A stretch of 64,000 nucleotides of DNA, from contig DASWGV010000085.1 in assembly GCA_036393515.1 (NCBI GenBank), forward strand, positions 14,782-78,781, given 5' to 3'. This DNA is from Gemmatimonadales bacterium. GTDB taxonomy: Bacteria; Gemmatimonadota; Gemmatimonadetes; Gemmatimonadales; GWC2-71-9. The notes beneath the pieces were generated by a model. That model did no database searches. It was not told the DNA's origin and saw nothing but the letters and a program-made list of their open reading frames with translations. A program made the position numbers and the translations under genes. How positions within the stretch are numbered: position 1 is the first letter of the stretch; every line of letters starts with the position of its first letter. Below, piece by piece: positions 1 to 64,000 of this stretch.

Positions 1-795
1 CCGCATGAGCGCCGCGGAGGCGCGCTGCCCCGGATGCGGCCGGACCTGGTGGATCCGCGGATCGAACGGAACCGGCGTGCCGCGCAGCGCCTCCAGACTC
101 ATGGCCGCGGCCCCGTGCGCGCTGCGCCACAGGTTCCGCGCGTCGTACAGCAGCAGCGCCAGCATGGCGGACTGGGCCTGAGTCCCGTTGATGAACGCCA
201 GCCCCTCCTTGGCCTGGAACACCAGGGGCGTGAGGCCGGCCTCGACCAACGCGGCGCCGGCGGGGATCCGGCGTACGGGGTCGGCCGCGCCGCGGGCCAG
301 CTCTACGTCGCCTTCACCCAGCACGGCGCGGGCCACGTGGGACAAGGGCGCAAGGTCGCCGCTGGCGCCCACGCTCCCCTGCTCCGGCACAACCGGATGG
401 ATCCCGGCGTTCAACAGTTGCGCCAGGCGTTCGGCCAGCACCGGCCTCACCCCGGACGTTTCCTTCAGCAGCACGTTGGCGCGGAGCAACATGACCGCCC
501 GCACCACGGGCAGCGGAAGCGGCGGCCCGACGCCCGCGCAATGACTCAGAATGAGATTCCGCTGAAGCTCCAGCAGACGGTCCGCCGGCACCCGCACGCT
601 GGCCAGCTTGCCAAAGCCGGTGTTGACGCCGTACACGGGCGCCGATCCGGCGGCCGCACGCTCCACGGCGGCGCGGGAGCGGGCCGCTCGCTCCGCCGCT
701 TCCGGGGCAACGCGCACCTCCGCCCACTCGCGCGCCACCGAAACCACGTCAGCCACCGTGAGCGAAGCGCCGTCGAGGACTACCGGGGAAGGCAT
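1..795 (-). CDS. hutH: histidine ammonia-lyase, N-terminal 265 codons (3' end beyond window start)
   Basis: Own minus-strand translation from ATG 795..793: MPSPVVLDGASLTVADV...PVYGVNTGFGKLA...EQGSVGASGDLAPLSH. The Ala-Ser-Gly triad is the MIO-forming motif of the HAL/PAL family. The frame is open to position 1, so it is absent from the ORF track. ORF 34..861(+) is its antisense shadow. Confidence 0.9.
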   Translation of the reverse strand, partial: MPSPVVLDGASLTVADVVSVAREWAEVRVAPEAAERAARSRAAVERAAAGSAPVYGVNTGFGKLASVRVPADRLLELQRNLILSHCAGVGPPLPLPVVRAVMLLRANVLLKETSGVRPVLAERLAQLLNAGIHPVVPEQGSVGASGDLAPLSHVARAVLGEGDVELARGAADPVRRIPAGAALVEAGLTPLVFQAKEGLAFINGTQAQSAMLALLLYDARNLWRSAHGAAAMSLEALRGTPVPFDPRIHQVRPHPGQRASAALMR

Positions 796-815
796 GAGGC
801 GGGAATATACGGAGG

Positions 816-924
816 GACGTACGGAGACGTACAAGGCGTACTGGGTGGACGGACGTGGTAGTCCGGGTGGCGCCCCGGATTTGCCCGCCCGTCCTCCGGT
901 ACGCCTTGTACGTCTCCGTACGTC
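816..924. repeat. perfect 26-bp inverted repeat (816-841 / 899-924) around a 57-bp spacer; each arm carries three GTAC cores spaced 10 and 9 bp
   Basis: Left arm gacgtacggagacgtacaaggcgtac. The right arm is its exact reverse complement. The spacer contains a further hairpin, tccggg/cccgga (862-879). It lies between the stop of the lipoprotein gene (938) and the hutH start (795). Confidence 0.85.
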
Positions 925-937
925 TCTGTCCGTCCTG

Positions 938-2104
938 TTACTTCGGCGCTATCACCACGATGTTCTCCGTCACGGGCAATCCGCCATGAATCTTCAGTTC
1001 CGGATTTCCCGGGTCCGTCTGATAGCTCCAATCAACGATCAGGTAGCTGGCGCTCGCGTGGGTCACGCGCAGCGCGCCGAACCGCGCAAAGCCGTCGCCA
1101 CCGGACATCTGGAACACGTACCCGTATCCCGGAACCGCCTGGATGGCGCTGCGCGCGTATCCCGAGACCGGCGCGACGTCAATCGACGTCAGGTCCTCCA
1201 CGGGGTCCGTTCCGTAGAGCGCGACCTCGGTGCCGGTTCGCTCCGGCACCAGGAACAGATCGCCGGTCACGTCCCGATCAACCCAGAAGTCAATGTCGGT
1301 CCGATCCCCGTCCGTCACGATGCCCAGCTCCAGCGGTCCCGCCTGTCCGTCGCCGTCGGCATCCAGGAAAAAGCGGAAGCCGCTCCGGCTCACGTCCGCC
1401 TGATAGGGATACATCAGGACGTTGCGCGCGTCGGGCCGAGGGGTGTCGTACCAATAGGGGGCCCACATGCTCTCCCAGCCCTCGATGGATTCGGCCGACA
1501 CGTCGAAGCAGCGGGAAACGCCGTTGGTCAGCGCACCGACCAGGAACTCAGGCGACACGGTGGTTCCCTCGACCGACCAAGTGGTCCCGCATGCGCCGTC
1601 GTCCAGCGAGTACGAGGTGGAGTACACCCGGTACTGGCGGAACCCGCCCGGCTCATTCAGGAAGGGGTTGTCACTCCAACGCAAATGAATCGCGCGGTTC
1701 AGCGAGGTCCCCAGCAACCATTCGGGCGCCTCCAGGCGCAGCCGTTCGTCAATCAGCACGGTCGCGCTGGGCGCGCTCTCGTCGCCGCCCCGCCGCGCGG
1801 CGGTGACATAGTACTCCAGGTCTGGAATGCCGCTGTCATGGAAGGTGGTCGAGGTGGTCGAGGCCCGCAGGTCGAAGTCGGCGCCGGTATTCGAGCGCGA
1901 ATACACCCGGTAGACCTCGAGGTCGGCGTTCAGCACGTCGTCCCAGAACAGGACCAGCGCGGCCGGCGCCACCGGGTCCCCACTGGGCTCCAGCCGATAG
2001 GTGAGGTTCGTCGGTGCTTCGATCCCCGGACCGGCCATGTCGTCGCACGCGGGCAGCGTGAGCGCCAGGAGTCCGGCCACCGCGAGTCGCGAGCGCGATC
2101 TCAT
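938..2104 (-). CDS. hypothetical secreted lipoprotein, possibly with an FN3-like module
   Basis: ORF 938..2158. The internal ATG at 2104 gives MRSRSRLAVAGLLALTLPAC, a signal peptide plus lipobox. GC3-rich coding frame. No recognisable catalytic motif. Confidence 0.6.
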   Translation of the reverse strand: MRSRSRLAVAGLLALTLPACDDMAGPGIEAPTNLTYRLEPSGDPVAPAALVLFWDDVLNADLEVYRVYSRSNTGADFDLRASTTSTTFHDSGIPDLEYYVTAARRGGDESAPSATVLIDERLRLEAPEWLLGTSLNRAIHLRWSDNPFLNEPGGFRQYRVYSTSYSLDDGACGTTWSVEGTTVSPEFLVGALTNGVSRCFDVSAESIEGWESMWAPYWYDTPRPDARNVLMYPYQADVSRSGFRFFLDADGDGQAGPLELGIVTDGDRTDIDFWVDRDVTGDLFLVPERTGTEVALYGTDPVEDLTSIDVAPVSGYARSAIQAVPGYGYVFQMSGGDGFARFGALRVTHASASYLIVDWSYQTDPGNPELKIHGGLPVTENIVVIAPK

Positions 2105-2145
2105 ACGCCCAGCCTTGGTTGAAGTGTGATGCCGGAGAGCTAGAG

Positions 2146-2162
2146 AAGCAGGACGCATGCCA
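2146..2162 (-). promoter_or_regulatory. sigma-54-like -24/-12 element upstream of the lipoprotein gene
   Basis: The minus strand reads TGGCATGCGTCCTGCTT, versus consensus TGGCACG-N4-TTGCW. GG and GC are at the correct 10-nt spacing. It sits about 42 nt upstream of ATG 2104. Single match, no enhancer-binding protein seen. Confidence 0.25.
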
Positions 2163-2259
2163 AGCGAGGGCGTTGACTAACTCATTGCCTATCAGCGGTT
2201 TACCAGCCATGCAGGCGGCGGCTATGTCCGCGCCGGAGGACAGCGACGAGCGGGCGGGA

Positions 2260-4998
2260 TCAGCGGCGCACGGTGCGCTGGTCGTAGTCGAACTTGATCT
2301 CAGGTTGATCCAGCAGCGTGATATGGAAATTGAAAGCGAAGTTGCCGTTGGGCGCTTTCACAAAGGAGAACGTGCCACGCCAGCGGTGGAGGTCGCGCTC
2401 CAGGCGGAGCATGTGCTGGCCAAACTCTTTGGTGGTGAAGTTGTAGTTGGTGTTCCAGGACAGGGACCAGTTGCGGGTGGGGGAAAACCCTGCCGCCAGG
2501 CCCAGCGTGCGGTTGGCCGATGGTCCCGCCACTCCGGGCTGGGCGCCGGGCATCATCGTCGCGGCGCGGGCGCGCTGGTCGTCGTACGTGATGGACAGCT
2601 CCAGGCCTCGGCCTCGCGGCGCCATGCCGGTCACGTCCTCCGTAGCGCGATAGGAGGCCAGCGCACCGGTGACCGTGCTCAGGGGCGGGGACACTCCGGC
2701 GGGCGGCGTCTCCGGTGGTGCCTCGGGCGGCGGAGCGCGGGATGGTTCGGGCGCAGGTCCGCCACCGATCCAGGCCACGAGGCGCGCGAACGTCGAGGCC
2801 GAAATCCCGAACCGCGTGGAGATGGAGGACAGGAACGGGTCGAAGCGCGCGGTGTCGGACCCCACGGCGCCGGCAAACAGATCGTGGGAAGTGGAGATGC
2901 TGAAGCCCGGCAAGAGGTCGCTGGTGAAGGAATTGCTCAATTGCCCCGTGGTCCATCCGGTGCGGCCCGCTTCCTTGGCCTGCTCAAAGTCGTACCGCAC
3001 CGCCGAGGTTTGGAGGCTGAGGAGTTTGATCTTCCGGGCATTCCGGTCATCCGTCGTGTCGCCCTGAGGAGATCGGAGCTTGGCCTCGATGGTCTGGGAC
3101 AGCCCCACGGAAATGGCGTGCTGCGCCAGGCTTTGGCGGTTGGTCCCGGCGCGCGTGGGGTCGAGCGCGCGGGCGTACGACTCCGGAACCGTCGCCTTGG
3201 GGGCGAACTGCCAGCTCACACTGGGGGAGACGGCGTGTCGGATCCGCGACAAGGGTCCGAATCCCGGGAAGAATCCGAACACCGTGGGCGAAACGCTGGC
3301 GCCAAAGGACAGCCGCTTGGACTGCGAGACGAACGCGCCGTTGGTATAGCGGTTCCGGATCAGGAAGCTCCCGCCAGTGACGTTCTGGATCCCCACGCTG
3401 GGCGAGAGACGCCAGGTGGATTGGAACAGGATGGGCAGCCCGATGCCGGTGGTCCAGTCCACGCCGGTGTTGAAGTCCTGGCCGTAATAGCGGGTAACGG
3501 TGTCGGCCGGATTCCCGGGGTCAGGCAGTCGCACCACACTCCGCCGATTGCTCCGATCGTCCAGGATCTGAAATCCATTGTCCCAATTCCACCGGCCGAC
3601 CCGTAGGGGCGTCCCGATGCGCACGCTGGTGCTGCGGAGGTTCAAGAATAGGCTGTCGGTCTGCGGCACGCCATTCAGGGGCGGGAGCACCAGCGTACCC
3701 GATCGCTGGTGGAGCGTCTGGTTGCTGCTCAACGAGACGGAGGGTGTCCAGGTGACGCTGGGCAACAGGTTGACGGCGCGCGGGGTGAGGCTGAAGCTGG
3801 GCAGTGTCTGGGTGACCACGCCGTTGGAGAGGTCCTGCCGGCGCGTGCCACCCAACGAGACGGTACCCCAGCCCATCTGTTTCTGGAAATTGGCATTGCT
3901 GGCCAGGCTGGCGGTGGCCAGCCGCGGGTCCACCGAGTTGCGCTCCAGCACTCGGGCGCTGGTGGCGTAGTTGATGCTGGCGTTCAGCCGCGTCCGCTGG
4001 TCAAAGCTCTGGTTATGGTTGAAGGTCAACTGGAGCGATCGCGACCCGGCCGACTCGTAGATTCTGGACACCGCCAACGATCCGTCCACAAAGCGGTCCA
4101 GCCACCGGTAATTCAACTGCCCGTTGAGCTGCACCAGCGTACCGGACCACCAATCCAGACTCGCCCGCATGTCCAGGTAGTCGTTCAGCGCCACGTAGTA
4201 GCCCACGTTATTCAGGTGCCGCTGGTAGCCCCGGTTGGGCCGGACCAAGTCGTTCAGGCCAAACCGCGGCACCAGCAACCCGGATCGGCGGCCCTGCCGC
4301 ATGTCCTGGAAAATGAACGGGAGCCAGAGGACCGGCACATCCCGCACGTACAGCACGGCGGGCCGGGCCACCAGCAGGTTGTTGGTGACCCACTTGATCC
4401 GGCTCGACGCGAAATGCCAATGTGGGACCCGCATGTCGCAGCTGGTGATGTGACTCCCCCCGGCGTACAGCCGGGTGGAGGCGGAATCCACCGCCAGGGC
4501 ACCCCGAAGAAACCAGTCCACTCCCGATTGCTTGAACGTGGTGAGGGCGTCCTCCACGATTCCGCGATGCTCGCAGGTGTTGTAGCCCATTTCTTCGCCG
4601 ACCAGCACCGTGCTTTGGTCGAACAGGGTGGGACGCCCGCGGGCCCGCAGGCGGCAATCCGCCTGGAAGAACTGCACGGTGTCCGCCTCCAACGTGCTGC
4701 CCTCGCGCTCCACCAGCGCCGTGCCCGTGACGTCGATGCGGCGCGTCGCCGCCTCCAGCGACAGGCTGTCACCGGCGTAGCGCGTCACCCGAAAGCCTTC
4801 CCGCTGCATCAACTCTCGGAGCAAGGAATCAGCGGCGGGGAAACTCCGGCTGGGCGCGGTGGGTAGCCCCAGACCGCGAGCGGCCGTGGTATCCAGGGAC
4901 CGGCGGGTGACCGCGCTGTCCGGGGACAGAGAGTCCTGCCGCTGGGGTCGAGGGGTTTGCTGCTGAACCGAGCTGGGCGGCGGAGGAGGGGGCTGCTG
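2260..4998 (-). other. lptD: LptD/OstA-like outer-membrane beta-barrel portion
   Basis: OstA-like N-terminal region (RVTRYAGDSLSLEAATRRIDVTGTALVEREGSTLEADTV) and an LptD C-terminal-type region with the RRSGLLVPRFG motif. Ends with aromatic-rich beta strands. Confidence 0.7.
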
Positions 4999-5778
4999 CG
5001 CGCGCGCCGGTGATCCTGCGCCGGCCAGGAGCGCGACCAGGGCCGTACTCGCCGCCGCCGCGGCGGATGCCTTGCGGGAGCGCCACACCACCCGCGCCAC
5101 CAGGATGCCGGCCTCATAGAGCACGATCATGGGCCCCAGCATCATAGTCATGGAAAACACGTCGGGCGGAGTGAGCAGGGCCGCCACCACCGCGCCGATT
5201 ACCAAGGCGATGGGGCGTTGCCGGGCGAAGACCACCGGGTCCACCAGCCCGAACGCGGCCAGCAGCACGATGACCAGCGGCAGCTCAAAGACGATCCCGA
5301 ACGCCAGAATGAACAGGCTGGCAAACGAGAAGTACTCGTTCGCCGTGATGATGAACTCCAGGTCCTCCCGCTGAAAGCTGAACAGAATACGCAGCGCGGC
5401 CGGGAGCACCCACAGGTAGGCCATCAGCGCGCCGGTGAGAAACAAGAGCAGTCCCGCCGCCAGCGTGGGGATCACGAAGCGTCGTTCCCGCTCGTACATG
5501 GCGGGGGACAGGAACTTCCACCCCTGCCAGACGACCACCGGCGACGCGATCACGCCACCCACCAGCACCGCCAGCTTGAGCGTGAGCAGGAACGCGTCCG
5601 TGGGGCGGGTCACGAATAGTTTCCCCGCCGGCAGCATCGGCTCGATGGGCCGTTTCAGGAGCCCGAGCACGTCGTAGCGCTGCACCAGGAAGAACCCGGC
5701 CACGGTGGCCAGGACCAGTGCCACCAGGCTCCATAAGATGCGCCACCGCAGCTCCTCGAGGTGATCGAGGAATGGCAT
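2260..5778 (-). CDS. tatC: single stop-less ORF: TatC (Sec-independent translocase) fused in frame to an LptD/OstA-like outer-membrane protein
   Basis: ORF 2260..5910. The ATG at 5778 starts the conserved TatC N-terminus, MPFLDHLEELRWRI, followed by six hydrophobic segments. After ...ILVARVVWRSRK comes ASAAAAASTALVALLAGAGSPARA|QQ, which is signal-peptide-like. Then come an OstA-like region and LptD hallmarks (HITSCD..PHWHF..LWLPFIFQDMRQGRRSGLLVPRFG). There is no stop codon between the parts. Confidence 0.8.
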   Translation of the reverse strand: MPFLDHLEELRWRILWSLVALVLATVAGFFLVQRYDVLGLLKRPIEPMLPAGKLFVTRPTDAFLLTLKLAVLVGGVIASPVVVWQGWKFLSPAMYERERRFVIPTLAAGLLLFLTGALMAYLWVLPAALRILFSFQREDLEFIITANEYFSFASLFILAFGIVFELPLVIVLLAAFGLVDPVVFARQRPIALVIGAVVAALLTPPDVFSMTMMLGPMIVLYEAGILVARVVWRSRKASAAAAASTALVALLAGAGSPARAQQPPPPPPSSVQQQTPRPQRQDSLSPDSAVTRRSLDTTAARGLGLPTAPSRSFPAADSLLRELMQREGFRVTRYAGDSLSLEAATRRIDVTGTALVEREGSTLEADTVQFFQADCRLRARGRPTLFDQSTVLVGEEMGYNTCEHRGIVEDALTTFKQSGVDWFLRGALAVDSASTRLYAGGSHITSCDMRVPHWHFASSRIKWVTNNLLVARPAVLYVRDVPVLWLPFIFQDMRQGRRSGLLVPRFGLNDLVRPNRGYQRHLNNVGYYVALNDYLDMRASLDWWSGTLVQLNGQLNYRWLDRFVDGSLAVSRIYESAGSRSLQLTFNHNQSFDQRTRLNASINYATSARVLERNSVDPRLATASLASNANFQKQMGWGTVSLGGTRRQDLSNGVVTQTLPSFSLTPRAVNLLPSVTWTPSVSLSSNQTLHQRSGTLVLPPLNGVPQTDSLFLNLRSTSVRIGTPLRVGRWNWDNGFQILDDRSNRRSVVRLPDPGNPADTVTRYYGQDFNTGVDWTTGIGLPILFQSTWRLSPSVGIQNVTGGSFLIRNRYTNGAFVSQSKRLSFGASVSPTVFGFFPGFGPLSRIRHAVSPSVSWQFAPKATVPESYARALDPTRAGTNRQSLAQHAISVGLSQTIEAKLRSPQGDTTDDRNARKIKLLSLQTSAVRYDFEQAKEAGRTGWTTGQLSNSFTSDLLPGFSISTSHDLFAGAVGSDTARFDPFLSSISTRFGISASTFARLVAWIGGGPAPEPSRAPPPEAPPETPPAGVSPPLSTVTGALASYRATEDVTGMAPRGRGLELSITYDDQRARAATMMPGAQPGVAGPSANRTLGLAAGFSPTRNWSLSWNTNYNFTTKEFGQHMLRLERDLHRWRGTFSFVKAPNGNFAFNFHITLLDQPEIKFDYDQRTVRR
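4999..5088 (-). other. internal Sec-type signal-peptide-like segment, with possible internal GTG starts at 5091 and 5088
   Basis: Residues 231-260: VWRSRK (positive n-region), ASAAAAASTALVALLAGAG (h-region), SPARA (AxA cleavage motif), then QQPPPPPP. Confidence 0.6.
5074..5778 (-). other. tatC: TatC domain portion of the fused ORF (about residues 1-235)
   Basis: Typical TatC length and motifs: LEELR, FLSPAMYERERR, LLTPPDVFSM. Confidence 0.85.
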
Positions 5779-5836
5779 CTCGGCACGGGGTGACGACGGG
5801 GACGAACTCACGGGGCGGGCGGGTGGGCCCGGGGGG

Positions 5837-6616
5837 TTATTGCTCGCGCGCTTCCAGCCTGGTACGGGCGAGCTGGGCTTCTTCGGTGCGCGGGTAGCCG
5901 GCCACCACACGCTGGTAATACACGCGGGCTCCCCGCGTGTCCCCGCGCGCTTCCGCCAGCAGGCCGAGTTTGTACAGGGCGGTGGGCGCCCGGGGAGATG
6001 CCGGGTGCTCCTTCGCTACCTGCTCGTAGGCGGCGGCTGCGGAATCACCATCCGTGGCGGCCCACGTCTCGCCCATCTGGAACCACGCGTCAGCAACACG
6101 GTCATGTTGCGGGAAATCCAGGAGCAACTTCTGGAGCGCCAGCCGCGCCGTCTGGGGACTGCCCGAGCGGAGCTGCCGCAGGGCCAGGTCGTAGAGTTGT
6201 TCCGGACCCGGTCCCGCCGGACGCGCACCGCTGTCGGCCGGTGTCCCGGGAGGGGCCGCGGCGACCCCGCGGGCGCGGGACTCCAATTGGCCGCGTAACT
6301 CCGACAGCCGCTGCTGGCTCTGGCCGGTCAGCTCCTGAATCTGGACCAGTTGGCGTTGGACATCGGTGAAGTCGCTCCGCAGCTGGCCCTCGAACAGGGC
6401 CAGCCGGCGTTGCTGCGCCGCCAACGAGTCGGCGATGAGCTGCTGCGTGGCGGCGATCTCGTCCAACAGGCGCCGAAGCACGGCAGCCCGCGCCGAGTCG
6501 GCGCGGGCTGCCTCCCGCCGGAACGCGATCAACTGGGTCTCGACTCGCCGCACGTCGCTCTTCAGGGCACACCCGGTCAAGGTGGCCGTGGCGGCGAGCG
6601 CGAAGAGCAGTCTCAC
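5837..6616 (-). CDS. cpoB: Tol-Pal associated TPR/coiled-coil lipoprotein CpoB (YbgF)
   Basis: MRLLFALAATATLTGC lipobox, Gln-rich coiled coil, C-terminal TPR. Positioned directly after pal. Confidence 0.75.
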   Translation of the reverse strand: MRLLFALAATATLTGCALKSDVRRVETQLIAFRREAARADSARAAVLRRLLDEIAATQQLIADSLAAQQRRLALFEGQLRSDFTDVQRQLVQIQELTGQSQQRLSELRGQLESRARGVAAAPPGTPADSGARPAGPGPEQLYDLALRQLRSGSPQTARLALQKLLLDFPQHDRVADAWFQMGETWAATDGDSAAAAYEQVAKEHPASPRAPTALYKLGLLAEARGDTRGARVYYQRVVAGYPRTEEAQLARTRLEAREQ

Positions 6617-7254
6617 ATGCCCGACGGCCTGCGCAGGGCGTCACCGCCGGCCGTGACCCCGAACTCGTCACGGCGGTTCATGGCCCACGCCTCTTCGGTG
6701 CTGCCCATTTGCATGGGCTGCTCCTCACCCATGGACCGGGTGGTAATCCGATCGGCGGCGACGCCCCGGGTCACCAGGTACTGCTTGGCCGCCAGCGCGC
6801 GCCGGTTGCCCAGCGCCAGGTTGTATTCGTCGGAGCCACGTTCGTCGCAGTGGCCCACAACCTCAATGCGCAGCATGGGATTGGCCTGAAGAATGGCGAG
6901 CTTCTGGTCCAGCACCGCCGCGTCTCCCGACCGAATGTCCGCGCGGTCAAAATCGAAGTTGATGCGCGTCATCAGCAGGTTGCGCACCTCCTCCGTGCTG
7001 CGACGCATCATGGCCAGCGAGTCGTCCCGCATGCGCCGGATCCGCTCTTCCTCCGCGGCGCGCACCCGGTCAAGGCTGTCCCGGATCCGCTGGGCATTAG
7101 CGAGGGAGTCGGCCCGCCGGCGGGCCGACTCCGCCGCCGCAATCGAGTCCGCGTTAGGCTGGGGCGCCACTTGCGGCTGGCCGCCGCCACATGCCACCGC
7201 CGTCAGGATGACAACGGCACCGAGCGCGATGGGAAGCATGCTGCGCATGATCAC
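6613..7254 (-). CDS. pal: peptidoglycan-associated lipoprotein Pal (OmpA-like C-terminal domain)
   Basis: Lipobox LTAVAC. OmpA-like motif: FDFDRADIR...VVGHCDERGSDEYNLALGNRRA. Confidence 0.9.
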   Translation of the reverse strand: MIMRSMLPIALGAVVILTAVACGGGQPQVAPQPNADSIAAAESARRRADSLANAQRIRDSLDRVRAAEEERIRRMRDDSLAMMRRSTEEVRNLLMTRINFDFDRADIRSGDAAVLDQKLAILQANPMLRIEVVGHCDERGSDEYNLALGNRRALAAKQYLVTRGVAADRITTRSMGEEQPMQMGSTEEAWAMNRRDEFGVTAGGDALRRPSGM

Positions 7255-7261
7255 TCCACGG

Positions 7262-8662
7262 TCAGGGGTTGGAACCTTCCATGATCCGCGGAGACCAGGC
7301 CGGAAGCCGGGCCTCCCCGAGTCTGGTCAACTGCCGCACCCGCCCAGTGTCGAGATCGATGATCCAGGCCTGCCGGGATCCCGTGCGGGTGGAAACGAAC
7401 CCCAGGTGCCGTCCGTCCGGCGCCCAGGTCGGATCCTCGTTGCGTCCGGCACTCGTGAGCTGCCGCACCCGTCGGGACGCGACGTCCATCACGAAGACTT
7501 GCGGCGTGCCCGCCACATCGCGATGGAACGCGAGATTGAGACCGTCCGGCGACCACTCAGGCGCGTAAGAGCTGCCGGTTACGCCGTAATCGAACGGCGC
7601 AAACAACTCCTGTCCAGTCCCGTCGGACGACATCACGTAGATCTGCGGCGATCCCGCGCGGGTCGACGCAAAGGCGATCCGACGACCATCCGGACTGTAT
7701 GTCGGGGACAGGTTATCCGAAAAACGGCCGGCCGTCAAGCGTTGTAAGCAACACCGTTCCACCAGGTTGTAGGTGTACAGGTGGGAGCCCTCTTCGTTCG
7801 CAAAGGTGAAGGCCAACAGCCGGGTGTCGGGCGAAAAAGCCGGCGTGTAATTGAGGCCGCTGGTGGTGGGACCCACCAGCTCCCGGCGTCCGGATGCGAT
7901 GTCCTGCAGGTAGAGCCGCCCATTCCCGCCCACGAACTGCATGTACACCGCGCGCCGTCCGTCCAGTGACCAGGCGGGCGACATCGCCGTGTCCGCGGCC
8001 GGCGAGACCGGCAGCGCATCGGCACCGTCCGCGTCAATGCGGTATACCCGCTTGCCCTGGATCAGCAGGAGTCGCGTCGCCGCGATGCCCGGCGTCCCGG
8101 CGGCGGCGCGGACCACTTCGTCGCTCAGCCGATGGATGGCCAGGCGGGTCTCTGGATGACGCAGGTCGCCAGACCAAAGGGCCAGCGTCCGGCGACTCAG
8201 CCGCCCGCGAACATCGTACACGGTCACGACCGCGGGCGTGTCCACCGTAGCGCGAAGGTGCACCGCGTAATCGGCGCCCAGCGCCTCGTACAAACCGTAG
8301 TTCACGAAGGCCGCCGCCCCACCACTCACCGCGGCGGGAGCCGTCGGCTGAGGCGGGCCCAGCGCCGGCGGCGCCAGGGCCACCATCAGACTCTCGCCGC
8401 CGGGCAGCGTGATCATCTCGAACCGGTCCGAGTAGTCCAGGTCCCGCTGGAGGATGGTCCGCACCGAGTCGAGGAACGTGGTGCGCTCGACGCCCAGCAC
8501 CAGCATCCCAGGGCGCAGGCCGGGCGTGTAGGTGATGCCGATCCGCACGCCCGGCTCCACCTGCCGCGTGGTGTCCTGGCCCGCCACCGGAGCGGCGACG
8601 CTGGCCAGCACGACCAGCACGCCGAGGCCCCACCGCCACGCCTTGCCCCGCGAGCCGGTCAC
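7262..8662 (-). CDS. tolB: Tol-Pal system beta-propeller protein TolB
   Basis: Signal peptide, then repeated SPDG/WD-like propeller blades (FSPDTR, YSPDGRR, WSPDGLN, WAPDGRH). Confidence 0.9.
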   Translation of the reverse strand: MTGSRGKAWRWGLGVLVVLASVAAPVAGQDTTRQVEPGVRIGITYTPGLRPGMLVLGVERTTFLDSVRTILQRDLDYSDRFEMITLPGGESLMVALAPPALGPPQPTAPAAVSGGAAAFVNYGLYEALGADYAVHLRATVDTPAVVTVYDVRGRLSRRTLALWSGDLRHPETRLAIHRLSDEVVRAAAGTPGIAATRLLLIQGKRVYRIDADGADALPVSPAADTAMSPAWSLDGRRAVYMQFVGGNGRLYLQDIASGRRELVGPTTSGLNYTPAFSPDTRLLAFTFANEEGSHLYTYNLVERCCLQRLTAGRFSDNLSPTYSPDGRRIAFASTRAGSPQIYVMSSDGTGQELFAPFDYGVTGSSYAPEWSPDGLNLAFHRDVAGTPQVFVMDVASRRVRQLTSAGRNEDPTWAPDGRHLGFVSTRTGSRQAWIIDLDTGRVRQLTRLGEARLPAWSPRIMEGSNP

Positions 8663-9366
8663 CGGATGGTCCGTGGATTGAAAAAGAAGTTCACCGGCAG
8701 GAGGTCCGCTTCGAATCCCTCAGGCAGGGGCCCAAACGCGCGCGCGTTCCCGGCCGCCTCCACGGCGCCCTGCGCTTCCAGGTCGAACGCGAAGCTCCCC
8801 GAGCGCCGGGTGAACTGCACATTGCTGATGCTGCCGTCACGATGGATAAAGAACAGGACCTCCGCCTGGAGCGGGGCCTCATCGACCGGGCGGTGCCACC
8901 GCCGGTACACCTCGGCCACAATGTTCCGCAGGTACTCAGGATATCGGAACGCCACGCCGGGCACGCTGACGGTCGCGACGTCCGTGCCGGTGGACGGCGT
9001 CACGCCGGGAGCGGGCTCTTCCTTGGGCGTGGTGCGCGGCGCCGGCTCACGTTCCACGTCCGGCTGGGCTTCTCTGGGTGGGGCTTCCTTGGCCACCGAG
9101 GTCCGGCGGGGTGGCGTGGGTCGAGGCGCCGGGGGAGGCGTCCGTTCCGCGGGCCGCTCCAGAACTTCCGGCGCCCGCCGCGCGGCCGGTTCCGCCCGCG
9201 GGGCCGCGACCAGCTGCACCCGGTACACCGGCGGCACCGAACGCGCCGTGCCCGGCCGTGAGAACATCACGCCGGCCACGGCCACGTGCAGCATCAACGT
9301 CGCGGCGAACGCAAGTCCGGCCCCTTCCTGCCGGCGGCGTCGCGCCCGCGGCCGCGCCGCTCTCAC
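8659..9366 (-). CDS. tolA: TolA/TonB-family energy transducer (N-terminal anchor, Pro-rich linker, TonB_C-like domain)
   Basis: Membrane anchor LAFAATLMLHVAVAGVMF, a Pro/Glu-rich spacer and a C-terminal domain (YPEYLRNIVAEVYRRW...ISNVQF). Sits between tolR and tolB. Confidence 0.75.
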   Translation of the reverse strand: MRAARPRARRRRQEGAGLAFAATLMLHVAVAGVMFSRPGTARSVPPVYRVQLVAAPRAEPAARRAPEVLERPAERTPPPAPRPTPPRRTSVAKEAPPREAQPDVEREPAPRTTPKEEPAPGVTPSTGTDVATVSVPGVAFRYPEYLRNIVAEVYRRWHRPVDEAPLQAEVLFFIHRDGSISNVQFTRRSGSFAFDLEAQGAVEAAGNARAFGPLPEGFEADLLPVNFFFNPRTIR

Positions 9367-9791
9367 CGCTCAACCTCCTCCGACTCCGCCACCAGCCCCA
9401 CGTCGTCCACGCCCGCGCTCCGCATCACCGCCAGCACCTGCACCACGACGCCGTACTGCACTCGGAAGTCCGCCCGCAGGTACACGCCGCGCGGCCTCCG
9501 CGATGCCACCAGCGCGCCGAACGCCGCGCGAAATTCCTCGTACCGGAGCGGTGTCTGGTCCACGAAAATGCGGCCCTGGCGGTCAATGGACACCACCAGT
9601 CCCTCCTTGGACTGCAACGGCCTGGCTACTGCCTGCGGGAGCTGCACGTCCACACCGCCCTGCATGATGGGGGCGGTGATCATGAAAATGATCAGCAGCA
9701 CAAACGCGACGTCCACCAGCGACGTCACATTGATGTCGGCGGACAACGGCAGCTCGCCGTGGCCGCGCAGTCCTTCCCCACCCATGCTCAC
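9363..9791 (-). CDS. tolR: ExbD/TolR family protein
   Basis: INVTSLVDVAFVLLIIFMITAP motif typical of ExbD/TolR. 4-nt overlaps with both neighbours. Confidence 0.9.
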   Translation of the reverse strand: MSMGGEGLRGHGELPLSADINVTSLVDVAFVLLIIFMITAPIMQGGVDVQLPQAVARPLQSKEGLVVSIDRQGRIFVDQTPLRYEEFRAAFGALVASRRPRGVYLRADFRVQYGVVVQVLAVMRSAGVDDVGLVAESEEVER

Positions 9792-10498
9792 ACCCTTCCC
9801 TCACGCGCCATGGTCCCGATGATCTCGTAGGCAAACCCTTCCAGCTCCCCGGCAAACAACCCCAGTCGCGACACAAAGAGGTTGTACCCCATGACCGACG
9901 GGATGGCGACGACCAGCCCGAACACGGTGGTGACTAGGGCCGTCGCGACGCCCGGGGCGATCGCCGAGATGTTGCCCGAGCCACCCGTGGCAATCCCGAT
10001 GAACGAGTCCATGACGCCGAGCACGGTGCCGAGCAGGCCCAGCAAGGGACTCACCGAGCCGAAGGTCGCCAACCACGGTATGAACCGCGCCATCTGGTCC
10101 CGTTCCGCCGATACTTCCTTCCCCAGCACCATGCGCAGCGCTTCCAGCTGCGTCACGGTGAGCGGCGGCTGCGTGCCCTGGGTTTCCCGCAACACCCCGG
10201 GGCGCAGCTCCGAGAAGAAGTTCACGCCCTCTCGCAGCAGCCGGCCGTAGGGCGACGGCGGGAGCTTCATGACGGCGTGGTAGGCGTCCTCCAGGCGGGT
10301 GGTGCGCTCCAGCTCGGCAAAAAACCGGTTGCCCTCGCGCCGCACCCGCCGGAATTGCCACCACTTGAGCACAATGAGGAACCAGCTGATCAGCGAGAAG
10401 GCAGCCAGCACCACCAGCACGAGTTTGGTCGCCACGTTGGAGGTGGTCACCAGCTCCCACGGCGTGGTGGGAACCGCCCGGCCCACTTGCAGCATCAT
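9788..10498 (-). CDS. tolQ: MotA/TolQ/ExbB proton-channel protein
   Basis: ORF 9788..10597. The ATG at 10498 forms an ATGA overlap with the upstream stop. Three TM segments and the GLLGTVLGVM...ATALVTTVFGL motif. Confidence 0.9.
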   Translation of the reverse strand: MMLQVGRAVPTTPWELVTTSNVATKLVLVVLAAFSLISWFLIVLKWWQFRRVRREGNRFFAELERTTRLEDAYHAVMKLPPSPYGRLLREGVNFFSELRPGVLRETQGTQPPLTVTQLEALRMVLGKEVSAERDQMARFIPWLATFGSVSPLLGLLGTVLGVMDSFIGIATGGSGNISAIAPGVATALVTTVFGLVVAIPSVMGYNLFVSRLGLFAGELEGFAYEIIGTMAREGRV

Positions 10499-11442
10499 GC
10501 CACGGCCTCCTTGATCCACGCGTAGGTGCGCTGGAGACCGTCCTCGACCGTCACCTCCGGCCGCCAGCCAAGCTCTCGCTCCGCCTTGGTCACACACAGA
10601 GCGGACCGCTGCAACTCGCCCGCCCGCGGGGCGGCGTGCCGCACGTCGCCGGAGGCCCCGGCCGCGCCGATCATCACGGCGGCCAGCCGGTTCACGCTGG
10701 TCTCGACGCCGGTGCCAATATTGATCGCGACGTCATCCAGCGCGCGCGCGGCCGGCGCGGCCCATCGCGTCGCCGCCAGGTTGGCCTTCGCCACATCGCC
10801 TACGTAGACGTAGTCACGGGTCTGCTCACCGTCTCCGTACACCGTGAGGGGCTGGGCGTGCCGCAGTCGGCTCCCGAAAATCGCCACCACCCCCGCCTCG
10901 CCGTGCGGGTTCTGGCGAGGTCCATAGACATTGGAGTATCGGAGCGAGACCACTTCGAGCGGGTAGAGCTGAGCGTAGGCCATCAGGTAGAACTCCGACG
11001 CCAGCTTGCTCACCCCGTAAGGCGACACCGGGAGCTTGGGCGCCAGCTCGCTGTTCGGCAGCTGCGATCCCTCTCCGTACACCACCCCCCCGGAGGACGC
11101 GAACACCACGCGCCGCACGCCACCGCGCCGCGCGCCCTCCAACAGATTCAGCAGCCCCAGAATGTTGGTGCGCGCGTCGAACAGGGGATCATCCACCGAC
11201 ACCCGTACATCCATCTGAGCCGCATGGTGGTTCAGTACGGCAAACCCGCCTTGCTCCAGCAGCGCGCGTGCCTCCGGGGACCCGATATCGGCCTCCACCA
11301 GCCCCGCGCCGGCCGGCACGTTCTCCCTCCGTCCGCTGGAGAGATTGTCCAGGGCCACGACATCGTAGCCGTCCCGAAGGTAGGCCTCGGCCACGTGCGA
11401 ACCGATGAACCCCGCTCCACCCGTAACCAGCACCTTCGGCAT
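10495..11442 (-). CDS. NAD-dependent sugar epimerase/dehydratase (GalE-like)
   Basis: MPKVLVTGGAGFIGSH Rossmann motif, YxxxK (YGVSKLASE). GAGGAG Shine-Dalgarno about 10 nt upstream of ATG 11442. Confidence 0.8.
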   Translation of the reverse strand: MPKVLVTGGAGFIGSHVAEAYLRDGYDVVALDNLSSGRRENVPAGAGLVEADIGSPEARALLEQGGFAVLNHHAAQMDVRVSVDDPLFDARTNILGLLNLLEGARRGGVRRVVFASSGGVVYGEGSQLPNSELAPKLPVSPYGVSKLASEFYLMAYAQLYPLEVVSLRYSNVYGPRQNPHGEAGVVAIFGSRLRHAQPLTVYGDGEQTRDYVYVGDVAKANLAATRWAAPAARALDDVAINIGTGVETSVNRLAAVMIGAAGASGDVRHAAPRAGELQRSALCVTKAERELGWRPEVTVEDGLQRTYAWIKEAVA

Positions 11443-11602
11443 CAGCCTACGCTCCTCACCGGTGTGAGTGAATCGGAGGGTGGGGTCTCGCATGCGGAGC
11501 CACCTGCCCGCGCCACCTGGTTCGCGGCACGGGCGGAAGCGGACAGAAGACCGCCACCAAATGGGGGGAGGGGCCGGGAGATTGCGGCGCCCGGCCGCGC
11601 CG

Positions 11603-12805
11603 TCAGGCCGGCATCTTTCGAATCAGCCGCACCGGCTGGCCCGCCCGCACGCCGGGCCGGTAGATCTGCGTGATCAGCGCGGACGCCGACCGCTGCCGGA
11701 CATGCACGACCTCCAGCACCGCCCCACGCTCGGGTGGGGCACCGGTGGCCGGATCACCTTCGCGAATCAGCTCAAACACATCCCCAGGAACCACGCCACT
11801 CTCCCGACCCAGATCAATGAACACCACGTCCAGCTGGTTGGGCACATAGTGGAAGTCCCGGATCTCTACCACGGTTCCTGTCGCCCCGTCGGTCACCGGG
11901 ACCGCAGCCGCCGCGGGCGGAGGCGTGAAGCGCTCCAGCGGGAGTGCGACCTGCCCGTCTACCACCCGGCCGAATTGGGCCACCACCACTGCCAACACAT
12001 GTCCCTCAGTCACGTGCGTCACACGCACCACGCCACCCGGGACGACGACCCGCCCCCAGCCCACGACTTCACGCCCCAGGTGGGCTACCAACAGGGAATC
12101 GCCGACCTGATACATGGCGCCGGACGGCGGCGTGACCTCGATTTCTTCGTAGATCGTGGCCGAGGAGGTGGACGCACTACGAACCGCCGCCGACTGGCGT
12201 GCGTCCCCCAGGACTTGGGCCCAGGGCAAAGCTTCGCCCTCAGTCAGAAACCCGGCGGAATAGAACTCACCCCAGCGTACTGTGCGGTGAAGGGCGCTTC
12301 GCCCGCCGACTACGGTGGGCGGACCGCCGCGCGCAGCCCTCCCGAACACCGTCGGGGAACCCGCGTCCGCCGGTGGCGGCGGAGGAGCTGCGGCCTCCAC
12401 CATGGGCGCCTCCACTTGCGGTTGCGTGGTGTCCATGGGGGGGAGTTGCCCCGGCATTTGCTGTGGCTGCTGCTGCACCGGCGGTTGGTCCGGTGTGGGC
12501 TCCATGGGGGCGGGCTCTGCCGCCACCGGCATCATCTCTCCCAGAGCCAGCTGCTCGCCGGGGAAGATCCAATGCGGGTCTTCCACCACGAGCGTGTTCA
12601 GCCGGTAGATCTCGGGCCACATGAGCGGATCACCGAGATACAGCTGGGCGAGGCCCCAGAGGGTCTCGCCCTGCTGCACCACATGCACACGACCAGACTG
12701 AACGGTCTGCAGGGGCTCCTGGGCACCCACTGGGCCGGCCGACAACGCCAACCCCAGGCCCAGAACCCATGCTACCCTAGAACGGGAGATCGTCGTCCTC
12801 CTCAT
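11603..12805 (-). CDS. LysM domain-containing secreted protein
   Basis: Signal peptide (RSRVAWVLGLGLALSAGPVGAQE), LysM motif (HVVQQGETLWGLAQLYLGDPLMWPEIYRLN), a Pro/Gln-rich linker and two beta-rich C-terminal modules. Start uncertain: ATG 12805 or GTG 12775. Confidence 0.7.
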   Translation of the reverse strand: MRRTTISRSRVAWVLGLGLALSAGPVGAQEPLQTVQSGRVHVVQQGETLWGLAQLYLGDPLMWPEIYRLNTLVVEDPHWIFPGEQLALGEMMPVAAEPAPMEPTPDQPPVQQQPQQMPGQLPPMDTTQPQVEAPMVEAAAPPPPPADAGSPTVFGRAARGGPPTVVGGRSALHRTVRWGEFYSAGFLTEGEALPWAQVLGDARQSAAVRSASTSSATIYEEIEVTPPSGAMYQVGDSLLVAHLGREVVGWGRVVVPGGVVRVTHVTEGHVLAVVVAQFGRVVDGQVALPLERFTPPPAAAAVPVTDGATGTVVEIRDFHYVPNQLDVVFIDLGRESGVVPGDVFELIREGDPATGAPPERGAVLEVVHVRQRSASALITQIYRPGVRAGQPVRLIRKMPA

Positions 12806-13265
12806 CGAGTGCCTCCGGAAAGTCCTCGTAGGACTCCGACTTGCCGTCCGCAGCCGCGGGCTTGGCGGCTCGGGACGTGGCCACCGCCATTTCACCCTCG
12901 CCGCCGGACGATCCGCGGGGCGACAGCATGATCATCTCTCTCGCGTTGATCTCCGTGGTGTACCGGGTCTTGCCTTCCCTGTCATCCCACGTCCGGTACT
13001 CAATACGACCCTCCACGTAGACTCGGTCGCCCTTTTTCAGAAACTTCTCGGCGATGTCAGCCAGTTGCGCCCCAGCGCCCCGCGTGTTCCACAGGACCAC
13101 GCGGTGCCACTCGGTCTTTTCCTGCCGTTCTCCGGCCTGATTGTTCCACTGCCGGCTCGTGGCGATCGAGATCGTCGCGACCCGGCCCCCGTTGGTGGTG
13201 CTCCGGACCTCAGGGTCCGCCCCCAAGTTCCCGATCAGCATCACCTTATTAAGACTGCGTGCCAA
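12777..13265 (-). CDS. ssb: single-stranded DNA-binding protein
   Basis: ARSLNKVMLIGNLGADPEVR...TEWHRVVLW OB fold and an acidic tail ending DDDLPF. TTG start preceded by GGAGG. Confidence 0.95.
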   Translation of the reverse strand: MARSLNKVMLIGNLGADPEVRSTTNGGRVATISIATSRQWNNQAGERQEKTEWHRVVLWNTRGAGAQLADIAEKFLKKGDRVYVEGRIEYRTWDDREGKTRYTTEINAREMIMLSPRGSSGGEGEMAVATSRAAKPAAADGKSESYEDFPEALDEEDDDLPF

Positions 13266-13307
13266 AATGACCTCCAGAGACCTTGGGGTGGGAGCCGGAC
13301 GCCGAAA

Positions 13308-13336
13308 ACTATATGGGCTTTAAGTCCTTTTGTCAA
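13308..13336 (-). promoter_or_regulatory. sigma-70-type promoter for ssb (TTGACA-N17-TATAGT)
   Basis: Minus strand: TTGACA (13336..13331), 17-nt spacer, TATAGT (13313..13308). Lies in the only AT-rich patch of this region, about 43 nt upstream of the ssb start. Confidence 0.65.
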
Positions 13337-13361
13337 CCAAAGATACGCGATTTGTACCGAA

Positions 13362-13817
13362 TTATTCCCGACCCTCGGATTGGAGGCTCCTGGTCAGCAC
13401 CAGAGCGTCCTCTGGGGGCCGACTGTAGTATCCGCGCCGCACCCCTGACGGCCCGAACCCCAAGGCCTGGTAAAAGGCCTGGGCTGGCTCGTTCGATGCC
13501 CGTACCTCCAGGTATACCCGCTTGAGCCCGCGCGTCTTCCAGCGGTCGATCACCGTTTCCAGGAGCCGGCGCCCCAGCCCCGCTCTCCGATACTCCGGCG
13601 CCACGGCGAGGTTCAACACCTCGGCTTCATCAGCGGCGGAGCGGCTAAATAGGTATCCCACGATCCGCCCGCCAGCCTCGGCGACCAGGGCGTCGGGCTT
13701 CAGCAGGGGAAGAAAGGACCGCGCCGACCAGGGATCCGAAAACACGTCGCGCTCGATGGCGGCGACCTGCTCCAGATCAGCTTCCGCCGCGGCCCGGATC
13801 CGGAAGCGGTCTGCCAT
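13362..13817 (-). CDS. rimI: ribosomal-protein-alanine N-acetyltransferase (GNAT)
   Basis: The ATG at 13817 gives MADRFRIRAAAEADL... with the GNAT motif LAVAPEYRRAGLGRRLL. The upstream part of ORF 13362..14153 is Arg/Pro-rich junk overlapping tsaB. Confidence 0.8.
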   Translation of the reverse strand: MADRFRIRAAAEADLEQVAAIERDVFSDPWSARSFLPLLKPDALVAEAGGRIVGYLFSRSAADEAEVLNLAVAPEYRRAGLGRRLLETVIDRWKTRGLKRVYLEVRASNEPAQAFYQALGFGPSGVRRGYYSRPPEDALVLTRSLQSEGRE

Positions 13818-14511
13818 GTCGCTCCTCCCACCGGGTCTGCGCCGCGGGTGCCCTGCCATAGTCCGGCTCGGCCTCGAACGGGGCGTCCACGCGGGTGGTG
13901 GCCTCCGGTAGCGCCAACAGGTCCAGCAACGCAGCGGCGCGCGGACCACCCCAGGGGGGCCCCACCGGCGGCCGGCCGGTCCAGGCGACGACGTCGTCCG
14001 CGTACGCTCTGGCGCCGTCACCCACCGCGACGGCGGCCCTGATTTCGCCCTGCCGGAGAGCGGACGCCGTGGTGAGGGTCGGTGGAAGCACCGCTTGGAA
14101 TCCGGTCCCCGTGAAACGGTAAACCGCTGCGAAGACTTCGCCGCGCAGGGCATCGTACAGCGCCGCCACTGGGCCGTCCGCGAAGCGCGACCCGATCCAC
14201 GCCGCCCCCATCAACGACGGCACGCGCCTCAGCTCCAGCCGCGGGTGCTCGCGGAGAAACCCTTGCGCCGTGGCAAACCCAATGCGAAGCCCGGTGAACC
14301 CCCCTGGCCCGTCGCCCATGACGATGCCGTCCAGATCCTCCAACCGCCGGCCGGTGTGCCGCAGTAGGTCCATAACGGCGGGCGTGAGCGCCGCGCCCTG
14401 GCGACGCCCACCCAACACCACCTCACCTTCCAGGCCATCCGGCCCGCCCACGGCCACGCTTCCGAACGCCGTGGCCGTCTCCAGAGCCAGGAACAGGCTC
14501 ACGTTACCCAT
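13777..14511 (-). CDS. tsaB: tRNA t6A37 biosynthesis protein TsaB (YeaZ)
   Basis: The ATG at 14511 gives [21 protein letters not shown]...GDGPGGFTGLRIG. Sits in the classic tsaE-tsaB-rimI order. Confidence 0.85.
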   Translation of the reverse strand: MGNVSLFLALETATAFGSVAVGGPDGLEGEVVLGGRRQGAALTPAVMDLLRHTGRRLEDLDGIVMGDGPGGFTGLRIGFATAQGFLREHPRLELRRVPSLMGAAWIGSRFADGPVAALYDALRGEVFAAVYRFTGTGFQAVLPPTLTTASALRQGEIRAAVAVGDGARAYADDVVAWTGRPPVGPPWGGPRAAALLDLLALPEATTRVDAPFEAEPDYGRAPAAQTRWEERHGRPLPDPGRGGS

Positions 14512-14927
14512 TCCAGACTCCGCCGGTCCACGTCTCCGGTGTGCGCCAGGCGGAGATGGGCGTCGGCAACCGGGGCATGGCGACCCGCACGTTCGGGCCA
14601 TTCCAGGACCAGGAGGCGCGCGCGGGCCGCCAGGACCGCCAGGTCCAGATCCAACGCTTCTTCGGGATGCTTGAGGCGGAAGCAATCCACGTGGATCAGG
14701 GGACCCTCGGGCGACGGATACTCGTGCACCAGCGCGAAGGTCGGGCTGCGCGCGGGGCCGGCACCGGCTGAGCGGGCCAGCGCCTGAACCAGCGTGGTCT
14801 TGCCGCTTCCCAGCTCACCGCTCAGCCACACTACCCCACCCCGGGGCAGGCGGCGCCAGAGTGCGGCGGCCTCTCCTTCCATCTCCTGCTGAGACAGACC
14901 GACGCTAGCCACGCCGGCGGCCAGCAC
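14499..14927 (-). CDS. tsaE: tRNA t6A37 biosynthesis ATPase TsaE (YjeE)
   Basis: [18 protein letters not shown]-loop and [10 protein letters not shown] motif. Confidence 0.85.
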
Positions 14928-16941
14928 GCCGCGGACGGCGTCCTGGCGACGGCGCGGGGGCCGCGACCGCCTTTCCGCCGGCGGCTTTCAGCTCGAAGAC
15001 CTGGTCGCGCAGTTGGGCCGCCAGCTCAAAGTCCAGCTCGGCCGCCGCCTCACGCATCTGCTGCTCCAGCACGGCCAGCAACTGTTCCCGGTCCAGCGTC
15101 GCTGGCGGCGGGGACCGCCGGGCAGGCTCGGCCCGCGCGTCCGCCACGCGGGTCACCAGGCGGACTTCGGACACCGACTTCAGGATAGAGGTGGGCTGGA
15201 CCCCGTGCTCCGCGTTGTGGGCCTCCTGCAACGCGCGGCGGCGATCCATCTCGGCCAGGGCGCGTTCCATGGACCCGGTGACGCGATCGGCGTACAGCAC
15301 CGCGCGCCCCCGGACATGGCGCGCCGCCCGGCCCACCGTCTGAATCAGCGACCGGTCGGACCGCAGGAAGCCTTCATGGTCGGCATCGAGGATGGCGACC
15401 AGGGCGACTTCCGGCAGGTCCAGTCCCTCCCGCAGCAGGTTGATACCAACCAGCACGTCGAAGTCGCCCAGCCTCAAGCCCCGGATGATCTCCATGCGCT
15501 CGATGGCATCAATCTCCGAATGCATGTACCGGACTCGTACGCCCATCTGCCGCAGGTAGTCCGTGAGATCCTCCGACATCCGCTTGGTCAGCGTGGTGAC
15601 CAGCACGCGGTCCCCCGCCGCGGCGCACCCGCGGATCTCGGCCAGGAGATCGTCCACCTGGCCTCCCACCGGCCGCACCTCCACCGCAGGATCCACCAAG
15701 CCGGTGGGTCGGATGATCTGCTCCACCACCTCCCCCTGGGACAAGCCCAGCTCCAGCGCGGCGGGGGTTGCGGACACGAACAGCTGGGTGGGAACCACGT
15801 CCATGAATTCGCGGAAGTTGAGCGGCCGGTTGTCCAGGGCCGACGGCAAGCGGAATCCGAATTCCACCAGGGTCTGTTTGCGCGAGCGGTCGCCCTCGTA
15901 CATGCCGCCCAGCTGGGGCAGCGTGGCGTGGGACTCGTCCACGATGGTCAAGAAATCCGCCGGGAAATAGTCCAGCAGGCAGGCGGGCCGTTCGCCGGCG
16001 CGGCGTCCGCTCAGGTGCCGACTGTAGTTCTCGATCCCGGCGCAGGTGCCGATCTCCAGCAACATGTCAATGTCGAAGTTGGTCCGGGACTCCAGACGCT
16101 GAGCCTCCAGCAGCTTGCCCTGGCCGCGCAGCTCGGTCAGCCGGGGCGCCAGCTCGGCCCGGATGGCGCGCACCGCCCCCTCCAGCGCCGGGCGGCGCAC
16201 CACGTAGTGGCTGGCGGGATAGACGGCGCAGCGCTGGAGCTCGGCAATGGTCGCGCCGGTGAGCGCGTCAATCTTGGACACCCGCTCCACCGTATCACCC
16301 CACAGCTCGATGCGGACCGCTTGCTCCTCATACGCGGGGAACACTTCCACCGTATCTCCCCGCACCCGGAACGTGCCCCGCTCGAACGCCACGTCGTTGC
16401 GGCGGTACTGAATGCGGACCAGATCTTCCAGGATGGCATCCCGAGGCCGGGCTTCCCCCACCGCCACGGTGGTCATGAGTTGCCGGTACTCCGCGGGGTC
16501 GCCCAGGCCATAGATGGCGCTGACCGTGGCCACGATGATGACGTCCTCCCGTTCCATCAGGCTCGAGGTGGCCCGCAGGCGCAATGCCTCAATGTCCGGA
16601 TTGATGGAGGCGTCTTTTTCGATATAGGTGTCCGTCGCCGGGACGTAGGCTTCCGGCTGGTAGTAGTCGTAGTAGGAAATGAAGTACTCGACGGCGCTCT
16701 TGGGGAAGAACGACTTCAGCTCGCCGTACAATTGAGCCGCGAGCGTCTTGTTATGCGACAAGACCAACGTGGGACGGCCCCACGCCGCGATCACCTGGGC
16801 CATGGTCACCGTCTTGCCAGACCCCGTGACGCCCAGCAGGGTCTGGTAGCGCTGGCCCCGTCGGAGTCCCGCCACCAGCCGAGTGATCGCCCGCGGCTGG
16901 TCGCCCGCGGGCGCGAACGGCATCTCCGGCGCGAACGTCAC
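14905..16941 (-). CDS. uvrB: excinuclease ABC subunit B
   Basis: GVTGSGKT Walker A, DESH box, helicase motifs and a C-terminal UVR domain ([14 protein letters not shown]). Confidence 0.97.
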
Positions 16942-16971
16942 GACCCGGCGGCGTGTCGCGGGATGCGCGGC

Positions 16972-19142
<2,171 letters not shown>

Positions 19143-19152
<10 letters not shown>

Positions 19153-19829
19153 CCCGCTTCCGCGAAGCTGAAGTAGCGGTCCCCCCCGACCACAACATGA
19201 TCGTACACCGGCACGTCCAGGAGGCGCCCGGCCTCCACCAGCTGCCGCGTCACCGCCCGGTCGTCCGCCGAGGGCGTCGGGTCGCCGCTCGGATGATTGT
19301 GCACCACGATCACCGAGGCCGCCGCTTCCGCAATGGCCGGCCGGAACACTTCACGCGGGTGCACCAGCGAGCTGGTCAGGGTCCCGCGGGTGACCAGCAC
19401 ATCCCGCAGCAGACAATGTTGCGTGTCGAGGGCGAGGAGGTGGAATTCTTCGACCACCAGATCTCGGAGCCCGGGTGCGCAGGCGCGGTACACCTCGACC
19501 GGAGAACGCAGGGCCCGCCGCGTCGCCCCGTTCTCCCCGTCCAGGCGACGCCCCAGCTCCAGGGCCGCGGCGATGCGCGCCGCTTTGGCGGCCCCGACGC
19601 CGACACCCCGCGCCAGCGCCGTGGCCGGACGCCGAGCCAGCTGGCGCAGGGTCCCCCCGGATTCGGCCAGGAGCGCGGAGGCCACCGCCAGGGCATCCTG
19701 CCGCCGCGTTCCCGTCCCTAGGAGGATGGCCAGGAGCTCGGCCGTCGTCAACGCGGCGGGCCCCAGGGCGAACAGACGTTCCCGCGGCCGATCGCCCACG
19801 AACGTCTCGGACAGGCGCGGCGGAGTCAT
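19143..19829 (-). CDS. radC: RadC-like JAB domain protein
   Basis: The ATG at 19829 gives MTPPRLSETFVGDRPRERL.... JAMM-like motif HNHPSGDPTPSADD. The rest of ORF 19143..20240 is an Arg/Pro-rich extension antisense to nothing conserved. Confidence 0.85.
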
Positions 19830-19865
19830 CACCGGAAGGTGGCGCCGGCGAGGACTTAGGAGTAA

Positions 19866-19902
19866 CCGAAAACGCCGCGAGAAGGGCTGGAAATCCGCGG
19901 CG

Positions 19903-19903
<1 letters not shown>
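19866..19903 (-). terminator. hairpin plus short T-run immediately after the secA stop
   Basis: Minus strand: ACGCCGCG, 16-nt loop, CGCGGCGT, then TTTCGGTT. The 8-bp GC stem begins at the stop codon. The loop is large, so confidence is only moderate. Confidence 0.4.
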
Positions 19904-23159
<3,256 letters not shown>

Positions 23160-23163
<4 letters not shown>

Positions 23164-23735
23164 CGCTCGGTGTGATAGAGCCCGTGGGCCCGAATGAAGT
23201 CCTCAACGGCGCGCGGCACCAGGTACCGGATGGACGCGCCACGGGCCGCGGCTTCGCGGATCTGCGTGGCCGATACGTCAATCCCCGGGACCGTCACCAC
23301 CGACGCGACTAAGGGGTTCGGGGGTGGCTGCGCGCCGGGACGCGTCATCACCACGATCCGGGCGAGCGTGGGGAGGACAGGAGCCTCCTGCCAGGCCGCG
23401 AGATCGCGCGCCGCGTCGGCTCCCACTATCAAGCATAACTCCGCGCCGGGCAGTTCGGCCCGGAGCTCGCGCAGCGTATCCACGCTGTACGACGGTCCCG
23501 GCCGCGTCAGCTCCCGACGATCTACCACGAACGCCGGATGGTCGGCCACCGCCGCTTCGAGCATGGAGGCACGCTGCTCGCCGGTGGCCACGTGCCCGCC
23601 GCCTTTGAAGGGCTGTTGGCCGGTGGGGACAAAGCGGACCTGGTCCAACCCGAGTCGCTCCCGCACACTCTCAGCGGCGATCAGGTGCCCCACATGCACG
23701 GGATCGAACGACCCTCCGAACACGCCGATCCGCAC
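23160..23735 (-). CDS. nadD: nicotinate-nucleotide adenylyltransferase
   Basis: [18 protein letters not shown] (T/HxGH motif) and ISATQIR near the C-terminus. Confidence 0.9.
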
Positions 23736-23741
23736 GGCCGG

Positions 23742-24518
23742 TCACGGCGTCCCGATGACCGGAGGACAGGTATCGGCCAGTCCCTCCGCGTCCGGGTAGT
23801 AGCGCCGCAGATGGTCGCAGGTTTCGCGCTCCTCCTCCGCGTACCCAACGGCGCGGTACGACTCCACCAGGCGGAGCAGCGCGCGCGCCGCGAACTGCGA
23901 CTGGGCGAAGTTGGCGACCACCGACCGGAAATAGATGATCGCCGAGTCGTAGGCCTTGAGGCGGAAATAGAAGAATCCGTTGAGATAGTCCTTCTCGGCG
24001 AAGCGGTCTTCCAGCGCCGCCAGTTTGATGGCGGCGCGGGCCGCGGCGCGACTGGTCGGAAAGCGGGCGAGCAGCTCCCGATAGACCGCCAGGGCACTCT
24101 CGCCGTAGAGCGGGTCCAGCTCCGGGTGCTTCCATAACTCGGCCAACGCGTCGCCGCTCCGCAGCAGGGCATCGGCGGCCAACGGATGCCCGCCATGCCC
24201 GTCGGCCACCCGACGGAACTGCCGGGACGCCTCCAGGTACAGCCCGGCCGCGTAGTCGCACTCCGCCAGGCGGTACATGGCTTCCGCCACTCGTGGGTCG
24301 CGCGAGGATAGCTCGCCCACCGCGCGGGACAGTCCCGGCTGGGCCCGCTTACAGCGGCCCGCCCGGTAATTCGTGTCCGCAGCCGCCAGGATCGAGTCCA
24401 TCGGCACCACCGGCTCGGGCGGCTTGGGCCCGCCGCCGCAGCCCGCGGCGACCACGATGGCGGTCACGAGAATCCAGCCGTGTGTCACGCGCTCTGCCTC
24501 ACCGAATCTCCGTTCCAC
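23742..24518 (-). CDS. bamD: outer-membrane protein assembly factor BamD (YfiO-like TPR lipoprotein)
   Basis: Lipobox VVAAGC. TPR helices, including FAEKDYLNGFFYFRLKAYDSAIIYFRSVVANF, typical of BamD. Confidence 0.7.
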   Translation of the reverse strand: MERRFGEAERVTHGWILVTAIVVAAGCGGGPKPPEPVVPMDSILAAADTNYRAGRCKRAQPGLSRAVGELSSRDPRVAEAMYRLAECDYAAGLYLEASRQFRRVADGHGGHPLAADALLRSGDALAELWKHPELDPLYGESALAVYRELLARFPTSRAAARAAIKLAALEDRFAEKDYLNGFFYFRLKAYDSAIIYFRSVVANFAQSQFAARALLRLVESYRAVGYAEEERETCDHLRRYYPDAEGLADTCPPVIGTP

Positions 24519-25410
24519 TCCCGAGCGCGTTCAGCCGCTCGGCCGCCACCTGGGCAAGGGAATCGCCCGGTTCGGCGCCGGCCAGGCTCCGCTGGTAGGC
24601 CTCGGCCGCGGCCACGAAGTCCCCCCGCAACACGAGCACATCCCCCAACCCGATATAGGCGGCCCGGTGTACCGGGTCTTCTTCGGCGCCGGCCGCCGCC
24701 ATGCGAAACCACTGCTCCGCCTGCTCCGGCTGGCCCACATCCATAGCCCCCCGGCCCAGCTGGAGCGCGCACCGTTCCGACGCCCGTCTGGCCGGGGCCA
24801 CCACAGCACCTTCGCGATGCCGCCGGCTCACGCCCTCAAACACGGCGATCGCCTCGGCGCATTGACCGGCCCGCGACAAGGCGATTCCGTAGACGTACAG
24901 CAGGGAGTCCTGGCGCCGCGCGTCGGGCGCCCCGGCCGCCGCGTACGGCAGGACCCGCAGCGCCTCTCCCGGCGGGCCCTCACCACTCACGGTGGCCGCC
25001 AGCCCCAGGGCCAGGGATCCCAGGACGCGCCGAGCGTCAATGGCTCGGAGGGCCAGGAGCGCGGCCGCGAGGGCACCCCGATCGTCGGCCCCGGCCGCCG
25101 CCCGTGCCACTCGTTCGAGCCCATCAGCGGCCTCAGTGGCGCGGGCGGCTCCTCCCTCGCGCGCCAGCTCCTGGTACTCTTCGGCCGCCGCCGCCAGGTC
25201 CCCGGCCCGGAGCGCGGCCGCGCCCGCCTTGGCCCGCAACCCGGCGTTAGGCGTCGTGCGTTGGCGCAGCGCCAGCCGGTACTCCACCAGCGCGTCCGGA
25301 AAGTGGCCCAAGGTATACGCTCGGTCACCCAAGGCCTCGTGGTCGGCGGCAGATCCACCACACGCGCCGGTCAGGACCGCCCAGGTCAGGATTGCGCGGC
25401 GTAGGGCCAC
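24499..25410 (-). CDS. TPR-like repeat lipoprotein
   Basis: MALRRAILTWAVLTGAC lipobox. Ala-rich helical repeats. Confidence 0.6.
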   Translation of the reverse strand: MALRRAILTWAVLTGACGGSAADHEALGDRAYTLGHFPDALVEYRLALRQRTTPNAGLRAKAGAAALRAGDLAAAAEEYQELAREGGAARATEAADGLERVARAAAGADDRGALAAALLALRAIDARRVLGSLALGLAATVSGEGPPGEALRVLPYAAAGAPDARRQDSLLYVYGIALSRAGQCAEAIAVFEGVSRRHREGAVVAPARRASERCALQLGRGAMDVGQPEQAEQWFRMAAAGAEEDPVHRAAYIGLGDVLVLRGDFVAAAEAYQRSLAGAEPGDSLAQVAAERLNALGSGTEIR

Positions 25411-25415
25411 GGTGC

Positions 25416-26129
25416 CTAGCGTCCGTCGGCACGGTCCAGCATGGCGAGGTAGGCCCGGGCCTTCACGTCCCCGGGATTCTGCTCGCGCAAGGCCTGCCAG
25501 ACCGCTCGGGCCGCGGCGGGATCGCCGGAGAGAAAACAGGCCAGGCCCAGGGCCGCGCGCGCCTCGCGGGAGTCCGGCCGCGCCTCCGCCACCAGTTCGA
25601 GTTCCTCCCGCGCCTCCAAGGCCCGGCCCGCGTCCAGCAACAAGCGCCCCAACCGGTAGCGCAGGTCCTGAAACCCGGGACCCAGGCGCAGGGCGGTCCG
25701 GTACTGCTCGATGGCCGACGCCAGAGCCCCGGCCTCCACGTACGCGTCGCCCAGGACGGCATGCTGGTTGGCGAGCTTGGCGGCGTGGTGGGCGGGCATC
25801 GCGCGCGGTTCAGCGGGTGCGGTGCCGGCCCGGGCCGCCGCGAAGGCGTCCGCCGCCTCATCCGCGCGGCCCAGCGCGTTCAACACCAGCCCGCGGTGCA
25901 TCAGCGCCTCCAGATATCGCGGGTTCCGATCCAGCGCCCGGTCCAGCGCTTCCAGCGCCCGGTCGGGCTGTCCCAGAAAATGGTAGGCGAGCCCCAGCAA
26001 ATGGTAGGCGTCGGCGAACGCCCGGCCGGATGTGATCAGATCATCCAACAGGTGGACGCAGCCGTAGTAGTCCTCGAGCGCGAAGCGCTCCTTGGCCTGC
26101 TCCAGCAACTGTTCGGCGCTCACATTCAT
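25416..26129 (-). CDS. tetratricopeptide repeat protein
   Basis: The ATG at 26129 is preceded by GAGG. Repeated TPR units (AYHLLGLAYHFLGQPDRALEALDRALDRNPRY...). Confidence 0.7.
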   Translation of the reverse strand: MNVSAEQLLEQAKERFALEDYYGCVHLLDDLITSGRAFADAYHLLGLAYHFLGQPDRALEALDRALDRNPRYLEALMHRGLVLNALGRADEAADAFAAARAGTAPAEPRAMPAHHAAKLANQHAVLGDAYVEAGALASAIEQYRTALRLGPGFQDLRYRLGRLLLDAGRALEAREELELVAEARPDSREARAALGLACFLSGDPAAARAVWQALREQNPGDVKARAYLAMLDRADGR

Positions 26130-26235
26130 GAGAGGCCTCGCACCAATAGACGATGTCCCGCGCGCCACGCTGGATGGGTACCCGGGGCGAGCATCGCAGG
26201 GTCCGGCGGGTCGCGCCGGGACCGCGTCGCGCGCG

Positions 26236-27171
26236 TCACGCCGCCAACACCTTCCGAAAATACGCGATGGTGCGGGTCAGCCCCTCCTCTAGCGAGATTC
26301 GGGGCTCCCAGCCCAGGTCGCTCCGGATGCGGGTAATGTCCGGACGGCGTTGCCGGGGATCGTCGGTCGGCAAGGGCTCGCACGCCAGCGGACCGCCCGA
26401 CCCGGTGAGCCGCAGCACGACTTCGGCGAGCTGCACCATGGTGAACTCCCCAGGGTTGCCCACATTGTAGGGCTGGTCATCGCCGCGCTCGAAGACCCGC
26501 AGGATGCCGGCAACCAGATCGTCAACGTAGCAGAAGGAGCGCGTCTGCGAACCGTCGCCATAGATCGTGAGCGGCCGCCCTTCCAGCGCCTGCACGACAA
26601 AGTTCGACACCACGCGCCCATCGCGCGGCCGCATCCGCGGGCCAAATGTATTGAATATCCGCACGATCCGCGTGTCCACGCCGTGCACCCGCCGGTAGGC
26701 CATGGTCATGGCCTCGGCGAACCGTTTGGCCTCGTCGTAGACGCCGCGGGGGCCGATGGGATTCACGTGCCCCCAATAGCTCTCCGGTTGGGGATGGACC
26801 GCCGGGTCGCCATAGACCTCGGACGTGCTGGCGAGCAGAAACCGGGCGCCTTTGGCCTTGGCCAGGCCCAGCGCGTTGTGCGTCCCCAGGGAGCCCACTT
26901 TCAACGTCTGGATGGGCAATTGGAGATAGTCTACCGGACTGGCCGGCGAGGCGAAGTGCAGCACGGCGTCGAGGGCGCCGTCCAGGTCGATGTATTGCGT
27001 GACGTCGTGCCGCACCAGCGTGAACGCGGGGGAGGCGAGCAAGTGGTCCACGTTGGTCCGGGTGCCCGTGACGAAGTTGTCCATGCCGACCACGGCGTGT
27101 CCCGCGGCGATCAGGCGGTCGCACAGGTGCGAGCCCAGGAACCCGGCCGCCCCGGTCACCAGAACCCGCAT
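26236..27171 (-). CDS. uxs: UDP-glucuronate decarboxylase (UDP-xylose synthase) family SDR
   Basis: [31 protein letters not shown] catalytic YxxxK. Directly downstream of ugd (TGATG junction). Confidence 0.8.
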
Positions 27172-28478
27172 CAGGCCGGCACTCGTCCAATCCCCACGTA
27201 CGTGAACCCCAGCCCGCGCATCTTGGCCGGGTCGTAGAGATTGCGCCCATCCACGACGATGGGCCGGCGGAGCAACGCCTTGATGCGCGCAAAGTCCGGA
27301 TTACGGAACTGAAGCCACTCCGTCACAATCACCAGCGCATCCGCGCCCTGGAGGGCGTCGTACTGGTGGTCCGCATACCCGACGCGGGCGCCAAAGAGCC
27401 GCTGAGCTTCGTGAATCGCGGCGGGATCGTGCGCCATGACCCGGGCGCCTCCCTGCAGCAGGCACTCGATCAGCGGCACGGCCGGGCTCTCGCGCATGTC
27501 GTCCGTCTCCGCCTTGAACGCCAGCCCCCAGACGGCCACCGTGCTCCGCTGGAGGTCCGGACCCAACAGGTCCGCCAGCTTTTGAAACAGGAGGGTCTTC
27601 TGGCGCTGGTTGACCGCCTCGACCGCTTTCAGCACGTCCAGCGACGTGCCGTGCTGATCGCCGGTGTGGATCAAGGCCTTGACGTCCTTGGGAAAACACG
27701 AGCCCCCGTAGCCGGGACCGGGGAACAGAAACGCCGGGCCGATGCGCCGATCGCTTCCGATGCCCTTACGCACCAGATCCACGTTGGCGCCCACCCGCTC
27801 GCACAATTCGGCGACCTGGTTCATGAACGAGATGCGCGTGGCCAGCATGGCGTTGGCCGCGTACTTGGTCAGCTCGGCAGAGGCAATATCCATGAAGATC
27901 AGCGGATTCCCGGTGCGGACAAACGGCGCGTACAACTCCGCCAGCACCCTCTTGGCTTCCTCCGCATCCACTCCGACGACCACGCGGTCCGGCTTCATGA
28001 AGTCGTCAACCGCCGCGCCTTCCTTGAGAAACTCGGGATTGGAGCACACGTGAAACGAGTACGCCGTGCCGGCGGCGATGGCCCGGCGTACCAGCGCCGC
28101 CGTGCCCACCGGGACCGTGCTCTTGGTAATCACGATCTTGGGCCCGTTCATGTGCTCGCCGATGGTCCGCGCCACGCTCAGCACGTGCTGCAGGTCCGCC
28201 GAACCATCTTCGTCCGGCGGCGTGCCCACGGCCACAAAGATCACCTCGGCAAAACGGATCGCTTCCGGGACGTCCGTGGTGAATCGTAGCCGACCGTCGG
28301 CCTGGTTACGCGTGACCAGCGGCTCAAGGCCCGGTTCGTAGATCGGGAGGCGGTTGGCGCGCAGCGCTTCGATCTTGGCCTCGCTGACGTCGGCGCAAAC
28401 CACATCGTTCCCGGTTTCGGCCAGGCACGCGCCGACCACCAGCCCCACGTACCCGGTGCCCACCACCGCGACGTTCAC
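27171..28478 (-). CDS. ugd: UDP-glucose 6-dehydrogenase
   Basis: [20 protein letters not shown], catalytic GGSCFPKD motif. Confidence 0.92.
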
Positions 28479-29767
28479 CGGGATCCCCGGTTGCGCAACG
28501 CGTTGCGGGTATCCACGATGGCCTTGGCATTGGCGCGGACCAGATCGTAGTCCAACGCGCTGTGGTCCGTCGTGATCACCACACAGTGGGAGCCGGAAAG
28601 CTCAGCGGCGGTCAAGGGCACGGAGCGCATCACGTGCCCGTCCTCCTTGACTTCCGCCACGAACGGATCGTGGTAGCGGACGTCGGCCCCTTGTTGCAGC
28701 AGCAGTTTGATGACGTCCAGCGCCGGGCTCTCGCGCATGTCGTCAATATCCTTCTTGTAGGACACCCCCAGCACCAACACCCGGGAACCTCGCACCGGCC
28801 GCGCGTCGTCATTGAGGCGCTCCGAGACCTTTCGCACCCAGAAGGCGGGCATCTCCGAGTTCACCTCGGCGGCCACGTCAATGAACCGAGTCTTGTAGTT
28901 CAGGCCGCGCATTTTCCACGCCAAGTAGTGCGGATCAATGGGGATGCAGTGCCCGCCCAGCCCGGGACCCGGCGTGAACTTCATGAACCCGAACGGCTTG
29001 GTGGCAGCCGCTTCGATCACCTCCCACACGTCCACGCCCAGCTTGTCGCACACAATGGCCATCTCGTTGGCCAGGCCGATGTTCACGCTACGGAACGTGT
29101 TCTCCAGCAGCTTGACCAGCTCGGCCGCCTCCGGCGACGACACCGGAACCAGGCGGTCAAACACCGGTTCGTAGAGCGCCATCACCACCCGCAGGCATTC
29201 CGGGGTCAGGCCGCCGACCACCTTAGGGGTGTTGCGAGTGTGCCAGGTGGGGTTCCCGGGGTCCACCCGCTCAGGGCTGAACGCCAGAAAAACGTCCGTC
29301 CCCACCTTGAGGTTCCGTTTCTCCAAGATGGGCAATAGCAGTTCGCGGGTGGTTCCGGGATAGGTGGTGCTCTCCAGGATCACGACCTGGCCCTGCCGCA
29401 CGACCCCGGCCACCGACTGGGCCGCGGCCATCACGTAGGACACGTCCGGGTCTTTGGTCTTGGAGAGCGGCGTCGGCACGCAGATGGACACCGCGTCCAC
29501 TTCGCCCAGGCGGGACGCCTCCGTGGTGGCGGAGATTTTCCCACTCTTGACCAGCCGCGCCAGGTCCGCCGGCGCGACGTCGAGGATGTGGGACTCACCC
29601 CGCCCAACCCCGTCCACCACGCGGCGGCTCAGGTCGTAACCCACGACGCGATATCCCGCCCGCGCCAACTCCACCGCGAGCGGCAGCCCCACGTAGCCCA
29701 GCCCGATGACCCCGAACACGGCGGACCGGTCCTGCGCCTTGGCGATGAGTGTGTCTTGCGGACTCAT
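28475..29767 (-). CDS. wbpA: UDP-N-acetyl-D-glucosamine (or mannosamine) 6-dehydrogenase, WbpA/WecC family
   Basis: VIGLGYVGLPLA Rossmann motif, GLGGHCIPIDP catalytic Cys motif. Followed by wbpB/E/D-like genes. Confidence 0.8.
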   Translation of the reverse strand: MSPQDTLIAKAQDRSAVFGVIGLGYVGLPLAVELARAGYRVVGYDLSRRVVDGVGRGESHILDVAPADLARLVKSGKISATTEASRLGEVDAVSICVPTPLSKTKDPDVSYVMAAAQSVAGVVRQGQVVILESTTYPGTTRELLLPILEKRNLKVGTDVFLAFSPERVDPGNPTWHTRNTPKVVGGLTPECLRVVMALYEPVFDRLVPVSSPEAAELVKLLENTFRSVNIGLANEMAIVCDKLGVDVWEVIEAAATKPFGFMKFTPGPGLGGHCIPIDPHYLAWKMRGLNYKTRFIDVAAEVNSEMPAFWVRKVSERLNDDARPVRGSRVLVLGVSYKKDIDDMRESPALDVIKLLLQQGADVRYHDPFVAEVKEDGHVMRSVPLTAAELSGSHCVVITTDHSALDYDLVRANAKAIVDTRNALRNRGSR

Positions 29768-30792
29768 CGAACGGCCGGGCGCGGCAGCTCGATGGCCACC
29801 GGCCGCCCCCCTTCCGCCAATGACCGCGCCGCCGCCGCCAGAACGCGTACCACCTCCGCTCCGTCGGCCGCCGTGGCGCGGGGCGGTTCCGCGCCGCGCG
29901 CCACCGCTACGAAATGCCGCAACTCGGCCGTGAGTGGCTCAACGTTCGGAATTCGCGGAACGAAGATATCACCCTCCCGAATCGCCAGGCTCTCGCCGTA
30001 GGACGCGTAGGTCGGCGGGCGATCCACCCCTTTGTCGTACACCTTGAGTTTCTCCCTGGGCTGCATGTCGTCGAATGCCACCATCCGCTTGGAACCCACC
30101 ACCGTGAGCCGGCGCTCCTTATGCGGGTCCAGCCACGAAAGCTGCACGTGGGCCATGACACCGGAATCGAACTCCAGGGTCACAAACACCACGTCCTCTA
30201 TCCCGGGTTGCAGGTACGCCGTCCCCTGCGCGGCCACCCGCACGGGAACCTGACCCAGCAAGTACATGGCCACGGACACGTCGTGCGGCCCGAAGCTCCA
30301 CAGGGCGTTCTCGTCGGGGCGGACCTGGCCCAGGTTCACCCGCTGACTGTACAGGTAATAGACGGTTCCCAGGTCGCCGGCCTGAATCATGGCCCGTAGC
30401 CGCTCCACCGCCGGATGGAACAGCAGGAGGTGCCCCGCGAGCACCGGGATGCCACGGGACGCCGCCAGTTCGGCCACCTCGTCGGCGTCGGCCACCGTCA
30501 GCGCGAACGGCTTCTCCACCAGCACCGGCAGCCCGCGCTCGATGACCGCCCGCGCCAGGGCCGCATGGGTGCCGGCCGGCGTGGCGATCACCGCGGCGTC
30601 CGCCAGCGCGAGGGCGTCCGCCACCTCCCCGGTGATCGAGATTCCGGGGTACTGCGGCCGCAGCTCCTCGCGGCGTTGCGAGCTGGTGTCGCAGATCGCC
30701 ACCAGCTCCACGTCCGCCAGCGACCCCAGCGTACGAACGTGGTTCCGTCCCCACGTGCCCGCGCCGATCACCGCGACCCGCAGGCGGCTCAT
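29764..30792 (-). CDS. wbpB: Gfo/Idh/MocA oxidoreductase, WbpB-like (UDP-GlcNAcA 3-dehydrogenase)
   Basis: The ATG at 30792 (ATGA overlap) gives [19 protein letters not shown]. Assigned from the Gfo/Idh/MocA fold plus context. Confidence 0.7.
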   Translation of the reverse strand: MSRLRVAVIGAGTWGRNHVRTLGSLADVELVAICDTSSQRREELRPQYPGISITGEVADALALADAAVIATPAGTHAALARAVIERGLPVLVEKPFALTVADADEVAELAASRGIPVLAGHLLLFHPAVERLRAMIQAGDLGTVYYLYSQRVNLGQVRPDENALWSFGPHDVSVAMYLLGQVPVRVAAQGTAYLQPGIEDVVFVTLEFDSGVMAHVQLSWLDPHKERRLTVVGSKRMVAFDDMQPREKLKVYDKGVDRPPTYASYGESLAIREGDIFVPRIPNVEPLTAELRHFVAVARGAEPPRATAADGAEVVRVLAAAARSLAEGGRPVAIELPRPAVR

Positions 30793-31949
30793 CGGCAGAA
30801 CTCCCGTACCGCGGCAATGACCTGGTCCTGCCCGTCTGGCGGCAGCTCGGGATACACCGGGAGCGAGAGCACTTCCATGGCCGCCCGTTCCGACTGCGGC
30901 AACGTCCCCCTGGCATATCCCAAGTCGCGGAAGCAGGGCTGGAGGTGGAGCGGCGTGGGATAGTAAACCGCGCATCCGATCCCGCGCTCGGTCAGGTGTT
31001 GGCGCAGGGCGTCACGACGCGGCGTGCGGACGGTGTACTGATGGAAGATGTGCTCGTTGGCCGGGTCCACCCAGGGCGCCGTCACGCCGTCCAGACCGCC
31101 GAACGCTTCGGTGTACCGCGCTGCACGCTCCCGCCGCGCCGCGCTCCAGGCTCCCAGGTGGGGCAACTTGGCGAGGAGCACTGCCGCCTGGAGCGTGTCC
31201 AGCCGACTGTTGGTGCCGACTTCCTCGTGGTGGTACTGCTTGGCGCCGCCGTGGGTGCGGAGGGTCCGCAAGCGCTCCGCCAGCGGTTCATCCTGCGTCA
31301 CGATCATGCCGCCATCCCCCCACGCCCCCAGGTTCTTGCTGGGAAAGAAGGAGAACGCCCCAGCAGTACCCAGCTCGCCGGCCATGCGCCACGCCTCGCC
31401 GATCCGCCGCCGCGCGCCGATGGCCTGAGCCGCGTCCTCGATCACCGTCAACCCGTGCCGCTGGGCGATAGCCATGATGCGCTCCATAGGCACCATTTGG
31501 CCGAAGAGATGGACCGGCACGATGGCGCGGGTGCGCAGCGTGACCGCCGCCTCCACCGCCGCGACGTCCAGGTTGAACGATCCCGGGTCGATATCCACAA
31601 ACACGGGCTTGCCACCCGCGTTCCAGATGGCCCCCGCGGTGGCAAAGAAGGTGAACGGGCTGGTGATGACCTCATCCCCCCGACGCAGGTCCAGCAGGTT
31701 CAGGGGAAGCAGCAACGCGTCGGTCCCGCTGGCGCAGGCGATCCCGAAGCGGGCGGCGCACAATCGCGCCACCGCCTCCTCCAGGCGCGGCACCTCCTCG
31801 CCCATGATGAACTGCTGTCGTTCCACCACGGCGAGGACGGCCGGTATGACCTCCTCCCGGATCTCCTCAAGCTGCGCGCGGAGATCCAAGAGCGGCACGG
31901 TCTGTGGGGCTCTCAAGTTCAACAAGGACTTAACCTTAGGCGTCTGCAC
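30789..31949 (-). CDS. wbpE: DegT/DnrJ/EryC1 PLP-dependent sugar aminotransferase, WbpE-like
   Basis: [18 protein letters not shown]-terminus and the [14 protein letters not shown] lysine motif. No ATG near the conserved N-terminus, so the start is probably GTG 31949 or TTG 31925. Confidence 0.8.
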
Positions 31950-32526
31950 GCGGTCGGTCAATGCGCTCCAGCCGGCCGCCCACCTCCCGGTAGGATCCGC
32001 CGCACGCCGTGCACGCCGCGGTTCCATTCACCAGGTGAAGCCGTTCGCCGCACTGACACATCCATCCCACGCGGCGGGCCGGCACTCCCACCATCAGCGC
32101 ATGCGCCGGCACGTCCGAAGTCACCACCGCACCCGCGCCGATAAAGCTGTATTGGTCCAGCGTGACGCCGCAGACGATCGTGGCGTTGGCCCCGATGGAC
32201 GTTCCCCGCCGCACCAACGTGCGGCGGTACTCGTGCTTCCGCGGCACGTGGCTTCGGGGGTTCATAACGTTGGTGAACACGCAGGATGGCCCGCAAAACA
32301 CGTCGTCCTCCAGCTCGACGCCCTCGTACACGGAGACGTTATTCTGGATCTTGACGTTGTTCCCGATCCGGGTGCCCGGCATCACCACCACATTCTGCCC
32401 CAGCGAGCACCGCTGGCCAATCTGCGCCCCGGGCATCACGTGACAGAAGTGCCAGATCTTGGTGCCGGCACCGATGACGGCGCCGGCGTCGACAAAGGCG
32501 GATGGGTGGACGAAATAGTCAGCCAA
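31936..32526 (-). CDS. wbpD: left-handed beta-helix (hexapeptide) N-acetyltransferase, WbpD/WlbB-like
   Basis: [37 protein letters not shown]... hexapeptide repeats, in the context of wbpA/B/E. Confidence 0.75.
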
Positions 32527-33433
32527 GAAGCTTCACCTCAAGCTCCAACTCCACTCCGAACTGCTGCTGCACCCGCTGGTGCACGGCGTCAATGACCCGC
32601 TGGACATCGGCCGCGGTGGCGCCGCCGAGATTCACGATGTAATTGGCGTGCATGGGCGAGACCTGGGCGCGCCCAATGGTAAACCCCTTGAGGCCCGCGG
32701 CGTCGATCAGTTGTCCCGCCGTGCGACGCTCCTCACCAGACGGCGGCTCCGGGTTGCGGAACACCGACCCGCAGCACGGTTCATCAAACGGGGTCCCGAC
32801 CTTCCGCCACGCCAGATGGCGCCGCACATCTGCCTCCAGGTCGCCCCGCGCGGCCGGCTCCAGTCGCAGGGTCGTCGCGACCACCACCACGTCCCGCAAT
32901 CCGGAGTCGCGATACTCCCAGCGCAATGCCCCCCCGCTCACTTCGGTGACCGCGCCGGTGGGCGCGACCGTGCGGACCGACTGGACCACACTCGCGAAGT
33001 CCTGCCCATGCGCACCCGCATTCATGACCACCCCACCTCCCACCGTTCCCGGCACCCCAACCAGCCGATGGACCCCGGCCAGGCCGGCAGCCGCCGTCCG
33101 GCGCGCCAGCAGCGGAGTGGGCAGCCCGGCGCCCACCACCCAGGTGTCCGGTGCAACGGCGGTGGCGTGGTCCAACCCTTTACCGATGCGGATAACGACG
33201 CCATCAAACCCGGCGTCGGCGATGAGCACGTTGGACCCCAGCCCGAGCGCGAGCCAACGGGACCCAGTCTCGCCGGCAAAGGCTAAGGCCGCGGCCACAT
33301 CCTCCGCGGAGCGGGGCTCGACCAGGGCCGCCGCCGGTCCGCCGATCCGATAGGTGGTGTACCGGGCCAGCGGCTCATCGCCGCGCACTGCGCCCTCCAC
33401 CCGCGCGCGAAGCTCGGCGAGGGCCGTGGTCAC
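32519..33433 (-). CDS. murB: UDP-N-acetylenolpyruvoylglucosamine reductase
   Basis: [23 protein letters not shown] and a C-terminal [10 protein letters not shown] motif. GTG 33433 forms a GTGA overlap with the carB stop. Confidence 0.9.
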
Positions 33434-36400
33434 CGCGCCGGCCCGGCGCTCCCGGCCGGCGCAGCCCGGCTCTGCTCGGCGCGGCGCCGCACCTCGTACC
33501 ACTCTTGCAACGAGCAGACGGTGCCGCGGCGGGACCGCAGCGCCAGAATGGCGTCGCACGCCGCGCTCGCGGCGGACATGGTAGTGGTGTAGGGCACCCG
33601 ATGCTGCAGCGCCGCCCGCCGCATGAGGTAGTCGTCCCGTTGGGTGAGCTTCCCCAGCGGTGTGTTGATCAGCAACTGGACCTGACCGGACACAATGAGG
33701 TCGGTCGCGTTGGGGCGCCCTTCGTACACCTTGAGCACCAGCTCCGCGGGAATGCCCCGCGCCGACAGGTAGCGCGCCGTCCCCTCCGTGGCGAGCATCC
33801 GGTACCCCATCTCGTGGAACCGCCGCGCGATGGGCGTCACAGTGGCTTTGTCGTAGTCATTCACCGTCACCAGGATGCTGCCTTCCAGGGGCAGCGCCCC
33901 GTCCGCGGCAATCTGCGCCTTGGCAAAGGCCATCCCAAAGCTGTCGGCGATTCCCATGACTTCCCCGGTGGACCGCATCTCCGGCCCGAGCAACGTATCC
34001 ACGTTGGGGAGCTTGGCGAACGGGAAGACGGCTTCCTTGACGGCCACGTAGGGAATGATCACCTCGTCCGGCACTCCCGCCTGGTCCAGCGACTGGCCGA
34101 TCATCACCGCGGCCGCGAGCTTGGCCAGGGGCACGCCGGTCGCCTTGCTCACAAAGGGCACGGTACGCGAGCCGCGCGGATTCACTTCGATCACGTAGAC
34201 CACGCCGTTCTTGATGGCGTACTGCACGTTGATCAACCCCACCACGCCCAACGTGAGGGCGAACTGGCGGGTGTACTCCCGCATAGCCTCCACCTCGGCC
34301 GGACCGATCAGGTAGGGCGGGAGCACACAGGCCGAATCGCCCGAGTGGATGCCGGCGCCTTCGATGTGCTGCATCACCCCGCCGATGGCGCAGCGCCGGC
34401 CATCGCAGATGGCGTCCACGTCGGCCTCGAAGGCGTCTTCCAGAAAGCGATCAATCAGGACCGGGTGCGCCGGTGACACGCGCGCCGCGGTCTCGAAGTA
34501 GCCCCGCAGGGAAACCTCGTCGTACACAATCTCCATGGCCCGCCCGCCCAGCACGTAGGACGGCCGCACCAGCACGGGATAGCCGACCCGGGCGGCCACC
34601 GCGACGGCTTGGTCCACCGCCGTGGCCGTGCCGTTGGCCGGCTGGGCCACCCCCAGCGAGCGGGTCAGCTCCTCGAATCGGCGACGGTCTTCCGCCAGGT
34701 CGATCGCCTCGGGACTGGTGCCGAGGATCGGGACGCCGGCGGCTTCCAGGGCCTTGGCCATCCGCAGTGGGGTCTGCCCGCCGAGCTGCACCACCACGCC
34801 CTTGGGCCGCTCCAATCGAACGATCTCGAGCACGTCCTCCAGGGTGAGCGGCTCGAAGTACAGCTTGTCCGAGATATCGAAATCGGTGGACACGGTCTCC
34901 GGATTGCAGTTGACCATGATGGTCTGGTAGCCCAGCTCCCGGAACGCCAGGCCCGCGCGCACGCAGCAGTAGTCGAACTCCACGCCTTGCCCGATCCGGT
35001 TGGGACCGCTGCCCAGGATGACCACGCCGCGCTCGCCTAACGGCTCGGATTCGTTTTCATCGTCATACGACGAGTACAGGTACGGCGTGGTGGATGGGAA
35101 CTCGCCGGCACAGGTGTCCACCATCTTGTAGGCCGGATGAATGCCGGCGCCCCACCGGAGCGAGCGCAACTGGTCCTCCCCCATCCCGCGGAGGTCGGCC
35201 AGCTGGTGGTCCGAAAAACCCATCCGTTTCATCCGCCGCAGGTGATCCGCCTCGACCGCCGGGGCGCGGGCAAACTCCGCCTCGGCTTCCACCAGCTCCG
35301 CAAGCTGCGACAAGAACCAGGGATCGATGCGAGTGAGGGCCGCGATCTCAGGCACCGTCACGCCGGCCAGCAGGGCGCGCTTGATCTGGTAGATCCGCTC
35401 CGGCGTTGGGGTTCGCAGAGCGGCCTTGAGTGTTTCGGTGTCCTCCCCGTCGAGCCGGTCATCCTTCAGGCGCGCGCCCACCACCCAGCCGGGCCGGTCG
35501 ATTTCCAGCGCCCGGATGCCCTTCTGGAACGCCTCCTTGAAGGTACGCCCAATGGCCATGGACTCGCCCACGGACTTCATTTGCGTGGTGAGCGTCACGT
35601 CGGCCATGGGGAACTTCTCGAAGGCGAAACGCGGGAACTTGACGACCACATAGTCCAGCACCGGCTCAAAGGAGGCCGGCGTGGTCTTGGTGATGTCGTT
35701 GGGCAGCTCGTCCAGCGTGTACCCCACCGCCAGCTTGGCGCCGATGCGCGCGATGGGGAACCCGGTCGCCTTGGATGCCAGCGCCGATGACCGCGACACC
35801 CGCGGGTTCATCTCGATGACCAGGATGTCACCGGTGGCAGGATCCACCGCGAACTGAATGTTGCAGCCACCGGCCGCCACACCGATCTCGCGGATGATCG
35901 CGATGGCGGCGTCGCGCATGATCTGGTACTCGCGATCCGTCAACGTCATGGCGGGCGCCACGGTGATGGAGTCACCGGTATGTACGCCCATGGGATCGAA
36001 GTTCTCGATGGAGCAGATGATCACGACGTTGTCACGGCAGTCGCGCATCACCTCCAGCTCGAACTCCTTCCAGCCCAGCACCGATTGCTCCACCAGCGCC
36101 GCGCCAACCGGAGACAGGCCCAGGGCCTGACCGATTTTCTCCTGGTATTCCTCCAGGTTGTACGCCACACCGCCACCGGTGCCACCCAGCGTATACGACG
36201 GCCGAATGATCGCCGGGTATCCGGTTGCCTGGACCGCGAGCAAGGCCTGATCCATGGAGGTCACCACGGCCCCGGCCGGCACGGCGAGCCCGATCCGCTC
36301 CATGGCCAGGGCGAACTCACGCCGGTCCTCCGCCATCCGGATGGCCCGCTCGTCCGCACCGATCAATTCGACGCCGAAGCGGGCCAGGGTGCCGTCCCGG

Positions 36401-36691
36401 GCCAGCTCCATAGCGATGTTCAGCGCGGTCTGGCCGCCCATGGTGGGCAGCAATGCGTCCGGACGCTCCCGCTCGATCACCCGCGCCACCCACTCCGGCG
36501 TCAGGGGCTCCACGTAGGTCCGGTCGGCGATCTCCGGATCCGTCATGATGGTCGCCGGATTGGAGTTCACCAGCACTACGCGATAGCCCTCCTCCCGCAG
36601 GGCTTTGATCGCTTGGGTGCCGGAGTAGTCGAACTCTGCGGCCTGCCCGATCACGATGGGCCCCGACCCCACGATGAGGATGGACTGCAGG

Positions 36692-36708
<17 letters not shown>
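33430..36708 (-). CDS. carB: carbamoyl-phosphate synthase large subunit
   Basis: [33 protein letters not shown], duplicated ATP-grasp halves and an MGS-like C-terminus. Confidence 0.97.
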
Positions 36709-38694
<1,986 letters not shown>

Positions 38695-38701
38695 TCATTC
38701 A

Positions 38702-38911
38702 ATGGCCAGAGTCTGTGACGTCTGCGGCAAGGGGCCGCGGGCTGGGCATAACGTCAGTCACGCCAACAACAAGACGCCGCGCCGCTGGTACCCCAACCTC
38801 CAGCGGGTGCGCGTCCTGGTGGACGGCCAGCCCCGGCGGATCCGAGCCTGCACTCAGTGCATCAAGTCGCACCGCATCACCAAGGCGCCCCGCGCCGCCG
38901 CAATCGCCTAA
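38702..38911 (+). CDS. rpmB: 50S ribosomal protein L28
   Basis: [34 protein letters not shown], a typical L28 sequence. Confidence 0.95.
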
Positions 38912-38937
38912 AAAAACGGGGACCCAAGGGCCCCCGT
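38910..38937 (-). terminator. rho-independent terminator of the rpoA-rplQ operon, possibly bidirectional with rpmB
   Basis: Minus strand: ACGGGGGCCC-TT-GGGTCCCCGT followed by TTTTTTT. It lies 26 nt after the rplQ stop. On the plus strand the same hairpin directly follows the rpmB TAA. Confidence 0.7.
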
Positions 38938-38962
38938 CGCGTCGTCGCTCCGCCGGCTCCAC

Positions 38963-39319
38963 CTACGCCGACAGCAGTTCAATCCGCGCGAGCTCGGCGC
39001 CGTCCCCAGGACGGTGACCGAGCTTGACGATACGGGTGTAGCCACCCGGCCGCGCCGCGAACCGTGGTCCCAATTCCCGGAACAGCCGCTGCGCCACCTC
39101 TCGGTCCTTGATCCGGCGCTCCACTTGGCGCCGCGCGTGCAGATCCCCGCGCCGAGCAAGCGTGATCAGCCGCTCGACATAGGGGCGCAGCTCCTTGGCC
39201 TTGGCTTCCGTGGTGACCACACGTTCGTGGGCCAGAAGTGAGGTCGCCATGTTGGCCAGGAGGGCCCGCCGGTGACTGGCCGTCCGACTCAGCTGGCGGT
39301 CGCGGGCGCGGTGCCGCAC
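38963..39319 (-). CDS. rplQ: 50S ribosomal protein L17
   Basis: MRHRARDRQLSRTASHRRALLANMATSLL...TTEAKAKELRPYVERLIT. Confidence 0.95.
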   Translation of the reverse strand: MRHRARDRQLSRTASHRRALLANMATSLLAHERVVTTEAKAKELRPYVERLITLARRGDLHARRQVERRIKDREVAQRLFRELGPRFAARPGGYTRIVKLGHRPGDGAELARIELLSA

Positions 39320-40378
39320 CTAGCCCTCGGCCTCGGCCAGGGCGGCCCCGGCGGCGGTCGGAGGCGTGCCGGCATTGCGCACCAGCAGCTCGCCGCCCAC
39401 GTCTTCGAACTCCATGCCGAAGTTCAGCCGCTCGCGGCGCAGCAGGTCGCCGATCTCGGCCAGCGCCTTTTCGCCGACGTTCTTCACCTTCAGCATGTCG
39501 TCTTCGGAGTACCGCACCAGGTCGCCCAGCGTATTGATGTTGGAGTTCTTGAGCGAGTTGATGGAGCGCACCGACAGGCCGCACTCGTCGATGGGCTTGG
39601 CCAGCAGGTCGCGCAGACCTGCGCCGTCCCGACCGCCCGCCGGCGCTGCCGCCGGGGCAAGCATGGGCACACGCCCGAAGTCGACGAAGTAGCGGAAGTG
39701 CTCCTGCAGGAGGGCCGCGCCGTAGGCCACTGCGTCCTCCGGCGAGATGGTACCGTTGGTCTCCACCGACAGGGTCAGCCGGTCGAAGTCGGTCCGCTGG
39801 CCCACCCGGGTCTCCGCCACCGTGAAGTTGGCTCGGCGTACCGGGTTGTAAATCGCATCAATCCGCACCAGGTCCACCGGGAGCGAGCGGTCCGCGGGAT
39901 GCTGTGAGGCCTCCACGTACCCGCGCCCTTTGTTCACGTGCAACTCGCCGGAGAGGTCCCGGTCCTCCTGCAGCGTGAACAGGTGGTAATCGGGCTGGAC
40001 CACGGTCACCGACCCGTGCGGCTCGATGTCCCGGGCGTACACCGGCCCGGCCTTGGTGAGGCGGATATGCAGGACCGCCTCATCCACTTCCGGCGTCAAC
40101 ACCAACGTGAGGGACTTCAGGCGGGCAATGATCTGGTGAATATCCTCCACCACACCAGGTACCGTCTGGTGCTCGTGCACCACGCCGTCGAGGCGGAACG
40201 CCCAGACGGCCGCACCGCGGAGCGAGGACAGGAGCATGCGCCGCAGAGCGTTCCCCAGCGTGTATCCGAAACCCCGCTCCAGCGGCTGCAGCCGGAACTC
40301 CGCGGCGAACGGATGGTCCTCCCGCTTGGTCATCTCGACGACGTGCGGCTGGACAAGACCGATCAGATCAATGGGCAT
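39320..40378 (-). CDS. rpoA: DNA-directed RNA polymerase alpha subunit
   Basis: The ATG at 40378 gives MPIDLIGLVQPHVV.... GYTLGNALRRMLLSS motif. C-terminal domain with LSVRSINSLKNSNINTLGDLV. Confidence 0.95.
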   Translation of the reverse strand: MPIDLIGLVQPHVVEMTKREDHPFAAEFRLQPLERGFGYTLGNALRRMLLSSLRGAAVWAFRLDGVVHEHQTVPGVVEDIHQIIARLKSLTLVLTPEVDEAVLHIRLTKAGPVYARDIEPHGSVTVVQPDYHLFTLQEDRDLSGELHVNKGRGYVEASQHPADRSLPVDLVRIDAIYNPVRRANFTVAETRVGQRTDFDRLTLSVETNGTISPEDAVAYGAALLQEHFRYFVDFGRVPMLAPAAAPAGGRDGAGLRDLLAKPIDECGLSVRSINSLKNSNINTLGDLVRYSEDDMLKVKNVGEKALAEIGDLLRRERLNFGMEFEDVGGELLVRNAGTPPTAAGAALAEAEG

Positions 40379-40380
40379 GG

Positions 40381-41016
40381 CTACTTCGAGTAGAGTTCGA
40401 CAATGAGCTGCTCTTGCGCCGCGACGGGAATAGCGTCGCGGGTGGGCCGCTCCGTGATCTTGCCAGCGGCTTTGTCGGCGTCCACCGCGATCCACGGCAC
40501 CGGGGTGGCTCGCGACAATGCCGCCAAGGACGCCTGCACCGACACCAGCTCCCGGCTCCCGGGCGCGACCCGTATTTCGTCCCGCGCCTCCAGCCGATAG
40601 GACGGCACGTTCACCGACTGGCCGTTCACCTCGACGTGCCGGTGACGCACCAGCTGACGGGCCGCCGACCGACTCGGCGCGAAGCCCATGCGGTAGACGA
40701 TGTTGTCGAGCCGGGTTTCAAGTGCGATAAGCAAATTGTCACCGGTCACACCGGGCTCGTGGCGCACCCGATCAAACAGGTTGCGGAACTGCCGCTCGGT
40801 GAGACCGTAAATGCGTTTGACCTTCTGCTTTTCTCTCAGCTGCTTGGCATACTCCGAGGTTTTCCGGCGGCGTGCGGTGGACTGGCCGTGCTGTCCCGGC
40901 GCGTACGCGCGCCGTTCCACGGCGCACTTCTCCGTGAGGCAGCGGGCGCCTTTGAGGAACAGTTTGGTGCCCTCGCGCCGGCAAAGGCGGCAGACCGGAC
41001 CCGTGTGCCGAGCCAT
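40381..41016 (-). CDS. rpsD: 30S ribosomal protein S4
   Basis: The ATG at 41016 gives MARHTGPVCRLCRREGTKLFLKG.... Confidence 0.95.
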   Translation of the reverse strand: MARHTGPVCRLCRREGTKLFLKGARCLTEKCAVERRAYAPGQHGQSTARRRKTSEYAKQLREKQKVKRIYGLTERQFRNLFDRVRHEPGVTGDNLLIALETRLDNIVYRMGFAPSRSAARQLVRHRHVEVNGQSVNVPSYRLEARDEIRVAPGSRELVSVQASLAALSRATPVPWIAVDADKAAGKITERPTRDAIPVAAQEQLIVELYSK

Positions 41017-41018
41017 GC

Positions 41019-41453
41019 CTACACCCGCCGCTTCTTGGGCGGCCGGCACCCGTTGTGCGGAATGGGGGTCACGTCACGGATGGACGCGATCTGCAGGCCC
41101 GCGGTGGCCAGCGCCTGGATGGCCGACTCGCGGCCCGACCCTGGACCCTGTACCCGCACGTGAACCCGGCGGACGCCCAGACCCACGGCCTCCCGGGCAC
41201 ACTGTTCGGCGGCGACCGTAGCGGCAAACGAGGTCGATTTCTTGGACCCCTTGAAGCCGGACTTGCCGGCCGAACCCCACGCCACCGTGTTGCCCTTGGA
41301 GTCCGTGATGGTCACCAGCGTGTTGTTGAAGGTGGCCGTCACGTAGGCAATGCCCTCGGACTCAACGACCTTCTTGGATCGCTTGACGGCCGGGGCGGCT
41401 GGCGTCGGCGCGGGCGTGACGCTGGGCGCCGGCGTTGGTGTGGTGTCTGCCAT
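41019..41453 (-). CDS. rpsK: 30S ribosomal protein S11
   Basis: [22 protein letters not shown]...[10 protein letters not shown]...[20 protein letters not shown]. Confidence 0.95.
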
Positions 41454-41454
41454 G

Positions 41455-41838
41455 CTACTTCTTCGCGATCACTTTCTTTTTCCCTGCGATGGCGCGCCGG
41501 GGCCCCTTCTTGGTCCGGGCATTGGTATGGGTTCGCTGGCCCCGCACCGGCAACCCCCGCTTATGACGCCCTCCGCGGTAACTCCCGATGTCCATGAGCC
41601 GCTTGATATTCATCGCGACTTCGGTGCGGAGCGCGCCCTCCACCTTCACCTCACGCTCGATCACCTGGCGCAGGCGCGCCACTTCGGCGTCGCTCAGGTC
41701 CCGCACGCGCGCGTCCGGATTCACGGCCGTCTTGTCCAGCACACGCCGGGACATGGGCAGGCCGATGCCGTAGATGTAAGTCAGGGCGGTCTCCACCCGC
41801 TTCTCGCGAGGCAGGTCTACCCCGGCGATACGTGCCAT
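41455..41838 (-). CDS. rpsM: 30S ribosomal protein S13
   Basis: [26 protein letters not shown].... Confidence 0.95.
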
Positions 41839-41841
41839 GCG

Positions 41842-41958
41842 TCAACCCTGCCGCTGTTTGTGTTTGGGGCTTCGTTTACAGATGACGAACGTGATCCCGC
41901 GGCGGCGCACCACCCGACAGTGTTCGCAAATAGGCTTCACGCTGGAGCGAACCTTCAA
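41842..41958 (-). CDS. rpmJ: 50S ribosomal protein L36
   Basis: TTG start at 41958, six nt after GGGAGG, gives (M)[37 protein letters not shown]. The longer ORF 41842..42093 over-extends it. Confidence 0.9.
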
Positions 41959-41999
41959 AATGCGCCTCCCAAACCCACGGAGTTCCGGTCGAGTCTGGC

Positions 42000-42028
42000 A
42001 GTATAACCGGGCCCTAAACTCAAGGCAA
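42000..42028 (-). promoter_or_regulatory. sigma-70-type promoter for the rpmJ-rpsM-rpsK-rpsD-rpoA-rplQ operon (TTGCCT-N17-TATACT)
   Basis: Minus strand: TTGCCT 42028..42023, 17-nt spacer, TATACT 42005..42000, about 40 nt upstream of the rpmJ start. Confidence 0.55.
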
Positions 42029-42059
42029 GTGAGGGATTTACGGACCGGCCCGGACAGGC

Positions 42060-42488
42060 TCAGGGCACCACCCGGACTTCCCGCACCCGCCACTCCCCGC
42101 CCACAAATCTGAACCCCAGAAAAACCGTCTCCAGGCGCTCATCGGCGGTCCCCTCAATGACGAACCGGCGCTCGGTTTCGGCATACCCGTGGTCGTCCGC
42201 CGCCCGGCGCAGCGCCACCACCTCCAACGTTACCTCACGCGCCGCGCCCACATATCGGCCCAGGAGCCGTGCCGCCTGGCCCGGCTCGAGCGCCGCCGAA
42301 CGCGGCACGCCGGGAAGCTGGAGGCGGACGGTATCGCTGGCAGCAAACAGAGCCGCCAGATCGTGCCTCAACCAGGCGGCGCGGGCTCGCTCGGCCGCCT
42401 CTGCCAGACCCTCCTGCCCCAAGGGCCCCGCCAGCGGGAGGGTAATCAGGGCTATCACCCAGCCCATCCCTAGGAGCCCTCGGTTCAT
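42060..42488 (-). CDS. hypothetical secreted protein (small, possibly NTF2-like)
   Basis: The ATG at 42488 forms an ATGA overlap with the pyrF stop. [24 protein letters not shown] signal or anchor. No motif recognised. Confidence 0.55.
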
Positions 42489-43162
42489 ACCACGTCCTGG
42501 CATATCGCCTGGTACACCTCAGCCGGGTCTTTCGCCTCGCGAACCGGCCGGCCGACCACCAGATGCGTGGCTCCCTGTGCCGCCGCCCACCCGGGCTCGG
42601 AGGTCCGTCGCTGATCGTCCGCCGGCGCGCCGGGAGACCGGATACCGGGCACGATGATCCACGATCCGGCCGGCATGACCCGCCGGACCGTGCTTATCTC
42701 GTGCGCCGAGCACACCACGCCGTCCGCCCCAGATCCGGCGGCGACCCGAGCAAGTCGCTCCACCTCCGCCTCCAAGTCCAGCATCGAGTGACCCAGCGCC
42801 GCGCTGAAACTCTGCGCCGTGTGCGAGGTGAGTACGGTAACCGCTGCCAACCGCACGCGGTGCCGGGCTTCGACGGCCGCGCCCATCATCGCCTCGCCAC
42901 CCAGCGCGTGGACCGTCACGAGGCTCACGCCCAGCCGATCTGCCGCCTTCACCGCCTCCGCCACGGTACTGGGGATATCGTGCCACTTGAAGTCGAGAAA
43001 CACCTGGACGCCGCGATCCTGAAAGCTTCGCACCAACGCCGGGCCTCCGTCCAGGAAGGTCACCGGGCCGAGCTTGGCCCACCGTAGGTCCGGAAGACGA
43101 TCCGCCAGGTTCAGGGCCTCCGTGGCGCTCGGCAGATCGAACGCCACGATGACCTCAGCCAC
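42485..43162 (-). CDS. pyrF: orotidine 5'-phosphate decarboxylase
   Basis: The GTG at 43162 gives VAEVIVAFDLPS.... The FLDFKWHDIPSTV motif contains the catalytic DxKxxD-type Lys. Confidence 0.9.
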   Translation of the reverse strand: MAEVIVAFDLPSATEALNLADRLPDLRWAKLGPVTFLDGGPALVRSFQDRGVQVFLDFKWHDIPSTVAEAVKAADRLGVSLVTVHALGGEAMMGAAVEARHRVRLAAVTVLTSHTAQSFSAALGHSMLDLEAEVERLARVAAGSGADGVVCSAHEISTVRRVMPAGSWIIVPGIRSPGAPADDQRRTSEPGWAAAQGATHLVVGRPVREAKDPAEVYQAICQDVV

Positions 43163-44051
43163 GCCGGTGTCCCCACGCCGCGACCAGTCGCTCGGGCACG
43201 CCTGGGTCTGCCAACGCGGCCGTTCCCACGCCGACCAGGACCGCCCCGGCGGCAAGGTACTGCTCCACGTCCTCCGGCCGCCGTACTCCGCCGACACCGA
43301 TCACCGGGCAGTCCACTCCCTCGGCGACGCGCCGAACCGCCAGGACACCTATGGCCAGCAGGGCGGGGCCGCTGACGCCCCCTTGCCCGTATCCCAGCCT
43401 GGGAGCGGCGGCCCCGGCGCCGGACCAACGATACAGGGTCCCGGGAATGGTGTTGACCACCGAAATGCCGTCGGCGCCGGCCCGCACGGCCACCTGAGCC
43501 GTTCGAGCTATGTTGGAGAGCGTGGGCGCCAGCTTGGCAATCAACGGCTTGGCCGTCACGGGCCGGCAGGCCTGAACCAGCTCGGAGAGCACGCCGTCGT
43601 CCGCCCCGAACTCCTCCCCCCCCCGGGCCGTATTGGGGCATGACACATTGAGCTCCAGCGCGCTCACGATCGCCTGATCCGCGAGCCGCCCCACCACCGC
43701 CGCGTAGTCCGCTACCGTGGAGCCAACGACGTTCACGATGACCCGCGCGTTGCGCAACCGATCACGCAGCCAGGGAAGGTCCTCGTTCACCACCCGCTCG
43801 ACACCGGGGTTGGCCAAACCCACCGCGTTCAGCATCCCGCCGGCAAATTCAGCGACGCGCGGGGCTGGATGGCCCGGGCGAGGCTCACGGCTGACGGCCT
43901 TGGTGACGATGCCACCCAACGTGTCCAAACGAATGACGCCCGCCACTTCGCGACCGAAGCCCGCTGTGCCGGCCGCGAGCAAAATGGGATTCTGGAAGGT
44001 GGTGCCAAACGCGTGAATGGGCGTGGGCAGGGACGGGAGCGAGCCCGTCAG
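43155..44051 (-). CDS. pyrD: dihydroorotate dehydrogenase, class 1 catalytic subunit
   Basis: GGIVTKAVSREPRPGHPAPR, NAVGLANPG, ELNVSCPN motifs. The conserved N-terminus (IHAFGTTFQNPILLAAGTAGFG) extends upstream of the track's TTG 43982. The only in-frame candidates are CTG 44051 (GGGAG three nt upstream) or CTG 44030. Confidence 0.85.
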   Translation of the reverse strand: MTGSLPSLPTPIHAFGTTFQNPILLAAGTAGFGREVAGVIRLDTLGGIVTKAVSREPRPGHPAPRVAEFAGGMLNAVGLANPGVERVVNEDLPWLRDRLRNARVIVNVVGSTVADYAAVVGRLADQAIVSALELNVSCPNTARGGEEFGADDGVLSELVQACRPVTAKPLIAKLAPTLSNIARTAQVAVRAGADGISVVNTIPGTLYRWSGAGAAAPRLGYGQGGVSGPALLAIGVLAVRRVAEGVDCPVIGVGGVRRPEDVEQYLAAGAVLVGVGTAALADPGVPERLVAAWGHRRG

Positions 44052-44071
44052 GGGCTCCCGGGGTGCAGCCC

Positions 44072-45298
44072 TCAGGGGATCCCGTCGGCGAGCTTGCGCT
44101 CGTATTGTGCCAAGTACTCGATAATGCCGTCGGCGATGGCCCGCGCGAGCCGGCGTTGGCCCTCGCCAGACGCCAGGAATTGTCCATCCTCGCGATTGGT
44201 GCTGAACCCGGTCTCGACCAGAATGGCGGGGCGGCGCGCCCAGCCCAGCACGGCAAAGCGGGCCTGTGATACGCCCCGATCGCCTCCGGGGTGCCCCCGG
44301 GCCCCCTGGCGCTGCACCGCCTCGGCCAGCGCGGCGGACTCCCGCAGGTACTCATTGGTCTGGAGGTCCTTCAGGATGAACGCAAAGTCGTTGTCGTCCG
44401 CCGGGTCCCGATCGGTTTCGTACCGAAGGGCTTCGTTCTCCATTTCGGCCACTCGGCGCGCCTCCGCCGTCCGTGCTTCATCGAGGAAATAGGTTTCAAA
44501 CCCCTGCACGGCTCGATAATCGCCGCGGCGCGGGAGGCTGTTCACGTGGAGGCTCACGAACACGTCGCAGGAGCCGCCGCAACGCTCGGCCCGGTCGCGA
44601 AAATCAATGAGCGTGTCCGTGGAGCGGGTCATGATCACCGTGATCCCGCGGCTCAACAACTCAGCCCTGAGGAGGCGCGCCATAGACAGGGTCACGTCTT
44701 TTTCCCGCACGCCGCGCGGGAAAAACAGGCCGGGATTCCCGGGATCCACTCCACCGTGTCCCGCGTCCACCACCACGGTGTGAGGACGGCGCAGGGGCGG
44801 TTTTGGGATCGGACCGGTGGCGCGGGGAGCGGCCCGCGCGGGCGCCGCGGCGACGGGGGTGGTGGTGACGGTCGGTGTAAGGGCCGCCTCTTCGAACCGG
44901 GCCGCCAGCGGGTCATACCGATAGGCTTCGCTCAGGACCCGGGGGACGTACTCGCTCAGCCATTGCAGCGGCACGAACAGGGTGTCACTCGCAACGTACG
45001 CCCCGCCGGCCAGGGGGACGATCCGGCCATCGAACTCAAAGAGCGGGGCGCCCAACAGGAACCGGAAACCCCGGCCCCCCAGCGCGACCCGGGCCCAATC
45101 CTCACCCACGTCCAACGTGAGCGGGAGCACAGGGCGGAGCCTGGCAGCCGCCAGCACCGGATGTCCGCGATCCGTCCGGACGGGCACCACCACCTCCCCG
45201 CGAGCCGTCGCGACAGTCACGACCCCGGGGACAACCGGTTTGGGCCCTTCCAGCACGCCCGCAGCCGCCAGTAGCAGGCCCACCAAACGCATGGTCAC
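44072..45298 (-). CDS. N-acetylmuramoyl-L-alanine amidase (Amidase_3 family) with N-terminal targeting domain
   Basis: Signal peptide MRLVGLLLAAAG. Catalytic region VVVDAGHGGVDPG...VFVSLHVNS...VLVETGFSTN. Confidence 0.85.
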   Translation of the reverse strand: MTMRLVGLLLAAAGVLEGPKPVVPGVVTVATARGEVVVPVRTDRGHPVLAAARLRPVLPLTLDVGEDWARVALGGRGFRFLLGAPLFEFDGRIVPLAGGAYVASDTLFVPLQWLSEYVPRVLSEAYRYDPLAARFEEAALTPTVTTTPVAAAPARAAPRATGPIPKPPLRRPHTVVVDAGHGGVDPGNPGLFFPRGVREKDVTLSMARLLRAELLSRGITVIMTRSTDTLIDFRDRAERCGGSCDVFVSLHVNSLPRRGDYRAVQGFETYFLDEARTAEARRVAEMENEALRYETDRDPADDNDFAFILKDLQTNEYLRESAALAEAVQRQGARGHPGGDRGVSQARFAVLGWARRPAILVETGFSTNREDGQFLASGEGQRRLARAIADGIIEYLAQYERKLADGIP

Positions 45299-45774
45299 GT
45301 TCGGCGGCTCATGGCGCGGGCGACCTCTCGCTCGGCGTCCTTGCGCCGCAGGTCCTCGCGCTTGTCGTGTTGCTTCTTGCCCCGAGCCAGCGCCAGCGCG
45401 ACCTTGGCGCGGCCGCGCACCACGTGGAGGTCCAGCGGCACCAGGGTCAACCCCCGCTGCTCAACCGAGCCGATCAACCGGCGAATCTCACGCCGGTGCA
45501 ACAACAGCTTGCGCGGCCGCAGCGGATCATGGCCTGCATAGCCGCTCGATTCGTAAGGGGCCACGTGCATTCCTTCAAGCCACACCTCTCCCCGGCGGAC
45601 CACGCCAAAGGACTCTTTGAGACTCACCCGCCCGGCCCTGACGGACTTCACCTCGGTCCCGGTGAGGACCAGCCCACATTCCCAGGTCTCGAGTATGTGA
45701 TAGTCATGCCGGGCCTTGGGGTTCCTGGCGAGAACCTGGGCGGAGTCCCGCTCCGGTTGCGAGCGTCGTGACAC
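45295..45774 (-). CDS. smpB: SsrA-binding protein
   Basis: NPKARHDYHILETWECGLVLTGTEVKS...RPRKLLLHRREI. GTG start. Confidence 0.95.
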   Translation of the reverse strand: MSRRSQPERDSAQVLARNPKARHDYHILETWECGLVLTGTEVKSVRAGRVSLKESFGVVRRGEVWLEGMHVAPYESSGYAGHDPLRPRKLLLHRREIRRLIGSVEQRGLTLVPLDLHVVRGRAKVALALARGKKQHDKREDLRRKDAEREVARAMSRRT

Positions 45775-45785
45775 GGTGTAAGTCC

Positions 45786-45814
45786 AAGATAGGGAACCGC
45801 TTCCACCCGGTCAA
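45786..45814 (-). promoter_or_regulatory. sigma-70-type promoter for smpB (TTGACC-N17-TATCTT), very short leader
   Basis: Minus strand: TTGACC 45814..45809, 17-nt spacer, TATCTT 45791..45786. The -10 ends 11 nt before GTG 45774 and there is no Shine-Dalgarno in between. Confidence 0.5.
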
Positions 45815-45824
45815 GAAACAGGTG

Positions 45825-45853
45825 TTGACGGGCCTTTGGCCCCGTGCGACTAT
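45825..45853 (+). promoter_or_regulatory. candidate promoter for tRNA-Leu (TTGACG-N17-GACTAT)
   Basis: TTGACG 45825-45830, with a weak -10-like GACTAT at 45848-45853, about 28 nt upstream of the tRNA 5' end. Divergent from the smpB promoter. Confidence 0.3.
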
Positions 45854-45880
45854 TCGGCGCGCCCCGCCTGGGACGCCCTC

Positions 45881-45964
45881 GCCGAAGTGGTGGAACTGGT
45901 AGACGCGCTGCGTTCAGGGCGCAGTGGGCAATAGCCCGTGGGGGTTCGAATCCCCCCTTCGGCA
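45881..45964 (+). tRNA. tRNA-Leu(CAG): tRNA-Leu (anticodon CAG), class II with long variable arm; CCA not encoded
   Basis: Acceptor GCCGAAG/CTTCGGC plus discriminator A. Anticodon stem CTGCG/CGCAG with loop TTCAGGG. Variable arm TGGGCAATAGCCCGT. T-arm GGGGG-TTCGAAT-CCCCC. Closely parallels E. coli tRNA-Leu(CAG). Confidence 0.95.
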
Positions 45965-46051
45965 TCACACGGATATCGCAGCAATCAATAGACTACGCAG
46001 AGGGTCCGTCGCCTCGCATTCCCGCAGCGAGTGACGCGTGGGTATCTGCGA

Positions 46052-47245
46052 CTAGTATCGGGGCATGTCCGGCTCTATTTCCCTGGCCCAGGCATCGATC
46101 CCGCCCTCCAGGTGGCGCACGCCGGCGAACCCGGCGGCGTTCAGGAGCTCCATGGCGCGGCGTGACCGGGCGCCCGTGTGGCAATAAACCACCAGGCTGC
46201 TCCGCCCATTCAGTTCGGCGAGCCGGCTGGGCAGTTGGACCACCGGGATGAGTTCCGCATCGGGAAGCCGGCAGATCTCCCACTCAAACGGCTCGCGCAC
46301 ATCCAGCAAACGCGGTCGGTCCGCGCCCTGGAGCTCGTCCGCCAAGCCCCGCGCCGAGATCGAGCCCGGGGGCATCGAACTGAGGGAGGCTCCACAAAAC
46401 GCCTCGTAGTCAATCAGCTCCCGCACCGTCGGCTGGGATCCGCAGGCGGGGCAGTCCGGGTCTCGCTGGACGGCGATCTCGCGAAACCGTCCGGTAAACC
46501 CATCGAAGAGCAGGAGTCGGCCGACCAGCGGGTCTCCCCGACCCAGCACCAGCTTCATGGCTTCCAACGCTTGGAGGCTCCCGATCACACCCGGGAGGGC
46601 GCCGAGTACCCCACCCTCGGCGCAGGACGGCACCAGCTCCGGCGGCGGCGGATCGCGGTACAGACAGCGGTAGCAAGGACCCTGAGCGTGGGCAAACACG
46701 GAGACCTGGCCATCGAACCGGAAGATGGCGCCGTACACGTACGGGCGGCCGGTGAGGACGCAGGCATCGTTCACCAGATAGCGCGTGGGGAAGTTGTCGC
46801 TGCCGTCCACCACCAGGTCAAACCGGCTGACGAGCGCCAGTGCATTCTGGCTGGTCAGACGCTCCTCCACCGTCTCCAGGTGAACCTGGGGATTAAGGTC
46901 GGCCAGCCGCTCCCGCGCCGACGCGGTCTTGGGCCGACCCACGTCGGATGTGCCATGCAGGATCTGGCGCTGCAGGTTGGTGACATCCACCCGGTCGGCA
47001 TCCACCAGCCCGATCGTGCCCACCCCGGCCGCGGCCAGATAGAGGGCGACGGGCGACCCGAGTCCGCCGGCGCCGACCACGAGGATGCGCGCGGAACGCA
47101 GGCGGCGCTGGCCCTCCTCGCCTACCTGCGGGAGCGCCAAGTGTCGCGCGTAGCGGACCAGCTCGTCCTGGGAGAACGGGGCCACCCCTGGAGCGCGGGC
47201 CGCACCGGTGCGATCGATCATGGGTGGGGAAATCTCGGGCCGCAC
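46052..47245 (-). CDS. moeZ: ThiF/MoeB-family adenylyltransferase with C-terminal rhodanese domain (MoeZ/MoeBR-like)
   Basis: VVGAGGLGSPVALYLAAAGVG, DADRVDVTNLQRQ, CxxC pairs, rhodanese active-site loop VVYCHTGARS. Start is GTG 47245 or ATG 47221. Confidence 0.85.
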   Translation of the reverse strand: MRPEISPPMIDRTGAARAPGVAPFSQDELVRYARHLALPQVGEEGQRRLRSARILVVGAGGLGSPVALYLAAAGVGTIGLVDADRVDVTNLQRQILHGTSDVGRPKTASARERLADLNPQVHLETVEERLTSQNALALVSRFDLVVDGSDNFPTRYLVNDACVLTGRPYVYGAIFRFDGQVSVFAHAQGPCYRCLYRDPPPPELVPSCAEGGVLGALPGVIGSLQALEAMKLVLGRGDPLVGRLLLFDGFTGRFREIAVQRDPDCPACGSQPTVRELIDYEAFCGASLSSMPPGSISARGLADELQGADRPRLLDVREPFEWEICRLPDAELIPVVQLPSRLAELNGRSSLVVYCHTGARSRRAMELLNAAGFAGVRHLEGGIDAWAREIEPDMPRY

Positions 47246-47255
47246 ATGGTGCGCG

Positions 47256-48674
47256 TCAGCCGTCTCGCTTCCCCGGCACGCCCGGTTCGGTCATGGCCCG
47301 TAGGTCAAGCACGGCCTCCAACTCGGCCCCCGAGAGGATGCCCTTCTCTTCCACCAAGCGGCGGACGGTCACGCCCTCGGCCACGGCCTGTTTGGCCAGC
47401 CGGGCCGCTTCCGCGTAGCCGATCTTGGGAGCCAGGGCCGTCACCAGAGCCGGGCTCTGCTCGAGCCAGTAGGCGCATTGGGCGGCGTTGGCCTGGATGC
47501 CCTCCACGCACCGTTCGGCCAGCACGGTGGTGGCGTTGCGGAGGATCTCCATGGAGAACAGCAGGTTGTGCGCGATGAGCGGCATCATCACGTTCAGTTC
47601 GAGCTGCCCGGCCTCAGCCCCGGCGGCCACGGCCAGATCGTTCCCCAGGACCTGGTAGCACACCATGTTGACCATTTCCGCGACACTCGGGTTGACCTTC
47701 CCGGGCATGATGCTGGAGCCGGGCTGCACGGCGGGCAGATGGATTTCGTTGAGACCGGTTCGCGGACCGGACGCCAGCAGCCGGAGGTCGCTCGCGATCT
47801 TGTTGAGGTCCACGGCGTAGGTCCGGAGCGCGCCGCTGAAGGCGGCGGCATCCCCCATGGACTGCATGAGCTGGACGCAGTCATCCCCGACTCTCAATTC
47901 CAGTCCGGTCATGCCTCGGAGCTGCTCCACCATCAGTGCCGCGTAGGCGGGCTCGGCATTGAGTCCGGTACCAACCGCGGTACCGCCAATGCCCAGATCA
48001 CGCAACCCGTCCGCCGCGCTCCACAGCCGGCGCCGCGCCCGCTGCACCGTGTTTCCATAAGCGGCGAATTCTTGTCCCAGCCGGATGGGCGTGGCGTCCT
48101 GAAGGTGAGTCCGGCCGGACTTCACGATCCCGTCGAACGCTTTCCCTTTTGCGGCAAACGCGTCCGCCAGGCGGCCCATGGCGGCGTCCAGGCCCGGCAC
48201 CGACGTCAACACCGCCAACCGGATCGCCGTTGGAATTGTGTCATTGGTGCTCTGCGCCATGTTGACGTGGTCGTTGGGGTGCACGGGCTGGTAGGCTCCG
48301 CGCTTCCCGCCCAACAGCTCGTTAGCACGATTCGCGAGCACTTCGTTGGCATTCATGTTGTGGCTGGTGCCCGCACCCGCCTGGTAAGGGTCCACCACGA
48401 ACTGATCGCGGTGCCGCCCCGCCAGGATCTCATCCGCGGCCGAGACGATAGCGTCCGCCAACCGGGTTTCCAGCCGGCCGGTGCGCCGGTGGGTGAGGGC
48501 GGCGGCCTTCTTGATCCAGACGATCGCATGAACGAACGCCGGCAAGGGCCGCAGGCCAGAGATCGGGAAGTTCTGCCGCGCCCGTTCGGTCTGGATACCC
48601 CATAGTGCGCCTCCGGGAACCGGCAGCTCACCCAAAGGATCGCGTTCGATGCGGGAGTCAGGAGAGGAAGTCAT
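47256..48674 (-). CDS. aspA: aspartate ammonia-lyase (class II fumarase/aspartase superfamily)
   Basis: GSSIMPGKVNP signature. GAGTSHNMNANEVLAN and QSTNDTIPTA resemble aspartase (GAGTS/QSTND) more than FumC (GSGTQ/QSSND). Confidence 0.75.
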   Translation of the reverse strand: MTSSPDSRIERDPLGELPVPGGALWGIQTERARQNFPISGLRPLPAFVHAIVWIKKAAALTHRRTGRLETRLADAIVSAADEILAGRHRDQFVVDPYQAGAGTSHNMNANEVLANRANELLGGKRGAYQPVHPNDHVNMAQSTNDTIPTAIRLAVLTSVPGLDAAMGRLADAFAAKGKAFDGIVKSGRTHLQDATPIRLGQEFAAYGNTVQRARRRLWSAADGLRDLGIGGTAVGTGLNAEPAYAALMVEQLRGMTGLELRVGDDCVQLMQSMGDAAAFSGALRTYAVDLNKIASDLRLLASGPRTGLNEIHLPAVQPGSSIMPGKVNPSVAEMVNMVCYQVLGNDLAVAAGAEAGQLELNVMMPLIAHNLLFSMEILRNATTVLAERCVEGIQANAAQCAYWLEQSPALVTALAPKIGYAEAARLAKQAVAEGVTVRRLVEEKGILSGAELEAVLDLRAMTEPGVPGKRDG

Positions 48675-48729
48675 GGGTTGTATTCTACATCAGCCGAGAA
48701 CCAGACGAACAGAGGCGCGGTCCGCCTCT

Positions 48730-48909
48730 CTAATCAGAGCAGTCCCCCAACGGATAGACAAATCCGCAGTTCGGGCATGGGTTCTTGCACCCGAACGGTG
48801 CGGGGGCCACGGGAAAGCCACAACGGAGGCATGTCGCCTGATCACTGGGGGGACCCGTCGCGTCGCCGGGCCTCCGGTCGTGCGGGGCGGTGGGTGACGC
48901 ATCAGGCAA
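48730..48909 (-). CDS. possible small Cys4 zinc-ribbon protein (59 aa, TTG start); uncertain
   Basis: Frame of ORF 48730..49206 after the MBL stop: TTG 48909 ... DQATCLRCGFPVAPAPFGCKNPCPNCGFVYPLGDCSD*. CxxC-N16-CxxC. GC3 is weaker than in neighbours. It overlaps a DNA palindrome (48769-48796) and is followed by a hairpin at 48711-48729. Confidence 0.25.
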   Translation of the reverse strand: MPDASPTAPHDRRPGDATGPPSDQATCLRCGFPVAPAPFGCKNPCPNCGFVYPLGDCSD

Positions 48910-49549
48910 GGCGCGGGGCGCCCGTAAGAAAGGGATTGGACGCGCGTTCGCGCCCCACGGTGGTCTCCGGACCGTGGCCGGGATAGAGGACCGTGTCATC
49001 GGGGAGGGTGAGGAGGCGCGTCCGAATGCTGTGGAGGAGCGTGTCGGTGTCGCCGCCCGGCAGGTCCGTCCGGCCAATGGACCCGGCAAACACCGCGTCG
49101 CCCACCAGCGCAACCCCCGGCCCGACGAACGCCACGTGACCGGGACTATGACCTGGTACGTGTCGCACCTCGAAGGAGACCGTTCCGCAGGACACGACAT
49201 CCCCATCCGCCAACTCGGCGTCGGGCGGCGGCGGTGCCTCGGCCTTCAAGCCGAATAGCGCGGCCTGATCCGCCGCGCGGTCATAGAGCGGCCGGTCCGC
49301 CGGATGCAAGTGCACCGGGGCGCCGGTGATCTGCGCCACCCGCCGCACGCCCAGCACATGGTCAACGTGCGCGTGGGTGAGCCAGATGCCTCGGACCATG
49401 AGTCCTTCCGTGTTGACGCGCCGGAGAAACAGCTCGGCGTCTTCCCCTGGGTCCACCACCACCGCACTACGCGTCCGGGGATCGGACACGATGTAGCAGT
49501 TCTCCGCGAACGTGCCGTTCGTGAGGCAGATGACCTCAGGACGCTCCAA
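48902..49549 (-). CDS. MBL-fold metallo-hydrolase (glyoxalase II-like)
   Basis: WLTHAHVDHVLG (HxHxDH), HVPGHSPGH, GRTDLPGGD motifs. The likely TTG start at 49549 overlaps the trxB stop. The rest of ORF 48902..49660 is an extension. Confidence 0.85.
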   Translation of the reverse strand: MERPEVICLTNGTFAENCYIVSDPRTRSAVVVDPGEDAELFLRRVNTEGLMVRGIWLTHAHVDHVLGVRRVAQITGAPVHLHPADRPLYDRAADQAALFGLKAEAPPPPDAELADGDVVSCGTVSFEVRHVPGHSPGHVAFVGPGVALVGDAVFAGSIGRTDLPGGDTDTLLHSIRTRLLTLPDDTVLYPGHGPETTVGRERASNPFLTGAPRLA

Positions 49550-50507
49550 CGCCCGCGCGCTCCCGCCGTTCCGCCAGGTACTTCTCGACCGCGATGGCGG
49601 CCGTGGTCGCGTCGCCCACCGCGGTGGTAATCTGCCGGGTAAGCTGGACCCGGAGGTCACCGGCCGCGAACAATCCCGGCACTGAGGTCATCATGTGCGC
49701 ATCCGTGATCAGGTACCCCTGGGCGTCATGCGCCACGTGCTCCTTGATAATCCCGGTATTGGGTGTGAACCCCACGAAAATGAACACGCCGCCGACGTCC
49801 AGCGTGGAGGCGGCGTCGGTCACCGTGTCCCGCAGCCGGATTCCCTTGGTGCCCCGTTCGTCGCCCTCGATCTCCTCAACGACTTTGTTCCAGACCACCT
49901 CAATCTTGGGATTGTCAAGCGCGCGCTGCTGGATGATCGCCGACGCCCGGAGCCGATCTCGCCGGTGCACGATATACACTTTGGACGCGTAACGGGTGAG
50001 GTAGTCCGCCTCCTCCACCGCCGCGTCACCGCCGCCCACCACCGCCAATACCTCGCCCTTGAAGAACGCGCCGTCGCACACCGCGCAATACGACACACCA
50101 CGCCCCGCGTATTCTTTCTCTCCGGGGACGCCGAGTTTGTTGGGCGTCCCGCCCGCCGTCACGATCACGGCGGGCGCGCGGTAGGTGTGTCCCAGATCCG
50201 TGGTCACCACGAAACCGCCTCCCGGCTCACGCCGGATGGCGTCCACCGTGTCCATGACGAACTCGGCACCGAATTTCCGGGCGTGACTCGCCATCTTCTC
50301 CGCCAGCTCGCGACCCAGGATGCTCTCGAACCCGGGGTAGTCCTCGATCAGTTCGGTGTTCAGCAACTCGCCGCCGGGTACGCCGCGCTCGATGAGCAGC
50401 GCCCGTAGCATGCCGCGCCCGGCGTACATCGCCGCACACATGCCCGCCGGTCCTCCGCCCACGATGATGACGTCGTGGTCGTCGCTGTGGTTGTCGTTGT
50501 CGTTCAT
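49536..50507 (-). CDS. trxB: thioredoxin-disulfide reductase
   Basis: ATG 50507. VIIVGGGPAGMCAAMYAGR FAD motif. Redox-active CAVCDG. GGGDAAVEEA NADPH motif. Confidence 0.93.
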   Translation of the reverse strand: MNDNDNHSDDHDVIIVGGGPAGMCAAMYAGRGMLRALLIERGVPGGELLNTELIEDYPGFESILGRELAEKMASHARKFGAEFVMDTVDAIRREPGGGFVVTTDLGHTYRAPAVIVTAGGTPNKLGVPGEKEYAGRGVSYCAVCDGAFFKGEVLAVVGGGDAAVEEADYLTRYASKVYIVHRRDRLRASAIIQQRALDNPKIEVVWNKVVEEIEGDERGTKGIRLRDTVTDAASTLDVGGVFIFVGFTPNTGIIKEHVAHDAQGYLITDAHMMTSVPGLFAAGDLRVQLTRQITTAVGDATTAAIAVEKYLAERRERAGVGAS

Positions 50508-50584
50508 CCTGACCGCCCGCATTGAATGCACCGCGTACTCTGGAACGCCGGGTTCGGCGGCGCGGTTCCCCATCATCCAATCCT

Positions 50585-51340
50585 TTACGGCGCCGCGCGC
50601 CCTCGCACCATCTGGCCCCCGTCCACCACCATGGTCGTACCCGTCACGAACTCCGCCGCCAGGAGATACCGCAACGCGCCGATGACATCGTCGGGCCGGC
50701 CCAGACGCTTCAGGAGAATAGTGCCCTCGGTGCGCGTCGCTTCCAAGCCATCGGTCCCGTCCGCCAGGAGAACCGGCCCCGGCGCGATCCCGTTGACGGT
50801 GACCTCAGGCGCCAGAACGCGCGCCAGACCGCGGGTCAGCATCTCCACGCCGGCCTTGGAGATCGAATGCGGGAGGAAGCCGGGCCAGACGTCGAAGGCC
50901 GCCACGTCGGAGAGGTTCACGATCCGTCCCCGGGCGGTCCGCAGGAGCGGCGCGGCCGCCTGCGCCACCAGAAAATAGGCTCGCAGGTTCAGGTTGAGGA
51001 CGTCGTCCCACATGGCCGGCGTGACCGACCCAAACGGTTGGCGCAGCATCACGGCGGCCGAGTTGACCAGGATATCCAGCCGGCCGAGCTGGTGGGCGAC
51101 GCTGAGCGGCAGCGCCGCGGCCTGCTCCCCATTCCGCAGGTCGGCCTGGAAGGCGTGCGCTCGCGGCCTGCCGCGCGCTTCAAGCACCCGCACGACGTCC
51201 GCGGCCGCGTCCGGCGAGGCGTGATGGTGGATCGCGACGGTGGCGCCATCGTCCGCCAGCGCCTCAGCGATGGCGCGCCCCAGGCGGCGGGCCCCGCCGG
51301 TGACCAGGGCGACTTTGCCACTGAGATCGGTCCGCGTCAC
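50585..51340 (-). CDS. short-chain dehydrogenase/reductase (SDR) family oxidoreductase
   Basis: GKVALVTGGARRLGRAIA cofactor motif and a catalytic S...YxxxK-type region (HSISKAGVEMLTR). Confidence 0.8.
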   Translation of the reverse strand: MTRTDLSGKVALVTGGARRLGRAIAEALADDGATVAIHHHASPDAAADVVRVLEARGRPRAHAFQADLRNGEQAAALPLSVAHQLGRLDILVNSAAVMLRQPFGSVTPAMWDDVLNLNLRAYFLVAQAAAPLLRTARGRIVNLSDVAAFDVWPGFLPHSISKAGVEMLTRGLARVLAPEVTVNGIAPGPVLLADGTDGLEATRTEGTILLKRLGRPDDVIGALRYLLAAEFVTGTTMVVDGGQMVRGRAAP

Positions 51341-52179
51341 GCCGCGACCCGCCCGCTGCGTCTCACGTGCAGCTCCTCCAGCCCATCCAGCCAGGCCCCC
51401 GGGACGTTCAGGCTTCCGAGCGCCCCGCGCTCGCTGCGCCGCCCGGCGTCCCCGTGCCAGTCGGACCCACCGCTGAAGAGCAGGCCGCAGGACGCGGCCG
51501 CCCGCGCGATCCGCTGCTCGGTCCGATCGGCATGCGACGGATGACGCACCTCCACGGCATCAAGGCCTGCCGCCGCCAAGTCGCTAATGGTCGCCAGGGT
51601 GCCCCGCTCGTTCAGGTGCGCCGCCGACGTTACGCCACCCACGGACCGCACCAGCGCGAGCACCTCGGTCACGCTGGGAAGCACTTTGGGTACAAAAGCC
51701 GGTCGCCCCGCGGCCAGGTAGCGCTCGAACGCCGCATTGATGTCGGCCACAGCCCGGCGGGCCACCAGGGCGCGCGCGACATGCGGCCGGCCCATGGCCG
51801 CGTTGCCCGCTTGCGCCTCCACGTCTTCGTAGTCCAGCGACACGCCCAGGCGGTTGAGCCGCCCCACGATTTCGACGCCCCGCGCCCGGCGACGGGCTCG
51901 TTGATCAAGCAGGAAAGCCTCGAGGGTGGCGTCATGCAGCGGGAGGAAGTACGCCAAGAGGTGCATCTCTCCCCAGGACGCCGCGACGGAAAACTCACAA
52001 CCCGCCACCACCCGCACGGGCCCTGGGTCCTCAGCCACGGCGGCGGCGCCCGCCAGGGTATCATGATCGGTCAGCGCAATGGCGGCGAGGCCAGCTGCGT
52101 GGGCTCGCCGCACCGTCTCCGCCGGACTCTCGTGGCCGTCAGAGGCGGTCGAGTGAACGTGGAGATCGACGGCCGTCAC
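51337..52179 (-). CDS. PHP-domain metal-dependent phosphoesterase (TrpH/YciV-like)
   Basis: VDLHVHSTASDGH...IALTDHDTLAG PHP motifs. Confidence 0.8.
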   Translation of the reverse strand: MTAVDLHVHSTASDGHESPAETVRRAHAAGLAAIALTDHDTLAGAAAVAEDPGPVRVVAGCEFSVAASWGEMHLLAYFLPLHDATLEAFLLDQRARRRARGVEIVGRLNRLGVSLDYEDVEAQAGNAAMGRPHVARALVARRAVADINAAFERYLAAGRPAFVPKVLPSVTEVLALVRSVGGVTSAAHLNERGTLATISDLAAAGLDAVEVRHPSHADRTEQRIARAAASCGLLFSGGSDWHGDAGRRSERGALGSLNVPGAWLDGLEELHVRRSGRVAA

Positions 52180-52182
52180 CGC

Positions 52183-52458
52183 TCATCCCGCCCGCCGCGC
52201 GTAGCGCGTCTCCGGACTGGTCCAGGCCGGCTGCGACTGGGCCAACAACTCGCGCAGGCGGGCCTCCGAGAGCTCGGCCAGCGCCAGGTCCCAGCGCCGC
52301 GTTCCCACGGGCGAGAAGCGCGTGACCCGCCGCACCCGGTCCGGCCCCGTGCCCTTCTCGAACACCAGGCCGAACTCATCGCGGTCATACGCGGTGACCT
52401 TACCCGACGGATACACCTCCCATCGCTCGCCGTGCACGTCCAGGGAGCGGCGCGCCAC
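52183..52458 (-). CDS. hypothetical small protein (91 aa)
   Basis: GC3-rich ORF wedged between the E2 stop (1-nt gap) and the PHP start (3-nt gap). No recognisable motif. Confidence 0.5.
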   Translation of the reverse strand: MARRSLDVHGERWEVYPSGKVTAYDRDEFGLVFEKGTGPDRVRRVTRFSPVGTRRWDLALAELSEARLRELLAQSQPAWTSPETRYARRAG

Positions 52459-52459
52459 C

Positions 52460-53833
52460 TCACACCCCCTCTTCCGGGTAGGTTTCCAGCCCGCGCTTCA
52501 CGTCGGCCATGAACCGGTCGGCGTCAGCGCCGTCAACAATGCGGTGATCGTACGACAGCGACAGCATCCCCAGCGTGCGGATGGCGATGACGTCTTGGCC
52601 GTCCTCCAGCGTGATCACCTTGGGCCGCTTCTCAATAGCGCCGACGCCCAGAATGGCCACCTGCGGCTGGTTGATGATGGGCGCCCCGATGTAAGACCCG
52701 AAGCCGCCGGGATTGGTGATGGTGAACGTGCCCTTCTGGACCTCTTCGGGGTTGAGCCGTTTGGTGCGGGCGCGTTCGGCCAGGTCGGCCATTTGGCGGG
52801 CAATGCCGAGCAGGGAAAGCTCGTCCACGTTGCGCAGCACCGGCACGATCAGACCCCAGTCCAGCGCCACGGCTATCCCGATGTTGATTTGCCCCCGATA
52901 GATGATGGTTTCTCCGCTCACGGACGAATTGAGCACCGGGTGCCGCCGCAGATTGTCGGCGATGACCCGGGTGATCACCGCCAGGTAGGTGAGCTTGGCG
53001 CCGCGCTCTTGGTACTCCTTCTTCCGTCGCTCCCGGAGCCGGGCGATCTGCGAGAAATCCACCTCGTAGTAGCTGGTGACGTGCGCGGACACGCGGCGGG
53101 ACAGCACCATGTGCTCCGCTGTGAGCTTCCGGATACGGCTCATGGGCTCCACCCGGTCGCCGGGCCAGGCTTCCGACGTGGGATGGGTGATCACGCCGGA
53201 GACGGCCGGAGGAGCGCCAGGGGCGGTGGCGGGACCCCCGCGGTCAATGAAGTCCAGGATGTCTTTCTTGGTCACACGGCCGGCATACCCGCTGCCCGGG
53301 AGCTGCGTGATGTCCACCTGGTGCTCCGCGGCGATCTTGCGAACCAGCGGGGTGGAGCGGCGGCGCAGCCGGTCCTCAGCCGTTTCGGGCCCCGGGGGTG
53401 CCGCCGGCGCGGCGGATGCAGCAGGAGCGGCAGGCGCCGGTCGGGAGGCGGGCGACGGCGCGGCGGCCGCGCGAGACGCGGTGGTGCCTGAGGCAACGGG
53501 GGGGGCAGGGGCCGCCGGAGCCCGGGGGGGCGTTGGCGACGTGGCCGGCGCGGGCGGCGCCTTGGGGGCGGGTTGGGTCCCCGTGCTCGCTCCGTCGGTG
53601 TCAATCACCGCCACCACCGTTTGGATCGCGACGGTCTTTCCCTCGCCGACCTTGATTTCCTTCAGGACACCGCTGGCCGGCGACGGGATCTCCGCATCCA
53701 CCTTGTCGGTGGAGATCTCCAGGATGGGCTCATCGCGCTTGACCGGGTCGCCGACCTTTTTCAGCCAGCGCGACACGGTGCCTTCGGCGATGGATTCCCC
53801 CATTTGCGGCATTATCACATCTACATGCGCCAT
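52460..53833 (-). CDS. 2-oxoacid dehydrogenase complex E2 (dihydrolipoamide acyltransferase)
   Basis: Lipoyl domain (MPQMGESIAEGTVSRWLKKVGD...ISTDKVDAEIPSP), Ala/Pro linkers, E1/E3-binding domain (STPLVRKIAAEHQVD), catalytic DHRIVDGA. Confidence 0.93.
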   Translation of the reverse strand: MAHVDVIMPQMGESIAEGTVSRWLKKVGDPVKRDEPILEISTDKVDAEIPSPASGVLKEIKVGEGKTVAIQTVVAVIDTDGASTGTQPAPKAPPAPATSPTPPRAPAAPAPPVASGTTASRAAAAPSPASRPAPAAPAASAAPAAPPGPETAEDRLRRRSTPLVRKIAAEHQVDITQLPGSGYAGRVTKKDILDFIDRGGPATAPGAPPAVSGVITHPTSEAWPGDRVEPMSRIRKLTAEHMVLSRRVSAHVTSYYEVDFSQIARLRERRKKEYQERGAKLTYLAVITRVIADNLRRHPVLNSSVSGETIIYRGQINIGIAVALDWGLIVPVLRNVDELSLLGIARQMADLAERARTKRLNPEEVQKGTFTITNPGGFGSYIGAPIINQPQVAILGVGAIEKRPKVITLEDGQDVIAIRTLGMLSLSYDHRIVDGADADRFMADVKRGLETYPEEGV

Positions 53834-53936
53834 GTCCCGCTCTCCCGCACAGACCTGGCCGCTGCACGCGGCATTTGACCGATGTTCGCGTGGTTTTGCC
53901 TACACATCGCCGGCCGACCGGCCCCACACTGGGGTC

Positions 53937-54437
53937 ATGGTCGTCCAGCCGCCGTCCCCGAAATGGTGCCACCTCGTGTGGACCACGTTTCACCGGCGAA
54001 GGTGGTTTAAGATAGCCGACGCCGCGACCTTCTGCGAGCGAGCGGTGCGCGCCGCGTGTGTGGCGCGCGGGTGGGCGCCAGACCTCGTGGTCGCGCTGCC
54101 GGATCGGGTACACGCCCTGGTGCATGTGCCGGCGGCGGTGCACCGCCGGGCCGTGGGACCACCGCTCCAGCGTCAGGTGGCCGAAGCGCTGGCGGCGGCC
54201 CGGCTGGTGCCGCAGGGCACTCGCATTTGGCATGACGGCGGATGGTGCGCGGTCCTGGCTAGTCCCGGGGCCCTGATGGTGGTGCGTCGTCAGTTGGCAA
54301 CCAGAGCGGCGCGCCTGACGGAAGCGATCGCCAACGGCGAGGGGCGGGCCGCCCGCGAGACCACCGGTCCGCGCTCCAGGGAACGCGCCCGTGGAATCCC
54401 CGCCCGCCGTCAAACCCGGCTGGAGTGGCTGTCGTGA
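53937..54437 (+). CDS. IS200/IS605 TnpA-like (Y1 HUH transposase fold) protein with degenerate active site
   Basis: In-frame ATG 53937 inside track ORF 53076..54437. By eye it aligns to the IS200 TnpA pattern: CHLVWTTFHRRRWF (YHIVWxxKYRR), DRVHALVHV (DHIHIL; first His replaced by Arg), IWHDGGWCAVLASPGALMVVRRQLATR (LWxxsyFxxtvG..vvkqYIenQ; Tyr replaced by Leu). The ORF has no Tyr at all. GC3 is high. Confidence 0.5.
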   Translation: MVVQPPSPKWCHLVWTTFHRRRWFKIADAATFCERAVRAACVARGWAPDLVVALPDRVHALVHVPAAVHRRAVGPPLQRQVAEALAAARLVPQGTRIWHDGGWCAVLASPGALMVVRRQLATRAARLTEAIANGEGRAARETTGPRSRERARGIPARRQTRLEWLS

Positions 54438-54459
54438 GACGGACGGAAGCGGCGTTGCG

Positions 54460-55440
54460 CTAGTACGCCAACAGCCGCCGAGCCGCCGTCACAATGTCGG
54501 CCGTCTGCGGCAGGACGTAGTCCTCGAGCGTCGGGGCGTAGGGCAGCGGGGTGTCATGCGCCGTGACGCGGAGGATGGGCCCGTCGAGCCATTCAAAAGC
54601 CTGCTCGTTGATCCGCGCCGTGATCTCCCCGGCCAGTCCGCCCGTTCGGGTGTCCTCGTGCACGATCAGGACCTTGTTGGTCTTGCGCACGCTCCGCATG
54701 ATGGCCGCGTCGTCCATGGGGATCAGGGAGCGGAGATCCAAAACCTCCAGCGAGACGCCGTCGGACCGCTCCAGCTCGTCGGCCGCTTCCAAGGATTTCC
54801 AGACCATCGCCGACCAGGTCACGACCGTGAGGTCCCTGCCCGCCCTCGCCAGCCGCGCTTCCCCGATGGGCGTCAGAACCTCCTCGCCCTCCGGAAGGTC
54901 TTCCTTGATGCGCCGATACAGGTATTTGTGCTCGAAATAAATGACGGGATCGTCGTCCCGGATGGCCGCCTTGATCAGTCCCTTGGCGTCCCGCGCCGTA
55001 GCCGGGCACACCAGCTTGAGCCCGGGCGTGTGAAAAAAGGCGGCTTCCGGCATCTGGGAGTGGAACGGCCCGCCGCGGACAAAGCCACCCGACGGTCCAC
55101 GGACCACCATGGGCGTGGCCAGGCCGGCGCGGTACCGCGCGGTGGCCACGTAGTTGGTCAGGATGTCGTACGCGCAGGAGATGAAGTCCATGAACTGCAT
55201 CTCGGCTATGGGCCGCAGGCCCATGTGCGCGGCGCCGGCCGCAGCGCCTACGATGGCCGCCTCGGAAATCGGCGTGTCAATCACCCGCGCCGGCCCAAAG
55301 CGCTGGTGAAACCCGTCCGTCACCTTGAACGCGCCCCCGTACACGCCGATGTCTTCGCCCAGCAGGAAGACCCGCTCGTCACGTTCCATCTCTTCCCACA
55401 TGCCCTGGCGCAGGGCTTCCAGGTAGGTCACCTCGGCCAT
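54460..55440 (-). CDS. 2-oxoacid dehydrogenase E1 component beta subunit
   Basis: The ATG at 55440 gives MAEVTYLEALRQGMWEEMERDERVFLLGEDIG..., a transketolase-like pyrimidine-binding and C-terminal domain. Confidence 0.93.
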   Translation of the reverse strand: MAEVTYLEALRQGMWEEMERDERVFLLGEDIGVYGGAFKVTDGFHQRFGPARVIDTPISEAAIVGAAAGAAHMGLRPIAEMQFMDFISCAYDILTNYVATARYRAGLATPMVVRGPSGGFVRGGPFHSQMPEAAFFHTPGLKLVCPATARDAKGLIKAAIRDDDPVIYFEHKYLYRRIKEDLPEGEEVLTPIGEARLARAGRDLTVVTWSAMVWKSLEAADELERSDGVSLEVLDLRSLIPMDDAAIMRSVRKTNKVLIVHEDTRTGGLAGEITARINEQAFEWLDGPILRVTAHDTPLPYAPTLEDYVLPQTADIVTAARRLLAY

Positions 55441-56474
55441 CGGGCCTCCCGAAACCACATCGGTTCCGCCCCGCGTGGGTCGGCGAACACGCCGCTCAAC
55501 GCGCTCTCGGGCGGGGGCACGGGGTCGTTCTCGGACTCCGCCACCGCCTGGTCCAGCTCCGCCCGAACCCGGTCGTCAACCGAGCGCAACTCCGCCTGGT
55601 CGGCCCAACCCTGGGCGTGCAGCAGGCCGGCGTAGCGGTCAATCGGGTCTTTGGCCGCCCAGCGGGCGATCTCGTCCTTTGGCTGATAGCGCTGGTCGTC
55701 GTGCTCGGCGTGCCCTTTACGCCGATAGGTGACCACCTCGACCATCGACACGCCTTCGCCACGCCGCGCGCGATCCACCGCCTGCCTGGTTGCCTGGTAC
55801 ACCGCCAGAACGTCGTTCCCATCCACCGTGGAGGCGGGCACACCGTAGGCCTTGGCCTTGAGCGCCAGGCGGGGCACCGCGGTCTGGCTGGACGTCGGAG
55901 TGGAATAGGCATAGCCGTTGTGCTCCAGTACGATGACCAGGGGCAGTTTCAGCACGGCCGCCAAGTTGACGCCTTCGTGGAAGGCGCCGGTGCTGGTGGC
56001 TCCATCCCCGACGTAGACCAGTCCCACGCGACGCTCCCCGCGCATCTTGAAGCTCAAACCGATACCCGCCATCACCGGCACCATGTCGCCTAGATGCGAG
56101 ATCTGGCCCAGGTACCCCAGCCGGAGATCGTTGAAATGAACGTTCATTTCGCGGCCCGCCGTCGGGCTCGTGGCTTTGGCCATGTATTGCCGGAGCACGT
56201 CAACCGGCCGGGCGCCCATAATCAGCATGGCACCCAGGTTTCGAATGAGCGGGGACATGATGTCGCCGTCCTCGAGCGCGTAGGCGGAACCCACGCTCTC
56301 ACCTTCCTGGCCCAGGGAGCTGTAAAGCCCCCCAATGACTCTGGATTGGCGGTATAAGTTGACCAGCCGCTCGTCTAGCGCGCGGTTGAGTCGCAGATAG
56401 TAGTAGAGCTGAAGAAGGTCGTCGCGCGACAGTCCCGCCGGGACGCCGGTGCCGGCCGCGGCGGTGGTGGCCAC
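55428..56474 (-). CDS. 2-oxoacid dehydrogenase E1 component alpha subunit (TPP-dependent)
   Basis: TPP-binding GDGATSTGAFHEGVNLAAV...NN-type motif. Typical heterotetrameric E1alpha length. Confidence 0.93.
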   Translation of the reverse strand: MATTAAAGTGVPAGLSRDDLLQLYYYLRLNRALDERLVNLYRQSRVIGGLYSSLGQEGESVGSAYALEDGDIMSPLIRNLGAMLIMGARPVDVLRQYMAKATSPTAGREMNVHFNDLRLGYLGQISHLGDMVPVMAGIGLSFKMRGERRVGLVYVGDGATSTGAFHEGVNLAAVLKLPLVIVLEHNGYAYSTPTSSQTAVPRLALKAKAYGVPASTVDGNDVLAVYQATRQAVDRARRGEGVSMVEVVTYRRKGHAEHDDQRYQPKDEIARWAAKDPIDRYAGLLHAQGWADQAELRSVDDRVRAELDQAVAESENDPVPPPESALSGVFADPRGAEPMWFREARWPR

Positions 56475-56475
56475 G

Positions 56476-56691
56476 TCAGTCCATCACGCTGGCAGCGTAG
56501 CCGGCCTCGTGCACGGCGCTCACGTACCGATCGGGCGAGGCGTGCGCCGCATCGTAGTCCACCTCCGCCTCACCCTCGGTACGGAACACGGCCACATTGT
56601 GGGTTCCGGCCACACCCTTCAGGGCCTGCTCGACTTTCATCTGGCAGTGGCCGCAATGCATGCCGACGATGCGGAGTTTGAGTCTTGTCAT
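56476..56691 (-). CDS. copZ: heavy-metal-associated (HMA) copper chaperone
   Basis: The ATG at 56691 gives MTRLKLRIVGMHCGHCQMKVEQAL, with the MxCxxC motif. 71 aa. Confidence 0.85.
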   Translation of the reverse strand: MTRLKLRIVGMHCGHCQMKVEQALKGVAGTHNVAVFRTEGEAEVDYDAAHASPDRYVSAVHEAGYAASVMD

Positions 56692-56748
56692 CGCCCAGGG
56701 TGTGGAGTCAAGGAGAAAGGTCGCTGCGCCCCCGGGCCAATTCAAGAC

Positions 56749-56777
56749 GTACAGGACGTACGCCCTCGTACGTCCCT
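56749..56777. repeat. second copy of the phased GTAC-triplet element; 9-bp hairpin GGACGTACG/CGTACGTCC
   Basis: Minus strand after the TAG stop: AGGGACGTACGAGGGCGTACGTCCTGTACGTC, with GTAC cores at 56768, 56758 and 56749 (spacing 10 and 9). The 11-nt AGGGACGTACG is identical to the element at 813-823. Confidence 0.75.
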
Positions 56778-57066
56778 AATACGCCCCCCTTACCAGATAC
56801 GTCGGCTCCGCCCGTTGGTGCACGGTGGCGAGAAATCGTTTGGCCATCTTGTCCGCCTCGCTCTCGCCCACCTGGTCCGTCTCCACTGTGACGAGCGTGT
56901 AGTGCCCCGCTTCCGAGGCCACCCGGATGGTGATCTTTCCCACCGCTCCGGTATAGGTGCGGAATCGCGCGCCGGTGGGCCCCGGGGCCAGGCGCCCGCC
57001 GAAGGACTCGTCGGCCGCCCGGAGGACGTCATCCTGGCTCAGGGACGTGCGATGGAAATAGCGCAT
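56776..57066 (-). CDS. hypothetical small protein (96 aa) between copA and copZ
   Basis: GC3-rich ORF starting 3 nt after the copA stop. No Cys, no recognisable metal or DNA-binding motif. Confidence 0.5.
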   Translation of the reverse strand: MRYFHRTSLSQDDVLRAADESFGGRLAPGPTGARFRTYTGAVGKITIRVASEAGHYTLVTVETDQVGESEADKMAKRFLATVHQRAEPTYLVRGAY

Positions 57067-57069
57067 GGA

Positions 57070-59631
57070 TCAGGTTCCCAAGGACGGGACGAAGCGGCGC
57101 AGCCGGAGGCTGTTGCCCACCACGCTCAAACTGGACAACGCCATGGCGGCGCTGGCAACCACCGGACTCAGCAGCAACCCGGTCCACGGGTACAGCACGC
57201 CGGCAGCCAGCGGGATGCCCAGCACGTTGTACACGAACGCGAACACCAGATTCCACCGAATGGTGCCCATGGTCCGGCGCGACAGCTCGATCGCCGTGGC
57301 CACCGCCCGGAGGTCGCCCCGAATCAGGGTGATGTCCGAGGCCTCGACGGCCACGTCGGTGCCGGTCCCAATGGCGAAGCCCACGTCGGCCTGGGCGAGC
57401 GCCGGGGCGTCGTTCAGCCCGTCACCCACCATCGCCACCACGGCGCCGTCGCGTTGCAGCCGCTTGATCTCGTCCACCTTATCCCCGGGCGCGACCTCGG
57501 CGATCACCCGTTCGATACCGACGTCCTTGGCCACCAGGCCCGCCGCGACTTTGGAATCCCCGCTCAGCAGGTAGAGCCGATAGCCCATGGCTTTGAGTCG
57601 CTCCAGGGCCGGCTTGGCGGACGGTTTCACCGCGTCCGCGATCACGATGAGCCCCTGCACCGTGTCGTTGACCACCACCACCACGACCGACCGCCCCGCG
57701 AGCGTATGCCGGTCGGCCTCCTGCGCCAACGTTGCCAGGCCCAGGCTCCGCTCCCGCGCATGGCGCACGCTGATCACTTCGACCAGCAGTTTCCCCACGA
57801 TCCCCCGCGCGCCTCGGCCGGCCATGGCGACGAAGCGCTCAACCCCACCCACCTCAATGGCTTTGGTCCGGGCCGACTCCACCACGGCCTGGGCCAACGG
57901 GTGCTCCGACCGGGTTTCCACCGCCGCGGCCAGTCGCAGCACCTCAGCCGGGTTCACCGTGGTCCCATCGGAGCGCTTGGCACCAAGCACGTGGGTTACC
58001 GAGGGCCGGCCCTCGGTGAGCGTGCCGGTCTTGTCGAACACGATGGTATCAATACGGCGCAACCCCTCCAGGGCTTCCCCACCCCGGATCAAGACGCCGT
58101 GCTCGGCGCCCTTCCCCGTTCCCACCATGATGGCGGTGGGCGTGGCGAGCCCGAGCGCGCAGGGACACGCAATCACCAGCACGGTCACCAGCGCCACCGT
58201 GGCGTACACCACGGGCTGCGGGCCCGGCCACAGGATGAACCAGGCGACGAACGCGGCAAGGGCCACCGCGATCACCACCGGCACAAAGACGCCGGCGACC
58301 CGATCCACCAGCCGTTGTACCGGGGCTTTGGTTCCCTGCGCCTCCTCCACCAGACGAATGATCTGCGCCAGGGCCGTGTCCTTGCCCACGGCCCGCGCCT
58401 CCATGATGAAGGAGCCCGACCCGTTCACCGTTCCGCCAATCACCTGGCTCCCCGGCTGCTTCTCGACCGGCATGGGCTCGCCGGTGATCATGGCTTCGGA
58501 GACGCTCGATGTCCCCTCGAGGATCACGCCATCCACCGGCACGGTTTCGCCCGGCCGCACGATGACGCGGTCCCCCACCACGACCTCGGTCAGCGGAATC
58601 TCCCGGTCTTCGCCGCTCCGCTGAACTCGAGCAGTCCGGGGCCGCAGGCCCAGGAGCTTTTGGATCGCCGCCGAGGTCCGCCCCCGGGCTCGGACCTCCA
58701 GGAGCCGCCCCAGGAGGATCAGGGCGATGATGGCGTTCACGGCTTCGAAGTACACGTCTGCGGTGATTCCGGCGCCCCGAAACACGGCCGGAACCGCGGT
58801 GGCGGCGACCGAATACAGGAATGCCGCCCCGGTGCCCACCGCGATCAGCGTGTTCATGTCCGCCGTGCGGTGCTGGAGGCCGCGCCACGCCCCCACAAAG
58901 AACTGGCGACCAGACCACAAGAGGACGGGGAGCGTGAGGATCAGCAACCCCAGCTTGAGTACGGTGGCATCAAGCACGTACAAATCAGGGAGCAAAGCGC
59001 GCAGGGGGGTATCCACCGGTGCCATCACTCGGGCCCAGAGATCGTGCTGTTTGGCGCCGAGCCCGTGGCCCTCAACGCCACCCATCAGGGGCAACGAGCC
59101 GACCATGGTGGCCACCGCCGCGACGGCCGCTACCGAGAACCGGGCGGCGAGTCCCCGAACCTCTCGGCGCCGCCTGAGCTGTTCCCGTTCCACCGGATCC
59201 TCGCTGGGGATGGGCGTGGCCAGGCTGAAGCCGGCGCGCCGAATAGCGGCCTCCAGCTCCGGCGGCGCGGTGAGTCCGGGGACGTAGTCAATGGTGATCG
59301 CTTCGGAGGCTTGGTTCGCCGCGGACCGCAGGACGCCGGCAACCCGGGACACCTCCTGTTCGAGGCGGGCGACGCCCGCCGCGTAGTGCAAGCCTTCGAC
59401 CGGCACCGTGACGACTACCTTGGCCGAGTCGTAGCCTACCTCCCGAACGGCCTTGACCAGGTCGGCGACCTTCACCCGCCCTTCCTCTACCAGCAGCGTG
59501 GCCCGTCCGGTGGCGAAGTTGACCGCCGCCTCAACCACGCCCGGCTCCTCCGCCAGGCGCTTCTGGACGGTCACAGCACACGCGCCGCAGGTCATGCCTT
59601 CCACCGGAAGGCCGATCCGCGTCCTAGCCAT
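57070..59631 (-). CDS. copA: copper-translocating P1B-type ATPase
   Basis: N-terminal HMA (GMTCGACA), CPC motif ([11 protein letters not shown]), DKTGTLT phosphorylation site, [10 protein letters not shown] hinge. Confidence 0.95.
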
Positions 59632-60049
59632 GCTTCAAATGCCCTTTCCCGAGGTTCGCCCGGGCGCCGTCACGCCCCACCTGGGCCACGACGCGGCCGT
59701 GCAGAATCGCCAGGCCACAGCGGAAGGGATAGTCGCCGGGTGCGGTGGGGGTGAACTCCACCGCGGTGGTCTCAAAGGGAGGGAGGGTCTTCTCGATGCC
59801 CAGGGTGTCGAAGATCAAACGCTCGCTGCAGTCAGCGGTCTCATCACGGTAGAACAACAACCGCACCGGACGGCCTGCCTCCACCAGCACCGTGTCCGGA
59901 TCGTAGCCGCCCTTGACCAGCACCCGGACCTCCTGCACCCCTGCCCGCGAGGGCACGCTCGGGCGCCGGCGGGGACCGAGGAAGAACCACAGCTCCCACG
60001 CGATCAGCCCGACGCCGAGCAAGAGGACGACGAGATCGGCGACCCTCAC
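59624..60049 (-). CDS. membrane-anchored cupredoxin-like domain protein
   Basis: GTG 60049 forms a GTGA overlap with the ino1 stop. TM segment [20 protein letters not shown]. Beta-sandwich region with conserved Cys...Cys/His (DETADCSE...[12 protein letters not shown]), as in copA-associated cupredoxin-like proteins. Confidence 0.55.
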
Positions 60050-61377
60050 ACCCTCTCGTACTCGTAGTACTCGACGCCCAGATGAGTGATCTGTTCTTCC
60101 CCCATCAACCATCGCAGAGTGTTCTTCAGCTTGGTATGCTGAATGAATAGGTCGTGCTCGGGCGTGAGTCCCGGCGCCGCCATGGGGCTCTTGAAGTAGA
60201 ACGACAACCACTCCTGGATGCCCGCCATCTTGGCCCGCTGGGCAAGATCGAGGAACAGCGCCAGGTCGAGCACCAGAGGAGCCGCCAGGATCGAGTCACG
60301 GCACAGAAAGTCCACCTTGATCTGCATCGGGTACCCGAGCCAGCCAAAGATGTCGATGTTGTCCCACCCCTCCTTGTTGTCGCCACGGGGCGGGTAATAG
60401 TTGATGCGGACCTTGTGATACACCTTGCCGTACAGGTCCGGGTACACCGACGGCTGGAGAATGTGCTCCAGCACGCCAAGCTTAGACTCCTCTTTGGTCT
60501 TGAACGATTCCGGATCGTCCAGGACTTCGCCGTCGCGGTTCCCCAGGATGTTGGTGGAGTACCACCCGGCCAGCCCCAGCATGCGGGCCTTCAGCATCGG
60601 CGAGATGACGGTCTTCATCATCGTCTGGCCGGTTTTGAAGTCCTTGCCGCAGAGGGCCACATCGCGGGCCAGGGCCAGCTCCTGCATGGCCGGGATGTCC
60701 ACCGTGAGGTTGGGCGCGCCGTTGGCGAACGGGATGCCCTCCATCAGGCTCGCCCAGGCGTACAACATGGACGGCGCGATGGCTTCGTCATTCTGCTCCA
60801 TGGCGCGCTCGAACGCGGCGAGGGACTGATGGACCTCAGTGGGACTGATGAACACTTCGGTGGAGGCGCACCAGACGGTGACCATCCGATCACAGCGGCC
60901 GCGCTGCTTGAACGCGCGAATATCCTCCCGCAGCTGCTCTGCCAGGTCGCGCTTAGTCTTGCCGCGCTTCACGTTGGTCCCGTTCAGACGCTTCACGTAA
61001 TGCTGGTCGAAGGCCGCGGGCATGGGGACAATGCCCTTCAGGAAATCAGCGATCGGCTCGACATGGGGCGGCTCGAGCACACCGGCGATCTTGGCCGAGC
61101 GGTAGGCGTCATCGGGAATGGGGTCCCAGGCGCCAAAGACGAGATGGTCCAGGGCAGCCAACGGCACGAAGTCGCGGATGGCCGGGGAGCGGTGTTCAGT
61201 GCGTTTGCCGAGCCGGACGGTGCCCATCTGCGTGAGTGAGCCAATGGGTTTCCCCCGCCCCTGCCGGACGTTCTCCACCCCCGCCACAAACGTGGTTGCC
61301 ACTGCTCCGAGTCCCACCAGCAGGACGCCGAGGTTGCCCTCGGCGGGTTCGATGGTTCGTGCAGTCCGGTCCGTCAC
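60046..61377 (-). CDS. ino1: myo-inositol-1-phosphate synthase
   Basis: NLGVLLVGLGAVATTFVAG Rossmann-like N-terminus and the typical bacterial/archaeal MIPS core (GKDFKTGQTMMKTVISP, LGNRDG). GTG start overlapping the upstream stop. Confidence 0.85.
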   Translation of the reverse strand: MTDRTARTIEPAEGNLGVLLVGLGAVATTFVAGVENVRQGRGKPIGSLTQMGTVRLGKRTEHRSPAIRDFVPLAALDHLVFGAWDPIPDDAYRSAKIAGVLEPPHVEPIADFLKGIVPMPAAFDQHYVKRLNGTNVKRGKTKRDLAEQLREDIRAFKQRGRCDRMVTVWCASTEVFISPTEVHQSLAAFERAMEQNDEAIAPSMLYAWASLMEGIPFANGAPNLTVDIPAMQELALARDVALCGKDFKTGQTMMKTVISPMLKARMLGLAGWYSTNILGNRDGEVLDDPESFKTKEESKLGVLEHILQPSVYPDLYGKVYHKVRINYYPPRGDNKEGWDNIDIFGWLGYPMQIKVDFLCRDSILAAPLVLDLALFLDLAQRAKMAGIQEWLSFYFKSPMAAPGLTPEHDLFIQHTKLKNTLRWLMGEEQITHLGVEYYEYERV

Positions 61378-62066
61378 CGATCCAATCCTTTCGCCGCCGT
61401 TTCGACCAAGGCCGAGCGCCCTCGTGGAGCCCGGATCTCATCGGATCCGTACCGCGTGATCCGATACACGTGCATGATCCGCTGCACCACCGTGACCGCC
61501 GCCATCAAGGCGAGCAGTACCACGATCGCGAGCAACAGTTTGCCGTCCGGCCCCGCCCCAAAGAACAGGGTGGGTGCCCCCAGCCCGAGGATCCGCTCCG
61601 CACGCTGCGCCAGGCCGACCTTGCACTCCAACCCCAGGCCCTCGGCCCGGGCGCGGGCATAGGAGACGATGAGGCCCGCCGACACGGCGGCCACAGCGGC
61701 GAACACCGCCACCACCCTGAGGGCGTCCGGGACCCCACCCCGCAGGAAGTAGATCGCGATGCCGGCAAACAGCGCCGATTCGCCGATCCGGTCCAGGGTC
61801 GAGTCGTAGAACGCCCCGAACGCCGACACCCGGCCGGACGACCGCGCTACTTTGCCGTCCAGAGTGTCGCACACGCCACTCAGCAGGAGCAGAGCGCCGC
61901 CCCAGTGCACCTGACCCAGCGCGAATGCCCCGCCCGATGCCACCAGAACCCCGGTGCCCACCGTGGTAATGACGTTGGGCGTGATCCTCGCGGCGATCAG
62001 GCTTTTGGCAATAGGCTGAGTCGCCGCATCGTAGCCACTGTGCAGCCAGCGCGGGAGCAGCGTCAT
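61374..62066 (-). CDS. CDP-alcohol phosphatidyltransferase, likely phosphatidylinositol-phosphate synthase
   Basis: ATG 62066. Signature DTLDGKVAR...GAFYDSTLDRIGE (DxxDGxxAR...GxxxDxxxD). Specificity is inferred only from the GTGA coupling to ino1. Confidence 0.75.
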   Translation of the reverse strand: MTLLPRWLHSGYDAATQPIAKSLIAARITPNVITTVGTGVLVASGGAFALGQVHWGGALLLLSGVCDTLDGKVARSSGRVSAFGAFYDSTLDRIGESALFAGIAIYFLRGGVPDALRVVAVFAAVAAVSAGLIVSYARARAEGLGLECKVGLAQRAERILGLGAPTLFFGAGPDGKLLLAIVVLLALMAAVTVVQRIMHVYRITRYGSDEIRAPRGRSALVETAAKGLDR

Positions 62067-62143
62067 GAAATTCGCGAGCGTTGAGGGTGCTAACAATAGC
62101 CGGCAGCACAAGTTGCAGCAAATCGGTGAAGACGGGCGATCGC

Positions 62144-63352
62144 CTACCTATAGAGCAGGTACCTCGCCCGCATCACCCGAAACGCCTCCAGGTCCTGGTC
62201 CCACGTCCGCCAGATGCTGTCCGGCGCCAGACCGGTTTCCAAGGCGAGTCGCAACCGATCCGATCCCACGCGCTCATCCAACGTTCGGGCGCGAACCACC
62301 AGCGAATCGGCATGGCGCGCGCGCACCGCCGTCAGCAGGCGTAGCGCCATCCGGACGGGATCGTACACCGCCCGGTCCGTGACGCGTAACCGAACGGCCG
62401 GCAACTGAAGGCCGTGGAACTTACCGTCCGCAGGGTGGACCGGCGTGATCACCGTGTCTGACACGGTTCCCCCGGGCACCGTGCCGGCGGCCGCGCGCAC
62501 CGCGGCCCCATCCAACCACGGCGCGGCGATCACCTGAAAGGCGACGGGCGTACCCCGCCCCACTGACAGATTCGTGGCTTCGAACAACACCAGACCGGGA
62601 TAATGAGTTGCGCTCTCCAGATCGGGCATGTTGGGGGAGGGTCGGATCCACGGCAGGCCGGTGGCGTCGAACCACCGCGGGCGCGACCACCCCGCGGCCG
62701 GCACCACCGCCACCACCGCTTCGTAACCCAGTAACGCTTTGCCCAAGAGTGCCAGCTCGCCCGACGTCATGCCGTGGCGCAGGGGGATGGGCAGCATGCC
62801 GACGAACGAAGCGAAGGGCGGTTCCAGGACAGGTCCCTGTATCTGGCCACCAATGGGATTGGGACGATCCAACACCACGACCGTCACCCCGGCCCGGCCG
62901 GCCGCTTCGATGGTGAGCAACGTGGTAGACACGAAGGTGTAGGTCCGCGCCCCGATGTCCTGGAGGTCCACCAGCAGCACATCCACCCCATTCAGCATGG
63001 CCCGCGTGGGTGCCCGAACCTCACCGTAGAGACTATATATGGGCAGCCCGGTAGCAGAGTCCACGCCGTGACCCACAAGCTCCTGATTCAACACGCCGCG
63101 AAATCCGTGTTCGGGGCTGAACAGAGCCACCAGCTGGACGCCGGCGCCGAGCAGGCGGTCCACGTCGCTCACACCCTCGGCGTCCACGCCTGTCTGGTTG
63201 GTGAGCAACCCCACGCGCCGGCCGCGCACCAGATGAGCCGAATCGGCGAGCAACACTTCCACGCCGGGACGCACCCGTTCCGGGGGACTGGCGTTTCCGG
63301 TGCATGCCAACCCCAGCACCGCGAACCCCGCAACCCAACCCCGATGAATCAC
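62144..63352 (-). CDS. namZ: DUF1343 family protein, exo-beta-N-acetylmuramidase NamZ-like
   Basis: The GTG at 63352 gives VIHRGWVAGFAVLGLAC (signal or lipobox-like). RVGLLTNQTGVD...ALFSPEHGFRG...VLLVDLQDIGARTYTF...VLDRPNP motifs. The rest of ORF 62144..63919 is an extension antisense to the GH3 gene. Confidence 0.8.
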   Translation of the reverse strand: MIHRGWVAGFAVLGLACTGNASPPERVRPGVEVLLADSAHLVRGRRVGLLTNQTGVDAEGVSDVDRLLGAGVQLVALFSPEHGFRGVLNQELVGHGVDSATGLPIYSLYGEVRAPTRAMLNGVDVLLVDLQDIGARTYTFVSTTLLTIEAAGRAGVTVVVLDRPNPIGGQIQGPVLEPPFASFVGMLPIPLRHGMTSGELALLGKALLGYEAVVAVVPAAGWSRPRWFDATGLPWIRPSPNMPDLESATHYPGLVLFEATNLSVGRGTPVAFQVIAAPWLDGAAVRAAAGTVPGGTVSDTVITPVHPADGKFHGLQLPAVRLRVTDRAVYDPVRMALRLLTAVRARHADSLVVRARTLDERVGSDRLRLALETGLAPDSIWRTWDQDLEAFRVMRARYLLYR

Positions 63353-64000
63353 GCCCGCTTCCTCGCTCTCGTTCTGCTGACAGGCATGGCTTGCTCCAGA
63401 CAGCGGCCCGAGCCGCCTCAGATGGTTCCCGACCCGTATCCCGCCCCGGCGCTGGCCCCGTTCACCGTAGAGCCACCCACCACCTCCCCAAACATAGCGG
63501 TGGACTCGCTGCTCGGAATGCTGTCCGATGCCGAGCGGGTGGGCCAGCTCATCATGCCCTGGTTGCTGGCCGACTACGCGGCGTTCGACTCGGAGGCCTT
63601 TGCGCGCGCCGCCGCCTGGGTGGATTCGCTCGGCGTGGGGGGCATTGTCATCTCCATCGGCTCGCCGCTGGACGCGGCCGCCAAGCTGAACGCGTTGCAG
63701 CGACGCTCGCAGCTGCCCCTGCTCATCGCGGCCGACCTGGAGTTCGGCGCGGGCATGCGGCTGGTGGGCGCCACGGCGTTTCCCATGGTCATGGCGGTGG
63801 GCGCCACCAACCGCGAACTGGATGCGTACGAGCTGGGCAGGGTCACCGCCCTGGAGGCGCGCGCGGTGGGCATTCACCTGACCTTCTCGCCCGTGGCCGA
63901 CGTCAACAACAACCCGCACAACCCCATCATCAACACGCGGTCGTTCGGCGAAGATCCGGAGGAGGTGGGTCGTCTGGTGGCGGCCTACGTGCGCGGCGCC
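63344..64000 (+). CDS. nagZ: glycoside hydrolase family 3 N-terminal domain protein, beta-N-acetylhexosaminidase NagZ-like (5' part; continues beyond the window)
   Basis: Own translation from ATG 63344: MNHARFLALVLLTGMAC...ERVGQLIMP...GVGGIVIS...LLIAADLEFG...GIHLTFSPVADVNNNPHNPIINTRSFGEDPEEV. Open to position 64000, hence absent from the ORF track. Confidence 0.85.
   Translation, partial: MNHARFLALVLLTGMACSRQRPEPPQMVPDPYPAPALAPFTVEPPTTSPNIAVDSLLGMLSDAERVGQLIMPWLLADYAAFDSEAFARAAAWVDSLGVGGIVISIGSPLDAAAKLNALQRRSQLPLLIAADLEFGAGMRLVGATAFPMVMAVGATNRELDAYELGRVTALEARAVGIHLTFSPVADVNNNPHNPIINTRSFGEDPEEVGRLVAAYVRGA

What the first reader, a model, noticed from the sequence alone, without database searches (positions are those of the whole stretch)
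2260..5778. TatC fused in frame, without a stop codon, to an LptD/OstA-like outer-membrane barrel via an internal signal peptide
**Seen.** One uninterrupted reading frame encodes a complete six-TM TatC (from ATG 5778). A textbook Sec signal peptide follows (RSRK / ASAAAAASTALVALLAGAG / SPARA|QQ, 5088..4999). After it comes an LptD-like protein of roughly 900 aa, with an OstA-like N-domain and the RRSGLLVPRFG barrel motif.

**Established.** The TatC C-terminus is cytoplasmic, and LptD is a periplasm-transiting outer-membrane protein.

**Inference.** Because there is no stop, every ribosome that translates tatC must run on into the LptD-like part. The extra hydrophobic segment would then act as a seventh TM with N-in/C-out topology and a signal-peptidase site, releasing the barrel precursor. 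GTG codons at 5100, 5091 and 5088 could additionally allow independent initiation. I am not aware of a described inner-membrane translocase/OM-barrel fusion of this kind. It would link Tat machinery and LPS-insertase expression 1:1.
Basis: partly seen in the sequence, partly recalled or inferred. Interest (0 to 1): 0.75.

Follow-up and report, generated by a model that had tools for sequence, protein, structure and literature searches.

The report
Conserved TatC–LptD-like fused gene, Gemmatimonadota
In this soil-type bacterium, and in most of its uncultured relatives, an inner-membrane export protein (TatC) and a large outer-membrane barrel (LptD-like) are encoded as one gene joined by an internal signal peptide, which most likely lets the cell cut them apart after synthesis.

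Summary
Window 2260-5778 (- strand) is one 1172-codon frame:
- a complete TatC (aa 1-232),
- a 28-aa signal-peptide-like segment (RSRK / Ala-Leu core / ARA|Q),
- an LptD_2-family protein with the LptD fold.

It is not an assembly artefact. More than 250 distinct protein clusters from Gemmatimonadales and Longimicrobiales MAGs have the same architecture. In 74 species-level genomes with a readable junction, 66 are fused in frame.

Unfused relatives keep the same order, tolQRAB-pal-ybgF-tatC-lptD_2. There tatC and lptD_2 overlap by 1-4 nt (ATGA, GTGA or TGATG), and LptD_2 starts with an ordinary N-terminal signal peptide ending AxA|Q. The fusion is therefore a repeated loss of the stop codon in a translationally coupled gene pair.

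The junction diverges in sequence (25% identity) but keeps signal-peptide rules: net positive n-region, -3/-1 small residues, +1 Gln in 116/120. Six fused genomes have no possible internal start codon.

Best reading: a polyprotein cleaved by signal peptidase I. Cleavage itself is inferred, not shown. I found no paper describing this fusion; databases label it simply "TatC". I rate it a new variant of a known kind (internal-signal-peptide polyproteins such as FbcH), of moderate interest.

The parts
2260..5778 (-). Single fused ORF tatC::lptD_2, 1172 codons plus stop (stop codon at 2260-2262)
   Evidence: both Pfam domains lie in one frame; full-length fused homologues
5083..5778 (-). TatC moiety, aa 1-232: six TM helices, complete to the natural TatC C-terminus
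   Evidence: PF00902 E 1.6e-59. TIGR00945 above its cut-off. Aligns 1-243 to Aquifex TatC 4B4A 1-242. Foldseek target-normalised TM-score 0.81-0.83 to TatC structures. E8, E9 and E98 are invariant.
4999..5082 (-). Internal signal-peptide-like segment, aa 233-260: n-region RSRK, Ala/Leu h-region, c-region SPARA. Predicted signal peptidase I site between A260 (4999-5001) and Q261 (4996-4998).
   Evidence: Sequence. Hydropathy peak 1.6, against 2.1-2.8 for the TatC TM helices. Across 120 homologues: -1 = A/G/S in 113 of 116, -3 = A/L/V/G/S/T, +1 = Q in 116 of 120, net charge +1 to +5. Only 25% sequence identity.
4894..4998 (-). Pro/Gln-rich disordered N-terminal linker of the mature LptD-like protein, aa 261-295
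   Evidence: pLDDT <50 for aa 250-293; 25% identity; a similar linker is present in unfused orthologues
4294..4893 (-). Periplasmic beta-jellyroll (OstA/LptD_N-like) domain, about aa 296-495
   Evidence: AF2 strands 332-492. Covered by Foldseek alignments to LptD. NCBIfam LptD partial match aa 306-510. PF03968 recorded for fused homologues P0188 and P0352.
2263..4293 (-). Large outer-membrane beta-barrel, about aa 496-1172 (LptD_2 family)
   Evidence: PF19838 aa 470-932. AF2 beta-strands 521-1169, mostly pLDDT 80-95. Top PDB matches are LptD chains, E 4.5e-25.
5837..10597 (-). Upstream genes of the same operon: tolQ 9788-10597, tolR 9363-9791, tolA-like 8659-9366, tolB 7262-8662, pal 6613-7254, ybgF/cpoB-like TPR 5837-6616
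   Evidence: Pfam MotA_ExbB, ExbD, TonB_2, PD40, OmpA, TPR. Same order in unfused and distant fused relatives.
938..2158 (-). Conserved downstream lipoprotein gene (406 aa, lipobox LTLPAC, no Pfam family)
   Evidence: found downstream on the same strand in 82 of 87 loci

Best explanation
This is a genuine, evolutionarily conserved gene fusion in Gemmatimonadota. Its ancestor was a tatC-lptD_2 gene pair at the 3' end of the tol-pal operon, overlapping by 1-4 nt and so translationally coupled. That pair lost the tatC stop codon.

The ribosome therefore makes one polypeptide. TatC (six TM helices, C-terminus in the cytoplasm) is inserted co-translationally. The basic stretch that follows TM6 doubles as the n-region of what used to be the LptD_2 N-terminal signal peptide. 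That short, moderately hydrophobic segment enters SecYEG with N-in/C-out orientation, and the roughly 910-aa LptD-like part is translocated.

Signal peptidase I then cuts after AxA (A260|Q261). This would release a normal periplasmic LptD_2 precursor for BAM-dependent assembly in the outer membrane. TatC would be left carrying about 28 extra C-terminal residues, the retained signal peptide.

Shown: the single frame, both domain identities, conservation of the fusion, conservation of signal-peptide rules, homology of the junction to a real N-terminal signal peptide, and absence of any start codon in some fused genomes.

Inferred: the membrane topology of the extra segment, the cleavage, and the LPS-insertase function of the barrel.

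The fusion is probably near-neutral, because it is topologically permitted. It has been gained and lost several times.
For: - Single frame with both domains.
- More than 250 distinct 90%-identity clusters, 1150-1210 aa, carry PF00902+PF19838 in Gemmatimonadales and Longimicrobiales MAGs.
- 66 of 74 GTDB species loci with a readable junction are fused in frame.
- Junction features are conserved despite 25% identity: -1 A/G/S, -3 small or aliphatic, +1 Gln in 116/120, n-region net +1..+5, uncharged run of median 18 aa. Q261 is invariant in alignment A1.
- Unfused orthologues (P0122, P0127, P0129, P0131, P0162, P0168) start with a classical signal peptide ending AxA|Q at the homologous position.
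- Their loci show tolQRAB-pal-ybgF-tatC-lptD_2, with tatC and lptD_2 joined by GTGA, ATGA or TGATG overlaps or separated by 1 nt.
- Six fused loci have no ATG/GTG/TTG between TM6 and the h-region.
- The h-region is less hydrophobic than the TatC TM helices, as in cleavable signal peptides.
- The AF2 model shows TatC helices, a disordered linker, a jellyroll and a barrel. Foldseek places LptD chains and TatC chains as the top PDB hits.
- A rough NJ tree with parsimony gives a split root state and at least 5 state changes. Fused P0128 shares synteny with unfused P0127.
Against: - No experimental evidence of cleavage. No SignalP/DeepTMHMM run was possible; only rule-based checks were made.
- -3 is Leu in 23/116 homologues, which is tolerated by SPase I but not optimal.
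- Many fused genes do contain in-frame GTG codons near the junction, so some internal initiation cannot be excluded for them.
- AF2 confidence at the junction is low, pLDDT 28-49, so the placement of the extra segment is unknown.
- Whether fused-lineage genomes carry a second tatC or a canonical lptD was not testable here.
Confidence: 0.75

Rival explanations
1. The two parts are made separately even in fused genes. Ribosomes initiate internally at a GTG/TTG/ATG near the end of TatC TM6 and produce an ordinary LptD_2 precursor. The read-through polypeptide is a minor or irrelevant product.
For: The window has in-frame GTGs at 5100, 5091 and 5088, with a GAGG 11-20 nt upstream. Most fused loci have at least one in-frame GTG within 10 codons of the n-region. 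The ancestral state was a separate start at this spot.
Against: No start codon is conserved in position and SD-like motifs are rare. Six of 64 fused loci have no ATG/GTG/TTG at all in the usable interval. With no tatC stop codon, every tatC-translating ribosome must continue into lptD_2 regardless. No promoter-like site lies inside the ORF.
Confidence: 0.1
2. The hydrophobic segment is an uncleaved seventh TM helix. TatC and the barrel remain covalently linked, with the Pro/Gln-rich linker tethering the LptD-like N-domain to the inner membrane.
For: About 70 residues lie between the hydrophobic segment and the first jellyroll strand, roughly 35-45 of them disordered. That could in principle span part of the periplasm. 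Leu at -3 occurs in 23/116 homologues.
Against: - The AxA|Q pattern is conserved as in cleaved signal peptides and is shared with the N-terminal signal peptides of unfused orthologues.
- The same linker exists in unfused proteins, so it did not evolve as a tether.
- The h-region is short and weakly hydrophobic.
- Repeated fission and fusion without other change implies the two products work as separate proteins.
- From established knowledge, BAM substrates are delivered as released periplasmic precursors.
Confidence: 0.07
3. The fusion is an assembly or sequencing artefact, or a decaying pseudogene, in this contig.
For: Frameshifts do occur in some MAG loci. L019 and L056 have frameshifts inside tatC. 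L009, L012, L014 and L049 have them at the junction.
Against: Hundreds of independent assemblies from different projects show the same in-frame junction. TatC residues are strongly conserved, 68% mean identity with invariant E8/E9/E98.
Confidence: 0.01
4. The C-terminal barrel is not the LPS insertase. It is an LptD-fold paralogue with another outer-membrane role connected to Tol-Pal. This is independent of the fusion mechanism.
For: It fails the canonical LptD equivalog models, 31 and 20 bits against cut-offs of 944 and 683. No conserved barrel cysteines were found, only C375 and C402 in the N-domain. No LptE gene was recognised nearby. The gene sits in the tol-pal operon, not next to surA or lpt genes.
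Against: PF19838 is curated as LptD. NCBI names unfused orthologues "putative LPS assembly protein LptD". The best structural matches over more than 900 columns, including the jellyroll, are LptD chains.
Confidence: 0.15

Closest known systems
Bradyrhizobium japonicum FbcH cytochrome b-c1 polyprotein (Thony-Meyer et al., about 1989-1991; recalled from memory, not retrieved: searches found no open-access copy)
   Same: A polytopic inner-membrane protein with a cytoplasmic C-terminus is fused in frame to a periplasm-exposed protein through an internal signal peptide. The precursor is processed into two mature proteins.
   Different: In FbcH the two parts are subunits of one complex and both stay at the inner membrane. 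Here the parts belong to unrelated machines (Tat and an LptD-like barrel). The downstream part must leave the inner membrane entirely and be assembled into the outer membrane. Cleavage here is only inferred.
Unfused tatC-lptD_2 gene pairs of other Gemmatimonadota (P0122/L001, P0129/L082, P0127/L084, P0162/L086; G. aurantiaca TatC, 254 aa)
   Same: Same operon (tolQRAB-pal-ybgF-tatC-lptD_2), orthologous proteins (31-49% identity for the LptD part), and the same signal peptide ending AxA|Q (for G. aurantiaca TatC length).
   Different: tatC ends with a stop after a 20-35-aa hydrophilic tail, and lptD_2 has its own GTG/ATG start overlapping or abutting that stop. In the fused form the tail is lost, and the post-TM6 Arg/Lys cluster serves as the signal-peptide n-region.
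Canonical proteobacterial LptD (E. coli, Shigella, Klebsiella; PDB 4Q35, 4RHB, 5IV9, 8H1S)
   Same: N-terminal beta-jellyroll followed by a very large beta-barrel. Best structural match, E 4.5e-25, target-normalised TM-score 0.50-0.59.
   Different: About 10% sequence identity. Far below the equivalog cut-offs. About 150 residues longer. No conserved inter-domain cysteines. No recognisable lptE neighbour. Never reported fused to an inner-membrane protein.
Natural TatC fusions and extensions: haloarchaeal TatCt (tandem TatC, 14 TM; from memory) and the 401-aa TatC of Myxococcus and Stigmatella (PDB 9E03)
   Same: They show that TatC tolerates extra transmembrane or C-terminal sequence.
   Different: Those extensions remain part of the translocase. 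None is a signal peptide followed by an outer-membrane protein.

Membership tests
TatC (PF00902 / TIGR00945) | Profile score above the curated cut-off over the full domain | tested here: met
   PF00902 201.7 bits against 25.1, profile positions 1-208 of 208. TIGR00945 185.2 bits against 132.7.
TatC (PF00902 / TIGR00945) | Six-TM fold as in solved TatC structures | tested here: met
   AF2 helices aa 3-236, pLDDT about 80-94. Foldseek target-normalised TM-score 0.81-0.83 and rmsd 3.0-3.5 to 9DZZ, 9E01 and 4B4A. Sequence alignment 1-243 to 4B4A 1-242.
TatC (PF00902 / TIGR00945) | Conserved acidic residues of the twin-arginine signal-peptide binding site (E. coli E15 and E103; numbering from memory) | tested here: met
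   E9 (HLEELR) and E98 (YERERR) are invariant in 80 fused homologues. They align with the corresponding Glu residues of Aquifex TatC.
TatC (PF00902 / TIGR00945) | A TatA/B partner encoded in the genome | tested here: inconclusive
   No TatA-like motif in the 64-kb window. TatA_B_E genes lie 4-5 kb downstream in related loci L084 and L088, a position that would fall beyond the window edge.
LptD_2 (PF19838) | Profile score above the gathering cut-off | tested here: met
   145 bits against 22.5, E 3.6e-42, aa 470-932. All homologues carry PF19838.
Canonical LptD (NCBIfam equivalogs NF002997 / NF003358) | Score above the equivalog cut-off | tested here: not met
   31 bits against 944 and 20 bits against 683; partial matches only.
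Canonical LptD | Architecture: periplasmic beta-jellyroll plus large C-terminal beta-barrel | tested here: met
   AF2 model. The top 15 PDB hits are all LptD chains aligned over 877-965 columns. The exact strand number was not counted.
Canonical LptD | Inter-domain disulfide bonds between the N-domain and the barrel C-terminus (E. coli feature, from memory) | tested here: not met
   Only C375 and C402, both in the N-domain, are near-invariant. No conserved Cys in the barrel.
Canonical LptD | LptE lipoprotein plug partner and LPS insertion activity | not testable with these tools
   No LptE family hit among the neighbours. A conserved unknown lipoprotein gene lies downstream. The whole genome is not available.
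Sec-type signal peptide cleaved by signal peptidase I | Tripartite n/h/c structure with small residues at -3 and -1 | tested here: met
   RSRK / 18-aa Ala-Leu core / ARA|Q. Statistics over 120 homologues. Rule-based only; no SignalP.
Sec-type signal peptide cleaved by signal peptidase I | Located at the N-terminus of the precursor | tested here: not met
   It starts at residue 233, after six TM helices. It is N-terminal in the unfused orthologues.
Sec-type signal peptide cleaved by signal peptidase I | Actual cleavage | not testable with these tools
   Needs N-terminal proteomics or immunoblots.

The most novel reading that the evidence does not exclude
The fusion is not neutral but selected. 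One possibility is that riding behind TatC gives the roughly 910-aa aggregation-prone barrel precursor obligatory co-translational delivery to SecYEG (TatC being SRP-targeted), at a fixed 1:1 ratio with TatC. Another is that the signal peptide retained on TatC after cleavage acts as a seventh TM helix and alters Tat translocase assembly. Either would be a previously undescribed way of wiring inner-membrane translocase synthesis to outer-membrane biogenesis within the tol-pal operon.
Probability: 0.15. Interest if true: 0.75.

Novelty: new variant of a known kind. Interest (0 to 1): 0.5.

Why it matters
- **Annotation.** Hundreds of public proteins labelled only "TatC" hide the phylum's LptD-like outer-membrane protein. 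LptD will look absent from many Gemmatimonadota MAGs, and TatC length statistics are distorted.
- **Evolution.** This is a clean natural example of a "topologically permitted" fusion. A C-in membrane protein followed by a secreted protein can merge and split repeatedly without changing either product. It documents at least 5 state changes with intermediates (ATGA/GTGA overlaps, in-frame stop, frameshift splits).
- **Cell biology.** If cleavage is confirmed, it is a bacterial polyprotein whose two halves end up in different membranes. It also gives a natural test of whether SPase I processes an internal signal peptide after a six-TM protein, and of whether TatC tolerates a retained signal peptide.
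- **Operon linkage.** The phylum-wide linkage tol-pal-tatC-lptD_2 suggests co-regulation of envelope machines.

Tried and rejected
- **Upstream GTG 5910 as start (1216 aa).** Rejected. It overlaps the ybgF-like gene, and homologues and the Pfam match begin at MPFLDHLEEL.
- **TatA motif in the six-frame translation of the window.** Nothing found.
- **Promoter and terminator scan of 1800-6200.** No promoter-like site. The two terminator-like hits are within chance expectation.
- **Conserved internal start plus Shine-Dalgarno.** None is positionally conserved. The start-context comparison with operon genes was uninformative, because the ORF listing starts are longest-ORF starts.
- **Literature.** Searches on TatC+LptD+fusion, Gemmatimonadetes+TatC, LptD+Gemmatimonas, and Gemmatimonadota/LptD/TatC/tol-pal found no description of the fusion. 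The 2013 TatC survey lists only G. aurantiaca TatC, 254 aa, unfused. Searches for the FbcH precedent found no open copy.
- **A cultured organism with the fusion.** All named hits are MAGs.
- **Fusion outside Gemmatimonadota.** The distant fused proteins P0191, P0188 and P0128 proved to be Longimicrobiales or to have Gemmatimonadota-type tol-pal synteny. No other phylum was seen, but the listings are capped.
- **Model and tree limits.** The AF2 junction geometry has too low confidence to use. The NJ tree is rough (midpoint-rooted distance tree), so the number of events is a minimum estimate only.

Full report
**Observation.** The ORF listing gives one ORF, 2260..5910 on the minus strand. The raw sequence shows no stop between the TatC part and the downstream part, and it shows the segment VVWR-SRK-ASAAAAASTALVALLAGAGSPARA-QQPPPP at 5088-4999. 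The upstream GTG at 5910 overlaps the preceding gene. ATG 5778 (MPFLDHLEEL…) is the real start, because the Pfam match and all homologues begin there. From that start the protein has 1172 residues.

- Pfam finds a full-length TatC domain (aa 5-216, E 1.6e-59) and LptD_2 (PF19838, aa 470-932, E 3.6e-42).
- NCBIfam confirms the TatC equivalog above its cut-off.
- NCBIfam gives only weak partial hits to the canonical LptD equivalogs: 31 bits against 944.

**Not an artefact; conserved.** A search of 5.8 billion proteins returned at least 120 clusters at 53-100% identity. All cover 100% of the query, all are 1150-1200 aa, and all carry PF00902+PF19838. Where named, they come from Gemmatimonadales or Gemmatimonadota MAGs and are annotated merely as "TatC". 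Two further searches, seeded with distant fused proteins, added about 150 more fused clusters, including Longimicrobiales.

A scan of one genome per GTDB species returned 80 loci, all Gemmatimonadota. My frame analysis of these loci gave the following:

- 6 loci are cut by a contig end, leaving 74 with a readable junction.
- 64 are fused in frame. 2 more (L019, L056) are fused at the junction but have a frameshift elsewhere in tatC. That makes 66 of 74 fused.
- 8 are split.

**What the unfused relatives show.** An exhaustive HMMER search with the LptD-like part alone found both fused proteins (about 1170-1200 aa, match starting near residue 270-310) and unfused ones (900-1040 aa, match starting near residue 20-100). 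The two kinds are interleaved in similarity: unfused P0122 at 49% identity, fused P0123 at 46%.

The unfused proteins begin with an ordinary N-terminal signal peptide that ends AxA|Q, for example MRAGWIAAFALALAATSGVA|QVP. Their genomic contexts are tolQ-tolR-tolA-tolB-pal-ybgF-tatC-lptD_2, the same order as in the window. tatC and lptD_2 overlap as GTGA, ATGA or TGATG, or are separated by one base.

The ancestral condition is therefore a translationally coupled pair, and the fusion is loss of the stop. In fused proteins the hydrophilic TatC tail (…ERRRKRAAAREAAREAAAS*) is gone. The Arg/Lys cluster after TM6 runs directly into the h-region, so it doubles as the n-region of the signal peptide.

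**The junction behaves as a signal peptide.** Statistics over 120 fused homologues:

| Feature | Result |
|---|---|
| Residue at -1 | Ala 93, Gly 15, Ser 5 |
| Residue at -3 | Ala 70, Leu 23, Val 8, plus Gly, Ser or Thr |
| Residue at +1 | Gln in 116 of 120 |
| Net charge of the n-region | +1 to +5 |
| Uncharged run | 13-29 residues, median 18 |

- Q261 is invariant in the 80-sequence alignment A1.
- Sequence identity in this segment is only 25%, against 68% in TatC and 57-66% in the LptD-like domains. Pattern conservation without sequence conservation is what signal peptides typically show.
- In the window the segment's hydropathy peak (1.6) is well below that of the six TatC TM helices (2.1-2.8). 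That fits a cleavable signal peptide better than a permanent anchor.

**Internal initiation.** In-frame GTG codons are frequent near the junction in this high-GC DNA. None is conserved in position, and SD-like motifs are rare. Six fused loci (L013, L024, L051, L069, L071, L079) have no ATG, GTG or TTG at all between the end of TM6 and the h-region. In those genomes the barrel can only be made as part of the polyprotein. No promoter-like site lies within the ORF.

**Identity of the two halves.** The TatC part aligns end to end with Aquifex aeolicus TatC: 1-243 against 1-242. It retains invariant E9 and E98, which by my recollection of the numbering are the equivalents of E. coli E15 and E103.

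An AlphaFold2 model built on 80 homologues has mean pLDDT 77.7. It shows:

- TatC helices at aa 3-236;
- a low-confidence helix at 241-251;
- a disordered stretch at 250-293;
- a beta-sandwich at 332-492;
- a large barrel at 521-1169.

Foldseek against the PDB ranks 15 LptD chains first (E 4.5e-25 to 7e-18, target-normalised TM-score 0.50-0.59, over 877-965 columns). TatC structures follow, with target-normalised TM-score 0.81-0.83. The downstream half is thus LptD-like in fold and a member of Pfam LptD_2. It is not a member of the canonical LptD equivalog. It also lacks conserved barrel cysteines, since only C375 and C402 are near-invariant. NCBI calls the unfused orthologues "putative LPS assembly protein LptD".

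**Evolutionary dynamics.** A rough NJ tree of the barrel region from 87 loci, with parsimony, gives a split root state and at least five changes. The pattern is:

- deep unfused lineages (L082-L086);
- a coherent unfused clade with long TatC tails (L001, L037, L039, L047, L054);
- isolated frameshift-type splits nested among fused genomes: L009, L014 and the pair L012/L049. The pair shares the same arrangement in two independent MAGs, so that split is probably real.

Fused P0128 shares detailed synteny with unfused P0127. Longimicrobiales contain both states. The type strain Gemmatimonas aurantiaca has a 254-aa TatC, which is unfused. Repeated gain and loss implies that the two products function as separate proteins and that the fusion is close to neutral.

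**Mechanism proposed (inferred).** TatC's C-terminus is cytoplasmic (established for TatC). The following signal peptide therefore has the correct N-in orientation to engage SecYEG. The barrel precursor is translocated, and signal peptidase I cuts at A260|Q261. LptD_2 then follows the normal chaperone/BAM route. TatC keeps about 28 extra residues.

The closest precedent is the Bradyrhizobium FbcH cytochrome b-c1 polyprotein, which I cite from memory because no open copy was found. The difference here is that the two products belong to unrelated machines and end up in different membranes.

**Novelty and score.** I found no paper describing a TatC-LptD fusion. The 2013 TatC survey did not encounter it. 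The sequences themselves are in public databases by the hundred, and the mechanism is a variant of a known one. I therefore rate it a new variant of a known kind, with moderate interest (0.5).

The more novel readings are selection for co-translational delivery or fixed stoichiometry, and a functional seventh helix on TatC. Neither is excluded, but the frequent reversions argue against them.

Noticed in passing
window 938-2158 (-): A 406-aa predicted lipoprotein (MRSRSRLAVAGLLALTLPAC…) with no Pfam family lies directly downstream of the fused gene. A homologue lies downstream on the same strand in 82 of 87 related loci, fused and unfused alike. One relative has a faint Fn3_SaeA_3rd hit. It could be a partner of the barrel in an LptE-like role, but this was not examined.
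   Followed up: partly
window 5837-10597 (-): A complete tolQ-tolR-tolA-tolB-pal-ybgF/cpoB cluster precedes tatC::lptD_2, with short or overlapping junctions. The linkage tol-pal-tatC-lptD_2 holds in every related locus examined. In L087 an nrdR gene is inserted between ybgF and the fused gene.
   Followed up: partly
L084 12220-12468; L088 15693-15953: The TatA/B-family gene sits 4-5 kb downstream of lptD_2, after a TPR protein, a polyprenyl synthase and DUF4321. It is followed on the opposite strand in L088 by a SurA-like chaperone gene. The equivalent position in the window would lie beyond its left edge.
   Followed up: no
window 4996-4998 (Q261) and homologues: The first residue of the predicted mature LptD_2 is Gln in 116 of 120 fused proteins and in the unfused orthologues inspected. 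This suggests a conserved N-terminal (pyro)glutamine of unknown significance.
   Followed up: partly
L009, L012, L014, L049 (junction); L019, L056 (inside tatC): These MAG loci carry frameshifts. L012 and L049 share the same junction frameshift, which yields overlapping tatC and lptD_2 ORFs, so that secondary fission is probably real. L056 comes from a large-contig assembly (877,929 bp), and its frameshift may be a sequencing error.
   Followed up: partly
window aa 375 and 402 of the fused protein (about 4573-4656): Two near-invariant cysteines lie in the jellyroll domain (QADCRL, NTCEHRG) and none in the barrel. This may be an intradomain disulfide, unlike the inter-domain disulfides of E. 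coli LptD.
   Followed up: no
window 2119-3606 (+), 3709-4866 (+), 608-2122 (+): Long antisense ORFs of 385-504 aa overlap the real genes. They are typical high-GC artefacts, not genes.
   Followed up: no
window 10495-12895 (-): Upstream of tolQ lie an NAD-dependent epimerase/dehydratase gene and a LysM-domain protein gene. The same epimerase-tolQ adjacency is seen in L087 and L088.
   Followed up: no
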